In this document: piece after piece, positions 1 to 64,000 of the stretch
Numbering within the stretch: the stretch's first letter is position 1
How the letters are laid out: every line of letters begins with the position of its first letter
NCBI RefSeq assembly: GCF_003597125.1
Contig: NZ_QYYA01000002.1
Location: forward strand, 700,156-764,155
Reading direction: 5' to 3'
DNA from: Alcanivorax profundi
GTDB taxonomy: Bacteria > Pseudomonadota > Gammaproteobacteria > Pseudomonadales > Alcanivoracaceae
DNA length: 64,000 nucleotides
The notes under the pieces: generated by a model
What the model was told of the DNA's origin: nothing
Seen by the model: the letters and a program-made list of their open reading frames with translations, nothing else
Databases searched by the model: none
Translations under genes and position numbers: made by a program

Positions 1-259
1 TTCTTTCCTTGTCAACAAACTCCATCCCTAACCGGCAAGGGTTATATGTGCCAGGCGCAGTATTGCAATGGCTTAATGCCACATGGTTATCGTCCTGAAC
101 TTCCACATTGTTGTGCATCTTTAAGGAAAGCTGGATTGCATTCTTGCCTGTGACCGCTTCCAACTCTTCGTCTTGCATTGGACGTAATGTCTCAGCGGCA
201 ACCTGTATCGGAGCGAATATCCATATGAACAAATAAAACGGAAGGAATTTTATTTTCAT
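1..259 (-). CDS. N-terminal part of secreted paralog C; the gene runs off the window start. Not in the ORF track. Signal peptide MKIKFLPFYLFIWIFAPIQVAA, then ETLRPMQDEELEAVTGKNAI.
   Basis: Manual reverse-complement translation from ATG at 257-259 with a GGGAGG RBS 7 nt upstream; open to position 1. Hydrophobic signal; post-signal motif M-Q-D-E-E-L-E-A-V-T-G matches paralogs A and B. Low GC. Confidence 0.5.
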   Translation of the reverse strand, partial: MKIKFLPFYLFIWIFAPIQVAAETLRPMQDEELEAVTGKNAIQLSLKMHNNVEVQDDNHVALSHCNTAPGTYNPCRLGMEFVDKER

Positions 260-275
260 TATCTTGCCTCCCCTA

Positions 276-1577
276 TCAGCAGAACGTGCTGGATCCATAA
301 CAGTTCTGTGCCCTTTGCATCTGAAACTCCGGGTGCTCAATCAGAAAACCCGGCGCCGCCAGAAGGGGCAATACATCGATAACGGTCTGATTACCCAAAT
401 CAAAATCATCATTGAATACATCTACCAACTTTGCACTTGGTGCATTCAGCCACCACCCTGTATTGGCAGGAACGGCATAAGCACTATGACAACGAGACGT
501 ATCCATATTCGTTGTTGCACATGCGTCCAGCGCCACCCCCATCTGACCATTCTGGGTAAATTCTTCCGTCGGCGTAATTTTGCTGTACCTCGGGTAAGCC
601 ACAGCCTCTCTCTGGAACGAGAGGAAGAAATCACTGGTATCCACAAAAGCCAGACCATGCACACTTCGGGCATCAGTATTCAGCTGTGCATACACATCAT
701 TTAATCCCAACGCCTGTAACGCAGCCACCACCCCGCTGCCATTCAGCGTAAGTTCTGCGGCGCGCAACCCCAACGTTTGCATCCTGGTACCGGCAAGATC
801 AACAAACACAGAATCACTCTGGTTGGTACCGCACAAATCCACGTTAGTGGCGGTCCGCCCTGTACAGCCCCATGCATCAAGCCCAATAGCACCAAGGCAT
901 GCACCAAAGACTATCCCCAATGCACAAATATTTGCCTTCACCCTCATAGTCAGTGACAAGTCTGTACCCAGGAATCCACTCACGGTATTGAGCCCGGAGT
1001 GGCATCCGACAACTCCGGATCCTGTAGCCGCTGAAGGATTGCACGAACTGGCGAATCCATTGTTCTCTTCGTTGGTGACACCCTGATAGTAACGACGACC
1101 AGTAGCCATAAATCCATTGACCGTGGCGGCACCAATTTTGATACCCACCACCTCTCTCATGGTCCGGGTATCATCATTTTTAATGGCAAATTCCATGTAC
1201 GGACGGTCCAGTATCACCGGGCTCTGGGAATCTCCCGCCTCATATCCATCGCGCCCCATCATCGTCACGTAATCAATATCAATATCACAGCCAGCATGAC
1301 CCGAAAGGTGGTCATTGATGCCGCCGCAACCTAGCTGAAGTTTGGACATATTGAGATTGAGCTGCATCTCACCGTCCATTCCGATACGGTAAAAATTAAA
1401 TGGGGTTGAGTATTCATTTGCCCCAGTTAATTCATCCCCTCGGACCATGTCCGCAACGAAAAGGCCTTGCCCTGATACATCACGCAGTGAGTCGTCATCC
1501 ATCTCAGTCATAGTGTGACGGAATGCATCCACATTCGTACAAGAGATCATCAGCTTCCGGGATATTGTTATTTTCAT
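276..1577 (-). CDS. Paralog B (about 433 aa): Gly/Ser/Thr/Cys-rich protein of unknown function with no obvious signal peptide. Carries the MTEMDDDSLRDVSGQGL motif near the N-terminus.
   Basis: ORF 276..1604. The internal ATG at 1577 (MKITISRK) lies 11 nt after the stop of paralog A; the alternative GTG at 1604 overlaps A. Motif shared with A and C. About 48% GC. Confidence 0.6.
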   Translation of the reverse strand: MKITISRKLMISCTNVDAFRHTMTEMDDDSLRDVSGQGLFVADMVRGDELTGANEYSTPFNFYRIGMDGEMQLNLNMSKLQLGCGGINDHLSGHAGCDIDIDYVTMMGRDGYEAGDSQSPVILDRPYMEFAIKNDDTRTMREVVGIKIGAATVNGFMATGRRYYQGVTNEENNGFASSCNPSAATGSGVVGCHSGLNTVSGFLGTDLSLTMRVKANICALGIVFGACLGAIGLDAWGCTGRTATNVDLCGTNQSDSVFVDLAGTRMQTLGLRAAELTLNGSGVVAALQALGLNDVYAQLNTDARSVHGLAFVDTSDFFLSFQREAVAYPRYSKITPTEEFTQNGQMGVALDACATTNMDTSRCHSAYAVPANTGWWLNAPSAKLVDVFNDDFDLGNQTVIDVLPLLAAPGFLIEHPEFQMQRAQNCYGSSTFC

Positions 1578-1587
1578 AATGGAATCC

Positions 1588-3348
1588 CTACGGAGCTCCG
1601 GCACCGTAGCTGGTAAATTTCATATAATTAATCTGCATCCCTTCAATGCGTGCATCACCAAGATTCACAACATCTGTACGAATGACAGGGAGGCCTGCGG
1701 CCGGAGCCTGACTGGATACGTCAAACAGCTCTGAAGGATCTTGTCTTGAAGCATGGGTATAGCGACTGCCAGCATTAATGCTGTAGCTTCCGCCATACCC
1801 GCAGCGATAGGCATTGCTTCCCGTTCCTGCACTACAAGAATCAGACTGCGCATAGTAGCGGCCATTATCTGTTCTACTTGAGGCAGATATTCCGCGTGGC
1901 GTGTATGAACCACAGCTGCTTCCACCCGGGCAGGTGTACTGGTTATTTCCAGGCCGAACATCAACCGCTGTGATCATGTAGGCAAATGCATCAAAGTCAT
2001 TACACCCTGTACATTTCCTGAAAAAGACACCATCACTAGTCGAATTAAATATATTTCGATCGGGGTGCGAGGCATTCCCTGTGTGAACAGACGGGCAACC
2101 AATTCCACGGCATGGATACCAGTCTCCCCATCGTGAATAACCGTGAGTCACGTTGTAGCTTTCAGGTAGTTCTATGTCTGCTAACGGGATGCCATAAGTA
2201 CTGCTGACATAGTTTTTATAAGCACCAATATTCGCGCCTGGGGTACTTTCCAGAAGTGCCAATCGTGCGGTAATAAACCCTGCCAAGGTGTGACCATTCG
2301 GATCATTTGAGTCTGCAGTTGTCTCCGGAACAGCAAATGAATAGAAATGCTCCATGGCCGCATTAAGGGGGTTACTTGTTGGAATAGAGGGGTCTCTAAG
2401 ATAGGGAATTTCAAGAATAAAATTACCGTCTTGTTGCGGTACGGCATCCAGGGTCAACGCCTGGTAAAAGAGCTGTCCCAGAGGAATAAAGGCATCCACA
2501 TTCTTGAAATGTAGACCTTCCTGTTCATCAAAGATGACAGGAACCCCGATGACATCACTGCCGTTATTGCCTGCGCCACCGTTATGTTGGGCAGCCGAAA
2601 AGCGGAAATCCCCGCGCAAATGGCTGTGGTACATAATCGCGAATGTTTCATTCCCTGGCTGGGTGTGTTGAAACATCCTGAATATTGAGCCCGCGGCATT
2701 ACCCTGAATCAGGGTCTGAGTTTTGAGAAAATCGCCAGAACCGGTCCCCAGATTTTCATTCGCTCCAGTGCGTCCTGCTTCAATTTCTCCCCAAAAGGCA
2801 AAGTTATAGTAGGGCTGCTGTGTCGGCGCGACGTATTCGTATACCGTCTTGTCCGGATTATCCGGATCACTGTTCAGAACAGTTCCGTCGTAGCTGTATC
2901 CCGTGGGGGAAAAAGCCCGCAGTACATAGGGATTATCATAGGGGGAGAAATCGGGAATCACCCCTCCGAGAGGACACGCCAAGCCCGTTCCGGTGCAGGC
3001 GCTGCCAAAGGAGCCGGTGGACGCGTCCCAATGAAAACCTTCATTACCAGAGGAGCCATCTGGAACTGCAGTGATGCTGAGCCCATACCAGCGCATGTCA
3101 GCACGTTGAAAGGTGGTATCCCCAACGGGATCCGTTCCCATTTGTTCGAAGTAACTGGTTGGCTTGGTCAGCCAGCGAAAATCTTCAAAGCCCAAGGCAA
3201 TGCCGGCTCCGCTGACATCGGACATGGCAGCGTCATCCATGCGCTCCATCGCTGCCAGGCTGCACAATGGCAACAGGGCCAGCAGGCCGAGCAATCCTGC
3301 CCGTGCCGAATAGCACACTTCACGCATGCACTGACGCATCGTCTGCAT
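1588..3348 (-). CDS. Paralog A (about 586 aa): secreted Gly/Asn/Ser/Tyr/Cys-rich protein of unknown function. Signal peptide ...AGLLGLLALLPLCSLAA, then mature N-terminus MERMDDAAMSDVSGAGI.
   Basis: ORF 1588..3369. Several in-frame ATGs (3369, 3348, 3339, 3327) precede the hydrophobic signal, so the start is uncertain. Many Cys pairs (CRGIGC, CTGC, CPGGSSC). Low GC. Confidence 0.65.
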   Translation of the reverse strand: MQTMRQCMREVCYSARAGLLGLLALLPLCSLAAMERMDDAAMSDVSGAGIALGFEDFRWLTKPTSYFEQMGTDPVGDTTFQRADMRWYGLSITAVPDGSSGNEGFHWDASTGSFGSACTGTGLACPLGGVIPDFSPYDNPYVLRAFSPTGYSYDGTVLNSDPDNPDKTVYEYVAPTQQPYYNFAFWGEIEAGRTGANENLGTGSGDFLKTQTLIQGNAAGSIFRMFQHTQPGNETFAIMYHSHLRGDFRFSAAQHNGGAGNNGSDVIGVPVIFDEQEGLHFKNVDAFIPLGQLFYQALTLDAVPQQDGNFILEIPYLRDPSIPTSNPLNAAMEHFYSFAVPETTADSNDPNGHTLAGFITARLALLESTPGANIGAYKNYVSSTYGIPLADIELPESYNVTHGYSRWGDWYPCRGIGCPSVHTGNASHPDRNIFNSTSDGVFFRKCTGCNDFDAFAYMITAVDVRPGNNQYTCPGGSSCGSYTPRGISASSRTDNGRYYAQSDSCSAGTGSNAYRCGYGGSYSINAGSRYTHASRQDPSELFDVSSQAPAAGLPVIRTDVVNLGDARIEGMQINYMKFTSYGAGAP

Positions 3349-3387
3349 GACGCACTCTCCCATATACATATACGTTATTCTTATTTC

Positions 3388-3415
3388 CTATCTGTTAACA
3401 AATGTTCACAGATAG
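3388..3415. promoter_or_regulatory. Palindromic candidate operator (ctatctgt-N12-acagatag) in the AT-rich promoter region upstream of paralog A
   Basis: 8-bp perfect inverted repeats flanking ttaacaaatgtt, 20-45 bp upstream of the paralog A start codon. Confidence 0.4.
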
Positions 3416-3654
3416 TTTCTATAGCTTTACACACGGTGGCGCGATCGTACTGGCCAAACAATGATCAGCAAGCGTTATTTTGTATACGCAGTTTTATTTC
3501 CTTGTTTTGTAAGAAGATTTTCCGTTTGTCGCCGGATGGGCGGAATGGTCAGAAATGCGATGTATTTGGCCAATCGGGTAGACGGGTTGTTTAGGAAACG
3601 CTTTGTTTATCAACCGTTTACGGGGGATGGGTTCCTGCTGCCGCTGCATGTGCA

Positions 3655-3690
3655 TACTGGGCAATCGCGCCGCCAGCGACGCTGCTACGG
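3655..3690. repeat. Family A repeat fragment (caatcgcgccgccagcgacgctgctac) at the 3' end of mnmE and the island boundary
   Basis: Near-identical to 17311-17339 and 22008-22034. Confidence 0.45.
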
Positions 3691-3709
3691 CTGTGAGTTT
3701 CGAGGTGGC

Positions 3710-5077
3710 TTATTTGCCGATGCAGAAGGAGGAGAAGATGCGGCCGAGCAGGTCATCGGCGGTGAAGGCCCCGGTGATCTCTTCCAACGCTTTTTGGGCG
3801 GCGCGCAGGTCTTCGGCGAGGAGTTCGCCTGCGGCATGGCTATGCAGTTGCGCCCGGCCGTTTTCCAGGGCCTGCAGGGCCTGCTCCAGCGCAGTGATAT
3901 GGCGGCGGCGGGCCGAGAATCGGCTTTGTCCCTCCCCTTGGTAGCCTGCCACCTGTTTAAGGTGGTCACGGAAGGCGGGGAGCCCCTCTCCCGTGGAAGC
4001 GGACAGTACGAAGCAACCATCCGAACGCGGCCCGCAGGGCAAGCCGGACAAGTCCGCCTTGTTGAGGATCACGGTGATGGGAAGCGCCAGATCCTCCAGC
4101 TGTTGCTGACTCTGCGGCAGCAGGCTGTGGATATCCTGTGAATCTATTGGCTGTTCCCGGGAATCCACCATGACCAGCAACCGGTCGGCTTTTTTGATTT
4201 CAGCAAAGGCCCGGCGAATACCTTCCTGCTCGACCACATCGGCACTGTCACGCAGGCCGGCGGTATCAATCAGGTTCAGCGGCATGCCATCAATCTGAAT
4301 GGATTCACGCAGCACATCTCGGGTAGTGCCCGCAATGTCAGTGACGATCGCCGCATCGAACCCGGCCAGGGCGTTCATCAGGGACGACTTGCCCGCATTG
4401 GGCTTGCCCGCAATGACCAGGGTCATCCCTTCTCGGACCAACCGGCCTTGCCGGGCCTCATCCAGCACCCGCAGGCATTGCTGGTGCACCGCATGCAGGT
4501 CACCGGCCACCTTGCCGTCTGACAGGAAGTCGATTTCCTCTTCCGGGAAGTCGATGGCGGCTTCCACATAGATACGCAGGCCGATCAGGTCTTCTACCAG
4601 TTGATTCACTTCGCTGGAAAAAGCGCCCTGGAGGGAATTGAGCGCGGCTCTGGCAGAGGCTTCTGTTCCGGCATCAATCAGGTCGGCGATGGCTTCCGCC
4701 TGGGTCAGGTCCATCTTGTCATTCAGGAAGGCCCGTTGTGAGAACTCCCCCGCGCGGGCCTGCCGTGCACCGGCATCAATACACGCCTTCACCAGCAAAT
4801 CGAGAATGACGGGGCCGCCATGCCCCTGCAATTCCACCACGTCTTCACCGGTAAAGGAGTGTGGCGCGGGGAAATAGATGGCCAGGCCTTCGTCGATGAC
4901 CTGTCCTGCGGCATCCCGAAAGCGGGCAAAGTGCGCCAGGCGCGGGGTCAGTTCGCGATCGCCGCAGATTGATTTTGAGATGCCAGGGGCTGCAGGCCCG
5001 GACAGACGCACCACACCCACCCCACCCCGGCCGGGGGCGGTAGCAATGGCAACGATGGTGTCAGCGGAATTGGGCAT
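3710..5077 (-). CDS. mnmE: tRNA modification GTPase MnmE (TrmE)
   Basis: ORF 3710..5113. N-terminus [28 protein letters not shown]-domain motifs ([16 protein letters not shown]) and C-terminal CIGK are typical of MnmE. Start taken at the internal Met. Confidence 0.92.
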
Positions 5078-5082
5078 GGAAA

Positions 5083-5210
5083 AAAGCGACAAGCGGCAAG
5101 CTACAAGCCGCAAGGAAAACCTAAAAAGGGCGAAATGTCACGAGTTTAAAAGGCTCGCGGCGCGATATTGGGCGTTGGGGATCGCGCCGCGAGCGGCGCT
5201 CCTGCGGGGA
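5083..5210. repeat. Family A REP/MITE-like element between mnmE and yidC
   Basis: aagcgacaagcggcaagctacaagccgc ... ggctcgcggcgcgat-N14-atcgcgccgcgagcggcgctcctgc (internal inverted repeat). Confidence 0.6.
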
Positions 5211-5251
5211 GGTTGAGCCATGCCTTTGAGGCTCAAATCCCGGCAACGACG

Positions 5252-7000
5252 TTAGTCGTTGCCTTTTTCGATGTTTTTGGTGATGACCCACTGCTGGGCA
5301 ATGGACAGGATATTGTTGGTCAGCCAGTACAGCACCAGACCAGCCGGGAACCACAACATGAAGACGGAGAACACGATCGGCATCCACTTCATCACCTGGG
5401 CCTGCATGGGATCCGCCGGGGTCGGGTTAAGGCGGGTCTGCAGGAACATGGAGGCGCCCATCAGGATCGGCAGCACGAAATAGGGATCCATCACCGACAG
5501 GTCATTGATCCACAGGAAGAACGGCGCCTGGCGCAGCTCCACCGATTCCAGTAGCACATAGTACAGGGCGATGAACACCGGCATCTGCACCAGCATCGGC
5601 AGACAGCCACCCAGCGGGTTGATCTTTTCCCGCTGGAACAACTTCATGGTTTCCATCTGCGCTTTCTGACGATCGTTCTTGTTCTGCTCCTTGATGCGCT
5701 GCATCTCGGGAGCCACCTTGCGCATCTTTGCCATGGAACGATAGCTGGTCGCGCTAAGCTTGAAGAAGATTGCCTTGATGATGAAGGTCAACAGAATGAT
5801 CGCCACGCCCCAGTTGCTGACGCCGCCACCGATATCGATATCCATGCCGAAAATGGACACTTCGCCGCTCTGCAGGAACACCAGCAGGGCAAAGATCGGC
5901 TGGGAAATAAACCACAGCCAGCCATAGTCCACGGTCATGTTCAGGCCCGGGCTGATGGCTTCCAGGTGATCCTGGGTTTTCGGCCCGGCATAAAACTCGG
6001 CATACAGGACTTTTTCTTCGCCCGGCGCCACTTTCACGGTGGGAGACACAAAACGCAGCAGGTACTGATCACGCTGATTCAGGTAGACGCTGGAATAGTG
6101 GTTACGCTGCTGCGGGTCGGGAATCCAGGCTGAGACAAAGTAATGCTGCACCATGGCCAGCCAGCCGCCCTCTACCGTGAGGTTCAGAGGGCTTTCCTGC
6201 ATGTCATCGAAGTCCAGCTTGTTGTAGGGCTTTTCGGTATCCCAGTAGGCGGCCCCAAGATACGTCGGCATGGGCGCCCAGCCCTGCTTGGCCAGACCCG
6301 GATCGTCATTGCCATCGCGTTTGATCTGCCCGTACAGGGCCCCGGACCATTCACTATTGCCCTGGTTGCGGACGATATGGCTGACACGGACCAGATAGCT
6401 GCCTTTTTCAAAGGTATAGCGCTTGATGATTTGCGCACCATTGTCCTGGCTCAGGGTCAGGTCAACATTCAGCTCATTGTCACTTTCATTCAGGGTGTAG
6501 CGTTCCGACGCTGCTGACCACAGTGGTCGGCCCGCGCTGGAATCGGTGCCGTTAGTCCCCACCAGGCCGCTCTGGGCAACATAGGTACGGGTAGCATCCT
6601 GCTCCATCAGCACAAATGGCTGATCTGGTGTCTCGACATGAATGGGGTAGTCAGGAAGCGCCAGCCGTACGATATCCCCACCTTGCAGGTCGATTTCGAC
6701 TCGCAATACGTCGGTGTTGACTTCAATGTGCCGTGACGAGGCGGAGGTCTGCGTGTTTTCCACCGCAGGCAGGCCCAGTGCGTCAGCCGCTGCGGTTTCG
6801 GCTTGCGCAGAGGGCACCCCATTATCCTGGCCCAGATCAGACTGGGGAGCCGGAAGATCGGGGGACGCGTTGCCGGCGTCAGCCACTTGCTCGGTAGCAG
6901 CGGGTTGGGTGGGGTTGGCATAGTCTTTCTGCCAAGCCTGAATCATCAGGTAGGAGACGATGGCAATGCCAGTAATCACTAAGGCGCGCGGGATTTCCAT
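5252..7000 (-). CDS. yidC: Membrane protein insertase YidC
   Basis: ORF 5252..7063. Start taken at MEIPRALVITGIAIVSYLMIQAW (Met-22). Conserved C-terminal insertase TM region (GCLPMLVQMPVFIALYYVL); conserved position after rnpA. Confidence 0.92.
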   Translation of the reverse strand: MEIPRALVITGIAIVSYLMIQAWQKDYANPTQPAATEQVADAGNASPDLPAPQSDLGQDNGVPSAQAETAAADALGLPAVENTQTSASSRHIEVNTDVLRVEIDLQGGDIVRLALPDYPIHVETPDQPFVLMEQDATRTYVAQSGLVGTNGTDSSAGRPLWSAASERYTLNESDNELNVDLTLSQDNGAQIIKRYTFEKGSYLVRVSHIVRNQGNSEWSGALYGQIKRDGNDDPGLAKQGWAPMPTYLGAAYWDTEKPYNKLDFDDMQESPLNLTVEGGWLAMVQHYFVSAWIPDPQQRNHYSSVYLNQRDQYLLRFVSPTVKVAPGEEKVLYAEFYAGPKTQDHLEAISPGLNMTVDYGWLWFISQPIFALLVFLQSGEVSIFGMDIDIGGGVSNWGVAIILLTFIIKAIFFKLSATSYRSMAKMRKVAPEMQRIKEQNKNDRQKAQMETMKLFQREKINPLGGCLPMLVQMPVFIALYYVLLESVELRQAPFFLWINDLSVMDPYFVLPILMGASMFLQTRLNPTPADPMQAQVMKWMPIVFSVFMLWFPAGLVLYWLTNNILSIAQQWVITKNIEKGND

Positions 7001-7040
7001 AAGAGGCTTATCTTTGGCGTGAAAAACGGGCCGCAGTTTC

Positions 7041-7406
7041 TCAAGCCTGCCGGCACTTGGCAAGCAGCTTGTCGAAAAGCTGGCCTAGCTGTTGGCTGAC
7101 GAGGGCAGGATCGGGGTGATCCACACGACCGCGGACCAGCAAGATAATATCCAGACCCTGAAGGCTCTGTTGGCGAAGCCGGAACTGTTCACGGGCTCGG
7201 CGCTTGATACAGGCCCGGTCAACTGCCCGTTTGGCGCGCTTGCGTCCAATCACCAGACCCAGTCGAGGCAGGGGTTCCTCTGAGGCTTTTGCCATCAACA
7301 AAAACGAAGCATTGCCCACCTTCCAGGAAGCGTGGTCAAAAACAGCCTGATAGTGGGAACCGGTGAGAAGTCGGTGTTGCCGGGTAAAGGCCTGGGACAA
7401 AGGCAC
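7041..7406 (-). CDS. rnpA: RNase P protein component RnpA
   Basis: ORF 7041..7523 overlaps rpmH. An in-frame GTG at 7404-7406 with a GAGGT RBS gives a 121-aa protein starting M/VPLSQAFTRQHRLL. Basic region RKRAKRAVDRACIKRRARE. Confidence 0.8.
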   Translation of the reverse strand: MPLSQAFTRQHRLLTGSHYQAVFDHASWKVGNASFLLMAKASEEPLPRLGLVIGRKRAKRAVDRACIKRRAREQFRLRQQSLQGLDIILLVRGRVDHPDPALVSQQLGQLFDKLLAKCRQA

Positions 7407-7443
7407 AGTTACCTCAGCCGGAGGGCAGGAGAAAACGGTTGGC

Positions 7444-7578
7444 TTAGGCAGCCAACCGCTTGCGACCCTTGGCACGGCGAGCAGCCAGTACCTTGCGACC
7501 ATTCTTGGTGGCCATACGGGCACGGAAACCGTGGGCGCGCTTGCGCTTCAGTACGCTGGGCTGAAATGTACGTTTCAT
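7444..7578 (-). CDS. rpmH: 50S ribosomal protein L34
   Basis: Not in the ORF track (44 aa). Manual translation gives [44 protein letters not shown], the canonical L34. Confidence 0.93.
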
Positions 7579-7959
7579 GGCGTCTTACCTGTGGAAATAG
7601 ACTGCTATTTAGAAGGGCGGCAAGTCTAGGGAATCCTGCCCGCAGTGTCAACGATATTGGGTGACGGGATTGTCGCCGGAAGGGGCGGATCTTTGGGTTG
7701 TTCCTGCTCACTGGAGCCTGAGAGCAAACATGGCTTTTCTTTGTGGGTGAAATGTCTCCTGTGCTGAAACGGTTTTTAGCCCAGGCGTGGAATTGCACGT
7801 TCACGGAGCGCAGCGAAGGAATGCCCGCAGGGTGAGCGAAGCGAATAACCGACGCTCCAACCGCTGACTGTGGAGGCCCCCCAACACTTCATCCGATCCA
7901 TTACCGCTCTGATTCACGCCCTTTACGGATTGAGGGTTGAACCTTGAGCATGTTCGACC

Positions 7960-8300
7960 CCTTTTGAAACGGTCACTGTTAATAGAATTTATATATTTAA
8001 GTATTTATTAGTTGTATTGGTAGTTATAGGGCTCGCCGGATTCTGTGGGTAAGTCTTGAAAACACAATAAATTCAATATCTTGGTGTAATGATAACTTGC
8101 GTACTACCCTGTGTTGTCTGCGGGGATGATGCGGGGAAGACCTGTCATTAACTGTGTGTATAAGTCATCCCTGTGGTTATCCACGGGGTTGTCCCTGTGG
8201 GAATTCACATGGTTATAGTCGTAGTTATCCACAGAGTGAATGATTGCAAAAAATGCCTCTTGCCCTGTGGATAGGTGCGCCTGCCTGAGGGTAGAATGGC
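7960..8300. promoter_or_regulatory. oriC: Chromosomal replication origin (oriC) between rpmH and dnaA: an AT-rich unwinding element (about 7975-8060) followed by a cluster of DnaA boxes.
   Basis: AT-rich stretch aatagaatttatatatttaagtatttattagttgtattgg. DnaA-box 9-mers: TTATCCACG at 8177-8185, a perfect TTATCCACA at 8225-8233, TGTGGATAG at 8266-8274, and near-matches tgtgggtaa at about 8043 and tgtgtataa at about 8153. rpmH | dnaA is the conserved oriC location. Confidence 0.75.
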
Positions 8301-8366
8301 TGGCTCGATTCGGGTTCACCTTGAGCCCTCTTTCTCTGTATAACGACAAGCGAGCAAGGCGGTTTT

Positions 8367-9782
8367 GTGTCTGAAGAGCTCTGGCAACGCTGTCTGACGC
8401 GGCTCGAAGATGAGTTGCCGTCACAGCAATACAACATGTGGATCCGCCCGCTACAGGTTGCGGCGTCCGCAGATGGTGCCGAGCTGACCCTGTTTGCGCC
8501 CAACCGCTTTGTGGTGGACTGGGTGCGCGACAAGTACCTGGACCGGATTGGCGAGGTACTGGGTGAGATGCAGTCAGGGCCGTTGCCGCAATTGCGTCTG
8601 GAGGTCGGTTCCAGCCGCCCTGCTCCTGCGCCTGTGGCGCCCGCGGCAGAGCCTGCCACGGCTCGCCCTGCCTCCCAGCCCTTCAATGGCATTCAGGCGC
8701 ATCAAGAGGCTCCTGAGTCTCGTCCCCCCGTGGCGGAAGTCGGTGGTGCCCGCAAGCACCGTAGCAATCTCAATACCGGCTTTACGTTTTCCACCTTTGT
8801 CGAGGGCAAGTCGAATCGCATGGCGGCGGCGGCGGCCCAGCAGGTAGCGGAGAACCCGGCCAGCCATGGCTATAACCCGCTGTTGTTGTATGGCGGTGTG
8901 GGGCTCGGCAAGACTCACCTGATGCATGCGGTGGGCAACGAGCTGATGCGCCGTAACCCCAATGCCAAGGTGGTGTACCTGCACAGTGAGCGCTTTGTGG
9001 CGGATATGATCTCGGCGCTGCGTAACAAGACCATCAATGAGTTCAAGCGCTTCTACCGTAGTGTGGATGCCCTGTTGATTGATGATATTCAGTTTTTTGC
9101 AGGAAAGGAGCAGTCCCAGGAAGAGTTCTTCCATACCTTCAATGCTCTGCTGGAAAACGGGCAGCAGATCATCCTTACCTGCGACAAATTCCCGAAGGAA
9201 GTGGACGGCCTGGAAGAGCGTCTCAAGAGTCGCTTTGGCTGGGGGTTGTCTCAGCCCATGGAGCCGCCGGAGCTGGAAACCCGTGTCGCGATTCTCAAGA
9301 AGAAGGCGGAAGAGGCCAAGGTCGACCTGCCCAATGATGCCGCCTTCTTTATTGCGCAACGAATCCGGTCTAATGTACGGGAACTGGAAGGGGCGCTGCG
9401 GCGGGTGATCGCCCATGTGCGATTTACGGGTGCGCAGATCGATATCGGGCTGATCAAGGAAGCGTTGAAGGACCTGATTGCCCTTCAGGCGCGGCAGATC
9501 AGTATCGACAATATTCAACGGGTTGTGGCCGAGTACTACAAGATCAAGATCAACGATCTGCTTTCGCCCCGGCGAACCCGCTCGGTGGCGCGTCCACGTC
9601 AGGTGGCCATGGCGCTCTCCAAGGAGTTGACCAGCCACAGCCTGCCGGAAATCGGTGAGAACTTTGGTGGCCGGGATCACACCACCGTACTGCACGCCTG
9701 CCGTAAGGTGCTGGAGTTACGGGAATCCAACCCGGAAATTGAAGAAGATTATCAGAACCTGCTGCGGACGCTGACGTCCTGA
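8367..9782 (+). CDS. dnaA: Chromosomal replication initiator DnaA
   Basis: GTG start with an AAGGCGG RBS. N-terminus [29 protein letters not shown]; AAA+ Walker [11 protein letters not shown]; C-terminal DNA-binding domain. Confidence 0.95.
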
Positions 9783-9825
9783 GCAGGGACCACATCCAGG
9801 AAGGTAACCAGAACGGGATAGCGCG

Positions 9826-10926
9826 ATGAAATTCTCAATCAATAGAGAACAGCTCCTCAAGCCCTTGCAGCAGGTGGCTGCGGTGGTGGAAAAACGTCAG
9901 ACCCTGCCGGTGCTCTCCAATGTGTTGCTGGAAGTGGGCGATGGGCAGCTTTCCATGACGGGCACGGACCTGGAACTGGAGCTGGTCGCTCGCCTGCCGC
10001 TGGAAGGGGAAATGCAGCCGGGTGAAACCACGGTGCCGGCACGCAAGCTGGTGGATATTGCCAAGAGCTTGCCTGCCGAAGCGGATATCCGGTTTGAGGT
10101 CGATGGCGAGCGCATGCTGGTGCGTTCCGGGCGTAGCCGGTTCACCCTGTCCACCCTGCCCGCCTCCGAGTTCCCCAACCAGGAAGAAGATGCTGCGGGT
10201 TCTACGCTGGATATCCAGCCCAATGTACTGCGCAGCCTGATTGACCGCACCGCGTTCTCCATGGCCCAGCAGGACGTTCGCTACTACCTCAATGGCATGT
10301 TGTTCGAGCTCAAGCCGGGCCGTCTGCGTGCGGTTGCCACCGATGGCCATCGCCTGGCATTGTGCGATGCCGAGCTGGAGGCACCGGTAGAAGAGGCTTC
10401 TGTCATTCTGCCGCGCAAAGGGGTTATGGAGCTGTCTCGTATCCTTGGGGATGCCGGTGAAGTCGCGCGGCTGACGATCGGTCGCAACCATGTGCGGATC
10501 GTGGTGGGCGCGATTACCTTCACCTCCAAGCTGGTCGATGGCAAGTTCCCGGAATACGATCGTGTGATTCCCAAGGAAGGCACCCGGCACGTGATTGCCG
10601 ATCGTGAAACCCTGCGCCAGGCGCTGGCCCGGGTGGCGATTCTTTCCAATGAAAAGTACCGCGGCGTGCGTGTCCAGCTGGCCGAAGGCAGCCTGCGTAT
10701 TGTGGCCAACAACCCCGAGCAGGAAGAAGCGGAAGAGGAAGTGTCTGTGGACTTCAATGGCCAGCCGCTGGAAATCGGCTTTAACGTGAGTTATCTGCTG
10801 GATGTGTTGAACACCATGTCTGGCACCCAGGCGGAACTGGAGATGGGTGACAGCAACAGCAGTGCCCTGGTCTTCGATCCGGAGAGTAAGGCGGCACTGT
10901 ATGTGGTGATGCCCATGCGGCTGTGA
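9826..10926 (+). CDS. dnaN: DNA polymerase III beta sliding clamp
   Basis: 366 aa; MKFSINREQLLKPLQQVAAVVEKRQTLPVLSNVLLEV is typical of DnaN. Immediately follows dnaA. Confidence 0.95.
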   Translation: MKFSINREQLLKPLQQVAAVVEKRQTLPVLSNVLLEVGDGQLSMTGTDLELELVARLPLEGEMQPGETTVPARKLVDIAKSLPAEADIRFEVDGERMLVRSGRSRFTLSTLPASEFPNQEEDAAGSTLDIQPNVLRSLIDRTAFSMAQQDVRYYLNGMLFELKPGRLRAVATDGHRLALCDAELEAPVEEASVILPRKGVMELSRILGDAGEVARLTIGRNHVRIVVGAITFTSKLVDGKFPEYDRVIPKEGTRHVIADRETLRQALARVAILSNEKYRGVRVQLAEGSLRIVANNPEQEEAEEEVSVDFNGQPLEIGFNVSYLLDVLNTMSGTQAELEMGDSNSSALVFDPESKAALYVVMPMRL

Positions 10927-10949
10927 TGTGACCTGACTGTTCTGGATAG

Positions 10950-10979
10950 AAAAAGCCCGGCATTTGCCGGGCTTTTTTG
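10950..10979 (+). terminator. Rho-independent terminator after dnaN
   Basis: Hairpin agcccggcatttgccgggct followed by a TTTTTT run. Confidence 0.8.
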
Positions 10980-11019
10980 TGGTTTATCGTTGATGAGCGC
11001 GTCAGCCTCTTCCTTCTCG

Positions 11020-11335
11020 CGGTTCATTCAAGGAGCCTCTGAATAACGCCTTGCATGCTCAGCGTGTCCTGAAGCGTGCAGCTGTCTTGTCTCGACGGTA
11101 AGGGTGTGGAGGCAAGGCGCAGCAGATGGGCGCTCCAGGCCGCGCCTGTATGCTCGTCAGGGAGCGTAGGGGCTTCCAGGCTGGCCCGCCCTCGTTGTTG
11201 CGCTTCTTTCGAAGGTGAAGAGCCGATGGATGGATATACACCTTCAAACGCGCGCCCCTCTTTACTTTTTAGTCCATAGAGGGGGTGAGCCAGCCTGAAA
11301 GACTGGGTACGCAAGGCGTTGTTCAGAGGCTCCTT
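11020..11335. repeat. Element of about 316 bp bounded by 21-bp terminal inverted repeats (AAGGAGCCTCTGAATAACGCC ... GGCGTTGTTCAGAGGCTCCTT), inserted between dnaN and recF.
   Basis: The 21-mers at 11020-11040 and 11315-11335 are reverse complements with one mismatch. Only short, probably spurious ORFs lie inside. Confidence 0.6.
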
Positions 11336-11363
11336 AAGCTTGGGCTAGGGGTTTCTTCGCCCT

Positions 11364-11372
11364 GTGGATAGG
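11364..11372. promoter_or_regulatory. DnaA box (TGTGGATAG) upstream of recF
   Basis: The 13-mer ccctgtggatagg is identical to the one at 8263-8275 in oriC. Confidence 0.5.
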
Positions 11373-11526
11373 TCTGTGGGTAGCCTGTGTCTTGCTGTGG
11401 AGAAAGGTGGCTTGGGGGCGCAGGCAGTCCGGGGCTGCCTGCGCTACAATCAATGTCCAATTCGTTTGCCGGTGCGGTTGTTTTGCGCTGGTGCCAGTGC
11501 TGTCTTTGGGGTCAGGATCCGGATTT

Positions 11527-12636
11527 ATGTTGAATCGTCTCCAGCTGGGAGATTTTCGTAACTACCGTCAGGCGGATGTCAGCCTGTCTCCTTCCCTGAA
11601 TGTAATCCTGGGTGATAACGGCAGTGGCAAGACCAGCCTGCTAGAGGCGATCTATTTTATTGGTAGTGGCGGGCGTTCGTTTCGGGGGGGGCGCCTGTCT
11701 CGTCTTGTGCGTGACGGGGCGGAAGCTGCGACGCTCTACGCGGAAGTGCATGATGGTGAAAGTGTTCGCCGTCTTGGGGTTCGCCGGACGCCGGGCGGCA
11801 TTGATGCGATCAAGCTGGATGGTGCTACCCCGAAGGCCCTCAGTGAGGTGGCCACATTGCTTCCGGTACTGGCGCTTCACCCCGGCTCCGTGGACCTGGT
11901 GTTTGGGGCTTCGGCTCTGCGTCGCCGCTTTATGGACTGGGGAATGTTCCACGTGGAACATGAGTTTATGCCCCTCTGGCGCACCGCCAATGCTGCGTTG
12001 AAGCAACGCAATGCGCTTTTACGCAGTGGCAGCATAAACCCGCGGGAATTGGGCTTTTGGGATCAGCAACTGGCGCAGACTTCTGATAGAATCGAAGGGT
12101 TACGCCGCAGCTATTTGAAAGAACTGCAGGCTGGACTTGATGACGCCCTGGCTGTGCTATCGCCGGACATGAAGATCCGTTTACGGCTGCAGACCGGGCG
12201 CCAAAAAGGCGAAGACACTCTTGCTGCGCTGCAGCGCTTGCGGCAAGACGATATCCGCAGGGGGTTCAGCCAGGCGGGGTTTCACCGGTCGGATATTCGC
12301 ATTGATATCGGTGAGGTAGTGGCCCGGGACCGGTTGTCCCGTGGTCAGGCCAAGCTGGTGGCGTATGGCATGGTGTTGGCCCAGTTACCGCTGATACAGC
12401 GAGTGGGCAAGGTGTGTACCCTGCTGGTGGATGATCTGGCCGCAGAGCTGGACGAAGAGCACCGTCACCGTCTGCTTCAATACCTGGCGATGACGGGCCA
12501 CCAGACATTGATAACCGCGCTGGATGCGCCCCAATGGGCGGCCATCGTGAATGACAACAACGCTTTACAGGCGATCGAGAGCAAAATGTTCCACGTGGAA
12601 CATGGCAAGCTTCGATCCCTTACCGGGAGTGAATAA
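11527..12636 (+). CDS. recF: DNA replication and repair protein RecF
   Basis: ORF 11392..12636. Start taken at MLNRLQLGDFRNYRQ (ATG 11527); Walker A GDNGSGKTSLLEAIY. Confidence 0.9.
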   Translation: MLNRLQLGDFRNYRQADVSLSPSLNVILGDNGSGKTSLLEAIYFIGSGGRSFRGGRLSRLVRDGAEAATLYAEVHDGESVRRLGVRRTPGGIDAIKLDGATPKALSEVATLLPVLALHPGSVDLVFGASALRRRFMDWGMFHVEHEFMPLWRTANAALKQRNALLRSGSINPRELGFWDQQLAQTSDRIEGLRRSYLKELQAGLDDALAVLSPDMKIRLRLQTGRQKGEDTLAALQRLRQDDIRRGFSQAGFHRSDIRIDIGEVVARDRLSRGQAKLVAYGMVLAQLPLIQRVGKVCTLLVDDLAAELDEEHRHRLLQYLAMTGHQTLITALDAPQWAAIVNDNNALQAIESKMFHVEHGKLRSLTGSE

Positions 12637-15063
<2,427 letters not shown>

Positions 15064-15090
15064 TTAACGCAACAGGCAACACGCTAAATC

Positions 15091-15118
15091 GAGGCCGCAG
15101 ACACTGCGGCCTTTGTTT
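15091..15118 (+). terminator. Rho-independent terminator after gyrB
   Basis: Hairpin ggccgcagacactgcggcc followed by tttgttt. Confidence 0.7.
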
Positions 15119-15124
15119 ATCAAC

Positions 15125-15275
15125 CGGCGCCAGCGTGGAGCGATCCTGTTGGTCAGGAGCGAGTAACGAGTGTCGAAAACCTTTAAGCCATCAGATCTGC
15201 TGATTTTGCCTTTCGAAACTCGCTTCTCGAAACTCGCGACTTTGTGATCGCGCCGCGAGCGACGCGCCTACGGGA
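15125..15275. repeat. REP/MITE-like element, family A copy (core gtgatcgcgccgcgagcgacgcgcctac)
   Basis: Shares ...gtaacgagt..cgaaaacc...tttcgaaactcg...gtgatcgcgccgc.agcgacgc.cctac with the copy at 17186-17340 and with fragments at 3655, 5083, 22008, 22939 and 53238. Confidence 0.65.
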
Positions 15276-15312
15276 AGCTGATGCTGATTGCGTCAATTGA
15301 TGATGAACCCAT

Positions 15313-15344
15313 AAAAAAAGCGAACCCGATGGGTTCGCTTTTTC
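15313..15344. terminator. Bidirectional rho-independent terminator downstream of the H-NS-like gene
   Basis: aaaaaaagcgaacccgatgggttcgcttttt: a perfect hairpin flanked by an A run and a T run. Confidence 0.75.
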
Positions 15345-15371
15345 TTTACGTGCAAGCGTGTCGGCGTTGCC

Positions 15372-15728
15372 TTACACCGCAAAATCTTCCAGCTTGGCGC
15401 CTTTGGCCAGCGCATCCTGCAACCACAGCGGACGTTTACCGCGGCCAGTCCAGGTGTTGCTGCTGTTGTTGGGGTCGCGGAATTTCACTGCAGCAGGTTT
15501 GCGTACCCCTGCTTTTTTCTTGCCAGCCGTTTTCTTGCGAGGGGTCTTTTTCTTATCGTTGGGCTTCAGCAGTTCAGAAGGATCTACGCCCAGTTCCTTG
15601 GCCATCTTTTCCAGTACCGCCTGGGCATTTTTCAGCTCAGCCTTACGCTTTTTATCCAGTGCGGCTTCCGCCTGCTTGATCAGTTTTTCCAGTTCGTCGA
15701 TGGAAAGTTCATCAAGATTGATGGTCAT
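15372..15728 (-). CDS. H-NS family nucleoid-associated protein (118 aa)
   Basis: ORF 15372..15752. Start taken at MTINLDELSIDEL: a coiled-coil N-terminus and a Lys-rich linker. The C-terminal TWTGRGKRPLWLQDALAKGAKLEDF matches the H-NS DNA-binding motif (TWTGQGRTP). Confidence 0.8.
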   Translation of the reverse strand: MTINLDELSIDELEKLIKQAEAALDKKRKAELKNAQAVLEKMAKELGVDPSELLKPNDKKKTPRKKTAGKKKAGVRKPAAVKFRDPNNSSNTWTGRGKRPLWLQDALAKGAKLEDFAV

Positions 15729-15894
15729 TATAATGCCCTTGTGATTTGTCATTTAACTGCGCGACGACTCTAAGTATTTTAAGCAGGGTTGGCAATAACG
15801 GTTTGGTTAAAATAGCTGTGGCGCAGGAAACTGCCGTGGTGGGAGTATGCCTGCAAGCTCCCATAGCTAATGATCTGACGACGGCAACCTTTCT

Positions 15895-16620
15895 CTATCC
15901 TGGATAATGCTCCTGAATCCACTGCTGTACTTCTGCAGTGACCTGCTGGGCTTTCTTGCCTTCTGTGCCGATCGGGGGGCTGATGCGAACGGTGATGGTG
16001 CCGGGATAGCGAATCCAGGTGCCTTTGGGCCAGCAATCACCGCTGTTGCTACTGATGGCTACCACCGGGACACCGGCCTGGCAGGCCAGCATGGTGCCGC
16101 CATGATTGAAGCGACCGATGGTACCCGGGAGTTGGCGGGTCCCCTCCGGGAAAATGACTACCGGTAGTCCCTGTTGCAGCCGTTCCTTGCCTTGCTTGAG
16201 CAGGGATTTCAGTGCGGCATTGCCTTTGCTGCGGTCAATGCGAATGGGGTTGAGCAGGGCCAGCCCCCAACCGAAAAACGGGATCCACAACAGCTCCCGT
16301 TTGACCACGGTAGTCTGCGGACAGATGAGCGTTTGCAGGAAAAAGGTTTCCCAGCTGCTCTGGTGATTGGAGAGCACCACGCAGGGGCTATCGGGCAGGT
16401 TACGGGCCCCTTCCAGCTGCACCTTCACCCCATTGAGGTGGCGGTCGAGCCACATGGTCAGGTGAGTCCACTGGTTGATAAAACGATGGCGGGGGCGCAT
16501 CGGCAGCCAGAAGCCAACGATGACGCAGAAAAAGCTGTAAATGATTCCGGCAAGGTTATACAGCACGAAAAACAGCGCGCTGCGAACCTTGATCGACAGC
16601 GACGGTGTGTCGTGCTGCAT
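15895..16620 (-). CDS. plsC: 1-acyl-sn-glycerol-3-phosphate acyltransferase
   Basis: NHQSSWE and FPEGTR acyltransferase motifs; conserved glyQS-gmhB-plsC neighbourhood. Confidence 0.85.
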   Translation of the reverse strand: MQHDTPSLSIKVRSALFFVLYNLAGIIYSFFCVIVGFWLPMRPRHRFINQWTHLTMWLDRHLNGVKVQLEGARNLPDSPCVVLSNHQSSWETFFLQTLICPQTTVVKRELLWIPFFGWGLALLNPIRIDRSKGNAALKSLLKQGKERLQQGLPVVIFPEGTRQLPGTIGRFNHGGTMLACQAGVPVVAISSNSGDCWPKGTWIRYPGTITVRISPPIGTEGKKAQQVTAEVQQWIQEHYPG

Positions 16621-16622
16621 AC

Positions 16623-17165
16623 CTAGTCCTTCAAGGTGTGATCAACAAAGTCGGCAAGAGAATCAAAAATAGCCACGTCACCCAAGTTCTCGGGCAGGCC
16701 CTTGTCCAGGGTCTTTTGTCCTTTACCGGTGAGTACCAGTACCGGTTGGCAGTGGCGAGCGATTCCCGCTTGCAGGTCCCTAAGGCTATCACCAATCAGT
16801 GGCGCTCCGGTGACATCGCCATACTCGGTAACAATCTGGTCGATCAGACCGGGAAGGGGTTTGCGGCAGTCGCAGCCATCGTCCGGGCCGTGGGGACAGT
16901 AGAAAATACCGCCCATTTCACCGCCCTGCGCGGCTACCAATTCACGCATCCGCGCATGCATGGCATCCAGGGTGGCCACGTCGTAGTAGCCACGACCAAT
17001 CCCGGACTGATTGGTGGCTACCACCACGGTATATCCGGCCTGGCTGAGCCGTGCGATGGCCTTGATGCTGCCCGGGATTGGAACCCATTCGTCTACCGTC
17101 TTGATGTAGGCATCGGAGTCTTCGTTAATGACCCCGTCGCGGTCGAGGATAATGAGTTTGTTCAT
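16623..17165 (-). CDS. gmhB: D-glycero-beta-D-manno-heptose-1,7-bisphosphate 7-phosphatase
   Basis: HAD motif MNKLIILDRDGVIN and a Zn-finger CPHGPDDGCDCRKP typical of GmhB. Confidence 0.85.
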   Translation of the reverse strand: MNKLIILDRDGVINEDSDAYIKTVDEWVPIPGSIKAIARLSQAGYTVVVATNQSGIGRGYYDVATLDAMHARMRELVAAQGGEMGGIFYCPHGPDDGCDCRKPLPGLIDQIVTEYGDVTGAPLIGDSLRDLQAGIARHCQPVLVLTGKGQKTLDKGLPENLGDVAIFDSLADFVDHTLKD

Positions 17166-17185
17166 GAATAAACCCTGTGCCTTAG

Positions 17186-17340
17186 TTGTAGGAGCATCGC
17201 TCGCGGCGCGAACATCTTGGCCTGGGACGGGTAACGAGTTTCTAAAACCTTGAAACCGAATGGTCTGAGGGTTTTATCTTTCGAAACTCGTTTTCATCAC
17301 TCACGACGTTGTGATCGCGCCGCCAGCGACGCTCCTACAG
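17186..17340. repeat. REP/MITE-like element, family A: a full copy with terminal inverted repeats tgtaggagcatcgctcgcggcgcga ... gtgatcgcgccgccagcgacgctcctaca
   Basis: The terminal 25-mers are reverse complements. Interior matches the 15125-15275 copy. Confidence 0.7.
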
Positions 17341-17354
17341 CAGTGTTGGGTGTA

Positions 17355-17390
17355 TAAACAAAGGCCGCAGTGACTGCGGCCCGGTTTTGC
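17355..17390 (-). terminator. Rho-independent terminator after glyS
   Basis: Hairpin ggccgcagtgactgcggcc, then tttgttta on the minus strand. Confidence 0.6.
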
Positions 17391-17421
17391 GTGTTGCTTG
17401 ATGCGTGCAGTGTGTTGCGTC

Positions 17422-19494
17422 TTACTCTTGCAGCAGACTGATGTCGGCCACGTTCAGGAACAGGTCACGCAGGAATGCGAGCAACGCCAGCCGGTTGTTG
17501 CGTACGGCTTCATCTTCGGCCATCACCATCACGGTGTCGAAGAAGGCATCGACCGGTTCACGCAGCTCGGCCAGCATTTCCAGCACGCCCTGATAGTCAC
17601 CCTGCTCCAGCAGCGGTTCGGATTGCTCATAGCTGGCCACGACCAGATTGGTCAGGGTCTGTTCGGCGTCGTCTTCCAGAAGAGCGCCGTCGATCTCTTC
17701 GGGCGGTTCCCCGTCGAGCTTGGCCAGAATGTTGGACACCCGCTTATTGGCGGCGGCCAGCGCGGCAGCTTCTTCACGCTGCTGGAAATCGGCAACGGCT
17801 TTCACGCGTCGGTCGAAATCCAGTGGCTTGCGGCAGGCGTCGTCGATGGCCAGTACCGACAGGATCACCGGGGTGGCAATGCCCCGCTCCTGGTACATGG
17901 CGCGGTAACGGCCCTTGATGAAATCGAACGCCTCGTCGATCTGGCTGGCATCAATGCGTTCGCCAAGTTGCTGGCCTGCCTGATCGAGCAGCTCACGCAG
18001 GTCAATGGCGAGACCGTTTTCGATGATGATGCGCAGCACCCCCAGGGTGGCGCGACGCAAGGCATAGGGATCCTTGGTGCCGCTGGGCTTCTGGCCGATG
18101 CCGAAGATGCCCACCAGGGTATCAATCTTGTCGGCCAGAGAGACGGCCATGCCAGTCTTGCTCTGCGGCAGTCTGTCGCCGGCGAAGCGCGGCAGGTACT
18201 GCTCGTACAGCGCGTTGGCGACCTCTTCCGGCTGGCCTTCACGCTGGGCCAGGTAGTAACCCATGATGCCCTGCATGGTGTCGAACTCGTACACCATCTC
18301 GCTGTTAAGGTCGGCCTTGCTCAGCTCGCCCGCCAGTTTGGCCTGGGCCGCATCGCCACCAATCTGCTCGGCAATCACTGCCGCCAGGGCACCAATGCGC
18401 TGGCATTTGTCCGCCACGGTACCCAGCTGCTGCTGGAACACCACATTGGCCAATCCCTCGCCGTGTTGCGCCAGGGTCTTCTTGCAATCGTTGTCGTAGA
18501 AAAACGCCGCATCGGCCAGACGCGGACGAATCACTTTCTCGTTGCCGGCGATGACCTGTTCAGCATCCTTGGACTGGATGTTGCTGATGGTAATGAACCT
18601 GGGCATCAGCTTGCCGTTGGCGTCCAGAACAGAGAAGTACTTCTGGTGTTCTTCCATGGCGCTGATCAGTGCTTCCTGGGGGACCCGCAGGAAGTCCTCG
18701 TCGAAGCTGCCGGTGAGGGCTTCAGGCCATTCCACCAGCGCGGTAACTTCGTTGAGCAGGTCAGGGTCAATCTGCGCTGTGCCGCCGGCCTGCTTGCCCG
18801 CGGCAATGGCCTGTTCTTCGATCATGGCCTTGCGGCGATTGAAGTCAGCGATCACATGACCGTCATTTTCCATCCGTGTCGGGTATTCACCGGCGTTGGC
18901 CAGCTCGATGGCACCCGGTGAGTGGAAACGGTGGCCATAGCTGGTGCGACCGGATTGCAGGTCCAGCAACTCGAACGGCACTACTTCGTCACCAAACAGC
19001 GCCACAAGCCAGTGCGCGGGGCGCACAAACTGTACCTTGCGTTTGCCCCAGCGCATGCGCTTGGGGATCGGCAGTTTCTGAATTGCCTGGGCAAAGAATT
19101 CCGGCACCAGCTCAACGGTGGGCTTGCCCTGCTCGGTAATGTTGGCGACCAGACGTTCGCCCTTGCCGGTGTCCTGGCGGCCCAGTTGGTCCACGGTCAG
19201 ACCCAGTGAAGCGGCAAAGCCCTGGGCGGCCTTGGTGGGGTTGCCGTCCTTGTCGAAGGCCGCCTGTACGGCCGGACCCTGGCGTTCGATGTCACGGTCA
19301 GCCTGCTTGTCGTCCAGGCCACGTACCAGTACCGCCAGACGACGGGGGGCGGCAAAGCTTTCTACGTCACCGTGATTCAGTCCTGCTTCATCCAGCTGGC
19401 GAACAAACTCGTCGGTGAGCGCCGCACTCAGGTTCGGCAGCGCTTTTGGGGGCAGCTCTTCGGTGCCCAGTTCAATCAGCAAATCCCGGGACAT
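17422..19494 (-). CDS. glyS: Glycine--tRNA ligase beta subunit
   Basis: 690 aa; [30 protein letters not shown] is the typical GlyS N-terminus. Confidence 0.95.
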   Translation of the reverse strand: MSRDLLIELGTEELPPKALPNLSAALTDEFVRQLDEAGLNHGDVESFAAPRRLAVLVRGLDDKQADRDIERQGPAVQAAFDKDGNPTKAAQGFAASLGLTVDQLGRQDTGKGERLVANITEQGKPTVELVPEFFAQAIQKLPIPKRMRWGKRKVQFVRPAHWLVALFGDEVVPFELLDLQSGRTSYGHRFHSPGAIELANAGEYPTRMENDGHVIADFNRRKAMIEEQAIAAGKQAGGTAQIDPDLLNEVTALVEWPEALTGSFDEDFLRVPQEALISAMEEHQKYFSVLDANGKLMPRFITISNIQSKDAEQVIAGNEKVIRPRLADAAFFYDNDCKKTLAQHGEGLANVVFQQQLGTVADKCQRIGALAAVIAEQIGGDAAQAKLAGELSKADLNSEMVYEFDTMQGIMGYYLAQREGQPEEVANALYEQYLPRFAGDRLPQSKTGMAVSLADKIDTLVGIFGIGQKPSGTKDPYALRRATLGVLRIIIENGLAIDLRELLDQAGQQLGERIDASQIDEAFDFIKGRYRAMYQERGIATPVILSVLAIDDACRKPLDFDRRVKAVADFQQREEAAALAAANKRVSNILAKLDGEPPEEIDGALLEDDAEQTLTNLVVASYEQSEPLLEQGDYQGVLEMLAELREPVDAFFDTVMVMAEDEAVRNNRLALLAFLRDLFLNVADISLLQE

Positions 19495-20456
19495 TATTTC
19501 TTCCCCTTCTTGTTCGCCTGTTTGGCGGCTTTCTCATCCTGCTTTTGCAGCTCTGCCATCACTTCCTCACGAATGGCGTCGTCGGCCATGGGGAAACCCA
19601 GCGTGCGGCGCGCATCGAAGTAGGCCTGGGCCACGGCCCGGGCCAGGGTGCGTACCCGCAGGATAAAGCGCTGGCGTTCGGTGACAGAGATGGCCTTGCG
19701 GGCATCCAGCAGGTTGAAGGTGTGCGAGGCCTTCAGGACATATTCATAGGCGGGCAGCGGCAGGCCGGCCTCGATCAGCTTGGTGGACTCGGATTCGAAC
19801 AGGTCGAACTGCTTGAACAGCTCTTCCACGTTGGCGTGCTCGAAGTTGAACGTGGACATTTCCACTTCGTTTTGCAGGAACACATCACCGTAGGTGACCT
19901 TGCCGAAGGGACCATCGGACCACACCAGATCGTAGACCGAATCCACGCCCTGGATGTACATGGCGAGACGCTCAAGACCGTAGGTGATTTCCCCGGTCAC
20001 CGGGTAGCAGTCGATGCCGCCCACCTGCTGGAAGTAGGTGAACTGGGTCACTTCCATGCCATTGAGCCACACTTCCCAACCCAGTCCCCAGGCGCCCAGC
20101 GTTGGGGATTCCCAGTTGTCTTCCACAAAGCGGATATCATGGACCAGCGGATCAAAACCCAGCATGCGCAGGGAACCCAGGTACAGCTCCTGGATGTTGT
20201 CCGGCGACGGTTTCAGGACCACCTGGAACTGGTAGTAGTGCTGCAGCCGGTTGGGGTTTTCCCCGTAACGGCCGTCGGTGGGACGACGGGAAGGCTGCAC
20301 GTAGGCACTGTTCCAGTTCTCCGGGCCGATGGCGCGCAGGAAGGTAGAGGGGTGAAAGGTACCCGCACCGACTTCCATATCCAGTGGCTGCACCACCACG
20401 CAACCTTGCTCTGCCCAGTATTGCTGAAGGGCCAGAATCAGGCCCTGAAACGTCAT
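19494..20456 (-). CDS. glyQ: Glycine--tRNA ligase alpha subunit
   Basis: ORF 19494..20483. Start taken at [36 protein letters not shown]. Confidence 0.93.
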
Positions 20457-20662
20457 GATATCCGTCTGCGGTTGTTCCGCCATGGTGAATCCTGTTGTTC
20501 AATACATTTTCCGCGAAGGCGCAAGTATACCGGGCCGTCCGCAGCGGTGATACCGCTGTTGCGCCTCTCGCAACTACTGACAGCAGGGTGTCAGTAGACA
20601 CCGGGTAGAATGGTGTGGATATCGGCCGGCAGGCCGTCAGGCGACATATCACAGGGAAGAGC

Positions 20663-21385
20663 ATGCGACGCGCGGAACGCTTGTTTCAGATCGTACAGAT
20701 CATCGGGGCCAACCCCTGGACCACGGCCCAGACTCTGGCGCAGCGCCTGGAGGTGTCGGAGCGCACCATTTACCGGGATATTGACCATCTGTGTGGCAGT
20801 GGCGTGCCGGTCTACGCCCAGGCGGGCAAGGGCTATGCCCTGCTGGAGGGGTATCAACTGCCTCCGCTGATGTTCAGTGCCGAGGAATGGCAGGCGTTGC
20901 TGACCGGGTTGGCCATGGCGCAAGGTTGGGCTGGGCAGCGCCAGGCGGGAGTTTTGCAGGCTGTTCAGGAAAAACTCGCCATGGCGGTGCCGGCCCGGTT
21001 ACGGGCGCAGACCGCGACGGTAACCGCGCCAGCCTTGCCCGAGCGAAGGATGCTTGGTGCGTTGCTCGATCCCCTGCAGCGGGCTATCGCCGATCAAGTG
21101 AAGGTGCAGATTCATTACCGCGATGCCCTGGACGCCCAGAGTGTGCGTACGCTTTGGCCGTTGGGGCTGTATTTCTGGGGCCATTGCTGGACCCTGGTGG
21201 GATGGTGCGAATTGCGCAGGGCATTTCGGCATTTTCGTGTCGACCGGATCGTCATTCTGCAAACCCTGGGCAGCCATTATCCAGTCATGCCTGGTCAGAC
21301 GCTTGCGGATTATGAAGCCCTGGAAATCGAACAGTGTGAAAAGAGAGAAGCCGATGAAAGACCGCTGTCCCTGGTGCGGGGATGA
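20663..21385 (+). CDS. YafY-family transcriptional regulator (N-terminal HTH plus WYL domain)
   Basis: MRRAERLFQIVQIIGANPWTTAQTLAQRLEVSERTIYRDIDHL (DeoR-like HTH); the central and C-terminal region is WYL-like. The 3' end overlaps tag by 32 nt. Confidence 0.75.
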   Translation: MRRAERLFQIVQIIGANPWTTAQTLAQRLEVSERTIYRDIDHLCGSGVPVYAQAGKGYALLEGYQLPPLMFSAEEWQALLTGLAMAQGWAGQRQAGVLQAVQEKLAMAVPARLRAQTATVTAPALPERRMLGALLDPLQRAIADQVKVQIHYRDALDAQSVRTLWPLGLYFWGHCWTLVGWCELRRAFRHFRVDRIVILQTLGSHYPVMPGQTLADYEALEIEQCEKREADERPLSLVRG

Positions 21386-21917
21386 CCCGCTCTATCAGCG
21401 CTACCATGATGAAGAATGGGGCGTTCCGGAATATGACGATCAGACCCTGTTCGAGTGCCTGAATCTGGAAGGTGCCCAGGCGGGCCTCAGCTGGATCACG
21501 GTGCTGCGCAAGCGTGAGCACTATCGGCAGGTTTTTGATGGCTTCGATCCGGAAAAGATCGCCCGTTATGACGAGGCGAAGGTGGCTGCCTTGCTGGCGG
21601 ATCCCGGGATTATCCGCAATCGACTCAAGGTGGCGGCCACCATTGGCAATGCCCAGGCCTTTCTCGCCATGCGTGATCGCGGACAGAGCTTGTCAGGCTT
21701 TCTCTGGGATTTTGTCGACGGTACCCCGACGATCAACCATTTTGCGACGCTTGCCGAGGTGCCGGCCCTGACGCCCACCGCTGAAGCCATGAGCAAAGCC
21801 CTGAAAAAAGCCGGCTTCAAGTTCGTTGGCCCCACCATTGCCTATGCCTTCATGCAGGCGGTGGGCATGGTCAATGATCACCTCATCACCTGTCCGAGGC
21901 ACCGGGAGTTGTGCTGA
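21354..21917 (+). CDS. tag: DNA-3-methyladenine glycosylase I
   Basis: ORF 21123..21917. Start taken at MKDRCPWCGDDPLYQRYHDEEWGVPEYDD; the Cys/His Zn site and EGAQAGLSWITVL are typical of Tag. Confidence 0.88.
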   Translation: MKDRCPWCGDDPLYQRYHDEEWGVPEYDDQTLFECLNLEGAQAGLSWITVLRKREHYRQVFDGFDPEKIARYDEAKVAALLADPGIIRNRLKVAATIGNAQAFLAMRDRGQSLSGFLWDFVDGTPTINHFATLAEVPALTPTAEAMSKALKKAGFKFVGPTIAYAFMQAVGMVNDHLITCPRHRELC

Positions 21918-21994
21918 CGCAGGCCCAGGCAGAGGTCACAGAGAAAACCGCCTTTCCTACCCTAATCCCTGGGGTCTCTGCGGTAAATCGGCCT

Positions 21995-22075
21995 TTGAAA
22001 ACGCTGACAATCGCGCCGCCAGCGACGCGCCCACGGCAAGGGCGGTAGGAGAATTCAAACGGGCTTTCCCGAAAT
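21995..22075. repeat. Partial family A REP/MITE-like element
   Basis: caatcgcgccgccagcgacgcgcccac ... ggtaggaga. Confidence 0.5.
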
Positions 22076-22213
22076 ATGTGATGGACCCCCACACGGCCTT
22101 TCTTACGTCCTGTCTGCGAGAACAAAGTGGGAAACGACAAAGTTGGTACGCCCCTTGCTGAGTCCAAGGATGGAGAGTAGTCAAAGACAGGATGTCGTTC
22201 AGGGTACCCAGCA

Positions 22214-22942
22214 ATGAATAACAGCAAGCCCATCCTCATCATCAAGACCGGCAACACCTATCCCCAGATCAGCCAGCACTATGGGGACTTTGATCACTGG
22301 ATTCACGCGGGGCTTGGCAATAGCCCGGCTTCTGTAATCAGTGCCCACCAGGGTGAGCCGCTGCCCGAACCGACATCGTTGGCCGGGGTGGTGATCACCG
22401 GCTCCCACGCCATGGTCACAGAGCAAACTCCCTGGATGCGGACCCTGACCCACTGGCTTTATCGCCTGGTAAAGGATAGCCCGGCGATGCCGGTGCTGGG
22501 GTTGTGTTTTGGGCATCAACTGCTGGCCCATGCCCTGGGGGGGGAAGTGGCTGACAATCCGATGGGAATGGAGGTGGGGACTGTGCCCCTGCGGCTCACC
22601 GAGGCGGGGCATCACGATCCGTTATTGAGCGCCATCGTCGGGCATCCGTGGGCACAAGTGGTGCACAGGCAGTCAGTACTGACGCCGCCCCGGGGTGCCA
22701 CGGTGCTTGCCAGCAATGTGCATGACGCCTGTCAGGCCTTCCGGTACGGGGAGTGTGTCTGGGGGGTGCAGTTTCATCCCGAGTTCAGCGCTGATGTAAT
22801 GCGTGCCTACCTGCAGGCGTTGAGCGGTGACAGTCTTACCCAGCAGCAGGTGGATACCCATCTTCAGGATGTGCGGGAGTGTCAGGATGCCAGCAGCATC
22901 CTGGCCCGTTTCGCCCGCCTGACGTTGCCGCAGGTGGCGTAG
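22214..22942 (+). CDS. Class I glutamine amidotransferase-like protein
   Basis: The catalytic-triad context GLCFGHQLLAHALGG and HPEF is typical of GATase1 and GMP-synthase-like proteins. Confidence 0.75.
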   Translation: MNNSKPILIIKTGNTYPQISQHYGDFDHWIHAGLGNSPASVISAHQGEPLPEPTSLAGVVITGSHAMVTEQTPWMRTLTHWLYRLVKDSPAMPVLGLCFGHQLLAHALGGEVADNPMGMEVGTVPLRLTEAGHHDPLLSAIVGHPWAQVVHRQSVLTPPRGATVLASNVHDACQAFRYGECVWGVQFHPEFSADVMRAYLQALSGDSLTQQQVDTHLQDVRECQDASSILARFARLTLPQVA

Positions 22943-23072
22943 GAGCAAGCGACAAGCTTCAAGCTACAACGCGGTGGGTCTCGTCATTAAGCAGGCCGCC
23001 CTGCCCGTGCTCCTGATTCGGTCCGCGTAGGGCATTTCAGACACGATGAAGATTCCCGCGTTGTCGCTCGCG
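22939..23072. repeat. Family A REP/MITE-like element (a mosaic variant sharing aagcgacaagc..caagctacaa with the 5083 copy)
   Basis: Starts gtaggagcaagcgacaagcttcaagctacaacgcgg and ends ttgtcgctcgcgac. Confidence 0.55.
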
Positions 23073-23074
23073 AC

Positions 23075-23818
23075 TTATTCTGCCTGTTCACCGAACACCG
23101 CGCCGATCAGGGCACTGCCCTGCTGGAAGGGGTTCTGGCGGATCTGGGTTTCCTGCTCGCCGATGCGGGTGTAGAGCTGGTCCATGCTGGTGTCGATAAC
23201 GTACTTTTCCAGGTCCAGGTTCGGCTTGTTGGTAAGTGGTAACTTATCGTAGGCCGCCAGTAATGTCTGATATTGATCATAGAACCCGGTCTTGCGCAGG
23301 TTGTCTTCCACAATGGGTTCAAAACGCTGGCGCAGGCTGGCTTCCGTCTCCCCGCGGAAATAGGTGGTGGCTGCGGTGTCCCCGCCCTGAATAATGCCCA
23401 GGGCATCATCCACACTCATGGCATTGATGGCATTTTTGAACACCGGGGCGCCCGCCGCGACGGCCTTTTCTGCCCCCCGGTTCATGGCGGTTTCGAGCTG
23501 GTCTACATAACGGCCAAAGCCGAACTGACGCAGGGTGTTGGCCACTGGCTGGGCAGCGTCCGGCAGTTGCAGGTTCATGGCCCCTTCGCGGGACAGCTGG
23601 GCAGCAGCGGTATCGGTGCCCTTGATCAGGGCTTCCTTGATGCCGGTGACCAGCCGCGACTCGGTATCGTAACCGGCGTCCTTGGCCATCTGGTTGCCTG
23701 CGTTGACCCAGGGCATGACCGCTTCCATGTGCTGACACCCGGTCAGCGCCAGGACAAGCAACAGGGGGACAAGAGAAAGTCGTGTCTTCAAGGGAGTCTC
23801 CTTTGTTTTGGCGGACAT
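23075..23818 (-). CDS. DUF4197-like periplasmic lipoprotein
   Basis: ORF 23075..23869. Start taken at MSAKTKETPLKTRLSLVPLLLVLALTGC (lipobox LTGC). Confidence 0.65.
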   Translation of the reverse strand: MSAKTKETPLKTRLSLVPLLLVLALTGCQHMEAVMPWVNAGNQMAKDAGYDTESRLVTGIKEALIKGTDTAAAQLSREGAMNLQLPDAAQPVANTLRQFGFGRYVDQLETAMNRGAEKAVAAGAPVFKNAINAMSVDDALGIIQGGDTAATTYFRGETEASLRQRFEPIVEDNLRKTGFYDQYQTLLAAYDKLPLTNKPNLDLEKYVIDTSMDQLYTRIGEQETQIRQNPFQQGSALIGAVFGEQAE

Positions 23819-23854
23819 GCTACTGCACCCGTCCGGGCGGCTAAACTGTTCATT

Positions 23855-24008
23855 GAGTTGAAAGTTCAAAGTTCAAAGTGGAAAAGCGCGGAACAGGCAC
23901 CGCCTGATTTAAACCATGAACCTAGCGCCCCTAGCGGCAATCGCGGGCACGGCCTGGCATCCGGATCGGCTTGGCCCGCGTTTCAACTTTGAACTTTCAA
24001 CTTTACAC
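23855..24008. repeat. MITE-like element, family B, with about 30-bp terminal inverted repeats (gagttgaaagttcaaagttcaaagtg ... cgtttcaactttgaactttcaactttac)
   Basis: The two ends are near-perfect reverse complements. A second copy lies at 63229-63378. Confidence 0.7.
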
Positions 24009-24017
24009 TCGCTTTCC

Positions 24018-24650
24018 ATGACCGAAGACGATTACCGCGAACAACACAAGCAACGCCTCGCCTATATGCCCTGGCTGTATGCCCGGCTGAAACCGAAGCA
24101 TCGCGCCTGGGCCGAGCCGTGGCAGCAGGCCCTTCAGCAACGCTGGATGGCGCTGGAAACGGTGACATTTGGAACGGACTGTTTTGTGGCGCCGCAGGCG
24201 GTGCTGCTGGCAGAACCCGGTCGCGACATTATCGTCGGTGATGGCAGCCAAATCGCCGCAGATTGCGTCATTCACGGGCCGGTACGCCTGGGCCTAAATG
24301 TCAGTCTGAACCACCATGTGACTCTGGAAGGGGGGGCCGCCGGGGTGCATATCGGCGACGGCTCCCGTATTGCCGCTTACTGCACCTTTTATGCCTTCAA
24401 CCACGGTGTGCATGCAGACCGTCCGGTGCGCGAGCAGCCGGTCACGTCAAAGGGGATCCACATTGGCAAGGATGTCTGGGTGGGCGCCCGGGTCGGGATC
24501 GTGGACGGGGTGACTCTCGGGGATCACGCCGTGGTGGGGATGGGGGCCGTGGTTACCAAGGATGTACCCCCCTGGACCATCGTGGCGGGCAACCCTGCCC
24601 GGCCCATTGGCCGCCGGCCAGGTGCGCCCCCTGAACACCCCTCGACATAG
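24018..24650 (+). CDS. Hexapeptide-repeat (left-handed beta-helix) acetyltransferase
   Basis: ORF 23916..24650. Start taken at MTEDDYREQ. Repeated [LIV]G..xx[IV] hexapeptides (IVGDGSQIAADCVI, HIGDGSRIAAYC, HIGKDVWVGARVGIVDGVTLGDHAVVG). Confidence 0.75.
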   Translation: MTEDDYREQHKQRLAYMPWLYARLKPKHRAWAEPWQQALQQRWMALETVTFGTDCFVAPQAVLLAEPGRDIIVGDGSQIAADCVIHGPVRLGLNVSLNHHVTLEGGAAGVHIGDGSRIAAYCTFYAFNHGVHADRPVREQPVTSKGIHIGKDVWVGARVGIVDGVTLGDHAVVGMGAVVTKDVPPWTIVAGNPARPIGRRPGAPPEHPST

Positions 24651-24729
24651 CCGGTAACATCCTTCTTGTTGAACGACGTTTAGTTGTTTGGCATTTTAAT
24701 TGAACACCGTTAAACAAGAGGGTTTCACC

Positions 24730-25002
24730 ATGGATGAAAGTGCGATTCAACGACACTCCGGGGGCTGGCTTTTTTACGTCAAGGCGGCATTCGGGATCAG
24801 CCTGGGGTTGATGGTGCTGGGCATCGTCTGGTTACCCACTGACCTGTGGATCAAGGGCTACCTGGTGATGGGCATCATGTTTGTGGTCGGTTCCACCATC
24901 ACCCTTGCCAAGACCCTGCGCGATGACCATGAGGCCCGGCGTCTGATCAACCGGATCAGTGAGGCGAAGACGGAAAGATTGTTGAAGGAATACACCGACT
25001 GA
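24730..25002 (+). CDS. YiaA/YiaB two-helix family inner membrane protein
   Basis: ORF 24700..25002. ATG at 24730 with an AAGAGGG RBS; two TM helices (GISLGLMVLGIVWLP, GYLVMGIMFVVGSTITLA). Confidence 0.65.
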   Translation: MDESAIQRHSGGWLFYVKAAFGISLGLMVLGIVWLPTDLWIKGYLVMGIMFVVGSTITLAKTLRDDHEARRLINRISEAKTERLLKEYTD

Positions 25003-25039
25003 AACCGGTCGAATGTCAGATGTGAATAAGGAGAACACC

Positions 25040-25726
25040 ATGGCAACAGCGTGGAACAAACTGAAAACCCTGATGCGAGGCCAGGCCCGTATCAGCATGG
25101 AGCAGATCGTCAACGCCAATGACATGCTGCTGCTGGACCAGCAGCTGTATGAAACCGAGCAATCCCTGCGTGACGCGCGCCGTCAATTGGCAAGGCTGAT
25201 GGCGGAAGAGAAACTGAATCAGCGCCGTGCCGATGAGTTGAGCAGACAGAGTCGGCACTATGAGGAGGGGGCTCGCCAGGCCCTGGCGGCAGAGAATGAT
25301 GTCCTGGCATTGGATATCGGCAAGCGTCTGGCGGATCTGGAGCAACAGCAAAGCCGCCTTGCCCGGCAAGGCGTGACGCTGGAGCAACAGAAAACCGAGT
25401 TTCAGGCGTTTATCAAACAGGCAGCAGATACCCTGAAAACCCTGCGCCAGGAGCAATCCATGGCGCGCAGCCAGGAAACCCTGTTTGGAGAATCCCGGCA
25501 ACGCCATCAAGACCAGCGCGGTCTGGCGCAGCGACTGTGCGACAGCCAGCACACCCTGCAGCAGATTCAGCAACGACAGGAAGAATGTCGCCTGTTGTGG
25601 CAGAGTGAAGCGCAGTTACAAGGGGATCGCCTGGGCGACAGCCTGGACCAGCGCATGGCGGAAGCGGGGATCGGCGATCACCAGAGCCGTCGGGCAGAAG
25701 AGATTCTGGCTGGGTTGAAAAGCTGA
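25040..25726 (+). CDS. PspA/IM30 family protein
   Basis: ORF 25013..25726. Start at MATAWNKLKTLMRGQA with an AGGAGA RBS; extended coiled coil typical of PspA and LiaH. Confidence 0.75.
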   Translation: MATAWNKLKTLMRGQARISMEQIVNANDMLLLDQQLYETEQSLRDARRQLARLMAEEKLNQRRADELSRQSRHYEEGARQALAAENDVLALDIGKRLADLEQQQSRLARQGVTLEQQKTEFQAFIKQAADTLKTLRQEQSMARSQETLFGESRQRHQDQRGLAQRLCDSQHTLQQIQQRQEECRLLWQSEAQLQGDRLGDSLDQRMAEAGIGDHQSRRAEEILAGLKS

Positions 25727-25935
25727 TTTTTACCACAGAGAACACAGCGTTCACCGAGAAAGACGTTTCGCAAAGCCTGCCAGGAATCTCCCGTGGGAGC
25801 GGTGGTTCCACCGCGATACTTCGGCCCGGACGCCTTCGCGGTCGAACGGCCGCTCCCACAGGGTGTATGGGTTTCCTCTGCGCCCTCTGTGGCAAACGGC
25901 CTTAAAGGTGTTATGCGAGTTAATAAGGAGTTGCT

Positions 25936-26532
25936 GTGGCACGTCGTAACCAACACAGCCGTGAAGAATTGCAGGCGCTGGCAATACAGGCGGTACGGGA
26001 CCTTGTGGCTGAACACGGGTTGGAGAAACTCAGTGTGCGCAAGGTGGCAGAGCGCATCGGTTATACCGCCGGCATGCTTTACCATGTGTTCGCCAATCTG
26101 GATGATCTGATTCTGCAGGCCAATGCGGATACCCTGGCGCAGCTGCTTGAGGCGATGATTGATTGCCCGTCGCCTGAGGCTCGTGAGCAATTGCAACATA
26201 TGGCCCAGGTCTATGTGTCCATGGCACAGGACCACACGCCGCTGTGGAAGATGGTATTCATGCATCAAATGCAGAATGCTGCGGAGGTTCCCGAGTGGTA
26301 TCAGAAAAAGACGGCGGCCCTCTTTCGTGAGGTGGAGGTCCGCATGGCAAAACTGGCCGAGCGGCACGACACTGCACAGATTCATCTGGCCGCCAGGACG
26401 TTATGGGGAAGTGTGCACGGCATTGCCTTGCTGGCAGCGGATGACAAGCTGGTGGTCGCCGGGGATGTCAATGCGCAGGCGATGATCGAATCGTTATTGC
26501 AGCATTATCTGAATAGTTGGGCGGAGGCATAG
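25936..26532 (+). CDS. TetR/AcrR family transcriptional regulator
   Basis: GTG start with a TAAGGAG RBS; the HTH LSVRKVAERIGYTAGMLYHVFAN is the TetR N-terminal signature. Confidence 0.8.
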   Translation: MARRNQHSREELQALAIQAVRDLVAEHGLEKLSVRKVAERIGYTAGMLYHVFANLDDLILQANADTLAQLLEAMIDCPSPEAREQLQHMAQVYVSMAQDHTPLWKMVFMHQMQNAAEVPEWYQKKTAALFREVEVRMAKLAERHDTAQIHLAARTLWGSVHGIALLAADDKLVVAGDVNAQAMIESLLQHYLNSWAEA

Positions 26533-26590
26533 TTTAAATTTTGAACGTTAAACTCAGCCCTTCCCTACCAAGGAAGAAAAAGGCGAAAAA

Positions 26591-28462
26591 ATGAAAAAAG
26601 GGTTGTTCTCTCTGCTGGCGTCACGCCGTTTCGGGCCGTTCTTTTTTACCCAGTTTTTAGGGGCCTTTAATGACAATGTGTTCCGCCAGGCGCTGATCCT
26701 GCTGATTGCCTCCGGTGTGGTGACAGGCCTTAGTGTGAACACCCTGAACAATGTGGCCCTCGCGCTGTTTATCCTGCCATTCTTCCTGTTCTCGGCACTG
26801 GCCGGCCAGGTGGCCGACAAATACGACAAGGCCAGCCTGGTGCGCAAAATCAAGTTCGTTGAGGTCTGCATCATGTCCGCGGCGGCGGTGGGTTTCTTCT
26901 TCGACGCGGTGTATTTTCTGCTGGCCGTGCTGTTCTGCATGGGGCTGCAGTCCACCTTCTTTGGCCCGATCAAATACTCCATCATTCCCCAGCATCTGGA
27001 TGACAAGGAACTGGTCTCCGGCAATGCACTGGTAGAAATGGGCACCTTTCTGGCCATTTTGCTCGGCTCCATTTCCGGCGTGCTGCTGAAGATGGAAGGG
27101 GTCGGCGATGGGGTGGTGGCCGTGGCAGTCATCGGGCTGGCAGTGTTGGGCTATCTGGCGGCCCGGGGAATTCCCTCCGCTCCGGCGGCGGATGGCGAAC
27201 TGAAACTGAACTGGAATCTGTTCAAGGAAACCTGGCATATCGTTGGCTACGCCCGCGAAGTGAAATCGGTGTGGATGTGTGTGTTGGGGATCTCCTGGTT
27301 CTGGTTTCTCGGGGCGGCCTATACCACTCAGCTGAAAGTGTACGTGGATGATTATCTGCTCGGCACCGATGGTCTCTATGCGCTGTTGTTGGGAACTTTC
27401 TCCATCGGCATCGGGCTGGGCTCGTTCCTGTGTGAAAAACTGTCCGGCAAGCGGGTGGAGTTGGGGCTGGTTCCTTTGGGCTCCATCGGCCTGAGTGTGT
27501 TTGGTATCGACCTGTTTTTCTCCTATGCCGGTCTTGCCGGTACGGGGCAGGTAGATATCGCGGGCTTCCTGCAGCAGGCAGGCGGCTACCGTGTGCTGCT
27601 CGACCTGCTCGGTATTGGTGTGTTCGGCGGGTTCTACATCGTGCCGCTGTTTGCGTTTATCCAGCACCGCGCCAACCCGAAACACTTGTCGCGGATCATT
27701 GCTGCCAACAACATCATCAACGCCCTGTTGATGGTCCTTTCGGCGGTGGCGGGCATCGTGCTGATCGGTTTTCTGGAGCTCACGGTTCCGCAGTTTTTCC
27801 TGGCGCTGGCCATTACCAATGTACTGGTGGCGAGCTATATCTACAGCGTCGTGCCGGAGTTCCTGATACGCCTGTTGGTGTGGATGCTTACCCACACCCT
27901 GTACCGGGTGAAGCATGAGGGGATGGACAACATTCCTGAAGAAGGCCCATGCATGCTGGTGTGTAACCATGTGAGTTACGTGGATGCATTGCTGCTGGCC
28001 GGGGCGATCCGTCGCCCGGTGCGTTTTGTGATGTTCAAACCGATTTATGACATGCCGCTGTTGAACTACATCTTCCGCACCGGCAAAACCATTCCCATCG
28101 ATTCCAAAACCCGTAACCCGGCCATTTACGAACAGGCGTTTGTGCGTATCCGCGAAGAGCTGGCCGCTGGCGAGGTCGTGTGCATCTTCCCGGAGGGCAA
28201 ACTCACCAGTGACGGCGAGATTGACGAATTCCGTGCCGGTATCGAGAAGATCGTCGGCGAGACGCCGGTACCGGTGGTTCCCATGGCACTGTCCGGACTG
28301 TGGGGGAGCTTCTTCAGTCACAAGGGAGGCAAGGCGCTTACCCGCCTGCCAAGCCGCTTCTGGTCACGGATCAAACTGGCGGTGGGACACCCGGTGGCGC
28401 CAGAACAGGTTGATGCCACGGATTTGCGAACCCGGGTGCTGGCCCTGCGTGAGCGCCCCTGA
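26591..28462 (+). CDS. Fused lysophospholipid transporter (MFS) and 2-acylglycerophosphoethanolamine acyltransferase (LplT–Aas-like)
   Basis: 623 aa. The N-terminal region has about 12 TM helices typical of an MFS transporter; the C-terminal region has the acyltransferase motif NHVSYVD plus FPEGKLT. Confidence 0.8.
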   Translation: MKKGLFSLLASRRFGPFFFTQFLGAFNDNVFRQALILLIASGVVTGLSVNTLNNVALALFILPFFLFSALAGQVADKYDKASLVRKIKFVEVCIMSAAAVGFFFDAVYFLLAVLFCMGLQSTFFGPIKYSIIPQHLDDKELVSGNALVEMGTFLAILLGSISGVLLKMEGVGDGVVAVAVIGLAVLGYLAARGIPSAPAADGELKLNWNLFKETWHIVGYAREVKSVWMCVLGISWFWFLGAAYTTQLKVYVDDYLLGTDGLYALLLGTFSIGIGLGSFLCEKLSGKRVELGLVPLGSIGLSVFGIDLFFSYAGLAGTGQVDIAGFLQQAGGYRVLLDLLGIGVFGGFYIVPLFAFIQHRANPKHLSRIIAANNIINALLMVLSAVAGIVLIGFLELTVPQFFLALAITNVLVASYIYSVVPEFLIRLLVWMLTHTLYRVKHEGMDNIPEEGPCMLVCNHVSYVDALLLAGAIRRPVRFVMFKPIYDMPLLNYIFRTGKTIPIDSKTRNPAIYEQAFVRIREELAAGEVVCIFPEGKLTSDGEIDEFRAGIEKIVGETPVPVVPMALSGLWGSFFSHKGGKALTRLPSRFWSRIKLAVGHPVAPEQVDATDLRTRVLALRERP

Positions 28463-28589
28463 GGCCACAGCGGCAGTGCAGGTTGCGCAAAGCATACGGA
28501 CGGTAACTTGCGAATTGGCCAAAACCCCGGACACTCGACAATAATAGTGGGTCTGTAACCCCTCACCACAATAACAACAGGGATTCAGC

Positions 28590-29264
28590 GTGTCAGAATC
28601 TTCCTTGTCGCCCGCCGGACTGCGGGCGCGCCTCCAGCAGTTGCTGCTGCAACTGCCCCCGGTTCAACGGGCGGATGCCCGTTTTCATCAGGTCGAGCAT
28701 GATGTGCTCCAGACCCTGAAGCAGCGTCTTGAAGCGCTGGAGACCCCTGGCGAATTGGCCGGCCCCCCGGAGAACCTGCATCAGCTGTTGGATGTGTCCC
28801 TGGAGCAAAGCCGTGATCAGGCGGAAGACATGCTGGTGCGCCAGTTGCTGGCCGGGCTGACCGCCGATGAGGTGCGTATTCTGGCTGCACTGTCTGATGG
28901 CAGCGCGTTTCCCATGCTGGCCCTGTACAGCGGAGGCCGGTTTTCCCGTGGCCAAATCCTGTTCCGTCATTCCAACGTGGGTCGTGCCGCCGGAATTCAA
29001 TGCACCGACATGATTGGCACCTACCTGCAGCGGTTGTTCAGCCAGGGTTGGGTGATTGCTACCGGTTTTGAAGAAGCCAACCGGACTGACTATGAATTGC
29101 TGGAAGGCGACAGCGGTTTCCGCCGCGCTATGTCCGGGCTACAGACGCACTGGCCGAAAGTGAAACCTCACCGGGAAACCCTGCGGCTCGGGCCCATGGG
29201 TCAACAGATGTGGGCCCTGCTCAGTCAGCCGGCTGAGGCGGATCTGTCAGGCGATGAGGAGTAA
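28590..29264 (+). CDS. Hypothetical acidic, helical protein (224 aa), tightly linked upstream of the DUF445 gene
   Basis: No recognisable motifs. 3-nt gap to the next gene. Confidence 0.55.
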   Translation: MSESSLSPAGLRARLQQLLLQLPPVQRADARFHQVEHDVLQTLKQRLEALETPGELAGPPENLHQLLDVSLEQSRDQAEDMLVRQLLAGLTADEVRILAALSDGSAFPMLALYSGGRFSRGQILFRHSNVGRAAGIQCTDMIGTYLQRLFSQGWVIATGFEEANRTDYELLEGDSGFRRAMSGLQTHWPKVKPHRETLRLGPMGQQMWALLSQPAEADLSGDEE

Positions 29265-29267
29265 GGC

Positions 29268-30524
29268 GTGATTACCGATATCGACCTGATTCTCGCAGAC
29301 ATCCAGGCCAACTGGTTGTTGTATCTGTCCATGCCCTTCGTGGCCGCGGCGATTGGTTATGGCACCAAGGTGGTGGCCATCAAGATGATGTTCAAGCCGC
29401 TCAGCTTTATGGGTATCCGCCCGTTTCTGGGCTGGCAGGGCATTGTTCCGCGCAAGGCGGCCACCATGGCCAGCATCGCCTGTGACCTGATGATGGAACG
29501 GCTGCTCAAGCCGGAGGATGTTTTCAACAAGCTCGACCCGCATCGGGTGGCGGAAGAAATTCGCGATCCGCTGATTCGCTCGGTGGACGACATCACCCGT
29601 CAGGTTGCGGCGGAGTACCAGCCGGGCCTGTGGGAGTCTGCTCCGGAATCGGTGAAACGGCTGGTGATTCAGCGCATCCAGAAAGAAGCCCCGCACATGG
29701 TCGAGCAGATCATGGAGGATATCAAAAGCAATATTCACCGGGTGTTCGACCTCAAGGATCTGGTCATCAATGCCCTGGTGCGGGACAAGGAACTGCTCAA
29801 CCGGGTGTTCCTGGAAGCCGGTCATGTGGAGTTCAAGTTTATCCGCAATTCCGGTATCTGGTTTGGGTTTGCCATCGGTATTGTTCAGGCCGTGGTCTGG
29901 GCCTTGACCCATAATGTCTGGGTGATTCCGCTGTTTGGGTTGTTCACCGGCTGGTTCACCGACTGGCTGGCACTGAAGATGATCTTCAATCCCAAGCAAC
30001 CGGTGCGCTACCTGGGGTTGTTTGAATGGCAGGGCCTGTTCCTGAAACGGCGCAAACAGGTGGCCGCCCGTTACGGCGAACTGGTGGCCAGCGAGATTGT
30101 CACCCCGGCGGCGGTGATCGAGGCTATCCTCAAAGGGCCGCTGTCGGACCGCTTGTTTGGCCTGGTACAAAAACAGGTACAACGCACCCTGGACGAACAG
30201 GCTGGTCTGGCCAAGCCGCTGGTGGTGTTTGCGGTGGGCAGCACCAAATACCAGGAAATGAAACGGTCGGTGGCCGACAAGGTGATGGAAGCGTTGCCGG
30301 AAACCCTGAGCCACATGGAAGCCTATGCCGAAGAAGCCATGGACCTGAAGAACCTGTTGGTCAACAAGATGCAGGAGCTAACCGAGGAAGAATTCGAGGG
30401 ACTGCTACGGCCGGCTTTTCAACAGGACGAGTGGATTCTGATTACCGTCGGCGCGTTGCTGGGGTTCCTGGTCGGAGAGATGCAGGTGCATGTAATGCTG
30501 CACTTTGCGGTGCCGGTGGCGTGA
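29268..30524 (+). CDS. DUF445 (YjiN/YheB-like) membrane protein
   Basis: GTG start with a GAGGAGTAAGGC RBS. The architecture, with N- and C-terminal TM segments and a central soluble region, matches the DUF445 family. Confidence 0.7.
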   Translation: MITDIDLILADIQANWLLYLSMPFVAAAIGYGTKVVAIKMMFKPLSFMGIRPFLGWQGIVPRKAATMASIACDLMMERLLKPEDVFNKLDPHRVAEEIRDPLIRSVDDITRQVAAEYQPGLWESAPESVKRLVIQRIQKEAPHMVEQIMEDIKSNIHRVFDLKDLVINALVRDKELLNRVFLEAGHVEFKFIRNSGIWFGFAIGIVQAVVWALTHNVWVIPLFGLFTGWFTDWLALKMIFNPKQPVRYLGLFEWQGLFLKRRKQVAARYGELVASEIVTPAAVIEAILKGPLSDRLFGLVQKQVQRTLDEQAGLAKPLVVFAVGSTKYQEMKRSVADKVMEALPETLSHMEAYAEEAMDLKNLLVNKMQELTEEEFEGLLRPAFQQDEWILITVGALLGFLVGEMQVHVMLHFAVPVA

Positions 30525-30651
30525 CGGTCCTGCAGCAGCCTGGCAGGCCGTTGCGGTTAGGGCAGTAAGAGCGGAGGCAATGCAGGTCCATATTGTCTGC
30601 ACATTTGGCTGACAGTATCTTGAATTTGAACCGTCAATCAGGAGCAAGCCA

Positions 30652-31182
30652 ATGGCCAGCCAGGACACCACTGAACGTTACGGAACCGTCACCCGCCTGT
30701 TGCACTGGAGCATGGCATTGCTGATTGCCTGGCAGTTCCTGTCGGCGATTGCGCATTATGGGTTTGAAGACAGTGCGTTCGAGGCCTTTTTCTGGCCGAC
30801 CCACAAACCTCTAGGCCTGCTCCTGATGATCCTGATTGTGGTCCGCCTGCTGTGGGCCCTGAAGAACCTGGCCAGCCGTCCGCCCTCCATCAACCTGCCC
30901 GCCAAACTGGGTCATCTTGGCCTCTATGCGTTGCTGCTGTTGGTCCCTGCGTTGGCACTATTGCGACAATATGGCTCCGGCCGGGCCTTTGATCCGTTTG
31001 GTATTGCGCTGATGCCGGGTGGCGGTGACAAGATCGACTGGATGGTGGATCTGGGATCACTGCTTCATGGGGAGTTGGGGTGGGTACTGCTGGCCATGAT
31101 CGCCGGTCACATCGCCATGGCCTTTGTGCACCGTCACCAACCCGGCCAGATCAATGTGCTGCCGCGCATGTGGGGTAAATGA
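30652..31182 (+). CDS. Cytochrome b561 family protein
   Basis: The His-containing TM helices (LLHWSMALLIAW ... HYGFED ... HGELGWVLLAMIAGHIAMAFVH) match the cytochrome b561 (CybB) pattern. Confidence 0.8.
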   Translation: MASQDTTERYGTVTRLLHWSMALLIAWQFLSAIAHYGFEDSAFEAFFWPTHKPLGLLLMILIVVRLLWALKNLASRPPSINLPAKLGHLGLYALLLLVPALALLRQYGSGRAFDPFGIALMPGGGDKIDWMVDLGSLLHGELGWVLLAMIAGHIAMAFVHRHQPGQINVLPRMWGK

Positions 31183-31306
31183 CGGCTGGACGAGCTCTTT
31201 CCACTCCCTTGGCAGTCGCCCTGACCCGGATCAGGTTTTCCAGGAACGGTTTGAAATCCGCAATTTAAGACATTGACCACTATCCTTCCCCGGAGGGCTC
31301 TTTAGA

Positions 31307-32695
31307 ATGCGCCCTTTAATAAAAAAGTACTGGGGAAAAATCATGGTTATGGAACGACTCAAAGGGGTATTTGAGGTCAAGGGACTGCTGGGGGGTGTCG
31401 TTGGGGCACTGGTCTTGCTGGTGGTAGCGAACAAGTCCATCTTCTATGCCGAACCGGGATATGTGTATCACGTGCGGACCATTCTGGGTCAGGAACATGT
31501 GGTCAGCGATGTGGGGTATCAGTTCTTCTTCTTCGGGCGCTGGAACTCCTGGAAGCGCGCGCTGACGGTACAGGCCGTGCGCGGCGGCAGTGAAACGCTG
31601 GATTATGTGGAAGTCGAACACTCGGAAACATCCGCTGCCTTGCCGCCACAGAACATCATGTTCCTGGATCAGGTGGATGCCAATGCCCAGGCCACGGTCC
31701 GCTTTACCATTCCCACGGACCAGGACACCTTCCTGCGCCTGGCCCATGAATATCGCACCCCGGAAAACCTGTTGCGCACTGCCCTGATCCCGGCCTTCAA
31801 GGAAACCCTGCAGGCCAACGCTTCTCTGATGAGCGCCGAAGAGTACTACTCCGGTGGCCGTACCGAATTCAATACCGAATTCGAAAACCAGATGATCAAC
31901 GGCATTTATATCGTGCGTCGCGAAGAAGTCAGCCAGAAACGCGTCGGTGATATCAAGGGCTCTGCCAACGTTGCCATGGGCACGGATCAGCAGGATTACG
32001 GAGATGACAGCAAGGTAATCTTCGTGGTGCGCAAGATGCTGGATGAGACCGGTATTCCACTGCGTAAATCCCAGCGCTTTATCGATTACGGCGTCTCCGT
32101 GGTGGAAGCCCGTGTGACTCAGATGGATCCCAACCAGCGTTTTGTCGAGCGCATGCAACTGAAACAGAAGGCGTCCGCCGACCGCGCCATCGCCCGTGAG
32201 CAGCGGGTCCAGGAAGAAGAGCAGCGGTTGCTGGCCATTGCCCGCGGGGAGCGTGAAGTGGCAGAACGGCAGGCCAAGGCCAAGGTGGATCAGATCCAGC
32301 GCACTACCGAAGCAGAGACGGAAAAGCAGCTGGCCATTACCGAAGCCCAGAAACAGAAAGAGCAATCGGAAATCGAGAAACAGACTGCACAGATCCAGCT
32401 GGAAAAAGCCCGTATCGAAGCGGAAACCCGTCGTACCCTGGCTGACGCGGAAGCCTACCAGAAGAAAGCGGTGCTGCAGGCGGATAACGCCCTGGCGCAG
32501 AAACTGGATGCGGAAATCGAAATCCAGAAAATCTGGGCCCAGGCTTTCGCCAACCGCAAGGTGCCACAGTATGTATTCGGTGGCGGTGAGGGAGGCACGC
32601 CTACTGGCTCTGATGGCGAAACGCGTGCCTTCATGCAAATGCTGACGCTGGATGCGGCCAAGCGGTTGAGTTATGACCGGGATGTGAAGAAGTAA
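31307..32695 (+). CDS. SPFH/band-7 (flotillin/YqiK-like) protein with a long C-terminal coiled coil
   Basis: N-terminal TM helix, an SPFH domain, then an E/A/Q/K-rich coiled coil. The alternative start at ATG 31343 (MVMERLKG) is perhaps more likely. Confidence 0.75.
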   Translation: MRPLIKKYWGKIMVMERLKGVFEVKGLLGGVVGALVLLVVANKSIFYAEPGYVYHVRTILGQEHVVSDVGYQFFFFGRWNSWKRALTVQAVRGGSETLDYVEVEHSETSAALPPQNIMFLDQVDANAQATVRFTIPTDQDTFLRLAHEYRTPENLLRTALIPAFKETLQANASLMSAEEYYSGGRTEFNTEFENQMINGIYIVRREEVSQKRVGDIKGSANVAMGTDQQDYGDDSKVIFVVRKMLDETGIPLRKSQRFIDYGVSVVEARVTQMDPNQRFVERMQLKQKASADRAIAREQRVQEEEQRLLAIARGEREVAERQAKAKVDQIQRTTEAETEKQLAITEAQKQKEQSEIEKQTAQIQLEKARIEAETRRTLADAEAYQKKAVLQADNALAQKLDAEIEIQKIWAQAFANRKVPQYVFGGGEGGTPTGSDGETRAFMQMLTLDAAKRLSYDRDVKK

Positions 32696-32739
32696 CCTCT
32701 TTCAGGTGACGATGACACCGGTCATCGTCACCTGCAATG

Positions 32740-33864
32740 TCAGTACCCTCCGTTCGCAGAACGCTGCGAAATCACTACCGTTCGGCTAATGCGATCATGC
32801 AACAGCCGCCCTCCCAAAAAGGCGTTGACGATAAAAATCACTTTCCAGAGCAGGCCGGTGAGGATGAAGGCAATAACGCGCAGCCCGTTGTGCCAGAAAG
32901 GCAAACGCTGGCCATGACGATTGACGACACGCAAGCCGAGCAAATACTTTCCCGGAGTGGCTTGCAGGGGAGTGGTTTCCATAATCAGACCCATCAGCAA
33001 ATAACCCGGCAAGGTGCAAAGTAGCAACAGGCTTTCGTATCCGGATTGCGTACCACTGATCATTTTGATGGGACCTACGAGAAGAATCGCAATGGCCACC
33101 ATGACAAAAAACAGGTCCATCACAAAGGCCAGGATGCGAATGCTGTAGCTGCCATAGGCATGTGTGGGCGGGACATCATGATCCTGGTTCGCGACGACAC
33201 GCTGCGCAGAGGGGCCAATCAGCTTTCCTCCCCGTATTCCATGACCCTCTACCGGGGGGGCGCTGAGTGCATCAAGTCGGGCAAAAATGGGGTCGCATAC
33301 GGTGCTGCCCAATGTGTTAGCCAATGCCGTGCGTTGACCTGTCCAGTGAAAAAACGCATTCAGATACGATAGCACCGCCACATCAGCAAGTTCGCCAGTT
33401 GCCTGATACTGTTCAGCGATAAGCCTGAAAAGCTCCTGCCCGGCGGCATGATGGAAACCGTCATCCAGTAGTTCCGCGCGGGTAAAAAGCGGTTGCCATT
33501 GCTGAGGTTGTGAACGGCCCTCTGGGGTTGAAAGATACTGTTTGGCGTTACTGATCCATTGCGACACCGCCTCCTTAGGGGCCTCGGCTGACGGGCGTAA
33601 TGTTATTGCTTCGGTATCAGGGTATGACAAGGGTTCGGGTGTCGAGGCACTGTCAATAACCTCTGCGGTGTCTATGTCAGGGGTTTCCTGCGGGGCCGTC
33701 GTATCATTGGCCGCCAGCGCCAGGGCGGTTTTGTAGGCCTGATGTAACTGCTGAAACGCAAGGGGATCATCATCTGGACGGGTGTGTTTGAGCTGTTGCG
33801 CATAGGCGCGTTTGATCGCCCGTACATCCTGAGTGGGCTGAATGCCGAGCAGGTCCCAGGGCAT
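32740..33864 (-). CDS. J-domain-like (HPD replaced by RPD) and RDD-family membrane protein, paralog 2
   Basis: N-terminus WDLLGIQPTQDVRAIKRAYAQQLKHTRPDDDPLAFQQLHQAYKTAL is J-domain-like. The C-terminus has TM helices plus GKYLLGLRVVNRHG...LLHDRISRTVVI (RDD family). Starts 1 nt after the stop of paralog 1. Confidence 0.7.
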   Translation of the reverse strand: MPWDLLGIQPTQDVRAIKRAYAQQLKHTRPDDDPLAFQQLHQAYKTALALAANDTTAPQETPDIDTAEVIDSASTPEPLSYPDTEAITLRPSAEAPKEAVSQWISNAKQYLSTPEGRSQPQQWQPLFTRAELLDDGFHHAAGQELFRLIAEQYQATGELADVAVLSYLNAFFHWTGQRTALANTLGSTVCDPIFARLDALSAPPVEGHGIRGGKLIGPSAQRVVANQDHDVPPTHAYGSYSIRILAFVMDLFFVMVAIAILLVGPIKMISGTQSGYESLLLLCTLPGYLLMGLIMETTPLQATPGKYLLGLRVVNRHGQRLPFWHNGLRVIAFILTGLLWKVIFIVNAFLGGRLLHDRISRTVVISQRSANGGY

Positions 33865-33865
33865 A

Positions 33866-35056
33866 TCAGCCTCTCCTTTCTCGTTGGCGATTGCGTGTTT
33901 CAGGCCAGTTGATAATACGTGTGCCAGAAAAGCGGTCTTGCAGCAGGTCGCCCTGCAGAAAAAGGTTGATGAACATGACCAGCAGTACCAGGGTGTTGAG
34001 ACCCAATGCCCACTGATTCAGGTACAGCATTAATGGCAGGCATAACAGGAATGCGGCTCGTCGAAGCACATGCCGCAATGTCACTGGTTTGAACGTTCGG
34101 GTCATGACACGCAGGCCGAATAGCCAGGGCGCGGGGGCGGCACGCAAGGGGCTGAGTTCGCACAGTGCTGCAAAGAGCAGGTAGATCGGGATCAGTAAAA
34201 GCATGTCGTCACCTTGCGGACGCAAGTGACTGAAGTGTGTGTCGACCCAGGAAATATTGAATAGGCTTTTCAGCACCAGGCCCAGCATCACAACATCAAC
34301 GACCATCGCCAACCCGCGCAGTAACGGGTTAGCCAGGGCGAACTCAGACGGGTGGCTAACAAGTGGCTGGTGAGCGATCCTTTTTTTTCCTCCTCGCACC
34401 CCCGCAAAGGGCTGAGTTTGCTGTGCGTCATCTATTCGCGAAAAGAGTGATTCAAGCATCACGCGGTCATGGCCCCGGAACGCATCGGCCTCCAGGGAAG
34501 ACCAGAAGAACAGATTGTCGAGAGAGAAGAGCACCGCTGGCGACATTGGTGTGCGGCGTGTATCACCGCCAAGAATGGCCGCTTCATGTGCGATGATGAG
34601 ATCAAACAAACGGCGGGCAAAGCGGCGGTGACAATCGTCATCGAGGAACAGGGGCTGCTGCAACAGGAAGTTCCAGTACTGCGGTTGCCGGGCACCGTGG
34701 TGCTCGGCCATCAGTGCCTCGCACCGCTGGAGCAGTGGGGCCAGGATATCTTCGGCTTGTTGAGTCTCAGTCTGTACCGTGTCGCTGCCGGTTGTCGTTG
34801 TGTCCGAAAGGGTAAGGGTCCAGCTTGCCAGTGTTTCCGGTGTTGTATTCTGTTCGCCGAGGGGGGCGGCACAAGGCTGCTGTGCACTGGACTGCCGGGC
34901 CGCATGCGCAAGCGCTTGCTTGTACGCTTCATGCAATCGCTGGAAAGCCTCGGGCTGTTCATCCGGTCGGGTTTGTTTGAGCTGGCGAGCATAGGCCCGC
35001 TTGATGGCGCGCGCATCGCTGGTGGGTTCCAGTTCAAGAATACCCCAGCGATCCAT
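33866..35056 (-). CDS. J-domain-like (RPD) and RDD-like membrane protein, paralog 1
   Basis: [49 protein letters not shown] with C-terminal TM helices. The ATG overlaps the hscC TGA stop (ATGA). Confidence 0.7.
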   Translation of the reverse strand: MDRWGILELEPTSDARAIKRAYARQLKQTRPDEQPEAFQRLHEAYKQALAHAARQSSAQQPCAAPLGEQNTTPETLASWTLTLSDTTTTGSDTVQTETQQAEDILAPLLQRCEALMAEHHGARQPQYWNFLLQQPLFLDDDCHRRFARRLFDLIIAHEAAILGGDTRRTPMSPAVLFSLDNLFFWSSLEADAFRGHDRVMLESLFSRIDDAQQTQPFAGVRGGKKRIAHQPLVSHPSEFALANPLLRGLAMVVDVVMLGLVLKSLFNISWVDTHFSHLRPQGDDMLLLIPIYLLFAALCELSPLRAAPAPWLFGLRVMTRTFKPVTLRHVLRRAAFLLCLPLMLYLNQWALGLNTLVLLVMFINLFLQGDLLQDRFSGTRIINWPETRNRQRERRG

Positions 35057-36744
35057 CAGAACCAGTCCTCATTTTCCAGTTGGGCCAGCGCATCGCTGAC
35101 CTGCTTTCTCATTTTGGCGATCTCCGCCGGGTTCTGGCTTTCCAGCACGCGTTCGAATTGTTGCATGACATTTGCCACGTAGTCCCGTCGCTCACCGAGG
35201 CAGCTTTCATAGAGTCGCTCACCACGGGCAAGCAAAGCTCTGTTCTCTTCTCCGTCACGGGGATGAAACTTGAGTTTTTCCAGTTTCGCCAATGCTGCCT
35301 GTTTCTCGGCTTCGCCAAGCGCCCCGGGAGCGTGCTCAATCAGGTGATGGTGGGCTTTTCCGTTGGAGACCACGGTGACATCGACCGACAGCAATCCATT
35401 CATGTCATAGCTGTAGCGGATGTCGATGGCTTCTTCCCCTTTGGCCGCGGCCGGTACCGGTACCGTCAGCTCTCCCAGGTATACATTCTTTTCGACCAGG
35501 CGGTTTTCGCCCTGGTACACCTTGACGGTGACTTCCGTTTGGTTGTCATGGGCAGTGTAGACCTGTTTGACGATGCTCACAGGCACGACACAATTGCGTT
35601 CGATAATGGGTAGAAAGTAATCGCCCTGGCGGGGGTTATCACGATTGAGAACGCCGGTACCGAGGGTATAGGGGCAAACATCGGTCAACACCACATCGTC
35701 CAGCGCTTCATCGCGCATCATCAGCCCGGCCTGAATCGCGGCGCCCATGGCGACAACGGTGTCCGGATCCAGATGACATGACGGTAAGCGACCAAACATC
35801 TTGCCCACAGTTGAACGGAAGATCCCGAGCCGGGTCGAGCCGCCGACCAGTACCACATCATCAATTTTGCCGGGATTGAGATTGGCATCGCGAATAGCGC
35901 GTTCGATGGGATGTTTGGCGCGCAATAACAGCGGTGTGCAGACACGGGTGAACCAGTCACTGGTTACGGTAAATTCCACCGGTTGTTTGCCGAGATCCAG
36001 TGTCAGTGTCTGTTCCTGGGCGCTGAGCTTGCGTTTGGCCCCTTCCATCTGCAGGTACAGGTTCTGCAACTGCACCGGGGTGAGGTGGTCGCGCTTTATG
36101 CCTTGCTCGCGTAGCACGTCTTCGACCATCGCATCGACAAAATCCTCCCCGCCAAGAAAGTTGTCCCCGGCACTGGCGTGAACCTCCATGATGCCGTCGA
36201 AGAACTCGAGCAGTGATACATCAAAGGTTCCGCCGCCAAGATCCAGAATCAGGAACAGGCCCTCCTGCTTTTCATGCAGGCCATAGGCAATGGCCGCAGC
36301 GGTGGGTTCGTTGATAAGTCGTTCGACCTTGAGGCCTGCAAGCTCCGCAGCTTGTTTGGTGGCCTGGCGCTGATTGTCATTGAAGTAGGCCGGTACACTG
36401 ATGACGGCTTCAGTTACCGTTTCCCCCAGAAACGTTTCGGCATCTTCCTTGAGGGAACGGAGCACCAGCGAGGAGAGTTCGGTGGCAGTGAAGGTGCGTT
36501 TGGCGAGTTTGACCTGATGGTCTGTGCCCATCAGCCGTTTGAACGCTGCTACCGTGCGATCACTGTGATTGATCAGACGCTGCCGGGCGGTCCGGCCGAC
36601 GATGATTTCCCCGTTTTTGTCCAGGCCAACAACGGATGGGGTGAGCACCTCGCCGAGCCGGTTGGGGATCAGTTTGACCCCGTCCTCTGTCCATACCCCA
36701 CAGGCACTGTTAGTGGTGCCCAGATCAATCCCGATGATGGTCAT
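35056..36744 (-). CDS. hscC: HscC-type (Hsc62) Hsp70 family chaperone
   Basis: 562 aa: [18 protein letters not shown], ...[13 protein letters not shown], and a short C-terminal region without the DnaK EEVD tail. Closest in pattern to E. coli HscC. Confidence 0.85.
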
Positions 36745-36787
36745 ATCCCTTCCCTGTTATGCTGTCCGACACATTATGAGGACGGAC

Positions 36788-37204
36788 ATGCTTCAAATAG
36801 GCAACAATTTACAGATTCCTGATTCAGAGATCGACCTGCAGGCCATTCGTGCCCAGGGCAGTGGTGGCCAGAACGTTAACAAGGTCTCCAGTGCCATTCA
36901 TCTGCGTTTTGATATCCGTGCTTCCTCATTGCCGGATGTCTACAAGGAGCGGCTGTTGGCGTTGAGTGATCAGCGCATCAACAGCGATGGTGTGGTGGTG
37001 ATCAAGGCCCAGCAGTTTCGCACCCAGGAAAAAAACAAGGAAAACGCGCTGGCAAGGCTGGCCCAGTTAATCCAGAGCGTGACGGTAGAGCAGAAAAAGC
37101 GTAAACCCACCCGCCCGACCCTGGGTAGCAAGAAGCGCCGCATGGACAACAAGACCAAACGCGGCCAGATCAAATCCCTGCGTGGCAAGGTCGATCCGGG
37201 GTAA
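36788..37204 (+). CDS. arfB: Alternative ribosome-rescue factor ArfB (peptidyl-tRNA hydrolase, GGQ motif)
   Basis: ORF 36569..37204. Start taken at MLQIGNNLQIPDSEIDL; the GSGGQNVNKVSSAIHLRF GGQ motif and a basic C-terminal tail are typical of ArfB/YaeJ. Confidence 0.85.
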   Translation: MLQIGNNLQIPDSEIDLQAIRAQGSGGQNVNKVSSAIHLRFDIRASSLPDVYKERLLALSDQRINSDGVVVIKAQQFRTQEKNKENALARLAQLIQSVTVEQKKRKPTRPTLGSKKRRMDNKTKRGQIKSLRGKVDPG

Positions 37205-37312
37205 GTGCAGCGGCATTGACCGGAATCCTCCCGCCCCTTGGCGTTATCGGACCCTCCCCTGTGCGCAGGGCTTTGTTAAGCTGGGCGCCGAATCGTCATC
37301 ACGGAGCTGACC

Positions 37313-38263
37313 ATGAAAGCCATCGTCACCACAGGCTGGGGCCTGAACGCCAAACTGACCCTGACCGAGACCGATGCCCCGCAACAGCCGGGGCCGGATG
37401 ATGTGTTGGTACAGGTGCATGCGGCATCCGTGAATCCCAAGGACTGGAAGCTCAATTACCACCTGGCCGTGGCCGCGACCCCGGTGGGAATCAAGCGTCT
37501 GCCGCCGATTTTTGGTGATGACCTGGCCGGCGTGGTGATAGCCAAAGGCCGCAATGTGCGTCATTTCGAAATCGGTGATGCGGTTTATGGCATGGACATG
37601 CGGCTGCGTACCGCCTCGCTCGCCGAGCAGGCGATCATCAGCCAGCATCGGGTGGCGAAGATACCCAGGGGCCTCAGTTTTAATGAAGCCGCCTCCCTGC
37701 CCCTGGCCGCTCTGACCGCTCTGCAGGGGCTGCGCAAGGGCGGTGCCAGGGCGGGCAAGTCCGTGTTGATCATTGGCGCCTCTGGCGGGGTCGGCACGCT
37801 GGCGGTCCAGATCGCCAAGCAGATGAAGCTGCATGTCACCGGGGTGTGCAGTACCCGCAATCTGGATTTCGTCCGTGAGCTCGGTGCCGACGCCCTGATT
37901 GATTACACCCAGGGGGACTACCGCAAGACCGCTGGCGAGTTCGACATCGTGTTTGATGTGACCTCTTATGAAACACCGCTGACCTGCAAGGCATTGCTGG
38001 GCAAGCACGGGCACTTTATTTCCACCGGTGGCCAGGGAGCGTCCATGGTGGCCACGCCGTTCTACCGTCTGCTAGCCAAGAAGGCCGGCACTGTGGTGGT
38101 GGAATCCTACCGCGAAGATCTGGATACCCTGGCGGAGATGGTCGAACAGGGTGCCCTGACCCCCATTATCGACAGTGTCTTTCCCCTGCAAGACAGCGAA
38201 GCGGCCTATGAGCGCAACCGTAGCGGTCGTTGCCGGGGCAAGGTTGTAATCGAAGTGTGTTGA
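37313..38263 (+). CDS. Zinc-free medium-chain dehydrogenase/reductase (NADPH:quinone oxidoreductase-like)
   Basis: MDR/quinone-oxidoreductase fold; Rossmann motif GASGGVGTLAVQIAK. Confidence 0.8.
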   Translation: MKAIVTTGWGLNAKLTLTETDAPQQPGPDDVLVQVHAASVNPKDWKLNYHLAVAATPVGIKRLPPIFGDDLAGVVIAKGRNVRHFEIGDAVYGMDMRLRTASLAEQAIISQHRVAKIPRGLSFNEAASLPLAALTALQGLRKGGARAGKSVLIIGASGGVGTLAVQIAKQMKLHVTGVCSTRNLDFVRELGADALIDYTQGDYRKTAGEFDIVFDVTSYETPLTCKALLGKHGHFISTGGQGASMVATPFYRLLAKKAGTVVVESYREDLDTLAEMVEQGALTPIIDSVFPLQDSEAAYERNRSGRCRGKVVIEVC

Positions 38264-38306
38264 TGGGGGTGTTTGACGGGAGCGGCATATGCCACTCCCG
38301 TCGTCC

Positions 38307-39791
38307 TTAAATCACCAGCATATCCATAAAGGCATTCACCGGGGTGCTCTCCAGAGTCTTCTGGTCCTTGCACAGCGTAAAGATTGCGTCGCTGCGGCCG
38401 GACGGGAAGCGGGTCGCCAGGTTGCTTTTGAACTTCTCCTCCAGCACCGGAATGCCTTCTTCACGGCGGCGGCGGTGGCCGATGGGGTATTCCACCGCCA
38501 CTTGTTCGGTGTGGCTGCCGTCCTTGAAAAACACCTGAATGGCATTGGCGATAGAGCGCTTGTCCGGGTCCAGGTATTCGCGGGTGTAACGCTCGTCTTC
38601 CACGATTTCCATTTTTTCGCGCAGGGTGTCGATCAACGGGTTGGCGGCGTGGAAGCTGTCTTCATAGTGCTCTGCGGTCAGGTTGCCGAAGATCAGCGGT
38701 ACCGCAGTCATGTACTGAATGCAGTGATCGCGGTCCGCCGGGTTGGCCAGGGTGCCGTGCTTGGAAATGATGCGGATGGCGGATTCGTGGGTGGTGATGA
38801 CGATACGCTCGATTTCGTCGAGCCGGTCTTTCACCTGCGGGTGCAGGGTCACCGCAGCTTCACAGGCGGTCTGGGCATGGAACTCCGCCGGGAAGCTGAT
38901 CTTGAACAAAATGTTTTCCATCACATAGGTGCCGTAATCCCGCTGGAGGCGGAATTCGCGCTCGTCTTCCGGTTTCAGGGCCAGGTCCTTGTTGGTGTGG
39001 CTGAAGGACACATCGTAGAAGCCCCACTGCGGGGCGGTGAGCACGCTGGGAATGCCCATTTCGCCGCGCAGGGACATGTCGGCCAGGCGCACGGCGCGGG
39101 AGGTGGCGTCGCCTGCGGCCCAGGATTTGCGTGAGCCGGCATTGGGGGCATGGCGATAGGTGCGCAGGGACGAGCCATCGACCCAGGCCTGGGACAGGGC
39201 CGCCATGATCTGCTCGCGGTCGCCGCCCAGCATATGGGTGACCACGGCGGTGGAGGCCATCCGTACCAGCAACACATGGCACAGGCCGACACGGTTGAAG
39301 CTGTTTTCCAGTGCCAGCACCCCCTGAATTTCGTGGGCTTTGACCATGGCTTCCAGCACATCCTTCATGGTCAGCGGCGCCTGGCCATTGGCCAGCCGCT
39401 GCTGGGACAGGTGATCGGCCACAGCAAGAATGCCGCCCAGATTGTCCGAAGGATGGCCCCACTCCGCGGCCAACCAGGTGTCGTTGAAATCCAGCCAGCG
39501 AATGATGCAGCCGATGTCCCAGGCGGCTTTCACTGGATCAAGAATGAACGGCGTGCCCGGTACACGTGCGCCGTTGGGTACCACGGTGCCCTGCACCAGT
39601 GGCCCAAGATGTTTGGTGCATTCCGGGAAGCGCAGCGCCAGCAGGCCACAACCCAGGGTGTCCATCAGGCAATGGCGGGCCGTTTCCATGGCTTCCCGTG
39701 AGGTGATATTGAAATGGATCACGTAGTCAGCGATATCCTGAATCACCTGGTCGTAATCGGGACGGTTGGCAAGATCCATATTGGAAGACAT
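38307..39791 (-). CDS. MmgE/PrpD family protein (2-methylcitrate dehydratase-like)
   Basis: 494 aa with a PrpD-like N-terminus. No prpB or prpC is adjacent, so the exact substrate is not assigned. Confidence 0.8.
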
Positions 39792-40008
39792 AACGTGGTA
39801 ACTCCTCGTTCAACGGTCGAATGACGTTGGGCGCAAAGAAATACCTGGCCAGAGCATGGCAACACGAATGGATGCCGGAAAGCTGGGAGATGAAAGTCCA
39901 GTGTGCCTGTGCCGGCAGGCATTGCAAGTCATCACAATCTTGATCTGGATCCATATGCTGCCAGACCAGGCTGCTAGCCTTCCGGGATCCATAACAAGGA
40001 GGTGAAAC

Positions 40009-40473
40009 ATGCGCATTGTTTGGAGTCAGGAATACGAGCTGGGGATTGTGGTGATTGATCGACAGCACCGACGCATTGTGGATCTGATCAATGATCTGGA
40101 TCGTCTTGTCGGCCTCCCTGATGCTCGCCAGGGGGTAGAACGTGTGCTCTATGATCTGGTCGATTACACCGAGTCCCATTTTGATTTCGAGGAAGCCCTG
40201 ATGGAGCGCGCGGGTTATCAGGAGCTGGATGGACACCACCATCTGCACCGTCAATTTACCTTCCATCTTGAGGCCCTGCGCCAGCGTCATCTTGCAGGCG
40301 AGGATGTGGTAGAACCCCTTTTGCGAATGCTGGAAAAATGGTTGTTGAACCATATCCTGGAGGAAGATCTGGCCTACACGGAACAGGTACGCGATTTTAT
40401 TAATGGCATTGGCAAGGAGCGCCTGGGCAGCTGGGTAAATGAAAACGTGAGACGGCATTTTCGGCAGGCTTGA
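40009..40473 (+). CDS. Bacteriohemerythrin
   Basis: AAGGAGG RBS; His/Glu iron ligands in the hemerythrin pattern (H..E...HF..EE, H..H, H...ED). Confidence 0.85.
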   Translation: MRIVWSQEYELGIVVIDRQHRRIVDLINDLDRLVGLPDARQGVERVLYDLVDYTESHFDFEEALMERAGYQELDGHHHLHRQFTFHLEALRQRHLAGEDVVEPLLRMLEKWLLNHILEEDLAYTEQVRDFINGIGKERLGSWVNENVRRHFRQA

Positions 40474-40625
40474 TTGCCCGGCGGGCCAGTCGGGTCGTCA
40501 CCGGGAGATAGCCAGTTTGCGTGTGGCATTATGCCGCATGTTGTCCACACCGGCGCATCCGTAGAATCCCCGCCCGCGTTGAAGCAATACCGCGCGACTG
40601 ACGTTGACTTTGCCGGGGAAAAGAA

Positions 40626-42713
40626 ATGCGATTGCCTGCTCGTAAACTGCTCGCTACCAGTATGGGCCTTTATTTGCCCATGGCCGCCTCTGCTGTCGAA
40701 GGACAGCCGGCAGGAGAAGAAAACCTGCTTGCCGCGATCAAGGTAGAAGTCGAGCAAATGAAAACTGCCGAGACAACCAGGGCAAAACTCGAACGTGAGC
40801 ATGCGCTGACCCCGGGTGGGGTAACATTGGTCGAGGCGGAAGATCTCAGAGAGCGTAGTGTCGTCAGCCTGGGTGACATGCTGCGTTATGTACCGGGTAT
40901 GTGGACGGCTACAGGCTCTACTGGCGACGGGACCTTTATCTCCAGTCGAGGTTCCAATCTGGATGCGGTTGCCTATGACGGTAATGGCATGAAGTTGATG
41001 ATCGACGGATTGCCCGTCACAGCTGCAGATGGCAACAACCACAACAGTTTTATCGATCCGCTGGCGGCACGCTATGCGGTGGTCGCCCGCGGCGCCAATG
41101 CCATGACTTACGGCGCCAGCACCCTTGGTGGCGCCATCAACTTCATTACCCCCACTGCGCGAACCACCCCCAATGAGGTTTACCTGAGCGCGGGGAGTCA
41201 TGGGACGGTGCAGAACAGTGTTACCGGTGGCGCCGTTGCCGGGGACTTTGATGGTCTGGTAACCGTCGAACAGCGTAGCTATGACGGTTTTCGTGGTCAT
41301 CAGGAACAGCAGCGCAGCGGTGTTTATGCCAATACGGGTTGGCAGATCAGCGATCGGATCGAAAACCGCCTTTACCTTACCTATGTGGATAACGACCAGG
41401 AACTGCCTGGCTCTCTCAGCCAGGCGCAGTTTGACGAGGATCCCTACCAGGCCAACCCCAACAATATTCCCGGTAATTTTCTGTATAACGTGGAAAAATG
41501 GCGTGTCGCCAATCGCACCGAATGGGCATTAAGTGACACTAGCGATTTGGTGGTGGGCTTCTCTTTTGAAGATCAGTCTCTCTATCACCCGATTGTCGAG
41601 AACCCGTTCTTCAGCTTGCTGATTGATAATGACCAGACCACCTTTGGCACCACCGTCCGTTACGACAAAAAGCTCGGCAACCATGACCTGCTGTTAGGTC
41701 TCAACTATGGGGAGACTCGGGTTAAAGGCGGTAACTACCAGCACAGTGGTGGCGTCCGTGGTGCGTTGTCTACCAAGGTCGATAACAAGGCAGATAATCT
41801 TGAAATCTTCGCCATGGATCACTGGCATTTTGCCGAGCGTTGGACACTGGTGTATGGGGCGCAAGCGGTAACCGGTACCCGAGAAGTGAGTAACACTGAT
41901 GTCGCAAGCGGTGTTGAGCGCAATCCCAAAGAAGATTATGACGCGATTAACCCGCGGGTGGGGGTGATCTATCAGCTGGCGGATCGCAGCGAGTTGTTTG
42001 CCAACGTGAGCAAACTCTACGAGGCCCCAACCCTGTATCAGCTGGAAGATGATGTTCAAGCCAATAATGAAACCCTTGATCCCATGCAAGGGGTTGTTGG
42101 GGAGGTCGGGACCCGTGGCTCGGCGCCGTTCGGCCAAGCCAGCCAGTGGAACTGGGAAGTGTCTGTTTACTACGCTCAGATCGAGGACGAAATTCTCTCC
42201 ATTGATGATCCAAATGCGTCAGGCACCAGCCTATCCACCAATATTGAAAACACCATTCATGCCGGTGTGGAAGCCCTGTTGGGTGCCAGCTTTGCGCTAG
42301 GCAGCAATGCGCAGCGCATTGAACCGGTGGTTAGCCTCACCTGGAACGATTTCACTTTTGATAATGACCCGATCTATGGTGACAACCAGCTGCCGGTGGC
42401 GCCGGAATTCTTTATCAAAGGCGAGGTCATCTATCGCCACGGCAATGGCTTCTTTGCCGGCCCCACCTTTGACATCGTCGACGACCGCTTTGGTGACTTT
42501 GCCAATAACAAGGATATCGAGGGCTATGAACTGGTGGGTGCGCGCGCCGGAGTTGCCCGTGACAACTGGGAAATCTATCTGGAAGGCCGCAACCTGACCG
42601 ATGAAGTTTACGTGGCCAATGTCAGTGTCAGCGACGATGAGACAGTGAACCCGGTCAGCATTCAGCCCGGTGAACCACGCTCGGTCTATGCTGGTGTCCG
42701 TTTCGATTTCTAG
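40626..42713 (+). CDS. TonB-dependent outer membrane receptor
   Basis: Signal peptide, a plug domain, and the C-terminal barrel terminus AGVRFDF. Confidence 0.88.
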   Translation: MRLPARKLLATSMGLYLPMAASAVEGQPAGEENLLAAIKVEVEQMKTAETTRAKLEREHALTPGGVTLVEAEDLRERSVVSLGDMLRYVPGMWTATGSTGDGTFISSRGSNLDAVAYDGNGMKLMIDGLPVTAADGNNHNSFIDPLAARYAVVARGANAMTYGASTLGGAINFITPTARTTPNEVYLSAGSHGTVQNSVTGGAVAGDFDGLVTVEQRSYDGFRGHQEQQRSGVYANTGWQISDRIENRLYLTYVDNDQELPGSLSQAQFDEDPYQANPNNIPGNFLYNVEKWRVANRTEWALSDTSDLVVGFSFEDQSLYHPIVENPFFSLLIDNDQTTFGTTVRYDKKLGNHDLLLGLNYGETRVKGGNYQHSGGVRGALSTKVDNKADNLEIFAMDHWHFAERWTLVYGAQAVTGTREVSNTDVASGVERNPKEDYDAINPRVGVIYQLADRSELFANVSKLYEAPTLYQLEDDVQANNETLDPMQGVVGEVGTRGSAPFGQASQWNWEVSVYYAQIEDEILSIDDPNASGTSLSTNIENTIHAGVEALLGASFALGSNAQRIEPVVSLTWNDFTFDNDPIYGDNQLPVAPEFFIKGEVIYRHGNGFFAGPTFDIVDDRFGDFANNKDIEGYELVGARAGVARDNWEIYLEGRNLTDEVYVANVSVSDDETVNPVSIQPGEPRSVYAGVRFDF

Positions 42714-42839
42714 CCGGCTGTTGAAATGCCCCTTGCAGGCGCAGCAGATTGGCCCTTCAGGCTGCGCCCTGCGGGTTTGCCGAGGGGCTGAAAAACTGAG
42801 TATGCAACGGGCTTTTCAGCAGCCTGCAGGGACAGAATC

Positions 42840-44201
42840 ATGACGCAGAACGGGAAGATGTCGGTGGCAGCGCCGGGCCGATACTATCAATCGGTTTGGC
42901 GCTGGCATTTCATGGCGGGGATGGTGGTTATCCCCTTCCTGTTCATGCTGACGTTCAGCGGCTTGCTGATGTTGCTGAGCAAGCCGCTGGATTCCGCCCT
43001 GAATACGGATCGGCTCACCGTGGCCGTCGGCGATAGCCGCGTACCTGTCAACACGCTGCTGCATACAGTTGAACAGCAGTATCCCCACTACGCCATCAAG
43101 CTCTATCTGCCGCCGCAGGCGCCGACACAGTCAGCGCAGTTTTCATTACAGCCCCATTCCCATGCTGGCCATGGTGGACACCATGCCCCCGCAACATTGG
43201 TTTATCTGAATCCCTACACCGGTGAAATCCTGGGTGATCGGGATCCGGCCACCAGCCTCTATGCCCGCATCAAGACCTTTCATGGATCCCTGTTTATGGG
43301 TGGGGTGGGGGATGCGCTGATTGAAATGGCCGCGGGTCTGGCGGTGCTGATGATCGTGACGGGTCTGTACTTGGCCTGGCCGAAACAGGGCTGGCGGGCC
43401 TTGTTGCCTCGCCGAGAGGTAAAATCGCGGTTGGCCTGGCGCCAATGGCACCTGACGATGGGGTGGTTGATTGCATTGCCGCTGGTGTTCTTCCTGATCT
43501 CAGGGCTTGCCTGGACCAATGTCTGGGGTGGCAAAATCGTGCAGCCCTGGGGTTCGCTCCCCGGCACCCGATATGTGCCGCAAACTGAAACAGCGCCGAG
43601 CGCACGAGACCATAGCGCCATGAACGAGCATGGCGTACACCGGGTGCCCTGGGCACTGGAACAGACCCCGATGCCAGTGGCCCCGACCGCAGAGCAACGC
43701 CTGACCCTGGATGACGTGGTGAACCTGGCCAGGGCAAAAGGATTCGGCGGCTTTCGGGTGCACTTCCCCCAGCAATCCGCTGACGTGTGGACGGTATCCG
43801 CCACCACTATTGCCGGAGATATCACCGATCCGGGTCAGGAGTGGATTGTCCATCTGGACCCAGCTACGGGCGAAACGTTGCAGGCGATACGCTTCGCCGA
43901 TTACCCCGCCATGGGCAAGGCCATGGCCGCGTCGATTCCCTTCCATCAGGGGGATCTCGGTCCATGGAACTGGTGGCTGAACCTGCTGTTTGTGTGCCTG
44001 ATTCTGGTACTGATTGTCACTGGTGGCATGCTCTGGTGGAAACGCCAGACCCGCCGCGTTGCACCCTCGGCCCCCCAAAAGCCCGCCCTTGTCGTGGCGA
44101 CCATCATGCTGTTGGTGGCGTTGCTGTTCCCCCTGTCGGCACTGGCCATGTTGGTGTTGATTGCCGTGGATGTCTGTGTGTTGCGGCGCGGAATGCGCTA
44201 G
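42840..44201 (+). CDS. PepSY-associated TM helix (PiuB-like) membrane protein
   Basis: 453 aa with 4 or more TM helices and conserved His residues; the usual partner of TonB-dependent receptors. Confidence 0.75.
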   Translation: MTQNGKMSVAAPGRYYQSVWRWHFMAGMVVIPFLFMLTFSGLLMLLSKPLDSALNTDRLTVAVGDSRVPVNTLLHTVEQQYPHYAIKLYLPPQAPTQSAQFSLQPHSHAGHGGHHAPATLVYLNPYTGEILGDRDPATSLYARIKTFHGSLFMGGVGDALIEMAAGLAVLMIVTGLYLAWPKQGWRALLPRREVKSRLAWRQWHLTMGWLIALPLVFFLISGLAWTNVWGGKIVQPWGSLPGTRYVPQTETAPSARDHSAMNEHGVHRVPWALEQTPMPVAPTAEQRLTLDDVVNLARAKGFGGFRVHFPQQSADVWTVSATTIAGDITDPGQEWIVHLDPATGETLQAIRFADYPAMGKAMAASIPFHQGDLGPWNWWLNLLFVCLILVLIVTGGMLWWKRQTRRVAPSAPQKPALVVATIMLLVALLFPLSALAMLVLIAVDVCVLRRGMR

Positions 44202-44287
44202 TGGCCGGCGCGGCGTCGAGCGCGTTCCGCATGCATTGACGCTGTTGTCTCGTTGACGGGAAGATACATGGCACCGGTCAAAACGCG

Positions 44288-45679
44288 ATGGCTGTCCGTC
44301 TAACCGGTATGACAGCGCCAAGCAATGGAATTACCATGGGTCAGTATTCGGGGTATCACCTTTCCGACAGTGAGGGTCTTTGTCACGAGTCCCCTTGTCA
44401 TGACAGCGACCTGTTCGGGGATCTGGCGAGGCAGGCCGGTATCCTGGCCACACGGGCTTGCTACCTGCCGGGGTTTCTCAAACCGGGGCATCGCTATTTG
44501 CATCGCGTGCAGTACCACCAGCACGATATTGCGCACATTCATGAAGAGGGGCATCACGATGGTGCCTCCAGTTTCAGTACCCTCGAGTACGTCTTGTTGT
44601 CCGGGGCGGAAATTGTCGAGAGCTGGAAGCTGTCGAATCCCGACGACCTGTCGAGGTTGGCGAAATCCGATTTTACCCTGCAAATGCACCGCTCCTTGTT
44701 CGGGGCGCCTCATGATTGCATTGTGATGCTGGCTCATGGATTGGGAGCGAACCTGAACAGACAATGCCTGGAAGCCTTTGGACTGAAAACCACAGCTATC
44801 GCTGAGGTTATCGGCAAGCTCCCGGTGTCCCTGTTGCGCCAGTATGTAGATAGTGGCTTGCTTGATGAAACGGCCCTGCTCGCCTGTTATGAGCAGAATT
44901 TGTATTGCGCCGTGAGGGACTTTCAACAGCGCCAGAAAGGGGAGTCTGCGGATTCCAACCTGCTGTTGCTGTTTGACGAAACCTTTCAGCCTTCCGGCGA
45001 CAAGGTTCGCCAGGCGGTTGCGCGCTATCAATTAATTGCTGGCGGCCAGTGGCAGTGTTTCCTGCCTGATTCTGCTTGCATTGAGTTTAACGAACGTCAG
45101 TTTGGTTATGTCATCGACAGCCGTGGCGAGGACGGAGCCCTTTCCGTCTTGCGCGATTTACCCTTGGTCCTGACCCTGGATGTTCAGCCGCATATCCGCC
45201 GTGCGCTGGTGACCGGCCGTATCAGCGATGCGGTCGTTTTGTTGAAACGGTATGCCAACCACAAACAAGGCTTTCATGCCTGGATTCGCGAATATGTGGC
45301 CGTTTACGGCCGCGTGCCGCGTTTTCGGTTTGATGTTCTGCCCTTTTATGAAGCGGTGAAACGGGAACAGTTTTCAGCGGGCTCGCTGACCTTGCGGCAG
45401 CTCTGTGAAAGCGGTTACGCGGCGGCATTGGACCAGCACCTGAAAACGGAAAATCCGCCACTAAAGGCATTGAATTCAGCACTGCCGTACGCGGCCGACA
45501 TGGGCTACGCGCACATGGTCAAGCGGCTGCACGAGGCCGGGGCCGACCTGGACACCTGGGCGAACTACGCGATCAAGACTGCCACCAGCAAGGGCTATGG
45601 CCCCCTGCTTCGCTATCTTCGCGACAATGGGGTGAGCTGGGAAGCCCCCGAGGTGTCTGCCAGCGAGTGGGGGTTCTGA
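44288..45679 (+). CDS. Hypothetical protein with a Cys/His-rich N-terminus and C-terminal ankyrin-like repeats
   Basis: N-terminal CHESPCHDSD and HRVQYHQHDIAHIHEEGHHD. The C-terminal AADMGYAHMVKRLHEAGADLD...TATSKGYGPLLRYLRDNG has an ankyrin-repeat pattern. Confidence 0.55.
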   Translation: MAVRLTGMTAPSNGITMGQYSGYHLSDSEGLCHESPCHDSDLFGDLARQAGILATRACYLPGFLKPGHRYLHRVQYHQHDIAHIHEEGHHDGASSFSTLEYVLLSGAEIVESWKLSNPDDLSRLAKSDFTLQMHRSLFGAPHDCIVMLAHGLGANLNRQCLEAFGLKTTAIAEVIGKLPVSLLRQYVDSGLLDETALLACYEQNLYCAVRDFQQRQKGESADSNLLLLFDETFQPSGDKVRQAVARYQLIAGGQWQCFLPDSACIEFNERQFGYVIDSRGEDGALSVLRDLPLVLTLDVQPHIRRALVTGRISDAVVLLKRYANHKQGFHAWIREYVAVYGRVPRFRFDVLPFYEAVKREQFSAGSLTLRQLCESGYAAALDQHLKTENPPLKALNSALPYAADMGYAHMVKRLHEAGADLDTWANYAIKTATSKGYGPLLRYLRDNGVSWEAPEVSASEWGF

Positions 45680-45812
45680 CGCAGGTCGGTTGAGGCAGGG
45701 TTTCGGCCCGCAACTTACCCACCCCTTGTACCCGAGTCGCCCAACACTCTGCAGGAGGGCGATTCGGGACTGCAAGAGGGGTCATATTATGGCTTGCCGG
45801 GGGGCGTTGGGA

Positions 45813-46517
45813 TCAAGCCACCGAACCAAACACCTGAATAATATTCCCCAGGCGCGCGGTGAATTTGTCGCCGCTATTAAGCGGTCCGACGCCGGCGGGG
45901 GTGCCGGTGAAGACCACGTCGCCGGGTTCCAGAGTGAAGGTCTGGCTGATTTCGGCCAGCAGTTCGAAGGTGGGAAACAGCATCAGGCCGGTGTGGCCGT
46001 GTTGTTTCACGGCTTCGTTGATCTCCAGGGTCACATCCAGGTTCTGGCGCACGGAGATGCCGCGGGCATCGATAAAGCCGGATACCGGGGCGGCGCCGTC
46101 GAAGGCCTTGGCCCGTTCCCAGGGGAGCCCTTTTTCCTTTAGCTGGTTTTGCAGTGCCCGCAGGGTTAGATCCAGACCGACGCCGTAGGCGGCGATGCTG
46201 AAGCGAATGTTCTCCAGATCGGTTTCCTTGCGGATGCGTTTGCCGATCAGCACCACCATTTCCACTTCATGATGCACCGGCCCCTGCCCTGTCGGGATCA
46301 CCACCGGTTCGTGCAGGCTGGCCAGCGCAGAGGCCGGCTTCATGAACAGGATTGGGGACTCGGGTACCTCGTTGCCCAGCTCGCGGGCGTGGTCGACGTA
46401 GTTGCGACCCACGCACACGACCTTGCCCACCGGGATATCAATGGGGGAGCCGTCGATCCAGCGGTGGACGTAGCCATCGTCGTCGCGGTTCAGGGTGATG
46501 GCATCATCAAACATCAA
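45813..46517 (-). CDS. Fumarylacetoacetate hydrolase (FAH) family protein
   Basis: The FAH-fold motifs (VCVGRNYVDHARELG, HHEVEMVVLIGK) match 2-keto-4-pentenoate hydratase/YcgM-like proteins. Confidence 0.8.
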   Translation of the reverse strand: MMFDDAITLNRDDDGYVHRWIDGSPIDIPVGKVVCVGRNYVDHARELGNEVPESPILFMKPASALASLHEPVVIPTGQGPVHHEVEMVVLIGKRIRKETDLENIRFSIAAYGVGLDLTLRALQNQLKEKGLPWERAKAFDGAAPVSGFIDARGISVRQNLDVTLEINEAVKQHGHTGLMLFPTFELLAEISQTFTLEPGDVVFTGTPAGVGPLNSGDKFTARLGNIIQVFGSVA

Positions 46518-47931
46518 ACAGCTTCCCGGGGTTCATGATGTTGTTGGGATCGAACACTTGCTTGACGGCTTTCATGCAGGCGATTTCTTCCGGGCTGCGC
46601 GAGTATGTCAGGTAGGGTTTCTTGGTCATGCCCACGCCGTGCTCGGCTGAGATAGACCCGTTGTACTTCTCGACGATCTCGAACACCCACTTGGAGACGT
46701 TGTTGCACTTGGCGAAGAAGTCTTCCTTGGCCAGGTCTGCCGGCTTGAGGATGTTGAGGTGCATGTTGCCGTCGCCGATATGGCCAAACCAGACAATCTC
46801 GAAATCCGGGTAGGCGTCCTGCACCACGGTGTCCACGTCTTCGACAAAGTCCGGCACCTTGGCGATGCTCACCGAGATGTCGTTCTTGTACGGGGTGTGC
46901 GGGGCGATGGATTCGGAGATGCGCTCACGCAGCTGCCACAGCTGGTCGAGCTGCTGCAGGGACTGGCTCATGACGCCGTCCAGTACCCAGCCTTCTTCCA
47001 CGCATTTCTCGAAGATGGCCATGGCCTGCTCGCCGACCTGCTCGGAAAGCTGCTCGAATTCCAGCAGGCAGTAGAACGGGCACTCGGTCTCGAAGGGCTT
47101 GGGCACGCCGTGGGCCAGTACGTGGGCCATGGCCTTGTCGGAGAAGAATTCAAAGGCGGTCAGGTCGATGTCCTGCTGGAACGCGTGCAGGATGCTCATC
47201 ACTTGGCGGAAGCCCGGCGCGCCCAGTACCAGGGCGGTCAGGTCTTTCGGCTGGCGAGTGAGTTTGACGGTGGCTTCTACCACCAGGCCCAGGGTGCCTT
47301 CAGAGCCGATAAACAGGTGACGGAAGTCGTAGCCGGTGGCGTTCTTGATCAGCCCCTTGTTCAGTTCCAGCAGTTCACCCTTGCCGGTGATGACTTTCAG
47401 GCCGGTGATCCAGTCGCGGGTCATGCCGTAGCGGATCACCTTGATGCCGCCGGCGTTGGTGCCGATGTTGCCACCGATCTGGCTGGAGCCGGCGGAGGCA
47501 AAATCCACCGGGTAAAACAGGCCCTTTTCCTCGGCGAATTCCTGCAGCTGCTGGGTGACCACACCGGGTTGCACGGTGACAGCGCGATCGAATTCGTTGA
47601 AATCGAGCACCTTGTTCATGCGATCGAAGGCCACTACCAGCTCGTTGTTGGCGGCCACGGCGCCAGCAGACAGACCGGTCCGGCCACCGGACGGCACCAG
47701 GTGCAGGCCGTGCTCGTTGGCGATTTCCACGATCTGCTGCACTTCCTCGATGGTCTCCGGCAGCGCGATGGCACAGGGGGCCGGGGCCCACACCTTGGTC
47801 CAGTCGACCCCGTAGCGCTCGGCGCTGTCCGGATCGGTGAGCAGGCGTTTGCCAAGCAAATCAGTCAGTTGCTCCAGCGCGGCATGGGCAAGGGCGGTCA
47901 TCAAGGGTCTCCTGAGCGGGGTAAAACGCAC
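46507..47931 (-). CDS. FAD-linked oxidase (GlcD family), probably D-2-hydroxyglutarate dehydrogenase
   Basis: FAD-binding PCMH domain. Divergent to serA, as in the published Pseudomonas d2hgdh–serA coupling. Confidence 0.75.
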   Translation of the reverse strand: MRFTPLRRPLMTALAHAALEQLTDLLGKRLLTDPDSAERYGVDWTKVWAPAPCAIALPETIEEVQQIVEIANEHGLHLVPSGGRTGLSAGAVAANNELVVAFDRMNKVLDFNEFDRAVTVQPGVVTQQLQEFAEEKGLFYPVDFASAGSSQIGGNIGTNAGGIKVIRYGMTRDWITGLKVITGKGELLELNKGLIKNATGYDFRHLFIGSEGTLGLVVEATVKLTRQPKDLTALVLGAPGFRQVMSILHAFQQDIDLTAFEFFSDKAMAHVLAHGVPKPFETECPFYCLLEFEQLSEQVGEQAMAIFEKCVEEGWVLDGVMSQSLQQLDQLWQLRERISESIAPHTPYKNDISVSIAKVPDFVEDVDTVVQDAYPDFEIVWFGHIGDGNMHLNILKPADLAKEDFFAKCNNVSKWVFEIVEKYNGSISAEHGVGMTKKPYLTYSRSPEEIACMKAVKQVFDPNNIMNPGKLFDV

Positions 47932-48044
47932 GATCTTGAGGCGTTCTCACGACAACTTGAGCAATCCGACTGCCGGGTTGCTCTCAATTTGAGCGCGCTA
48001 TGTTAACATACGCGCCCATTTCACAGGCTACCGAGACTTCAATC

Positions 48045-49274
48045 ATGGCCGATACTTCTCTTGAGAAGGACAAGATCCGCGTTCTCCTGCTCGAGGGCAT
48101 CCACGAAAATGCCGTGGAAAACCTGAAGGCACACGGCTACACCAACGTGGAACTGCTGCCCACCGCCCTGACTGGCAGCGATCTGACGGACAAGATCCAG
48201 GATGCCCATTTTATTGGTATCCGCTCCCGCACCCAGCTCACCGAAGAGGTGTTTGCTGCGGCGGAGAAACTGATTGGTGTCGGCTGTTTCTGTATCGGTA
48301 CCAACCAGGTGGACCTGAAGGCGGCCCTGAAACGCGGTATTCCGGTGTTCAATGCCCCCTACTCCAACACCCGTTCCGTGGCCGAGCTGGTGATTGCCCA
48401 CACCATCAACCTGATGCGTGGCATTCCCGAGAAGAACGCCTCTGCCCACCGTGGTGGCTGGCTCAAGTCGGCCAAGGATAGCTACGAAATTCGTGGCAAG
48501 ACCCTGGGTATCGTGGGTTACGGCAATATCGGCGCGCAGGTGTCGGTGCTGGCTGAATCCATGGGGATGAAGGTGAAGTTCTACGACGTGATTCCCAAGT
48601 TGCCGCTGGGTAACGCCGAGCAGGTGAGCAGCCTCAACGACCTGTTGGGTCAGTCTGATGTGGTCAGTCTGCATGTGCCGGATACCGCCGACACACGCTG
48701 GATGATCAAGGAAGAGCAGATTCGCGCCATGAAGCCCAAGGGCTATCTGATCAACTATGCCCGCGGCAAGGTGGTGGACATTGATGCCCTGGCGGCAGCG
48801 CTGAAGGACGGCCATCTGCTGGGTGCCGCCATCGACGTGTTCCCGGAAGAGCCGAAAGGTAACGACGACGAGTTTGTCAGCCCGCTACGCGAATTCGACA
48901 ACGTGATCCTGACCCCGCATATCGGTGGCTCCACCCAGGAAGCCCAGGTCAACATCGGCACCGAGGTGTCCGAAAAGCTGGCCCGTTACTCCGATAATGG
49001 CGCCACCCTTGGCGCGGTGAATTTCCCGGAAGTGGCCCTGCCGGCTCACCCGGACATGCACCGCCTGCTGCACATTCACAAGAACGTCCCCGGCGTACTC
49101 ACCCAGATCAACACCATTTTCTCCGAAAATGGCATCAACATCTGTGGTCAGTACCTGCAGACCAATGAAGACATTGGTTATGTGGTAATCGACGTGAACA
49201 AAGAGTACAGCCAGCTGGCGCTGGACAAGCTGCGCACCATCGAGGGCACTATCCGTACCCGCGTGTTGTTCTGA
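48045..49274 (+). CDS. serA: D-3-phosphoglycerate dehydrogenase
   Basis: ORF 48000..49274. Start at MADTSLEKDKIRVLLLEGIHE; NAD-binding GIVGYGNIGAQV and a C-terminal ACT domain. Confidence 0.9.
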   Translation: MADTSLEKDKIRVLLLEGIHENAVENLKAHGYTNVELLPTALTGSDLTDKIQDAHFIGIRSRTQLTEEVFAAAEKLIGVGCFCIGTNQVDLKAALKRGIPVFNAPYSNTRSVAELVIAHTINLMRGIPEKNASAHRGGWLKSAKDSYEIRGKTLGIVGYGNIGAQVSVLAESMGMKVKFYDVIPKLPLGNAEQVSSLNDLLGQSDVVSLHVPDTADTRWMIKEEQIRAMKPKGYLINYARGKVVDIDALAAALKDGHLLGAAIDVFPEEPKGNDDEFVSPLREFDNVILTPHIGGSTQEAQVNIGTEVSEKLARYSDNGATLGAVNFPEVALPAHPDMHRLLHIHKNVPGVLTQINTIFSENGINICGQYLQTNEDIGYVVIDVNKEYSQLALDKLRTIEGTIRTRVLF

Positions 49275-49385
49275 TTGACAGGAAGTGCCAGGCACCGGGC
49301 AGGAGGATTGTGACCTGCTCGACAAAAAGCCGAAGTCGGGCTACCTTGCCTGCTTCGGCTTTTTTGTTTTGGGGACCATCGGGAA

Positions 49386-50756
49386 ATGATAACTCTTGCC
49401 AAAGGATGGCTGGCGCTGGTGCTGCTCGCGGCGCTATCGGGGTGTGCGACCAATTCGTTGTTCGTGTCTTACCCCAGTCAGGCACAGAAGTGGAAGACTA
49501 CGCTGGCCAGTGAAGCCCCTGACCAGGGGGTGATAACCAAGCTTGAGCAGTCCACCGCCGGGGGGGATGGTGTGCTGTATCTGCAGGAACTGGGTCGGGT
49601 AACCCAGCTAAATGGGCAGCCGGAGGCCAGTCGCAATGCCTTTGCTGGGGCGGTAGCGGAGTACGACAAGGAAGATGCCAGCGCCAAGATTCAGGTGTCT
49701 TCCCTTGCGGCGACCGGTACGGCCATGCTGACTAATGACAACGCCCGCCCCTATGTGGCGCCAGACTATGAGCGCATCTTCACCCGCGCCTATCAGGCGC
49801 TCAACTATTGGGCGGATGGCGATGCCACGGGTACCTCGGTGGAACTCCGCGCAGCAGCACTTGAGCAGCAGGTGGCGGCCAACAAGCGCGACAAGGAAAT
49901 TGCCAAGGCGGAAGAAGATGCTGACGAAAACAGCATCGACCTGAATCAGTTCGATGGCTACTTCGAAGGGCTCAATGCGGTGGCCGGTGATGTGAAGGCC
50001 AGCTTCCAGAATGCCTGGACTTTCTATCTCTCCGCGCTCTTCTGGGAAGCGCACGGCGAGTATAACGACGCGCTTGTGGACTACAAAAAGGCCCTGGAAA
50101 TCAATCCCGACTCCACCATGCTCAAAGAAGATGTGGAGCGGATTTCCAACCGGATGAAGCGTCGCAAGGTCGACGATGGCGGTCTGGTGGCGATCATCTA
50201 TGAACAGGGATACGTGCAGCCGCGGCAGGAGTTCAGCTTGCCTATTCCTACCGTGCATGGCGTTTTCTCGGTCGCCTTCCCTACCTATGCCCTCGCGGAC
50301 AAACCCATGCCCAATACCCTGCGGGTACTCGATACTGCCAGCCAGCCATTGGGCGAGACCCAGGTGCTGGCGGATGTGGGCGCCCTGGCCGCCAAGGACC
50401 TGAAGGAACGCATGCCAGGCATGCTGGTACGCCAGACATTGCGTGCCACTGCCAAATATAATGTGCAGAAGCAGGCCAACGACAATTTCGGTCTGCTGGG
50501 TTCATTAAGTACCCAGATTTATAACCTGGTCAGTGAGCAGGCGGATCAGCGCAGCTGGCTGACGCTGCCGGCCTATGCCCAGGCCACCCGCTTTACCCTG
50601 GAACCCGGTGAGCACACCCTGGTGTTGAGCACCCCGCAGGGCAATGCTACGTTGACAGTACCGGTTGTAGACCGGGGCCTCACCGTGATCCATGCCGTGG
50701 CCATTCCCGGCCGCTTGATTACTCGTGTGTTACCCGTTCAGGAGGGACCCTTATGA
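49386..50756 (+). CDS. Conserved envelope lipoprotein (COG3014-like), first gene of the ycfL–lpoB cluster
   Basis: Lipobox LAALSGC; a TPR-like central region. Confidence 0.6.
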   Translation: MITLAKGWLALVLLAALSGCATNSLFVSYPSQAQKWKTTLASEAPDQGVITKLEQSTAGGDGVLYLQELGRVTQLNGQPEASRNAFAGAVAEYDKEDASAKIQVSSLAATGTAMLTNDNARPYVAPDYERIFTRAYQALNYWADGDATGTSVELRAAALEQQVAANKRDKEIAKAEEDADENSIDLNQFDGYFEGLNAVAGDVKASFQNAWTFYLSALFWEAHGEYNDALVDYKKALEINPDSTMLKEDVERISNRMKRRKVDDGGLVAIIYEQGYVQPRQEFSLPIPTVHGVFSVAFPTYALADKPMPNTLRVLDTASQPLGETQVLADVGALAAKDLKERMPGMLVRQTLRATAKYNVQKQANDNFGLLGSLSTQIYNLVSEQADQRSWLTLPAYAQATRFTLEPGEHTLVLSTPQGNATLTVPVVDRGLTVIHAVAIPGRLITRVLPVQEGPL

Positions 50757-51151
50757 CGATATTTCGCCCATTGATGGCGCTGCTGGTGGCGCTGCTTCTC
50801 ACGGCCTGTTCGGCCAGCAACATGGGGCAGCTGGAAGTGGATGAGAACGGAGAGACGGTTACCAGGGTCTATTCCAATAACAGCCTGCTTTCCAGCCGGA
50901 TTTCCGTGCCTGACCTGAAGCAGAAAAAGGTAGGCGACCTGCTCTACATGCAGGCCACGCTGGAAAATGACTGGAAATTCCAGCTCGACTTTCAATACAA
51001 GGTGAAGTTTTTTGATGCCGACGGCTTTGAACTGCAGCCGGAAGCACAGCCCTGGCGGCAGGTGGTGATGGCCGGTCGCAGCCAGAACAATATCAAGGCC
51101 ATCGCCCCGAACCCGTCGGCCGTGCGCTTTGAAATCTGGGTACAGGAATAA
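50753..51151 (+). CDS. YcfL-family (DUF1425) lipoprotein
   Basis: Lipobox LLTAC; 4-nt overlap with the upstream gene. Confidence 0.7.
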   Translation: MTIFRPLMALLVALLLTACSASNMGQLEVDENGETVTRVYSNNSLLSSRISVPDLKQKKVGDLLYMQATLENDWKFQLDFQYKVKFFDADGFELQPEAQPWRQVVMAGRSQNNIKAIAPNPSAVRFEIWVQE

Positions 51152-51192
51152 CCTCTCGCGTTTGCGAGACTAAAAGGAACAAGGAGACAAGA

Positions 51193-51783
51193 ATGCGACG
51201 TGTACTAACCATGATCATGCTGGGTGCCGCTGTGGCGCTGTCCGGCTGTTCTACCGTGGACTATGGCGATGCCCAGGCCCGTGAAACTGTGAACACCGAT
51301 TTCGGTTCCACTGACCTGCAGATGATTGCCAGCAAGATGGTCGATGACATGCTGGTGTTCCCGCCCATCGTGCAGCTGACCCAGAACCGTCGTCCGGTGG
51401 TGTTTGTGGACAGCATCAAGAACAAGACCACCGAGCACATCGACACCGAGTCCATCACCGACACCATCCAGTCCAAACTGCTTAACTCGGGCAAGTTCCG
51501 TTTCGTGGACATGACCAAGGTGGAAAGCGTGCGTGAGCAGCTGGACTACCAGAGCGAATCCGGCCTGGTGGATCCAAACACCGCTGCGCAGATGGGTCGT
51601 CAGATCGGTGCCGAGTTCATGATGTACGGTAACTTCTCTTCCATTGTGAAGCGTGAAGGCAGCACCAAGGATGTGTACTACAAGTTCACCCTCAAGCTGA
51701 TGAACATTCAGACCGGCATCATCGAATGGGCGAACGAGAAAGAAATCCGCAAGACCCAGAAGAAAAGCCTGTTTGGAATGTAA
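51193..51783 (+). CDS. lpoB: Penicillin-binding protein activator LpoB
   Basis: Lipobox ALSGC; ...VVFVDSIKNKT... and the C-terminal domain are similar to LpoB (YcfM). Confidence 0.7.
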   Translation: MRRVLTMIMLGAAVALSGCSTVDYGDAQARETVNTDFGSTDLQMIASKMVDDMLVFPPIVQLTQNRRPVVFVDSIKNKTTEHIDTESITDTIQSKLLNSGKFRFVDMTKVESVREQLDYQSESGLVDPNTAAQMGRQIGAEFMMYGNFSSIVKREGSTKDVYYKFTLKLMNIQTGIIEWANEKEIRKTQKKSLFGM

Positions 51784-51904
51784 GTAGCGGGCTAACGCCT
51801 GGTTGCTAGAGCCCGCGGAGCCTACCGGGAAACTATACGGTGAGCTCTGTGGTCTCTTTGGTATCCCGCGGTGCGAATATCGCCCGTCAGAACAAGGAGG
51901 TCAC

Positions 51905-53200
51905 ATGTTCAAACGTCTATTTGCTCCACTGTTTCTCTTGCTGGCGATATGCTCAACGGCAAGCCATGCGCTGACCGAAACGGTGTCCGTCACGGCCCGC
52001 GGGTTTGGCGACAACCCCGAGCAGGCCATGACCAATGCGCTGGTGGCGGCGGTTCGCCAGGGAGGCGGTGTGACCCTGGCGGTGGATCCCAACTTCCGTA
52101 CGGATGTGTACGAGTGGGTGATTCAGCAGCAAGGGGATGTGTCCACCTGGATGGGCAAGGAAACCTCGGTGCCAGAGCCCCAACTGCCGACCATGGGCAA
52201 CATCAAGACCTATCAGGTGCAGTCTGTGAAGCAGGTGGACGATGGCATGTGGCAGGCGGATATCCAGGCCGATATCTTGCGTCCCAAGTCCATCGGCCCG
52301 GACCGTTCTCATCTTCCCGGTATTGCCATTGCGACCTTTGATACCCGTGCCGCCAGTTATGACCTGGGCGACGTCAAGGTTTCCGCCTCGGAAGTACAGC
52401 GGGATCTGGCGGAAAACCTGTCCATGGCCTTTACCCAGTCAGGCCGTTTCCGGGTGCTGGATCGTGCCTACCTGGCGGATATCGACAAAGAGCTGGGCGT
52501 GGTTGCCGAAGGCAGTATTGCCCCGGAAGAAATGGCTCGCCTGGGCCAGCGCAAAGGGGCAGACCTGTTGCTGGTCGGGACCATTGAAGATTTCCAGATT
52601 GGTGACAGCGAGCGGGAATTCTACGGTGCCAAGATGGGCGGTTATGAGCCCTATGTACGGGTGCGTTATCGTCTGATTGATACCACGACGACAGAAATAC
52701 TGTGGAGTGACCTGTATGTGTGGGACAAGTCTGAAGCGGAAATTCGCGAAGTGGCCCGCCAGTTGAACATTGATGACCGTAATCATCCTGAGCGCCTTGC
52801 CGATGTGATGTACCCCGAAATTGCCCGGGCCATCGCCGGAGATGCCACCGACGTGCTCTACCCGGTTCAGGTGATCAAGGTAGACGGCAGCACGGTCTTC
52901 CTCACCCAGGGTGAAGGGCGTCTGGAGAAGGATGCGCTGATGAAGGTGTACCGTCCGGCCGGAGAAATGAAAGATCCGGACACCGGCATGACCATCAAGA
53001 TGGAAGGCGCTGCACTGGCCACACTCAAAGTGAGTGAAATCCGTCCGGATTATGGGATTGCCGTGATCGAAGGTGATGCCAGCAGCCCGCTCAAGGTGGG
53101 TGACCGGGTGCGCCCGGACAAGCAGGCCAATAACCCGGCGGCTCAACCCGCCGGCCAGCCTGCCACCCCGGGATCGTCTGACGCGCCGATCCAGTGGTAA
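51905..53200 (+). CDS. CsgG/LpoB-fold-like periplasmic protein (tandem CsgG-like modules) with a Pro/Ala-rich tail
   Basis: ORF 51803..53200. ATG at 51905 with an AAGGAGG RBS. IAIATFD...RFRVLDRAYLADIDKELGVVAEG...GADLLLVGTIEDFQIG matches the CsgG-family pattern. Confidence 0.6.
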   Translation: MFKRLFAPLFLLLAICSTASHALTETVSVTARGFGDNPEQAMTNALVAAVRQGGGVTLAVDPNFRTDVYEWVIQQQGDVSTWMGKETSVPEPQLPTMGNIKTYQVQSVKQVDDGMWQADIQADILRPKSIGPDRSHLPGIAIATFDTRAASYDLGDVKVSASEVQRDLAENLSMAFTQSGRFRVLDRAYLADIDKELGVVAEGSIAPEEMARLGQRKGADLLLVGTIEDFQIGDSEREFYGAKMGGYEPYVRVRYRLIDTTTTEILWSDLYVWDKSEAEIREVARQLNIDDRNHPERLADVMYPEIARAIAGDATDVLYPVQVIKVDGSTVFLTQGEGRLEKDALMKVYRPAGEMKDPDTGMTIKMEGAALATLKVSEIRPDYGIAVIEGDASSPLKVGDRVRPDKQANNPAAQPAGQPATPGSSDAPIQW

Positions 53201-53204
53201 AACA

Positions 53205-53236
53205 AAAACCCCCGCACTGCGGGGGTTTTTGTTTTT
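53205..53236. terminator. Bidirectional rho-independent terminator
   Basis: aaaaacccccgcactgcgggggtttttgttttt. Followed at 53238-53258 by a family A repeat fragment (tgtaggagcatagctcctgca). Confidence 0.75.
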
Positions 53237-53278
53237 ATGTAGGAGCATAGCTCCTGCAAAGGGACGGCGACGCGATTA

Positions 53279-54538
53279 TCAGGATGCCGGATTCGCGGCC
53301 AGCGCAGCGGCTTGCTTCTTGCGCTTGCTTGTCACTCTCGCCTTGCGTTTCTTCCACCAGATCACCAGCCCGGTGATCGACAGCATCGCGACAGCGATGC
53401 CCATGATGGAAATGATGATACGACCAGGCAGGCCGGCGATACGGCCGGAGTGCAGAGGGAACTGCAGCTGGTTGAAGACGTCGGCGGCGGTGCCGGTCCA
53501 GGGGACTTCGTCACCCAGCAGCTCAGCGGTGTTGCCGTCGTAGTACAGGCTTTTCACTTTCATGCCACCGCTGTCGTGGTCTTCCCCGGGGTAGTAAAAA
53601 CGCACCCCAAAGATGGCGAAGTTGTCGCTATAGAACGTATCGCCAATGGGCTCGTCCCAGCCACGGTTATCGGCTTCTGCGCGGGCCTGTTCAAACAGCT
53701 GCGGCCAGGATACCTCTGGCTCCACCGGGTCATGCAGGGCCGTGGGGGCGCGTTTCATGAAGGGGCCCGGGGTGGTTTCGGAAATCGTGGACATGATCGG
53801 GTAGAAGACTTCCCGGTACAGGTTCAGCGAGAACGAGGTAAAGGCCAGCAGCAGCAACAGCCCGAATACCCACAGGCCCACGGCCCGGTGCAGATCGAAA
53901 TTCAGTTTGTAGGGCCCGGCCCCGCGGCGAATCATCCAGGCCGGTTTCCAGCGCTGCATCCAGCTTTTGCCGCCGGCGTTGGCGGTGCGTCGACGGCGCG
54001 GCAGAGTCAGGGCCATGGCAATAAAGGTATCAAACAACCAGACCAGCGCGACGCCCCCCATCAACCACACGCCCCACTCATCAATGCCCCGCCATTCCGG
54101 AATGTGCAGGGAATAATGGAGTTTGTAGAGGAATGACATCAGGTGTTCCGGATGCAGGGAAATCTTGCCCCACTCGCGCTTGCCGACGATCTCGCCGGTG
54201 ACCGGATCCACAAAAGCGTGGTTGTAGTCCAGTTCATAGCGCTTGCCGGTGTCCGGGTTTTTCAGGGCATCCACCCAGATCTCGGCGTTGTGGCCGGGCT
54301 CGGCGGCCAGCGGGAAGAAACTGACCCGGACACGGGGGTCGTCCGCTTCCACGATCTTGACCAGCTCCAGCATGGGCAGCGGTTCGCCTTCGCTCTGGCT
54401 CTCGAACAGGTGAGGATTAAGCCATTCGTCCAGTTCGTGGTCCCAGGAAATGATTGCGCCGGTAAGCCCGGCAATGATCAGGAAGACGGCAATGAAGAGG
54501 CCGAACCAGCGATGAAGGACAACGAGCAGCGAGCGCAT
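53279..54538 (-). CDS. PepSY domain-containing TM protein (second copy)
   Basis: ORF 53279..54604. Start taken at MRSLLVVLHRWFGLFIAVFLII. Confidence 0.7.
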   Translation of the reverse strand: MRSLLVVLHRWFGLFIAVFLIIAGLTGAIISWDHELDEWLNPHLFESQSEGEPLPMLELVKIVEADDPRVRVSFFPLAAEPGHNAEIWVDALKNPDTGKRYELDYNHAFVDPVTGEIVGKREWGKISLHPEHLMSFLYKLHYSLHIPEWRGIDEWGVWLMGGVALVWLFDTFIAMALTLPRRRRTANAGGKSWMQRWKPAWMIRRGAGPYKLNFDLHRAVGLWVFGLLLLLAFTSFSLNLYREVFYPIMSTISETTPGPFMKRAPTALHDPVEPEVSWPQLFEQARAEADNRGWDEPIGDTFYSDNFAIFGVRFYYPGEDHDSGGMKVKSLYYDGNTAELLGDEVPWTGTAADVFNQLQFPLHSGRIAGLPGRIIISIMGIAVAMLSITGLVIWWKKRKARVTSKRKKQAAALAANPAS

Positions 54539-54629
54539 GAGAAATACCTGGAAAGTCCGCGATAAAGCCTGTCTGGGTGACGCGGAGCCTAGCACAGATG
54601 CCAATCATTCTCATTACAAATGTAAGGTG

Positions 54630-55223
54630 TCAGGGCTTGCCGCCCCACACAGGATAGGGAATACCGGCCAGGCGGTTGATAACGAATGCCTGCGCGACCA
54701 GCAGGGCCACGGCACTGACCAGGATCGGCAGTTGCTGTAATTCGTGCATCAAACCCAGCGAGACGATCAGGGCCGTGGCGCCGGCAGGCGGGTGTGCCAC
54801 TCGAAAGAGAATCATCAGCGCACTGGTGAGCCCGAGTGATAGTCCTGCGGCGGCGACCCGGGACCATTCTACGCCGGTAATAAAGGCGGCAGGGGCATCG
54901 TGCAGACCGAACAGCCAGAGGGAGGCCCAGCCACACAGTGCACCGATAATGTGTCCGCACAACACATTGCGCGGCGATGCCGCATCAGCGGTGGGCACAT
55001 GAAACAGCAGAAAGGCGGTGGCGCCGAGGGAGGGAAAGATAAAAGCCTGCTGCGTCACCAGCGCGACCATGGCGATCAGGGCAATGCTGAGTCCGCCGTT
55101 GACCAGGTTGAAGGCCGCCAGCACCAGTCGTGGATTGAAGCGCTGACTCAGCACTTCAAGGTGCAGCTGCCTCAGCAGCCCGCCAACCAGCTGCTGGCGG
55201 ACCTGATCTGTCTGTTCGCTCAT
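54630..55223 (-). CDS. HPP family membrane protein
   Basis: ORF 54630..55286. Start taken at MSEQTDQ (alternatives at 55244 and 55286). Four TM helices with the HPPAGA motif (VAHPPAGATALIVSLG). Confidence 0.65.
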   Translation of the reverse strand: MSEQTDQVRQQLVGGLLRQLHLEVLSQRFNPRLVLAAFNLVNGGLSIALIAMVALVTQQAFIFPSLGATAFLLFHVPTADAASPRNVLCGHIIGALCGWASLWLFGLHDAPAAFITGVEWSRVAAAGLSLGLTSALMILFRVAHPPAGATALIVSLGLMHELQQLPILVSAVALLVAQAFVINRLAGIPYPVWGGKP

Positions 55224-55406
55224 TGGCGCACCATATGCGGGCATTAAAAGAGCGGGAATGGTAAGGCTTGGGGGGTTGGTGATCAATAATGGTGCGCATT
55301 ATGTTGCTGGTTGGTGCGGAGAAATCGGGTAATCCGGTGTCGGCATAATCCAACCGCTTACAGCGAAATCCGGTAGCATCAGCAGCTGGATAATCGGGAG
55401 AACAAC

Positions 55407-57170
55407 GTGGACGGATTTTTCTCGCAGGCACTGGTGTTATTGGGCGCCACCCTCATCCTGCTACCGCTGTTTCAGCGGCTGGGTCTTGGCAGCATTCTGG
55501 GGTATCTGGCGGCAGGGATCGCGGTGGGCCCATTGGGGCTGGGGTTGGTGAGTGGGGGTACGGATGTCCTGCACTTTGCTGAGCTGGGCGTGGTGTTGAT
55601 GCTGTTTGTGGTGGGGCTGGAGTTGGCGCCGCAACAGCTGTGGGCACAACGGCACAGGTTAGTGGGGCTCGGAGCGACGCAGATGGTGCTGAGTGCGCTG
55701 TTGCTGGCAGGGGCCTTTATGCTGTTCGGGTTCGGTGCTCCTCAGAGTCTTGCCATTGGCGCGACGCTGGCGCTGTCATCCACGGCCTTTGTGGTTCAGA
55801 TGCTGGTGGAAACCAATCAGCTTGGCACCCCCCAGGGGCGGTCGGCGTTTTCGATTCTGTTGTTCCAGGACTTGGCCGTCATCCCAATTCTGCTACTGCT
55901 GCCGGTGCTGGCGGGCACCCAGGCCGGTGACGACAGCCCACAATTACTGGCCGGGCTGGCGGCCCTGATTGCAATGGTGCTGGCGGGACGTTATGTGCTG
56001 AACCCGTGGCTGGGAAAGCTGGCCCGCTTGCGCAACCCGGAGCTGATGAGTGCCAGCGCCTTGATGGTGGTGCTGGGCTCGGCGGCGTTGATGGAGCACC
56101 TGGGGCTTTCTATGGGGTTGGGGGCTTTTGTGGCGGGTGTGTTGCTGGCGAACTCGCCCTATCGGGAGCAGCTCGAAACGGATATTCAGCCGTTCAAGGG
56201 ACTCTTGCTCGGGCTGTTTTTCCTGGCCATCGGCATGACCATGGACCTGCGACTGCTGCGTGATCACCCCGGTGAGATTGTGCTTTATCTGGTGGCCTTG
56301 TTGGTGATCAAGGCGGCGGTACTGATGGCCATCAGCCGTGTGCGAAAACAGACCTGGCGTAGCACGGTGTTGTTTGGCGGGTTGCTCTGTCAGGGCGGCG
56401 AATTTGCCTTTGTACTGCTGACGCAGGCGCAAAGCCTGAACCTGCTGGATAGCGCGGTGGCAGGGCAACTGAATCTGGTGGTGGCATTGTCCATGGCGGC
56501 AACACCGCTGTTGTTGAAGCTGGTCGCGTTGTTGTGGCGTGAGGACCGTCCTTCGCGTGCACGTCCGGATCTCGAGGAGGAGACGCTGCCGAGCCATCAT
56601 CCACAGGTGGTGATTGCCGGGCTGGGCCGTTTCGGCCAGATCACCGCGCGAATCCTGGTGGGGCGCAATATCCCGTTTACCGCGCTGGACTCGGACCCGG
56701 ACGAGATTGACCTGTTGCGGCGCTATGGCAATGAGGTGTATTTCGGTGATGTCACCCGGCTGGACCTGTTGCGTAATGCCGGGCTCGACCACGCCCGGGT
56801 ACTGGTGCTGGCGGTGGACGATGTGGAGGACTCATTGAAAGCCGTGGAACTGGTGCGACAGCATTTCCCTGCGGTGACGATCGTCGCGCGCGCACGGGAC
56901 CGTTATCACGCCTACCGTCTCCATGAATTGGGTGTAGACCAGGTGATTCGTGAAACGTTTGAGTCGGCTCTGTTGTCGGCCAGGGTTACCTTGATGCAGT
57001 TGGGGGTGCCAGAGTCTACCGCCCTGGATCTGGTGCGCAGCTTCAAGGATCTTGATGAGCGGCTGTTGCGAGAGCAGATCGAACATCGTGGGGACATGGA
57101 GATGCTGGTCGAAACCAACCGCAAGGGCCGTGAAGAACTGGAATCGTTGTTGTCCGGCGAGGACCGCTGA
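55407..57170 (+). CDS. kefB: Glutathione-regulated K+ efflux / CPA2 K+:H+ antiporter with a TrkA-N (KTN) domain
   Basis: GTG start with a GGGAG RBS. The N-terminal region has about 12 TM helices typical of CPA2 antiporters; the C-terminal region has the Rossmann motif VVIAGLGRFGQITAR. Confidence 0.85.
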   Translation: MDGFFSQALVLLGATLILLPLFQRLGLGSILGYLAAGIAVGPLGLGLVSGGTDVLHFAELGVVLMLFVVGLELAPQQLWAQRHRLVGLGATQMVLSALLLAGAFMLFGFGAPQSLAIGATLALSSTAFVVQMLVETNQLGTPQGRSAFSILLFQDLAVIPILLLLPVLAGTQAGDDSPQLLAGLAALIAMVLAGRYVLNPWLGKLARLRNPELMSASALMVVLGSAALMEHLGLSMGLGAFVAGVLLANSPYREQLETDIQPFKGLLLGLFFLAIGMTMDLRLLRDHPGEIVLYLVALLVIKAAVLMAISRVRKQTWRSTVLFGGLLCQGGEFAFVLLTQAQSLNLLDSAVAGQLNLVVALSMAATPLLLKLVALLWREDRPSRARPDLEEETLPSHHPQVVIAGLGRFGQITARILVGRNIPFTALDSDPDEIDLLRRYGNEVYFGDVTRLDLLRNAGLDHARVLVLAVDDVEDSLKAVELVRQHFPAVTIVARARDRYHAYRLHELGVDQVIRETFESALLSARVTLMQLGVPESTALDLVRSFKDLDERLLREQIEHRGDMEMLVETNRKGREELESLLSGEDR

Positions 57171-57223
57171 GGGGATGGCGCCCTGGCAGGCAGGGCGCCA
57201 ACAGCTCGGGAGGCGGCGTACGT

Positions 57224-57643
57224 TTACAGCTTCAGTCTGTTAAGTCCACGACGAATGCCCTGGTCCAGACCAGCCTTGATGATCGGGCCGATCAGCGGCA
57301 GTTTGCCTTCAAACTCGATGGTGTAATCCAGCCGGCTGCCGCCCGTACCGGTGTCGGAGAAACGCATCACACCCTTGTGATTCTTCAGCGGACTGCCTTT
57401 GGTGATCGTGTACTCGATCAGTTCGTTGGGCACGACCCGGGTAACGGTTTCGTGGAAGGCCGGAGCGATCAGGATTTTCATGTTACGGGTGGAGCCCACT
57501 CCGTTGGGGCTGTCCTTGCCTTCCTTGATACGCTGAATCTTGGCCGGGGCGAAAATCAGCTCCAGGTTTTCGTGGTCGCTGAGAAAGTCGAACAGCTTGT
57601 CCACGGAAAAGGGGAAGGTTTTGGAAATCTCGATACGTTGCAT
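57224..57643 (-). CDS. SRPBCC (polyketide cyclase/START-like) family protein
   Basis: 139 aa with a Bet v1-like fold pattern. Confidence 0.55.
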   Translation of the reverse strand: MQRIEISKTFPFSVDKLFDFLSDHENLELIFAPAKIQRIKEGKDSPNGVGSTRNMKILIAPAFHETVTRVVPNELIEYTITKGSPLKNHKGVMRFSDTGTGGSRLDYTIEFEGKLPLIGPIIKAGLDQGIRRGLNRLKL

Positions 57644-57765
57644 GCTGGCTCCACATTAGCTCTGGCCCGAACCGGGCCCTATACAGGCTGTTGATTCTGA
57701 ACGCTGGCCATACGGTCGCAAGGTTAGTTCGGGCCATAGCAGTGTGTCGGTGTTCGGGGCGATGT

Positions 57766-58803
57766 TCAGGTTGGACATCCGTTGGCCAGCCAACGGGTAA
57801 TAACGGCAGCGCTTTCTTCACGGCACAAGCTGGCGGACTGCCCGGCCCATAACGGGGAGCAATCGCCACTGCCAGCGGCTTCTGTCGCAGCCCGCAGGGG
57901 CCCGATGGCATTGCCTGCCAGCGGAAAAGCGGGCGCCTGTGGCGGGAAATGACCAAGCTCTTCCATCAAACGATTCACCATACCGCGCGCTGGGCGACCG
58001 GAAAACGCGGTGGTCAGTGCGGTATGCCTGGCCCGATCACTTTGCAGCCAGGCGCGGTGAACCGGTTTGGTGGTGGCTTCCGGGCACAGCAGATAGGCGG
58101 TACCCACCTGAACGGCATCGGCGCCAAGACTAAACGCCGCACTGACCCCTTGCGGGGTGGCAATCCCCCCTGCGGCAATGACCGGGACCGTCACGGCCTC
58201 GCGCACCTGTGGAACCAACGCCAGTGTGCCTTGCTGCCGTGTCAGGTCGTCACTGAGAAAATGACCGCGGTGACCCCCCGCTTCAAGCCCCTGGGCAATG
58301 ATCGCATCGGCGCCGTGATGCTGTAGCCATAGCGCTTCTTCCACTGTGGTCGCGCTGGAGATGACTTGCGCACCGCAGGCCTTTACCTGCTCCAGCAGTC
58401 CTTCTGCGGGCAGGCCGTAGTGAAAGCTCACCACCGCAGGCCGAAACTGTTCGATCAGACTGGCGGCATCGGCATCGAAGGGTTTGCGGGACGGGCCTGT
58501 CGGGATGTCGGCAGGGTTGACGTCATAGGTCTGGTAAAGCGGCCCCAGGGCACTGGCCCAACGTGCTTCGCCTTGCGGGTCATTGTCAGGGGCGGAATGG
58601 CAGAAAAAATTCACTCCCCATGGGCGGCGGGTGGCTTGTGCCAGGGCGCCAAGCTGCTCTTCCAGCTGTGCGGCAGACAGCATGCCTGCGGGCAGCGACC
58701 CCAGCCCTCCGGCTTCGCTGACTGCGGCAGCCAGCCGCCAATCCTGTACCCCGGCCATGGGGGCCTGGATGAGGGGTAAATGTGTGCCAGTAAAACAGGG
58801 CAT
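57766..58803 (-). CDS. Nitronate monooxygenase / NAD(P)H-dependent flavin oxidoreductase (2-nitropropane dioxygenase family)
   Basis: LIQAPMAGVQD... and GADAIIAQGLEAGGHRG are hallmarks of the NMO family. Confidence 0.82.
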   Translation of the reverse strand: MPCFTGTHLPLIQAPMAGVQDWRLAAAVSEAGGLGSLPAGMLSAAQLEEQLGALAQATRRPWGVNFFCHSAPDNDPQGEARWASALGPLYQTYDVNPADIPTGPSRKPFDADAASLIEQFRPAVVSFHYGLPAEGLLEQVKACGAQVISSATTVEEALWLQHHGADAIIAQGLEAGGHRGHFLSDDLTRQQGTLALVPQVREAVTVPVIAAGGIATPQGVSAAFSLGADAVQVGTAYLLCPEATTKPVHRAWLQSDRARHTALTTAFSGRPARGMVNRLMEELGHFPPQAPAFPLAGNAIGPLRAATEAAGSGDCSPLWAGQSASLCREESAAVITRWLANGCPT

Positions 58804-59170
58804 GTGGACTCCGCAGTGGCCTGAGACTAAGGCGACCTTACCGTGATAGCCGCGCGTTTGTCAGGAGCCTGCGGAACATTTTGCACTTTTCGGGCGCGCT
58901 CGATGTGCCTGCCAATGGGGCGATAATTATATGAATTAAAAGGGTTTTGTGCACATAAAAGGCGCGAGGGCACCGTGCTGGTGCCTGCGAAACAACGCTG
59001 CCATACCGGTGAGTATGTATGCTTTGTGAATATGGTTCATTTAAGTGAATGAAATTCAAAGGAAAGAGAATAACCCCGCTCTCACTTATCTGCTTGTGGC
59101 ATATGGATTGCCTTCACTGGTGTCGTCTTTTTCCAAGGACGCCAATTAACGAGTGATAGAGAGGGTAACA

Positions 59171-60961
59171 ATGAATATGCCTGACAGCATTTCACCGAAG
59201 GGGATCATATCGTCACTACTATTGTCTGGAACACTGGCGCTGGCCGGGTGTGGAGGTGATTCCTCTTCTGACCCGGCTGCTGATGAAACGCCAACGGCGA
59301 AAACGACACCTGATGCCGTGTTTAGTGGTGAAGCAGCGGATCCTTCAGCGATGGGTCCCTATGCGGTTGCCGAGCACGAGTACGATTTCGGCACCATGGA
59401 TCTTTACGATGACAAGCGTGACTACACCTACCAGAGCACGCTGCACGGCTACATCCATTACCCGGAAGCCAGTACAGAGCCGGCACCGGTAGTTCTGCTT
59501 CTTCATGGGCGCCATGGTACCTGTTACAGCGGCTCCTGGGGCATGCCTTATGAGGAGTGTGAAGATCCCATTCCCAGTTACCGCGGCTATGAGTACCTGT
59601 CCCGTAACCTGGCAAGCCATGGTTATGCGGTGATTTCCATCGATGCAAACTATGTGAACGCCAACGACAGCGGCCCCAGCAATGGCGATGCTGGCGCCTT
59701 GCAACGTGCGCAGCTGGTAGTTCGGCATCTGGACGAATTCCGTACGGTAAATACCTATGGCGGGTTTGGCATGGATGATCTGGTGGGCAAGCTGGACATG
59801 AGCGCCATCGGCATCATGGGGCATTCACGTGGTGGTGAGGGTGTGAACAAGACGGTTTCGTACAACCGTGACCAGGCCGAGCCCCATAACATTGTTGCGG
59901 TGTTTTCGCTGGCGCCGACAGATTACAACACCCTGACGGTGAACAATGTGGCGTTCGCTGCATTGGCAGGATACTGCGATGGCGATGTGGAAGACCTGAT
60001 GGGGAACTTTGCCTTTGATACCTCACGTTATGCCATGCAAAACGATATGTACCCGAAGTTTCAGTTGATCCCGATGGGCGCAAACCACAATTACTACAAT
60101 ACCAAATGGGCAGACGCCGAGCTTGAAAGCCGCCCTGATGACTGGAGTATTCTCGACTCCGAGCAGACCGATCCCCACTGTGGCACCGCGGTGGCCGACA
60201 GCGGGCGCGATACCCGTGAGGTACAGAAAGCGCATGGCCTGTTCTTCATGGCGTCATTTTTCCGTACCTTCGTTGGTGGTGAAACGGAGTTTGCCAGTTA
60301 CTGGAATGGCCAAACCACGGTACCAGGTAATATTTGTCCCGATGGCGTAGGGCCCTGTGATGACCGCTATCTGCTGAGTATCCATGCGCCTTCGGCAGAA
60401 CGCATGGTCATTGATGACACCCTGGATGCTGCCAGCCTCTTCATCAATAACCTGGGCGGCAACGTGACTTTCGACGGTTTCTCCGATTTTGGGGTGTGCC
60501 AGACCAATGGGCGCCCCGGTGAAGGCTGCGCGGTTGCCGAGCCCACGTTCAATACCGCAGAGCAGGTTTATATGACCTGGGATGCAGCGGCGACCTACCG
60601 TACCGAGTTGCTGGGGGTGGATGTCACCGACTATCAAGTGCTGTCGTTGCGGGTGGGTGTGTCTCACGGCGATGAAGACAATCTGGGCGGACAGGATTTC
60701 ACCATTGTGATGGAAGACCTGGATGGCAACAGCGTGTCGGTACAGGCGACGGATTACAGCGAAGCATTGTTCTACCCGCCTGGGCGGGATTTTGATGACG
60801 ATGGTTCGCGTAAAACGGTGCTCAACGGTGTTGATATCCCGCTGACGGCCTTTGCAGGTATCGATTTCAACAACGTCAATGCCGTGTCACTGGTGTTCGA
60901 TCAGACGCCCGCGGGCAGCATTCAAATGACCGATTTGTTGCTGCAGCGTGTCGAGCGGTAA
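59171..60961 (+). CDS. Secreted lipoprotein alpha/beta-hydrolase (chlorophyllase/PAF-acetylhydrolase-like, nucleophile elbow GHSRGG)
   Basis: ORF 59153..60961. ATG at 59171 with a GAGAGGG RBS; lipobox LALAGC; GHSRGG at about residue 235; lower GC than its neighbours. Confidence 0.65.
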   Translation: MNMPDSISPKGIISSLLLSGTLALAGCGGDSSSDPAADETPTAKTTPDAVFSGEAADPSAMGPYAVAEHEYDFGTMDLYDDKRDYTYQSTLHGYIHYPEASTEPAPVVLLLHGRHGTCYSGSWGMPYEECEDPIPSYRGYEYLSRNLASHGYAVISIDANYVNANDSGPSNGDAGALQRAQLVVRHLDEFRTVNTYGGFGMDDLVGKLDMSAIGIMGHSRGGEGVNKTVSYNRDQAEPHNIVAVFSLAPTDYNTLTVNNVAFAALAGYCDGDVEDLMGNFAFDTSRYAMQNDMYPKFQLIPMGANHNYYNTKWADAELESRPDDWSILDSEQTDPHCGTAVADSGRDTREVQKAHGLFFMASFFRTFVGGETEFASYWNGQTTVPGNICPDGVGPCDDRYLLSIHAPSAERMVIDDTLDAASLFINNLGGNVTFDGFSDFGVCQTNGRPGEGCAVAEPTFNTAEQVYMTWDAAATYRTELLGVDVTDYQVLSLRVGVSHGDEDNLGGQDFTIVMEDLDGNSVSVQATDYSEALFYPPGRDFDDDGSRKTVLNGVDIPLTAFAGIDFNNVNAVSLVFDQTPAGSIQMTDLLLQRVER

Positions 60962-60998
60962 TGCCAAAAGAAAAATAACAGGTAACCCATAACACTTG

Positions 60999-61033
60999 CA
61001 TGCCCCTTGCCACTGGCAGGGGCATGATTTTCG
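60999..61033 (+). terminator. Rho-independent terminator after the hydrolase gene
   Basis: Hairpin gcatgcccc...ggggcatg followed by atttt. Confidence 0.55.
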
Positions 61034-61061
61034 CAATGTCAGCGGTGTGCTTCCGGCATGC

Positions 61062-61463
61062 TTATGACGGGCTTTCGAGGTGACGCTTCAGGGTTTGCAG
61101 ATCTGCAACCACTGCGTCGTGATCTGCCTGAAACTGCTGATCGTCCATGTCGTCACGGCGAAACAGGGTAAAGGTGCATTCGCTGCCGTCGCCATTGGGC
61201 ACCACGCGCAGGGGGTTGTACACCACCTGCCCGTCGTCCATTTCTACCGAGTGATCCATCACCCCATAGGCATTGCGCTCAGCGAAGCGGATTCGTGCCT
61301 GGCCGAACGGGGCCTGTGCAATCCAGATGTCGCCGTCCTGCACCAGTTCCGCCTGGGTAAGGCCGGCTGCCCAGAGCGGCAGATTTGCCGGGTTTGAGGC
61401 AAAGTCGTACACCTGCTGTGCGGCGCACTGGATCGACACGCTGAGGTGAATCACCGGCTTCAC
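61062..61463 (-). CDS. SRPBCC-superfamily small protein, co-transcribed with ggt
   Basis: 133 aa; its start overlaps the ggt stop by 4 nt. Confidence 0.5.
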   Translation of the reverse strand: MKPVIHLSVSIQCAAQQVYDFASNPANLPLWAAGLTQAELVQDGDIWIAQAPFGQARIRFAERNAYGVMDHSVEMDDGQVVYNPLRVVPNGDGSECTFTLFRRDDMDDQQFQADHDAVVADLQTLKRHLESPS

Positions 61464-63169
61464 GGTGCGCTGCCTTCCTTGTGGGTGTCGTCAGAGGGTG
61501 CCGGGGCGCTGGCCGGCGCCCGTACGGTCGCCTGGCCGATCCCGCGGGGATCGCTTGCCGCGGTCAGTTCGTTGCTGTCGGTTCGCCACAGGATGGCATG
61601 CATATCGCCATAATCCCGGCCGGTAGAGACGACCTTGTGGCCCAGCAGCATCAGCTGTTTGGCTTCCTCGCTGCCGACAAACGCGGGTTCTGCCTGAACT
61701 TCATCGGGCAGGTACTGATGGTGATACCGCACCCTGCCCACCCAATCATCGACGGGCTGGTTATTGGCCGCTTCCAGCACACCGAGCATGACCATGGAAA
61801 TGATGCGGCTGCCACCGGGGGTGCCGAGGATGGCAATGCGATCGTCGAACTCCACAAAGGTGGGCGTCATGGAGGACAGCGGGCGTTTGCCGGGTGCGAT
61901 GGCATTGGCCTCGCTGCCGACCAGACCGTAGGCATTGGGGCTGCCAGGCTTGGCGGAGAAATCATCCATTTCGTTGTTGAGCAGGACGCCGGTGCCGGGG
62001 GCCACAAAACCGCTGCCAAATGGCAAGTTGATGCTGAGGGTGGCGGCGACCCGGTTGCCCTCGCTGTCGAGTACCGACAGGTGGGTGGTGTGGGTTCCCT
62101 CATCCACGCCAACCGGTTTGCCCAGACTACTGCTGGGGGTGGCCTTGTCGAGAGTGATGCTGGCGGCGCGCTGGCGGGCATACTCCGTGCTCAACAGCTT
62201 ATCCACAGGCATATCCACAAAGTCGGGATCGCCCAGATAGCGGGCCCGATCCTGATAGGCTCGCCGCATGGCTTCGATGGCGATGTGTGGCGTCATGTCG
62301 CCGGTATGCCCGTCGTTGAACTGGCTGATGATGTTGAGGGCGTTGCCCATGACAATGCCCCCGGAGGACGGTGGCGGTGCCGAAACGATGCGTGCGCCCC
62401 GAAAGTGGCTGACCGTGGGGGTGCGCTCTACCACCGAGTAGTTGGCGAGATCATCCAGTGTCCAGATGCCGCCGCCCTGCTGAACCCCCTCGACCAGTTG
62501 CCGGGCAACGTCTCCCTGATAGAAGCCGGCCTTGCCGTTGTCCGCAATGGCCGTGAGCACGCGGGCCAGATCAGCCTGTTTGATCACATGGCCAGTGGGC
62601 GGCACCTTGCCGTTGTGCAGGAAGATGGCCGCGGCGTCCGGGAACCGGTTGAGCACCTCTTCACGGTAGCCGGCCAGCTTGCGGTAATGGGGGTCGATGG
62701 CAAAGCCGTCCCGTGCCAGCGTGATGGCGGGCGCCAGGGTGGTGCTGAGCGGTAGCCGCCCATAGCGGCTGGCCAGATGCACAAAGGCAGCCGCCTGGCC
62801 GGGAATGCCAGCGGCGCTGGGGCCATTCACCGCCCAGTCACGCATGACCTTGCCGTCCTTGTCCTGATACATGGTGGCGGAGGCGGCGCCCGGGGCGGTT
62901 TCGCGGGCATCCACAAAGGTCTGGAACTGGTCGCTTTGACGATGCAGCAGCCAGAAACCGCCACCGCCCATGCCCGCGGAATAGGGCTCGACCACCGCCA
63001 GGGCGGCGGCGACGGCGACGGCGGCGTCAAAGGCGTTGCCGCCCTGATCCAGGATCTCCAGGCCGGCCTCGGTGGCTAACGGATGCGCACTGGCCACGGC
63101 ATTTTTGCCCGGGCCTGCGGCCTGGGCGGTCAGCGTGAGCAGCAGCAGTAGAGGGATCAGGTAGCGCAT
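61460..63169 (-). CDS. ggt: Gamma-glutamyltransferase
   Basis: Signal peptide MRYLIPLLLLLTLTAQAAG; the autoprocessing Thr context ...DEGTHTTHLSVLD. Confidence 0.92.
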   Translation of the reverse strand: MRYLIPLLLLLTLTAQAAGPGKNAVASAHPLATEAGLEILDQGGNAFDAAVAVAAALAVVEPYSAGMGGGGFWLLHRQSDQFQTFVDARETAPGAASATMYQDKDGKVMRDWAVNGPSAAGIPGQAAAFVHLASRYGRLPLSTTLAPAITLARDGFAIDPHYRKLAGYREEVLNRFPDAAAIFLHNGKVPPTGHVIKQADLARVLTAIADNGKAGFYQGDVARQLVEGVQQGGGIWTLDDLANYSVVERTPTVSHFRGARIVSAPPPSSGGIVMGNALNIISQFNDGHTGDMTPHIAIEAMRRAYQDRARYLGDPDFVDMPVDKLLSTEYARQRAASITLDKATPSSSLGKPVGVDEGTHTTHLSVLDSEGNRVAATLSINLPFGSGFVAPGTGVLLNNEMDDFSAKPGSPNAYGLVGSEANAIAPGKRPLSSMTPTFVEFDDRIAILGTPGGSRIISMVMLGVLEAANNQPVDDWVGRVRYHHQYLPDEVQAEPAFVGSEEAKQLMLLGHKVVSTGRDYGDMHAILWRTDSNELTAASDPRGIGQATVRAPASAPAPSDDTHKEGSAP

Positions 63170-63228
63170 GGGGGTTCCTCCTTGAAGGCCGGTGTTGGTG
63201 AGCAGTGTCCGGCGTTGTTGTTATGCCT

Positions 63229-63377
63229 TAGTTGAAAGTTAAAAGGTTAAAGGTGAAACGCGGTGTTGGTCTTTGTGTTCTTGGACGCCCTGCCCGCGTC
63301 CCCCGCTAAGGGAGAGGGTAAGGCGCTCCAAAGCCCAATCACCAAGCCTGCGCTTTTGAACTTTTAACTTTGAACGG

Positions 63378-63378
<1 letters not shown>
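63229..63378. repeat. MITE-like element, family B, second copy (tagttgaaagttaaaaggttaaaggtgaaacgcgg ... gcgcttttgaacttttaactttgaacgg)
   Basis: Terminal inverted repeats homologous to those at 23855-24008. Lies between ggt and coaD. Confidence 0.7.
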
Positions 63379-63920
<542 letters not shown>

Positions 63921-64000
63921 TTACCGTGGCGCAAGGATACCCCAAGCGCCGGCTGCCGTGCAGGTCTGTGGGTGGGTGTCGTTTTGGGCGGGGGGTAATG

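Follow-up and report, generated by a model that had tools for sequence, protein, structure and literature searches.

A conserved operon of four genes (A, B, C and D) begins within the first 3,700 bases of the window, by which we mean the whole 64-kb stretch of Alcanivorax profundi DNA that was analyzed; these bases cover its presumed promoter region, all of A and B and the 5' part of C. Judged from their sequences, the four products belong to unrelated exported families that are alike only in about 30 N-terminal residues. We infer a co-acting extracytoplasmic assembly tied to hydrophobic substrates, whose members would carry a recognition or processing tag that is used after Sec export. This explanation is put forward tentatively, and we remain slightly more doubtful than convinced of it.

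The operon and its site

The genome belongs to Alcanivorax, an oil-degrading bacterium. The features of the region are the following.

1..259, minus strand: gene C, 5' part (86 of 236 codons in the window)
146..178, minus strand: tag-coding segment of C (MQDEELEAVTG)
276..1577, minus strand: gene B, 433 aa, WP_119917882.1
1470..1502, minus strand: tag-coding segment of B (MDDDSLRDVSG)
1554..1555, minus strand: junction of a 27-nt in-frame deletion in B, from DNA alignment with the near-identical contigs L001 and L002
1588..3348, minus strand: gene A, operon gene 1, 586 aa, WP_119917883.1 (hypothetical protein of Alcanivorax profundi)
3208..3240, minus strand: tag-coding segment of A (MDDAAMSDVSG)
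3349..3709, minus strand: intergenic region between mnmE and A, the presumed site of the operon promoter and operators
3388..3415, no strand assigned: palindrome CTATCTGTTAACA-aa-TGTTCACAGATAG with 13-nt arms, ~40-65 nt upstream of the A start codon
3669..3691, no strand assigned: REP-like GC-rich 23-mer just downstream of the mnmE stop codon, at the boundary of the locus

The three consecutive minus-strand reading frames described in the earlier, sequence-only reading of this DNA are real (A 586 aa, B 433 aa and C as a partial frame of 86 aa). Gaps of 10 nt separate A from B and of 16 nt B from C, and gene D, the fourth tagged gene, lies beyond base 1, outside the window. The products of A-D are Cys-containing proteins of 236-700 aa. 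In A, a Sec signal peptide (ending …LPLCSLAA, then MER) is followed by the tag and a beta-rich body with 13 Cys. B consists of the tag, a beta-rich body in which 10 Cys columns are conserved, and a conserved NCYGSSTFC at its end. C has a signal peptide (ending …IQVAA, then ETL) before the tag, and at full length its family shows the conserved end R-F-D-G-x-x-x-[VILM]-[YF]-G-[FY].

The last 150 nt of the intergenic region were 77-81% identical in six Alcanivorax lineages, more than the coding sequence of A (66-74%). A sigma-70 consensus scan of 3349..3709 gave no promoter-like site. The palindrome was conserved in L001, L007, L009, L010, L028 and L042 and is a candidate operator. The REP-like element noticed earlier was confirmed, since the 23-mer occurs three times in the window (3669, 17319 and 22015) with no copies expected by chance. 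The reported dip in GC content is likewise real and is seen at the codon level, with a GC3 of 0.49-0.51 in A and B versus 0.71-0.74 in mnmE and yidC. The unusual composition also stood: Gly, Asn, Ser, Thr and Tyr together make up 34-38% of A and B versus 22-26% of mnmE and yidC, and B, like A, has 13 Cys. Besides the 10 conserved Cys columns of B, there are three in A, two in C and two in D; these suggest disulfides and, with them, an extracytoplasmic location. The description of the proteins as exported, Cys-containing and uncharacterized is supported.

The atypical GC3, the position next to mnmE near the origin and the REP-like element at the border fit the model of the sequence-only reading, in which a recently acquired low-GC island carries a single toxin, adhesin or uptake family as three tandem paralogs. 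However, the same module was found directly after mnmE in 12 non-redundant Alcanivorax-type loci from many species, where the A-D proteins were only 25-77% identical to those of the window, with conservation extending to the regulatory DNA upstream. Among the called genes at the junctions of L001 and L003 there was neither an integrase nor a tRNA nor a flanking direct repeat, and a plasmid collection yielded solo B-like genes only and no A-D module. A-D evolve much faster than mnmE and both gene orders are found at one site, which is compatible with cassette exchange. The codon usage of the module remains atypical, and together with the two orders at one site this means that it may have been acquired long ago or exchanged as a cassette. 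The recent-island model is largely refuted and, in view also of the kinship results below, we consider it barely tenable.

The shared N-terminal module

The tag, [LM]-x-[DE]-x-x-[LM]-x-x-[VI]-x-G, comes immediately behind the signal peptide, and an amphipathic beta-strand follows it; together they form a common module of ~30 residues in all four families. Across the four unrelated families, with ~40 loci each, Leu or Met is conserved at -10 and -5, Val or Ile at -2 and Gly at 0. The tag was present in 155 of the 158 orthologs, and Asp or Glu at position -8 was invariant. In all six frames of the window the strict pattern gave four matches, three of which are the N-termini of A, B and C. The shared motif claimed earlier is therefore far beyond chance. 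The residue after the conserved Gly is seldom another Gly (Ala, Thr or Glu in family A, Gln in B, and Gln, Arg or Gly in C and D).

With hhalign all six family pairs were significant (E 2e-7 to 9e-5), and the alignments were confined to 24-56 N-terminal columns. Beyond these columns neither BLASTP nor hhalign detected any similarity among A, B and C, so the three are not tandem paralogs of one family. A, B and C match the DUF6160 profile at positions 9-51 but score below threshold (13.9-19.2 bits), whereas D passes the cut-off of 27 with 31.8 bits; the earlier failure to find any family match was thus overturned for D. For the mature parts of A, B and C there is no Pfam model of their families. 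A search of the encoded proteins for toxin or adhesin domains found none, which argues against the toxin reading.

A and C have typical Sec signal peptides in front of the motif, as had been proposed, and B of the window carries the motif without a hydrophobic signal peptide. The latter observation is correct for this genome but does not describe the family. The 27-nt deletion takes out MMHWIFTTL, the hydrophobic core of the signal peptide. This form was recorded on one contig, whereas variants with an intact signal peptide in the same 90% cluster were found on more than 70 contigs, and other B homologs have normal signal peptides. The missing signal peptide of B thus results from a deletion in the A. 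profundi genome and is not a family property. Since B lacks a working signal peptide there, the system may be impaired in this genome.

Acidic residues just past signal-peptide cleavage sites generally favor Sec export. An acidic amphipathic segment might thus optimize export or signal-peptidase cleavage, or be read by a general periplasmic factor, with A-D as independent lipid-metabolism proteins of the periplasm or outer membrane that share an operon; the metabolic genes nearby and the lack of dedicated machinery in cis would suit such a role. Yet the conserved positions specify far more than a bias in charge, the rest of the window is practically free of the pattern, the tag is homologous to the N terminus of the Acinetobacter protein FilA, and the four genes co-occur strictly despite a change in gene order. 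A mere aid to export is therefore quite improbable. The earlier suggestion of a shared processing, sorting or docking signal gains support, as the tag is the sole common part of the four families, is homologous to the FilA/DUF6160 N terminus and looks like a double-glycine leader.

Co-occurrence, gene neighborhood and proposed function

Among ~45 loci examined, which were collected via B homology, every complete locus contained all four genes, in the order A-B-C-D or A-C-B-D. This strict co-occurrence through a change in gene order points to a joint function. In 28 loci away from mnmE, 13 of the 102 flanking open reading frames matched Arabinose_bd (AraC-type regulators) and 14 an alpha/beta-hydrolase family. 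An AlkB-type FA_desaturase, WS_DGAT, DAGAT and an acyl-CoA dehydrogenase surround locus L049, and in five lineages a gene for a COG4313 channel converges on D. AraC regulators, alpha/beta hydrolases and genes of lipid or alkane metabolism are thus recurring neighbors, and from this neighborhood we infer a link of the module to lipids or alkanes.

In the explanation that we prefer, A-D would act jointly as one extracytoplasmic assembly, placed either in the envelope or at the surface of the cell. The ~30-residue module would be a leader-like tag that is recognized, and possibly cleaved, in the periplasm after Sec export, for which FilA, with FilB and FilC next to it, and the FapE-position proteins, with FapD next to them in fap operons, could serve as models. 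In keeping with this, the AF2 model of B shows a disordered tag (pLDDT 38-50) before a confidently folded strand. Neither the 64-kb window nor the 8-10 kb around each of ~50 A-D modules encodes a FapD/FilB-type peptidase or a FapF/FilC-type barrel, which speaks against this explanation. With no such gene linked to the module, the machinery of Alcanivorax that reads the tag, if there is any, would have to act in trans. The assembly may help cells to live on hydrophobic substrates, perhaps by attaching them to oil or lipid interfaces or by capturing substrate, as suggested by the carrier taxa and the recurring AraC/Arabinose_bd regulators, alpha/beta hydrolases, AlkB-type hydroxylases, wax-ester synthase and COG4313 channel.

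That no accessory gene recurs in cis at ~50 loci, while the four tagged genes always co-occur, would also agree with a tag that is a subunit-to-subunit element (a short helix plus an edge beta-strand) and not a protease or secretion signal. A-D would then join head to tail as a periplasmic or outer-membrane hetero-oligomer, which might be a conduit or binding platform for hydrophobic molecules that needs no dedicated machinery. The amphipathic strand after the tag belongs to the confident fold of B; the strictly conserved C-terminal strand of the C family, with its Y-G-F end, could pair with a partner. Models of A and B weakly echo curved beta-sheets, outer-membrane barrels and lipid binders (LptA/C, JlpA, COG4313), but all these matches are non-significant (Z ≤5.8 on a model with pLDDT 61; Z ≤3.4 for B), and the model of A is of low confidence. 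Docking is further weakened by solo proteins that carry the same tag, namely FilA, a solo Acinetobacter B homolog and the FapE-position proteins. These adjoin a C39 peptidase or share a genome with one, which argues for an external tag reader. We therefore regard docking as rather unlikely.

Comparison with known systems

The tag resembles the cleavable leader recognized by the peptidase of bacterial amyloid-fiber secretion systems. It shares the spacing of conserved residues with double-glycine leaders (-12 L, -8 E, -7 L, -4 I/V, -2 G). GG-ending orthologs of the C family scored 16.4 and 15.2 bits against TIGR01847 bacteriocin_sig (cut-off 15.7), with the match ending exactly on GG; the tags of A, B and C in the window itself score too low for this model. 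Canonical double-glycine leaders of class II bacteriocins, microcins and RiPPs lie at the extreme N terminus of small cytoplasmic precursors without a Sec signal, end in GG, GA or GS and are cut in the cytoplasm by the C39 domain of an ABC exporter. In A-D, by contrast, the proteins are large and the segment comes after a Sec signal peptide; most residues at position -1 are Gln, Arg, Ala or Thr, and no ABC/C39 exporter is linked to the modules.

The Pseudomonas Fap system (FapA-F, with the periplasmic C39 peptidase FapD and the outer-membrane barrel FapF) is similar in that all components are Sec-exported. In fap operons of Photobacterium, Croceicoccus and Aeromonas, the protein right after a signal-peptide-bearing FapD consists of a signal peptide followed by LTDDEMSSLRGG, LSEEVLARQRGG or ELADGELAHLRGR. 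The FapE-position proteins of these three fap-type operons thus carry a tag of the same spacing after the signal peptide, L-[ST]-[DE]-[DE]-x-[LM]-x-x-[LQ]-R-G-[GR]; similarity to FapE spans no more than ~17 columns and falls short of significance (E = 0.015-0.07). Published work places FapD in the periplasm and shows that its catalytic activity is needed, with its substrate unproven, and ~70 N-terminal residues are lost from FapE (PMC5557850, PMC6173800). FapD and FapF are always in cis in Fap, as are their relatives in Fil, but are absent near the A-D module. A-D are also large and Cys-containing, unlike FapB/FapC-type subunits, and the NCBIfam FapB and FapC models gave no match to A-D.

The Fil "putative pilus system" of Acinetobacter (NCBIfam FilA NF050077, FilB NF050078, FilC NF050079, FilD NF050080; also FilF) owes the word pilus to annotation, its function being putative (PMC4751259, PMC3203104). 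Its operon runs from FilA to FilB, a C39 protein with Cys and His motifs intact, then FilC and FilD; the matches of FilB to FapD (1.7e-31) and of FilC to FapF (1.3e-17) place relatives of FapD and FapF next to the DUF6160 protein FilA. A single protein is tagged in Fil against four in the Alcanivorax module, and A, B and C are without a Fil counterpart. The FilB peptidase, the FapF-like barrel FilC, the FadL-family barrel FilD and the lipoprotein FilF are in cis in Fil but not in the Alcanivorax module. Scores against the FilA model were all ≤30.8 bits, far below its cut-off of 220. DUF6160 (PF19657), which has no assigned function and receives a single passing mention in the literature searched, takes its definition from precisely this N-terminal stretch (signal peptide, tag and ~50 residues); D and FilA pass its gathering score, whereas A, B and C do not. 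In hhalign, D matched FilA over 105 columns (94% probability, E = 9.5e-8), and by this alignment the N-terminal domain of D is homologous to FilA. FilA has the same tag after its signal peptide (ending …ANAMA, followed by MQSMDDAALSAATGQDG). Both operons encode Sec-exported uncharacterized proteins in Gammaproteobacteria that use hydrophobic substrates, with outer-membrane channels of hydrophobic-compound families in or beside them (FilC and FilD in Fil, the COG4313 channel in Alcanivorax).

Four tagged proteins of an operon that begins in the window

The window opens with the first half of a conserved operon of four genes, which encodes four unrelated exported proteins sharing one N-terminal tag of the DUF6160 type, similar to a double-glycine leader. 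Positions 1-3700 contain three consecutive minus-strand open reading frames, directly downstream of mnmE (3710..5077) and yidC:

1588..3348, minus strand, gene A, 586 amino acids, identical to WP_119917883.1
276..1577, minus strand, gene B, 433 amino acids, identical to WP_119917882.1
1..259, minus strand, gene C, first 86 codons

Exact-sequence look-up returned A and B as annotated hypothetical proteins. The intergenic gaps measure 10 nt (A-B) and 16 nt (B-C), and a purine-rich ribosome-binding site precedes each start codon. On near-identical contigs, C is complete with 236 amino acids and is followed by the fourth gene, D, with 700 amino acids, which lies beyond the window. The Gly/Ser/Thr/Cys-rich composition noted in the sequence-only reading was borne out: Gly, Asn, Ser, Thr and Tyr together account for 34-38% of residues compared with 22-26% in the neighbours, and A and B contain 13 Cys each.

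A, C and D start with signal peptides, as does B in sister genomes. In A, a typical Sec signal peptide (…LPLCSLAA/MER) is directly followed by the tag MDDAAMSDVSG, and in C a typical Sec signal peptide (…IQVAA/ETL) by MQDEELEAVTG. The N-terminus of D consists of a signal peptide and then LTPLDDTSLSSVNGRDG. B in the window contains MDDDSLRDVSG without a hydrophobic signal sequence. Compared with two otherwise identical contigs (L001 and L002), B (minus strand) has a 27-nt in-frame deletion at 1554/1555, which removes MMHWIFTTL, the hydrophobic core of its signal peptide. The deleted form is on record in a single contig, that of the A. profundi genome, and variants with an intact signal peptide from the same 90% cluster occur on more than 70 contigs. 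Judged from the sequence, B is probably not exported in the A. profundi strain, unless the deletion is an assembly artefact.

The shared N-terminal motif described in the sequence-only reading exceeds chance expectation. The strict pattern occurs four times in the six frames of the 64 kb, and three of the four occurrences are the N-termini of A, B and C. Across the four families, the tag consensus after the signal peptide holds in 155 of 158 members. With the Gly as position 0, the tag has L/M at -10, an invariant D/E at -8, L/M at -5 and V/I at -2; position 0 is G, or A in a minority. The next residue is variable (A/T/E in family A, Q in B, Q/R/G in C and D) and is followed by an amphipathic beta-strand. 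For B, AF2 modelled this strand as confidently folded and the tag before it as disordered (pLDDT 38-50). When the tag Gly is set as leader position -2, the tag coincides with the residues conserved in the double-glycine leader, L(-12), E(-8), L(-7) and I/V(-4); the equivalent columns of the 155 sequences hold L/M, a frequent E, L/M and V/I, which is the double-glycine spacing. The curated model TIGR01847 (bacteriocin_sig; cut-off 15.7 bits) describes leaders ending G-G, G-A or G-S. C-family orthologs ending in GG score 16.4 and 15.2 bits on it, with the match ending on the GG; the tags of the window, which end G-A (A), G-Q (B) and G-K (C), gave no match.

Outside the tag the proteins are unrelated. 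The earlier description of A, B and C as three tandem paralogs had to be abandoned, because BLASTP aligned only the 11-17-residue motif and hhalign only 24-56 N-terminal columns, with full-length homology between adjacent genes absent in both. In profile-profile comparisons, with alignments built from about 40 loci per family, all six family pairs were significant (E = 2e-7 to 9e-5) over these N-terminal columns only. The suggested link to DUF6160 held for D, which is a member with 31.8 bits, and failed for the other three, which stay below the cut-off of 27 bits with matches at the tag (A, 18.9 bits; B, 13.9; C, 19.2 as the partial and 17.7 as the full-length protein). On the NCBIfam FilA model NF050077, a 279-position profile with a curated cut-off of 220 bits that none of A-D reaches, the best score was 30.8 bits for D over profile positions 13-65 only, and A, B and C scored ≤15 bits. 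For A, B and C, searches of Pfam and NCBIfam gave nothing beyond these sub-threshold N-terminal matches to DUF6160 and FilA.

Profile searches against PDB sequences detected no relative for any of the four families. At least B is confidently predicted to adopt a beta-rich fold, and solved structures include no detectable relative of this fold. With 345 representative clusters in a set of 1.84 billion proteins, the B family is small, and many of its matches are confined to the first ~170 profile positions. The C family has an invariant aromatic C-terminus, R-F-D-G-x-x-x-[VILM]-[YF]-G-[FY], which in its sequence resembles the beta-signal of outer-membrane proteins. Several known classes were considered and rejected. 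Chaperone-usher pili were dismissed, as neither a PapD-like chaperone nor an usher was found in A-D by Pfam or among the recurrent flanking families. Type IV pilins and pseudopilins have a class III signal peptide (G/F-T-L-I-E) and a hydrophobic N-terminal helix; by inspection of the sequences, the N-termini of A-D are class I signal peptides with A-x-A type sites, and an acidic segment comes next. Hidden barrels of the FapF/FilC or COG4313 channel families were rejected at the level of sequence, with hhalign probabilities <2% overall and ≤0.2% for A, B, C and D against the FapF/FilC profiles.

Genomic site, composition and upstream region

Module loci were retrieved via the B family (42 loci) and in further cases by exact protein look-up, so that the sample comprises loci with B homology. 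Every complete locus contained all four families, in the order A-B-C-D or A-C-B-D. Carriers were Alcanivoracaceae, metagenome-assembled genomes (MAGs) of Moraxellaceae and other Gammaproteobacteria; one A-family match was labelled as a Marinobacter MAG. Several genomes contained two module copies. On an Alcanivorax MAG contig (L045 5738-14863), a complete A-C-B-D module is directly followed by a second A-C-B set, whose fourth gene was undetected by BLAST.

In 12 non-redundant Alcanivorax-type loci the module directly follows mnmE, among them A. nanhaiticus, A. jadensis, sp. DG881, sp. S6407, sp. DP30, sp. IL2 and an Alloalcanivorax MAG. At these loci mnmE is 84-90% identical to the window copy and A-D only 25-77%, with C and D falling to 25-30%. 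Both gene orders occupy this one site in different Alcanivorax lineages, and the mnmE-linked module has the look of a cassette that evolves fast, or is exchanged, at a fixed position. The low GC content reported earlier was reproduced: A and B have a GC of 0.50-0.51 and a GC3 of 0.49-0.51 compared with a GC of 0.57-0.62 in the neighbours and a GC3 of 0.71-0.74 in mnmE and yidC, and their composition and codon usage are atypical in the manner of an island. The mnmE-linked copies lie 3-9 GC points under their flanks, whereas second copies elsewhere match theirs; a persistently low GC3 was seen only in the mnmE-linked copies. Neither an integrase nor a tRNA was found among the called neighbours of the module in L001 and L003. 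The idea of a recently acquired island was contradicted by occupation of the same junction in the 12 loci, which come from divergent genomes sampled via B.

Across six lineages, the 150 nt in front of A (3349-3498) show 77-81% identity, compared with 66-74% for the A coding sequence, and this higher conservation holds for loci of either gene order. A palindrome lies within the conserved region; farther upstream are another conserved palindrome, which resembles TGATCATTGTTTGATCA, and a box with the sequence GTATACAAAAT. A scan with the sigma-70 consensus gave no promoter-like site in the mnmE-A intergenic region. The REP fragment described in the sequence-only reading is a real, GC-rich REP-like 23-mer, of which the window contains two further copies with none expected by chance:

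3388-3415, palindrome with 13-nt arms, CTATCTGTTAACA-aa-TGTTCACAGATAG, within the conserved region upstream of A
3669-3691, REP-like 23-mer GCCGCCAGCGACGCTGCTACGGC, 0 mismatches
17319-17341, REP-like 23-mer, 2 mismatches
22015-22037, REP-like 23-mer, 3 mismatches

Because of the fixed mnmE site in the loci sampled via B, the sequence divergence, the conserved upstream control region and the GC pattern, the module is a long-resident, fast-evolving cassette with its own control region and not a recent island.

Relation to the Fil and Fap operons

D is homologous to FilA, the first protein of the Acinetobacter 'putative pilus' operon fil, over about 105 N-terminal columns (94% probability, E = 9.5e-8). 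The published filF primer retrieved only filF fragments in metagenomes, and the operon was reached via FilF fragments on longer contigs:

L060 5983-11119, fil operon, FilA, FilB, FilC, FilD and FilF
L058 5190-10843, fil operon, FilA, FilB, FilC, FilD and FilF

FilA is a DUF6160 protein of 290 amino acids with the N-terminus …ANAMA/MQSMDDAALSAATGQDG…. FilB is a C39 peptidase with intact Cys and His motifs and matches the NCBIfam model of FapD, the 'fibril amyloid maturation endopeptidase' (1.7e-31), and FilC matches that of the FapF transporter (1.3e-17). FilD is an OmpP1/FadL-family transporter, and FilF, a vaccine candidate, is a lipoprotein without a detectable domain. This architecture (a DUF6160 protein, a FapD-like peptidase, FapF-like and FadL-family barrels, and FilF) is Fap-like and unlike any classical pilus pathway. 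The publications found on DUF6160, A1S_0690 and the fil operon included no functional study of Fil; they deal with vaccine prediction in silico, immunisation of mice with recombinant FilF, and expression data.

The closest FilB relatives in the plasmid collection belong to operons of the functional-amyloid (fap) type from Aeromonas, Photobacterium, Croceicoccus and Cupriavidus. The Aeromonas locus gave NCBIfam matches to FapB, FapC, FapD, FapE and FapF, and Pfam indicated a FapF-like barrel in Croceicoccus. In three of these operons, the gene for a FapD-type C39 peptidase with a signal peptide is immediately followed, at the position of FapE, by one for a protein that has a tag-like segment:

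Photobacterium, L066 9594-10100, FapE-position protein, signal peptide, then …LTDDEMSSLRGG/F…
Croceicoccus, L065 9567-10280, FapE-position protein, signal peptide, then …LSEEVLARQRGG/I…
Aeromonas, L064 9593-10237, FapE-position protein, signal peptide, then …ELADGELAHLRGR/Y…

The Cupriavidus operon showed a weaker tag match, on the upstream side. Comparison of A-D with the three-sequence FapE profile by hhalign aligned the same 17 columns with E values of only 0.015-0.07, and the likeness is therefore treated as resemblance and not as proven homology. FapD is periplasmic, and secretion depends on its catalytic Cys; only FapE is shortened, by about 70 residues at the N-terminus; the closest structural relative of FapF is the COG4313 channel; and the FapD substrate 'is yet to be determined' according to the 2017 and 2018 papers (PMC5557850, PMC6173800). 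Because of these published properties of FapD and FapE, together with its presence on FapE-position proteins, the tag is a candidate recognition element for peptidases of the FapD class, and the double-glycine-like segment of the FapE-position proteins is a candidate FapD cleavage site.

Neither the 64-kb window nor the 8-10 kb flanking any module encodes a homolog of FapD/FilB or FapF/FilC, and no C39 peptidase was found in the window or in any fetched module locus. Searches by tblastn with FilB, FilC, FilD and FilF gave no match in the window or in about 54 module loci, except for one FilD-like fragment at the edge of L023. Any machinery of the FapD/FilB or FapF/FilC kind would therefore act in trans. 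A hint in this direction comes from solo B homologs in Acinetobacter. The A. cumulans protein WP_106984526.1 (p1_060092, L061 8923-10347) is a full-length tagged homolog of 474 amino acids, with a signal peptide followed by LLDDQELSKVNGQALL and the C-terminus NCYGGLKFC, and is encoded between a flavodoxin gene and smpB. In A. baumannii (records H2-H6), one chromosome record contains both the B-like locus and the fil operon, far apart from each other. Several 'plasmid' records of PLSDB are whole A. baumannii chromosomes. The search of the plasmid collection yielded only solo Acinetobacter B homologs, and thus no evidence for a plasmid-borne module.

The main rival is a self-contained docking model, in which the tags would serve the assembly of A-D without any peptidase. 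The lack of a C39 peptidase at the module loci suits such a model, and the tag on FapE-position proteins next to FapD-type peptidases speaks for a reader of the peptidase kind.

Genomic neighbourhood, proposed role and known systems

Among the Pfam families that recur in 102 flanking ORFs of 28 loci there was no peptidase, usher, secretin or transporter, and neither Peptidase_C39 nor Toluene_X. Around module copies away from mnmE, the 102 flanking ORFs included 13 AraC regulators with Arabinose_bd and 14 alpha/beta hydrolases of the S15/S33 type. In one Alcanivorax-type genome the module is located between two AlkB-type FA_desaturase genes, further AraC regulators, and genes for PhyH, acyl-CoA dehydrogenase, wax-ester synthase (WS_DGAT) and DAGAT acyltransferase; in another locus the regulator and an S15 hydrolase lie directly upstream. 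In the lineage of the window, D is followed by a TetR regulator, a COG4313/Phenol_MetA_deg channel, an acyl-CoA synthetase and an RND pump. Five lineages have a channel gene of this family a short way downstream of D, and in L007 and L028 it converges directly with D:

L001 15266-16015, minus strand, COG4313/Phenol_MetA_deg channel gene, also in L007, L011, L028 and L042

A FapF/FilC-like nature of this channel was ruled out by BLAST and hhalign. The gene neighbourhood, together with the taxa that carry the module, points to a putative role in dealing with hydrophobic substrates.

We tentatively propose, at slightly less than even confidence for the chain as a whole, that A-D would act together as one extracytoplasmic assembly tied to hydrophobic-substrate metabolism, and that the tag would be read after Sec export, as a signal for recognition or processing like that on FilA and FapE. 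This is the best supported of the readings considered; the module, the tag and the FilA homology are established in it, and cleavage, a machinery in trans, location and function are inferred. A broader reading, which we consider unlikely, would make the tag a general post-Sec secretion tag, a periplasmic counterpart of the double-glycine leader, read by FapD/FilB peptidases, with FapE and FilA as clients in cis and A-D and the solo Acinetobacter B homolog as clients in trans. The tag would then be read, and perhaps cleaved, to license passage through FapF/FilC outer-membrane barrels, and A-D would form a four-component surface structure for use where cells meet oil or lipid interfaces. If this broader reading were true, the long-sought recognition sequence of FapD would be identified and the wider clients of the 'hybrid' secretion pathway defined.

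The operon encodes an exported system of four components that is conserved and entirely without annotation. It occurs in the Alcanivoracaceae, the main oil degraders among marine bacteria, extends to Moraxellaceae and other gammaproteobacterial MAGs, and is located among alkane and lipid metabolism genes. It is a concrete candidate for how cells engage water-insoluble substrates, a matter that is poorly understood. One short feature with double-glycine spacing links DUF6160, the Acinetobacter 'Fil' vaccine-candidate locus and Fap amyloid secretion, which were previously separate in databases, and its presence on FapE-position proteins and FilA makes it a directly testable candidate for the FapD recognition sequence.

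A double-glycine leader forms the extreme N-terminus of a precursor in the cytoplasm, and a C39-ABC exporter is linked to it, whereas the tag of A-D follows a Sec signal peptide, and neither the flanking-gene census nor tblastn of the loci found an ABC/C39 gene linked to the module. The Fil system needs FilB, FilC and FilD in one operon, and the Fap system has FapD and the trimeric FapF barrel in cis; the module contains none of these. The Fap system is further marked by Sec signal peptides on all components and by removal of a FapE-like N-terminal region on secretion; for the module, signal peptides were observed on A, C and D, and on B in the sister genomes, and the tag aligned with FapE-position proteins over 17 columns at E = 0.015-0.07.
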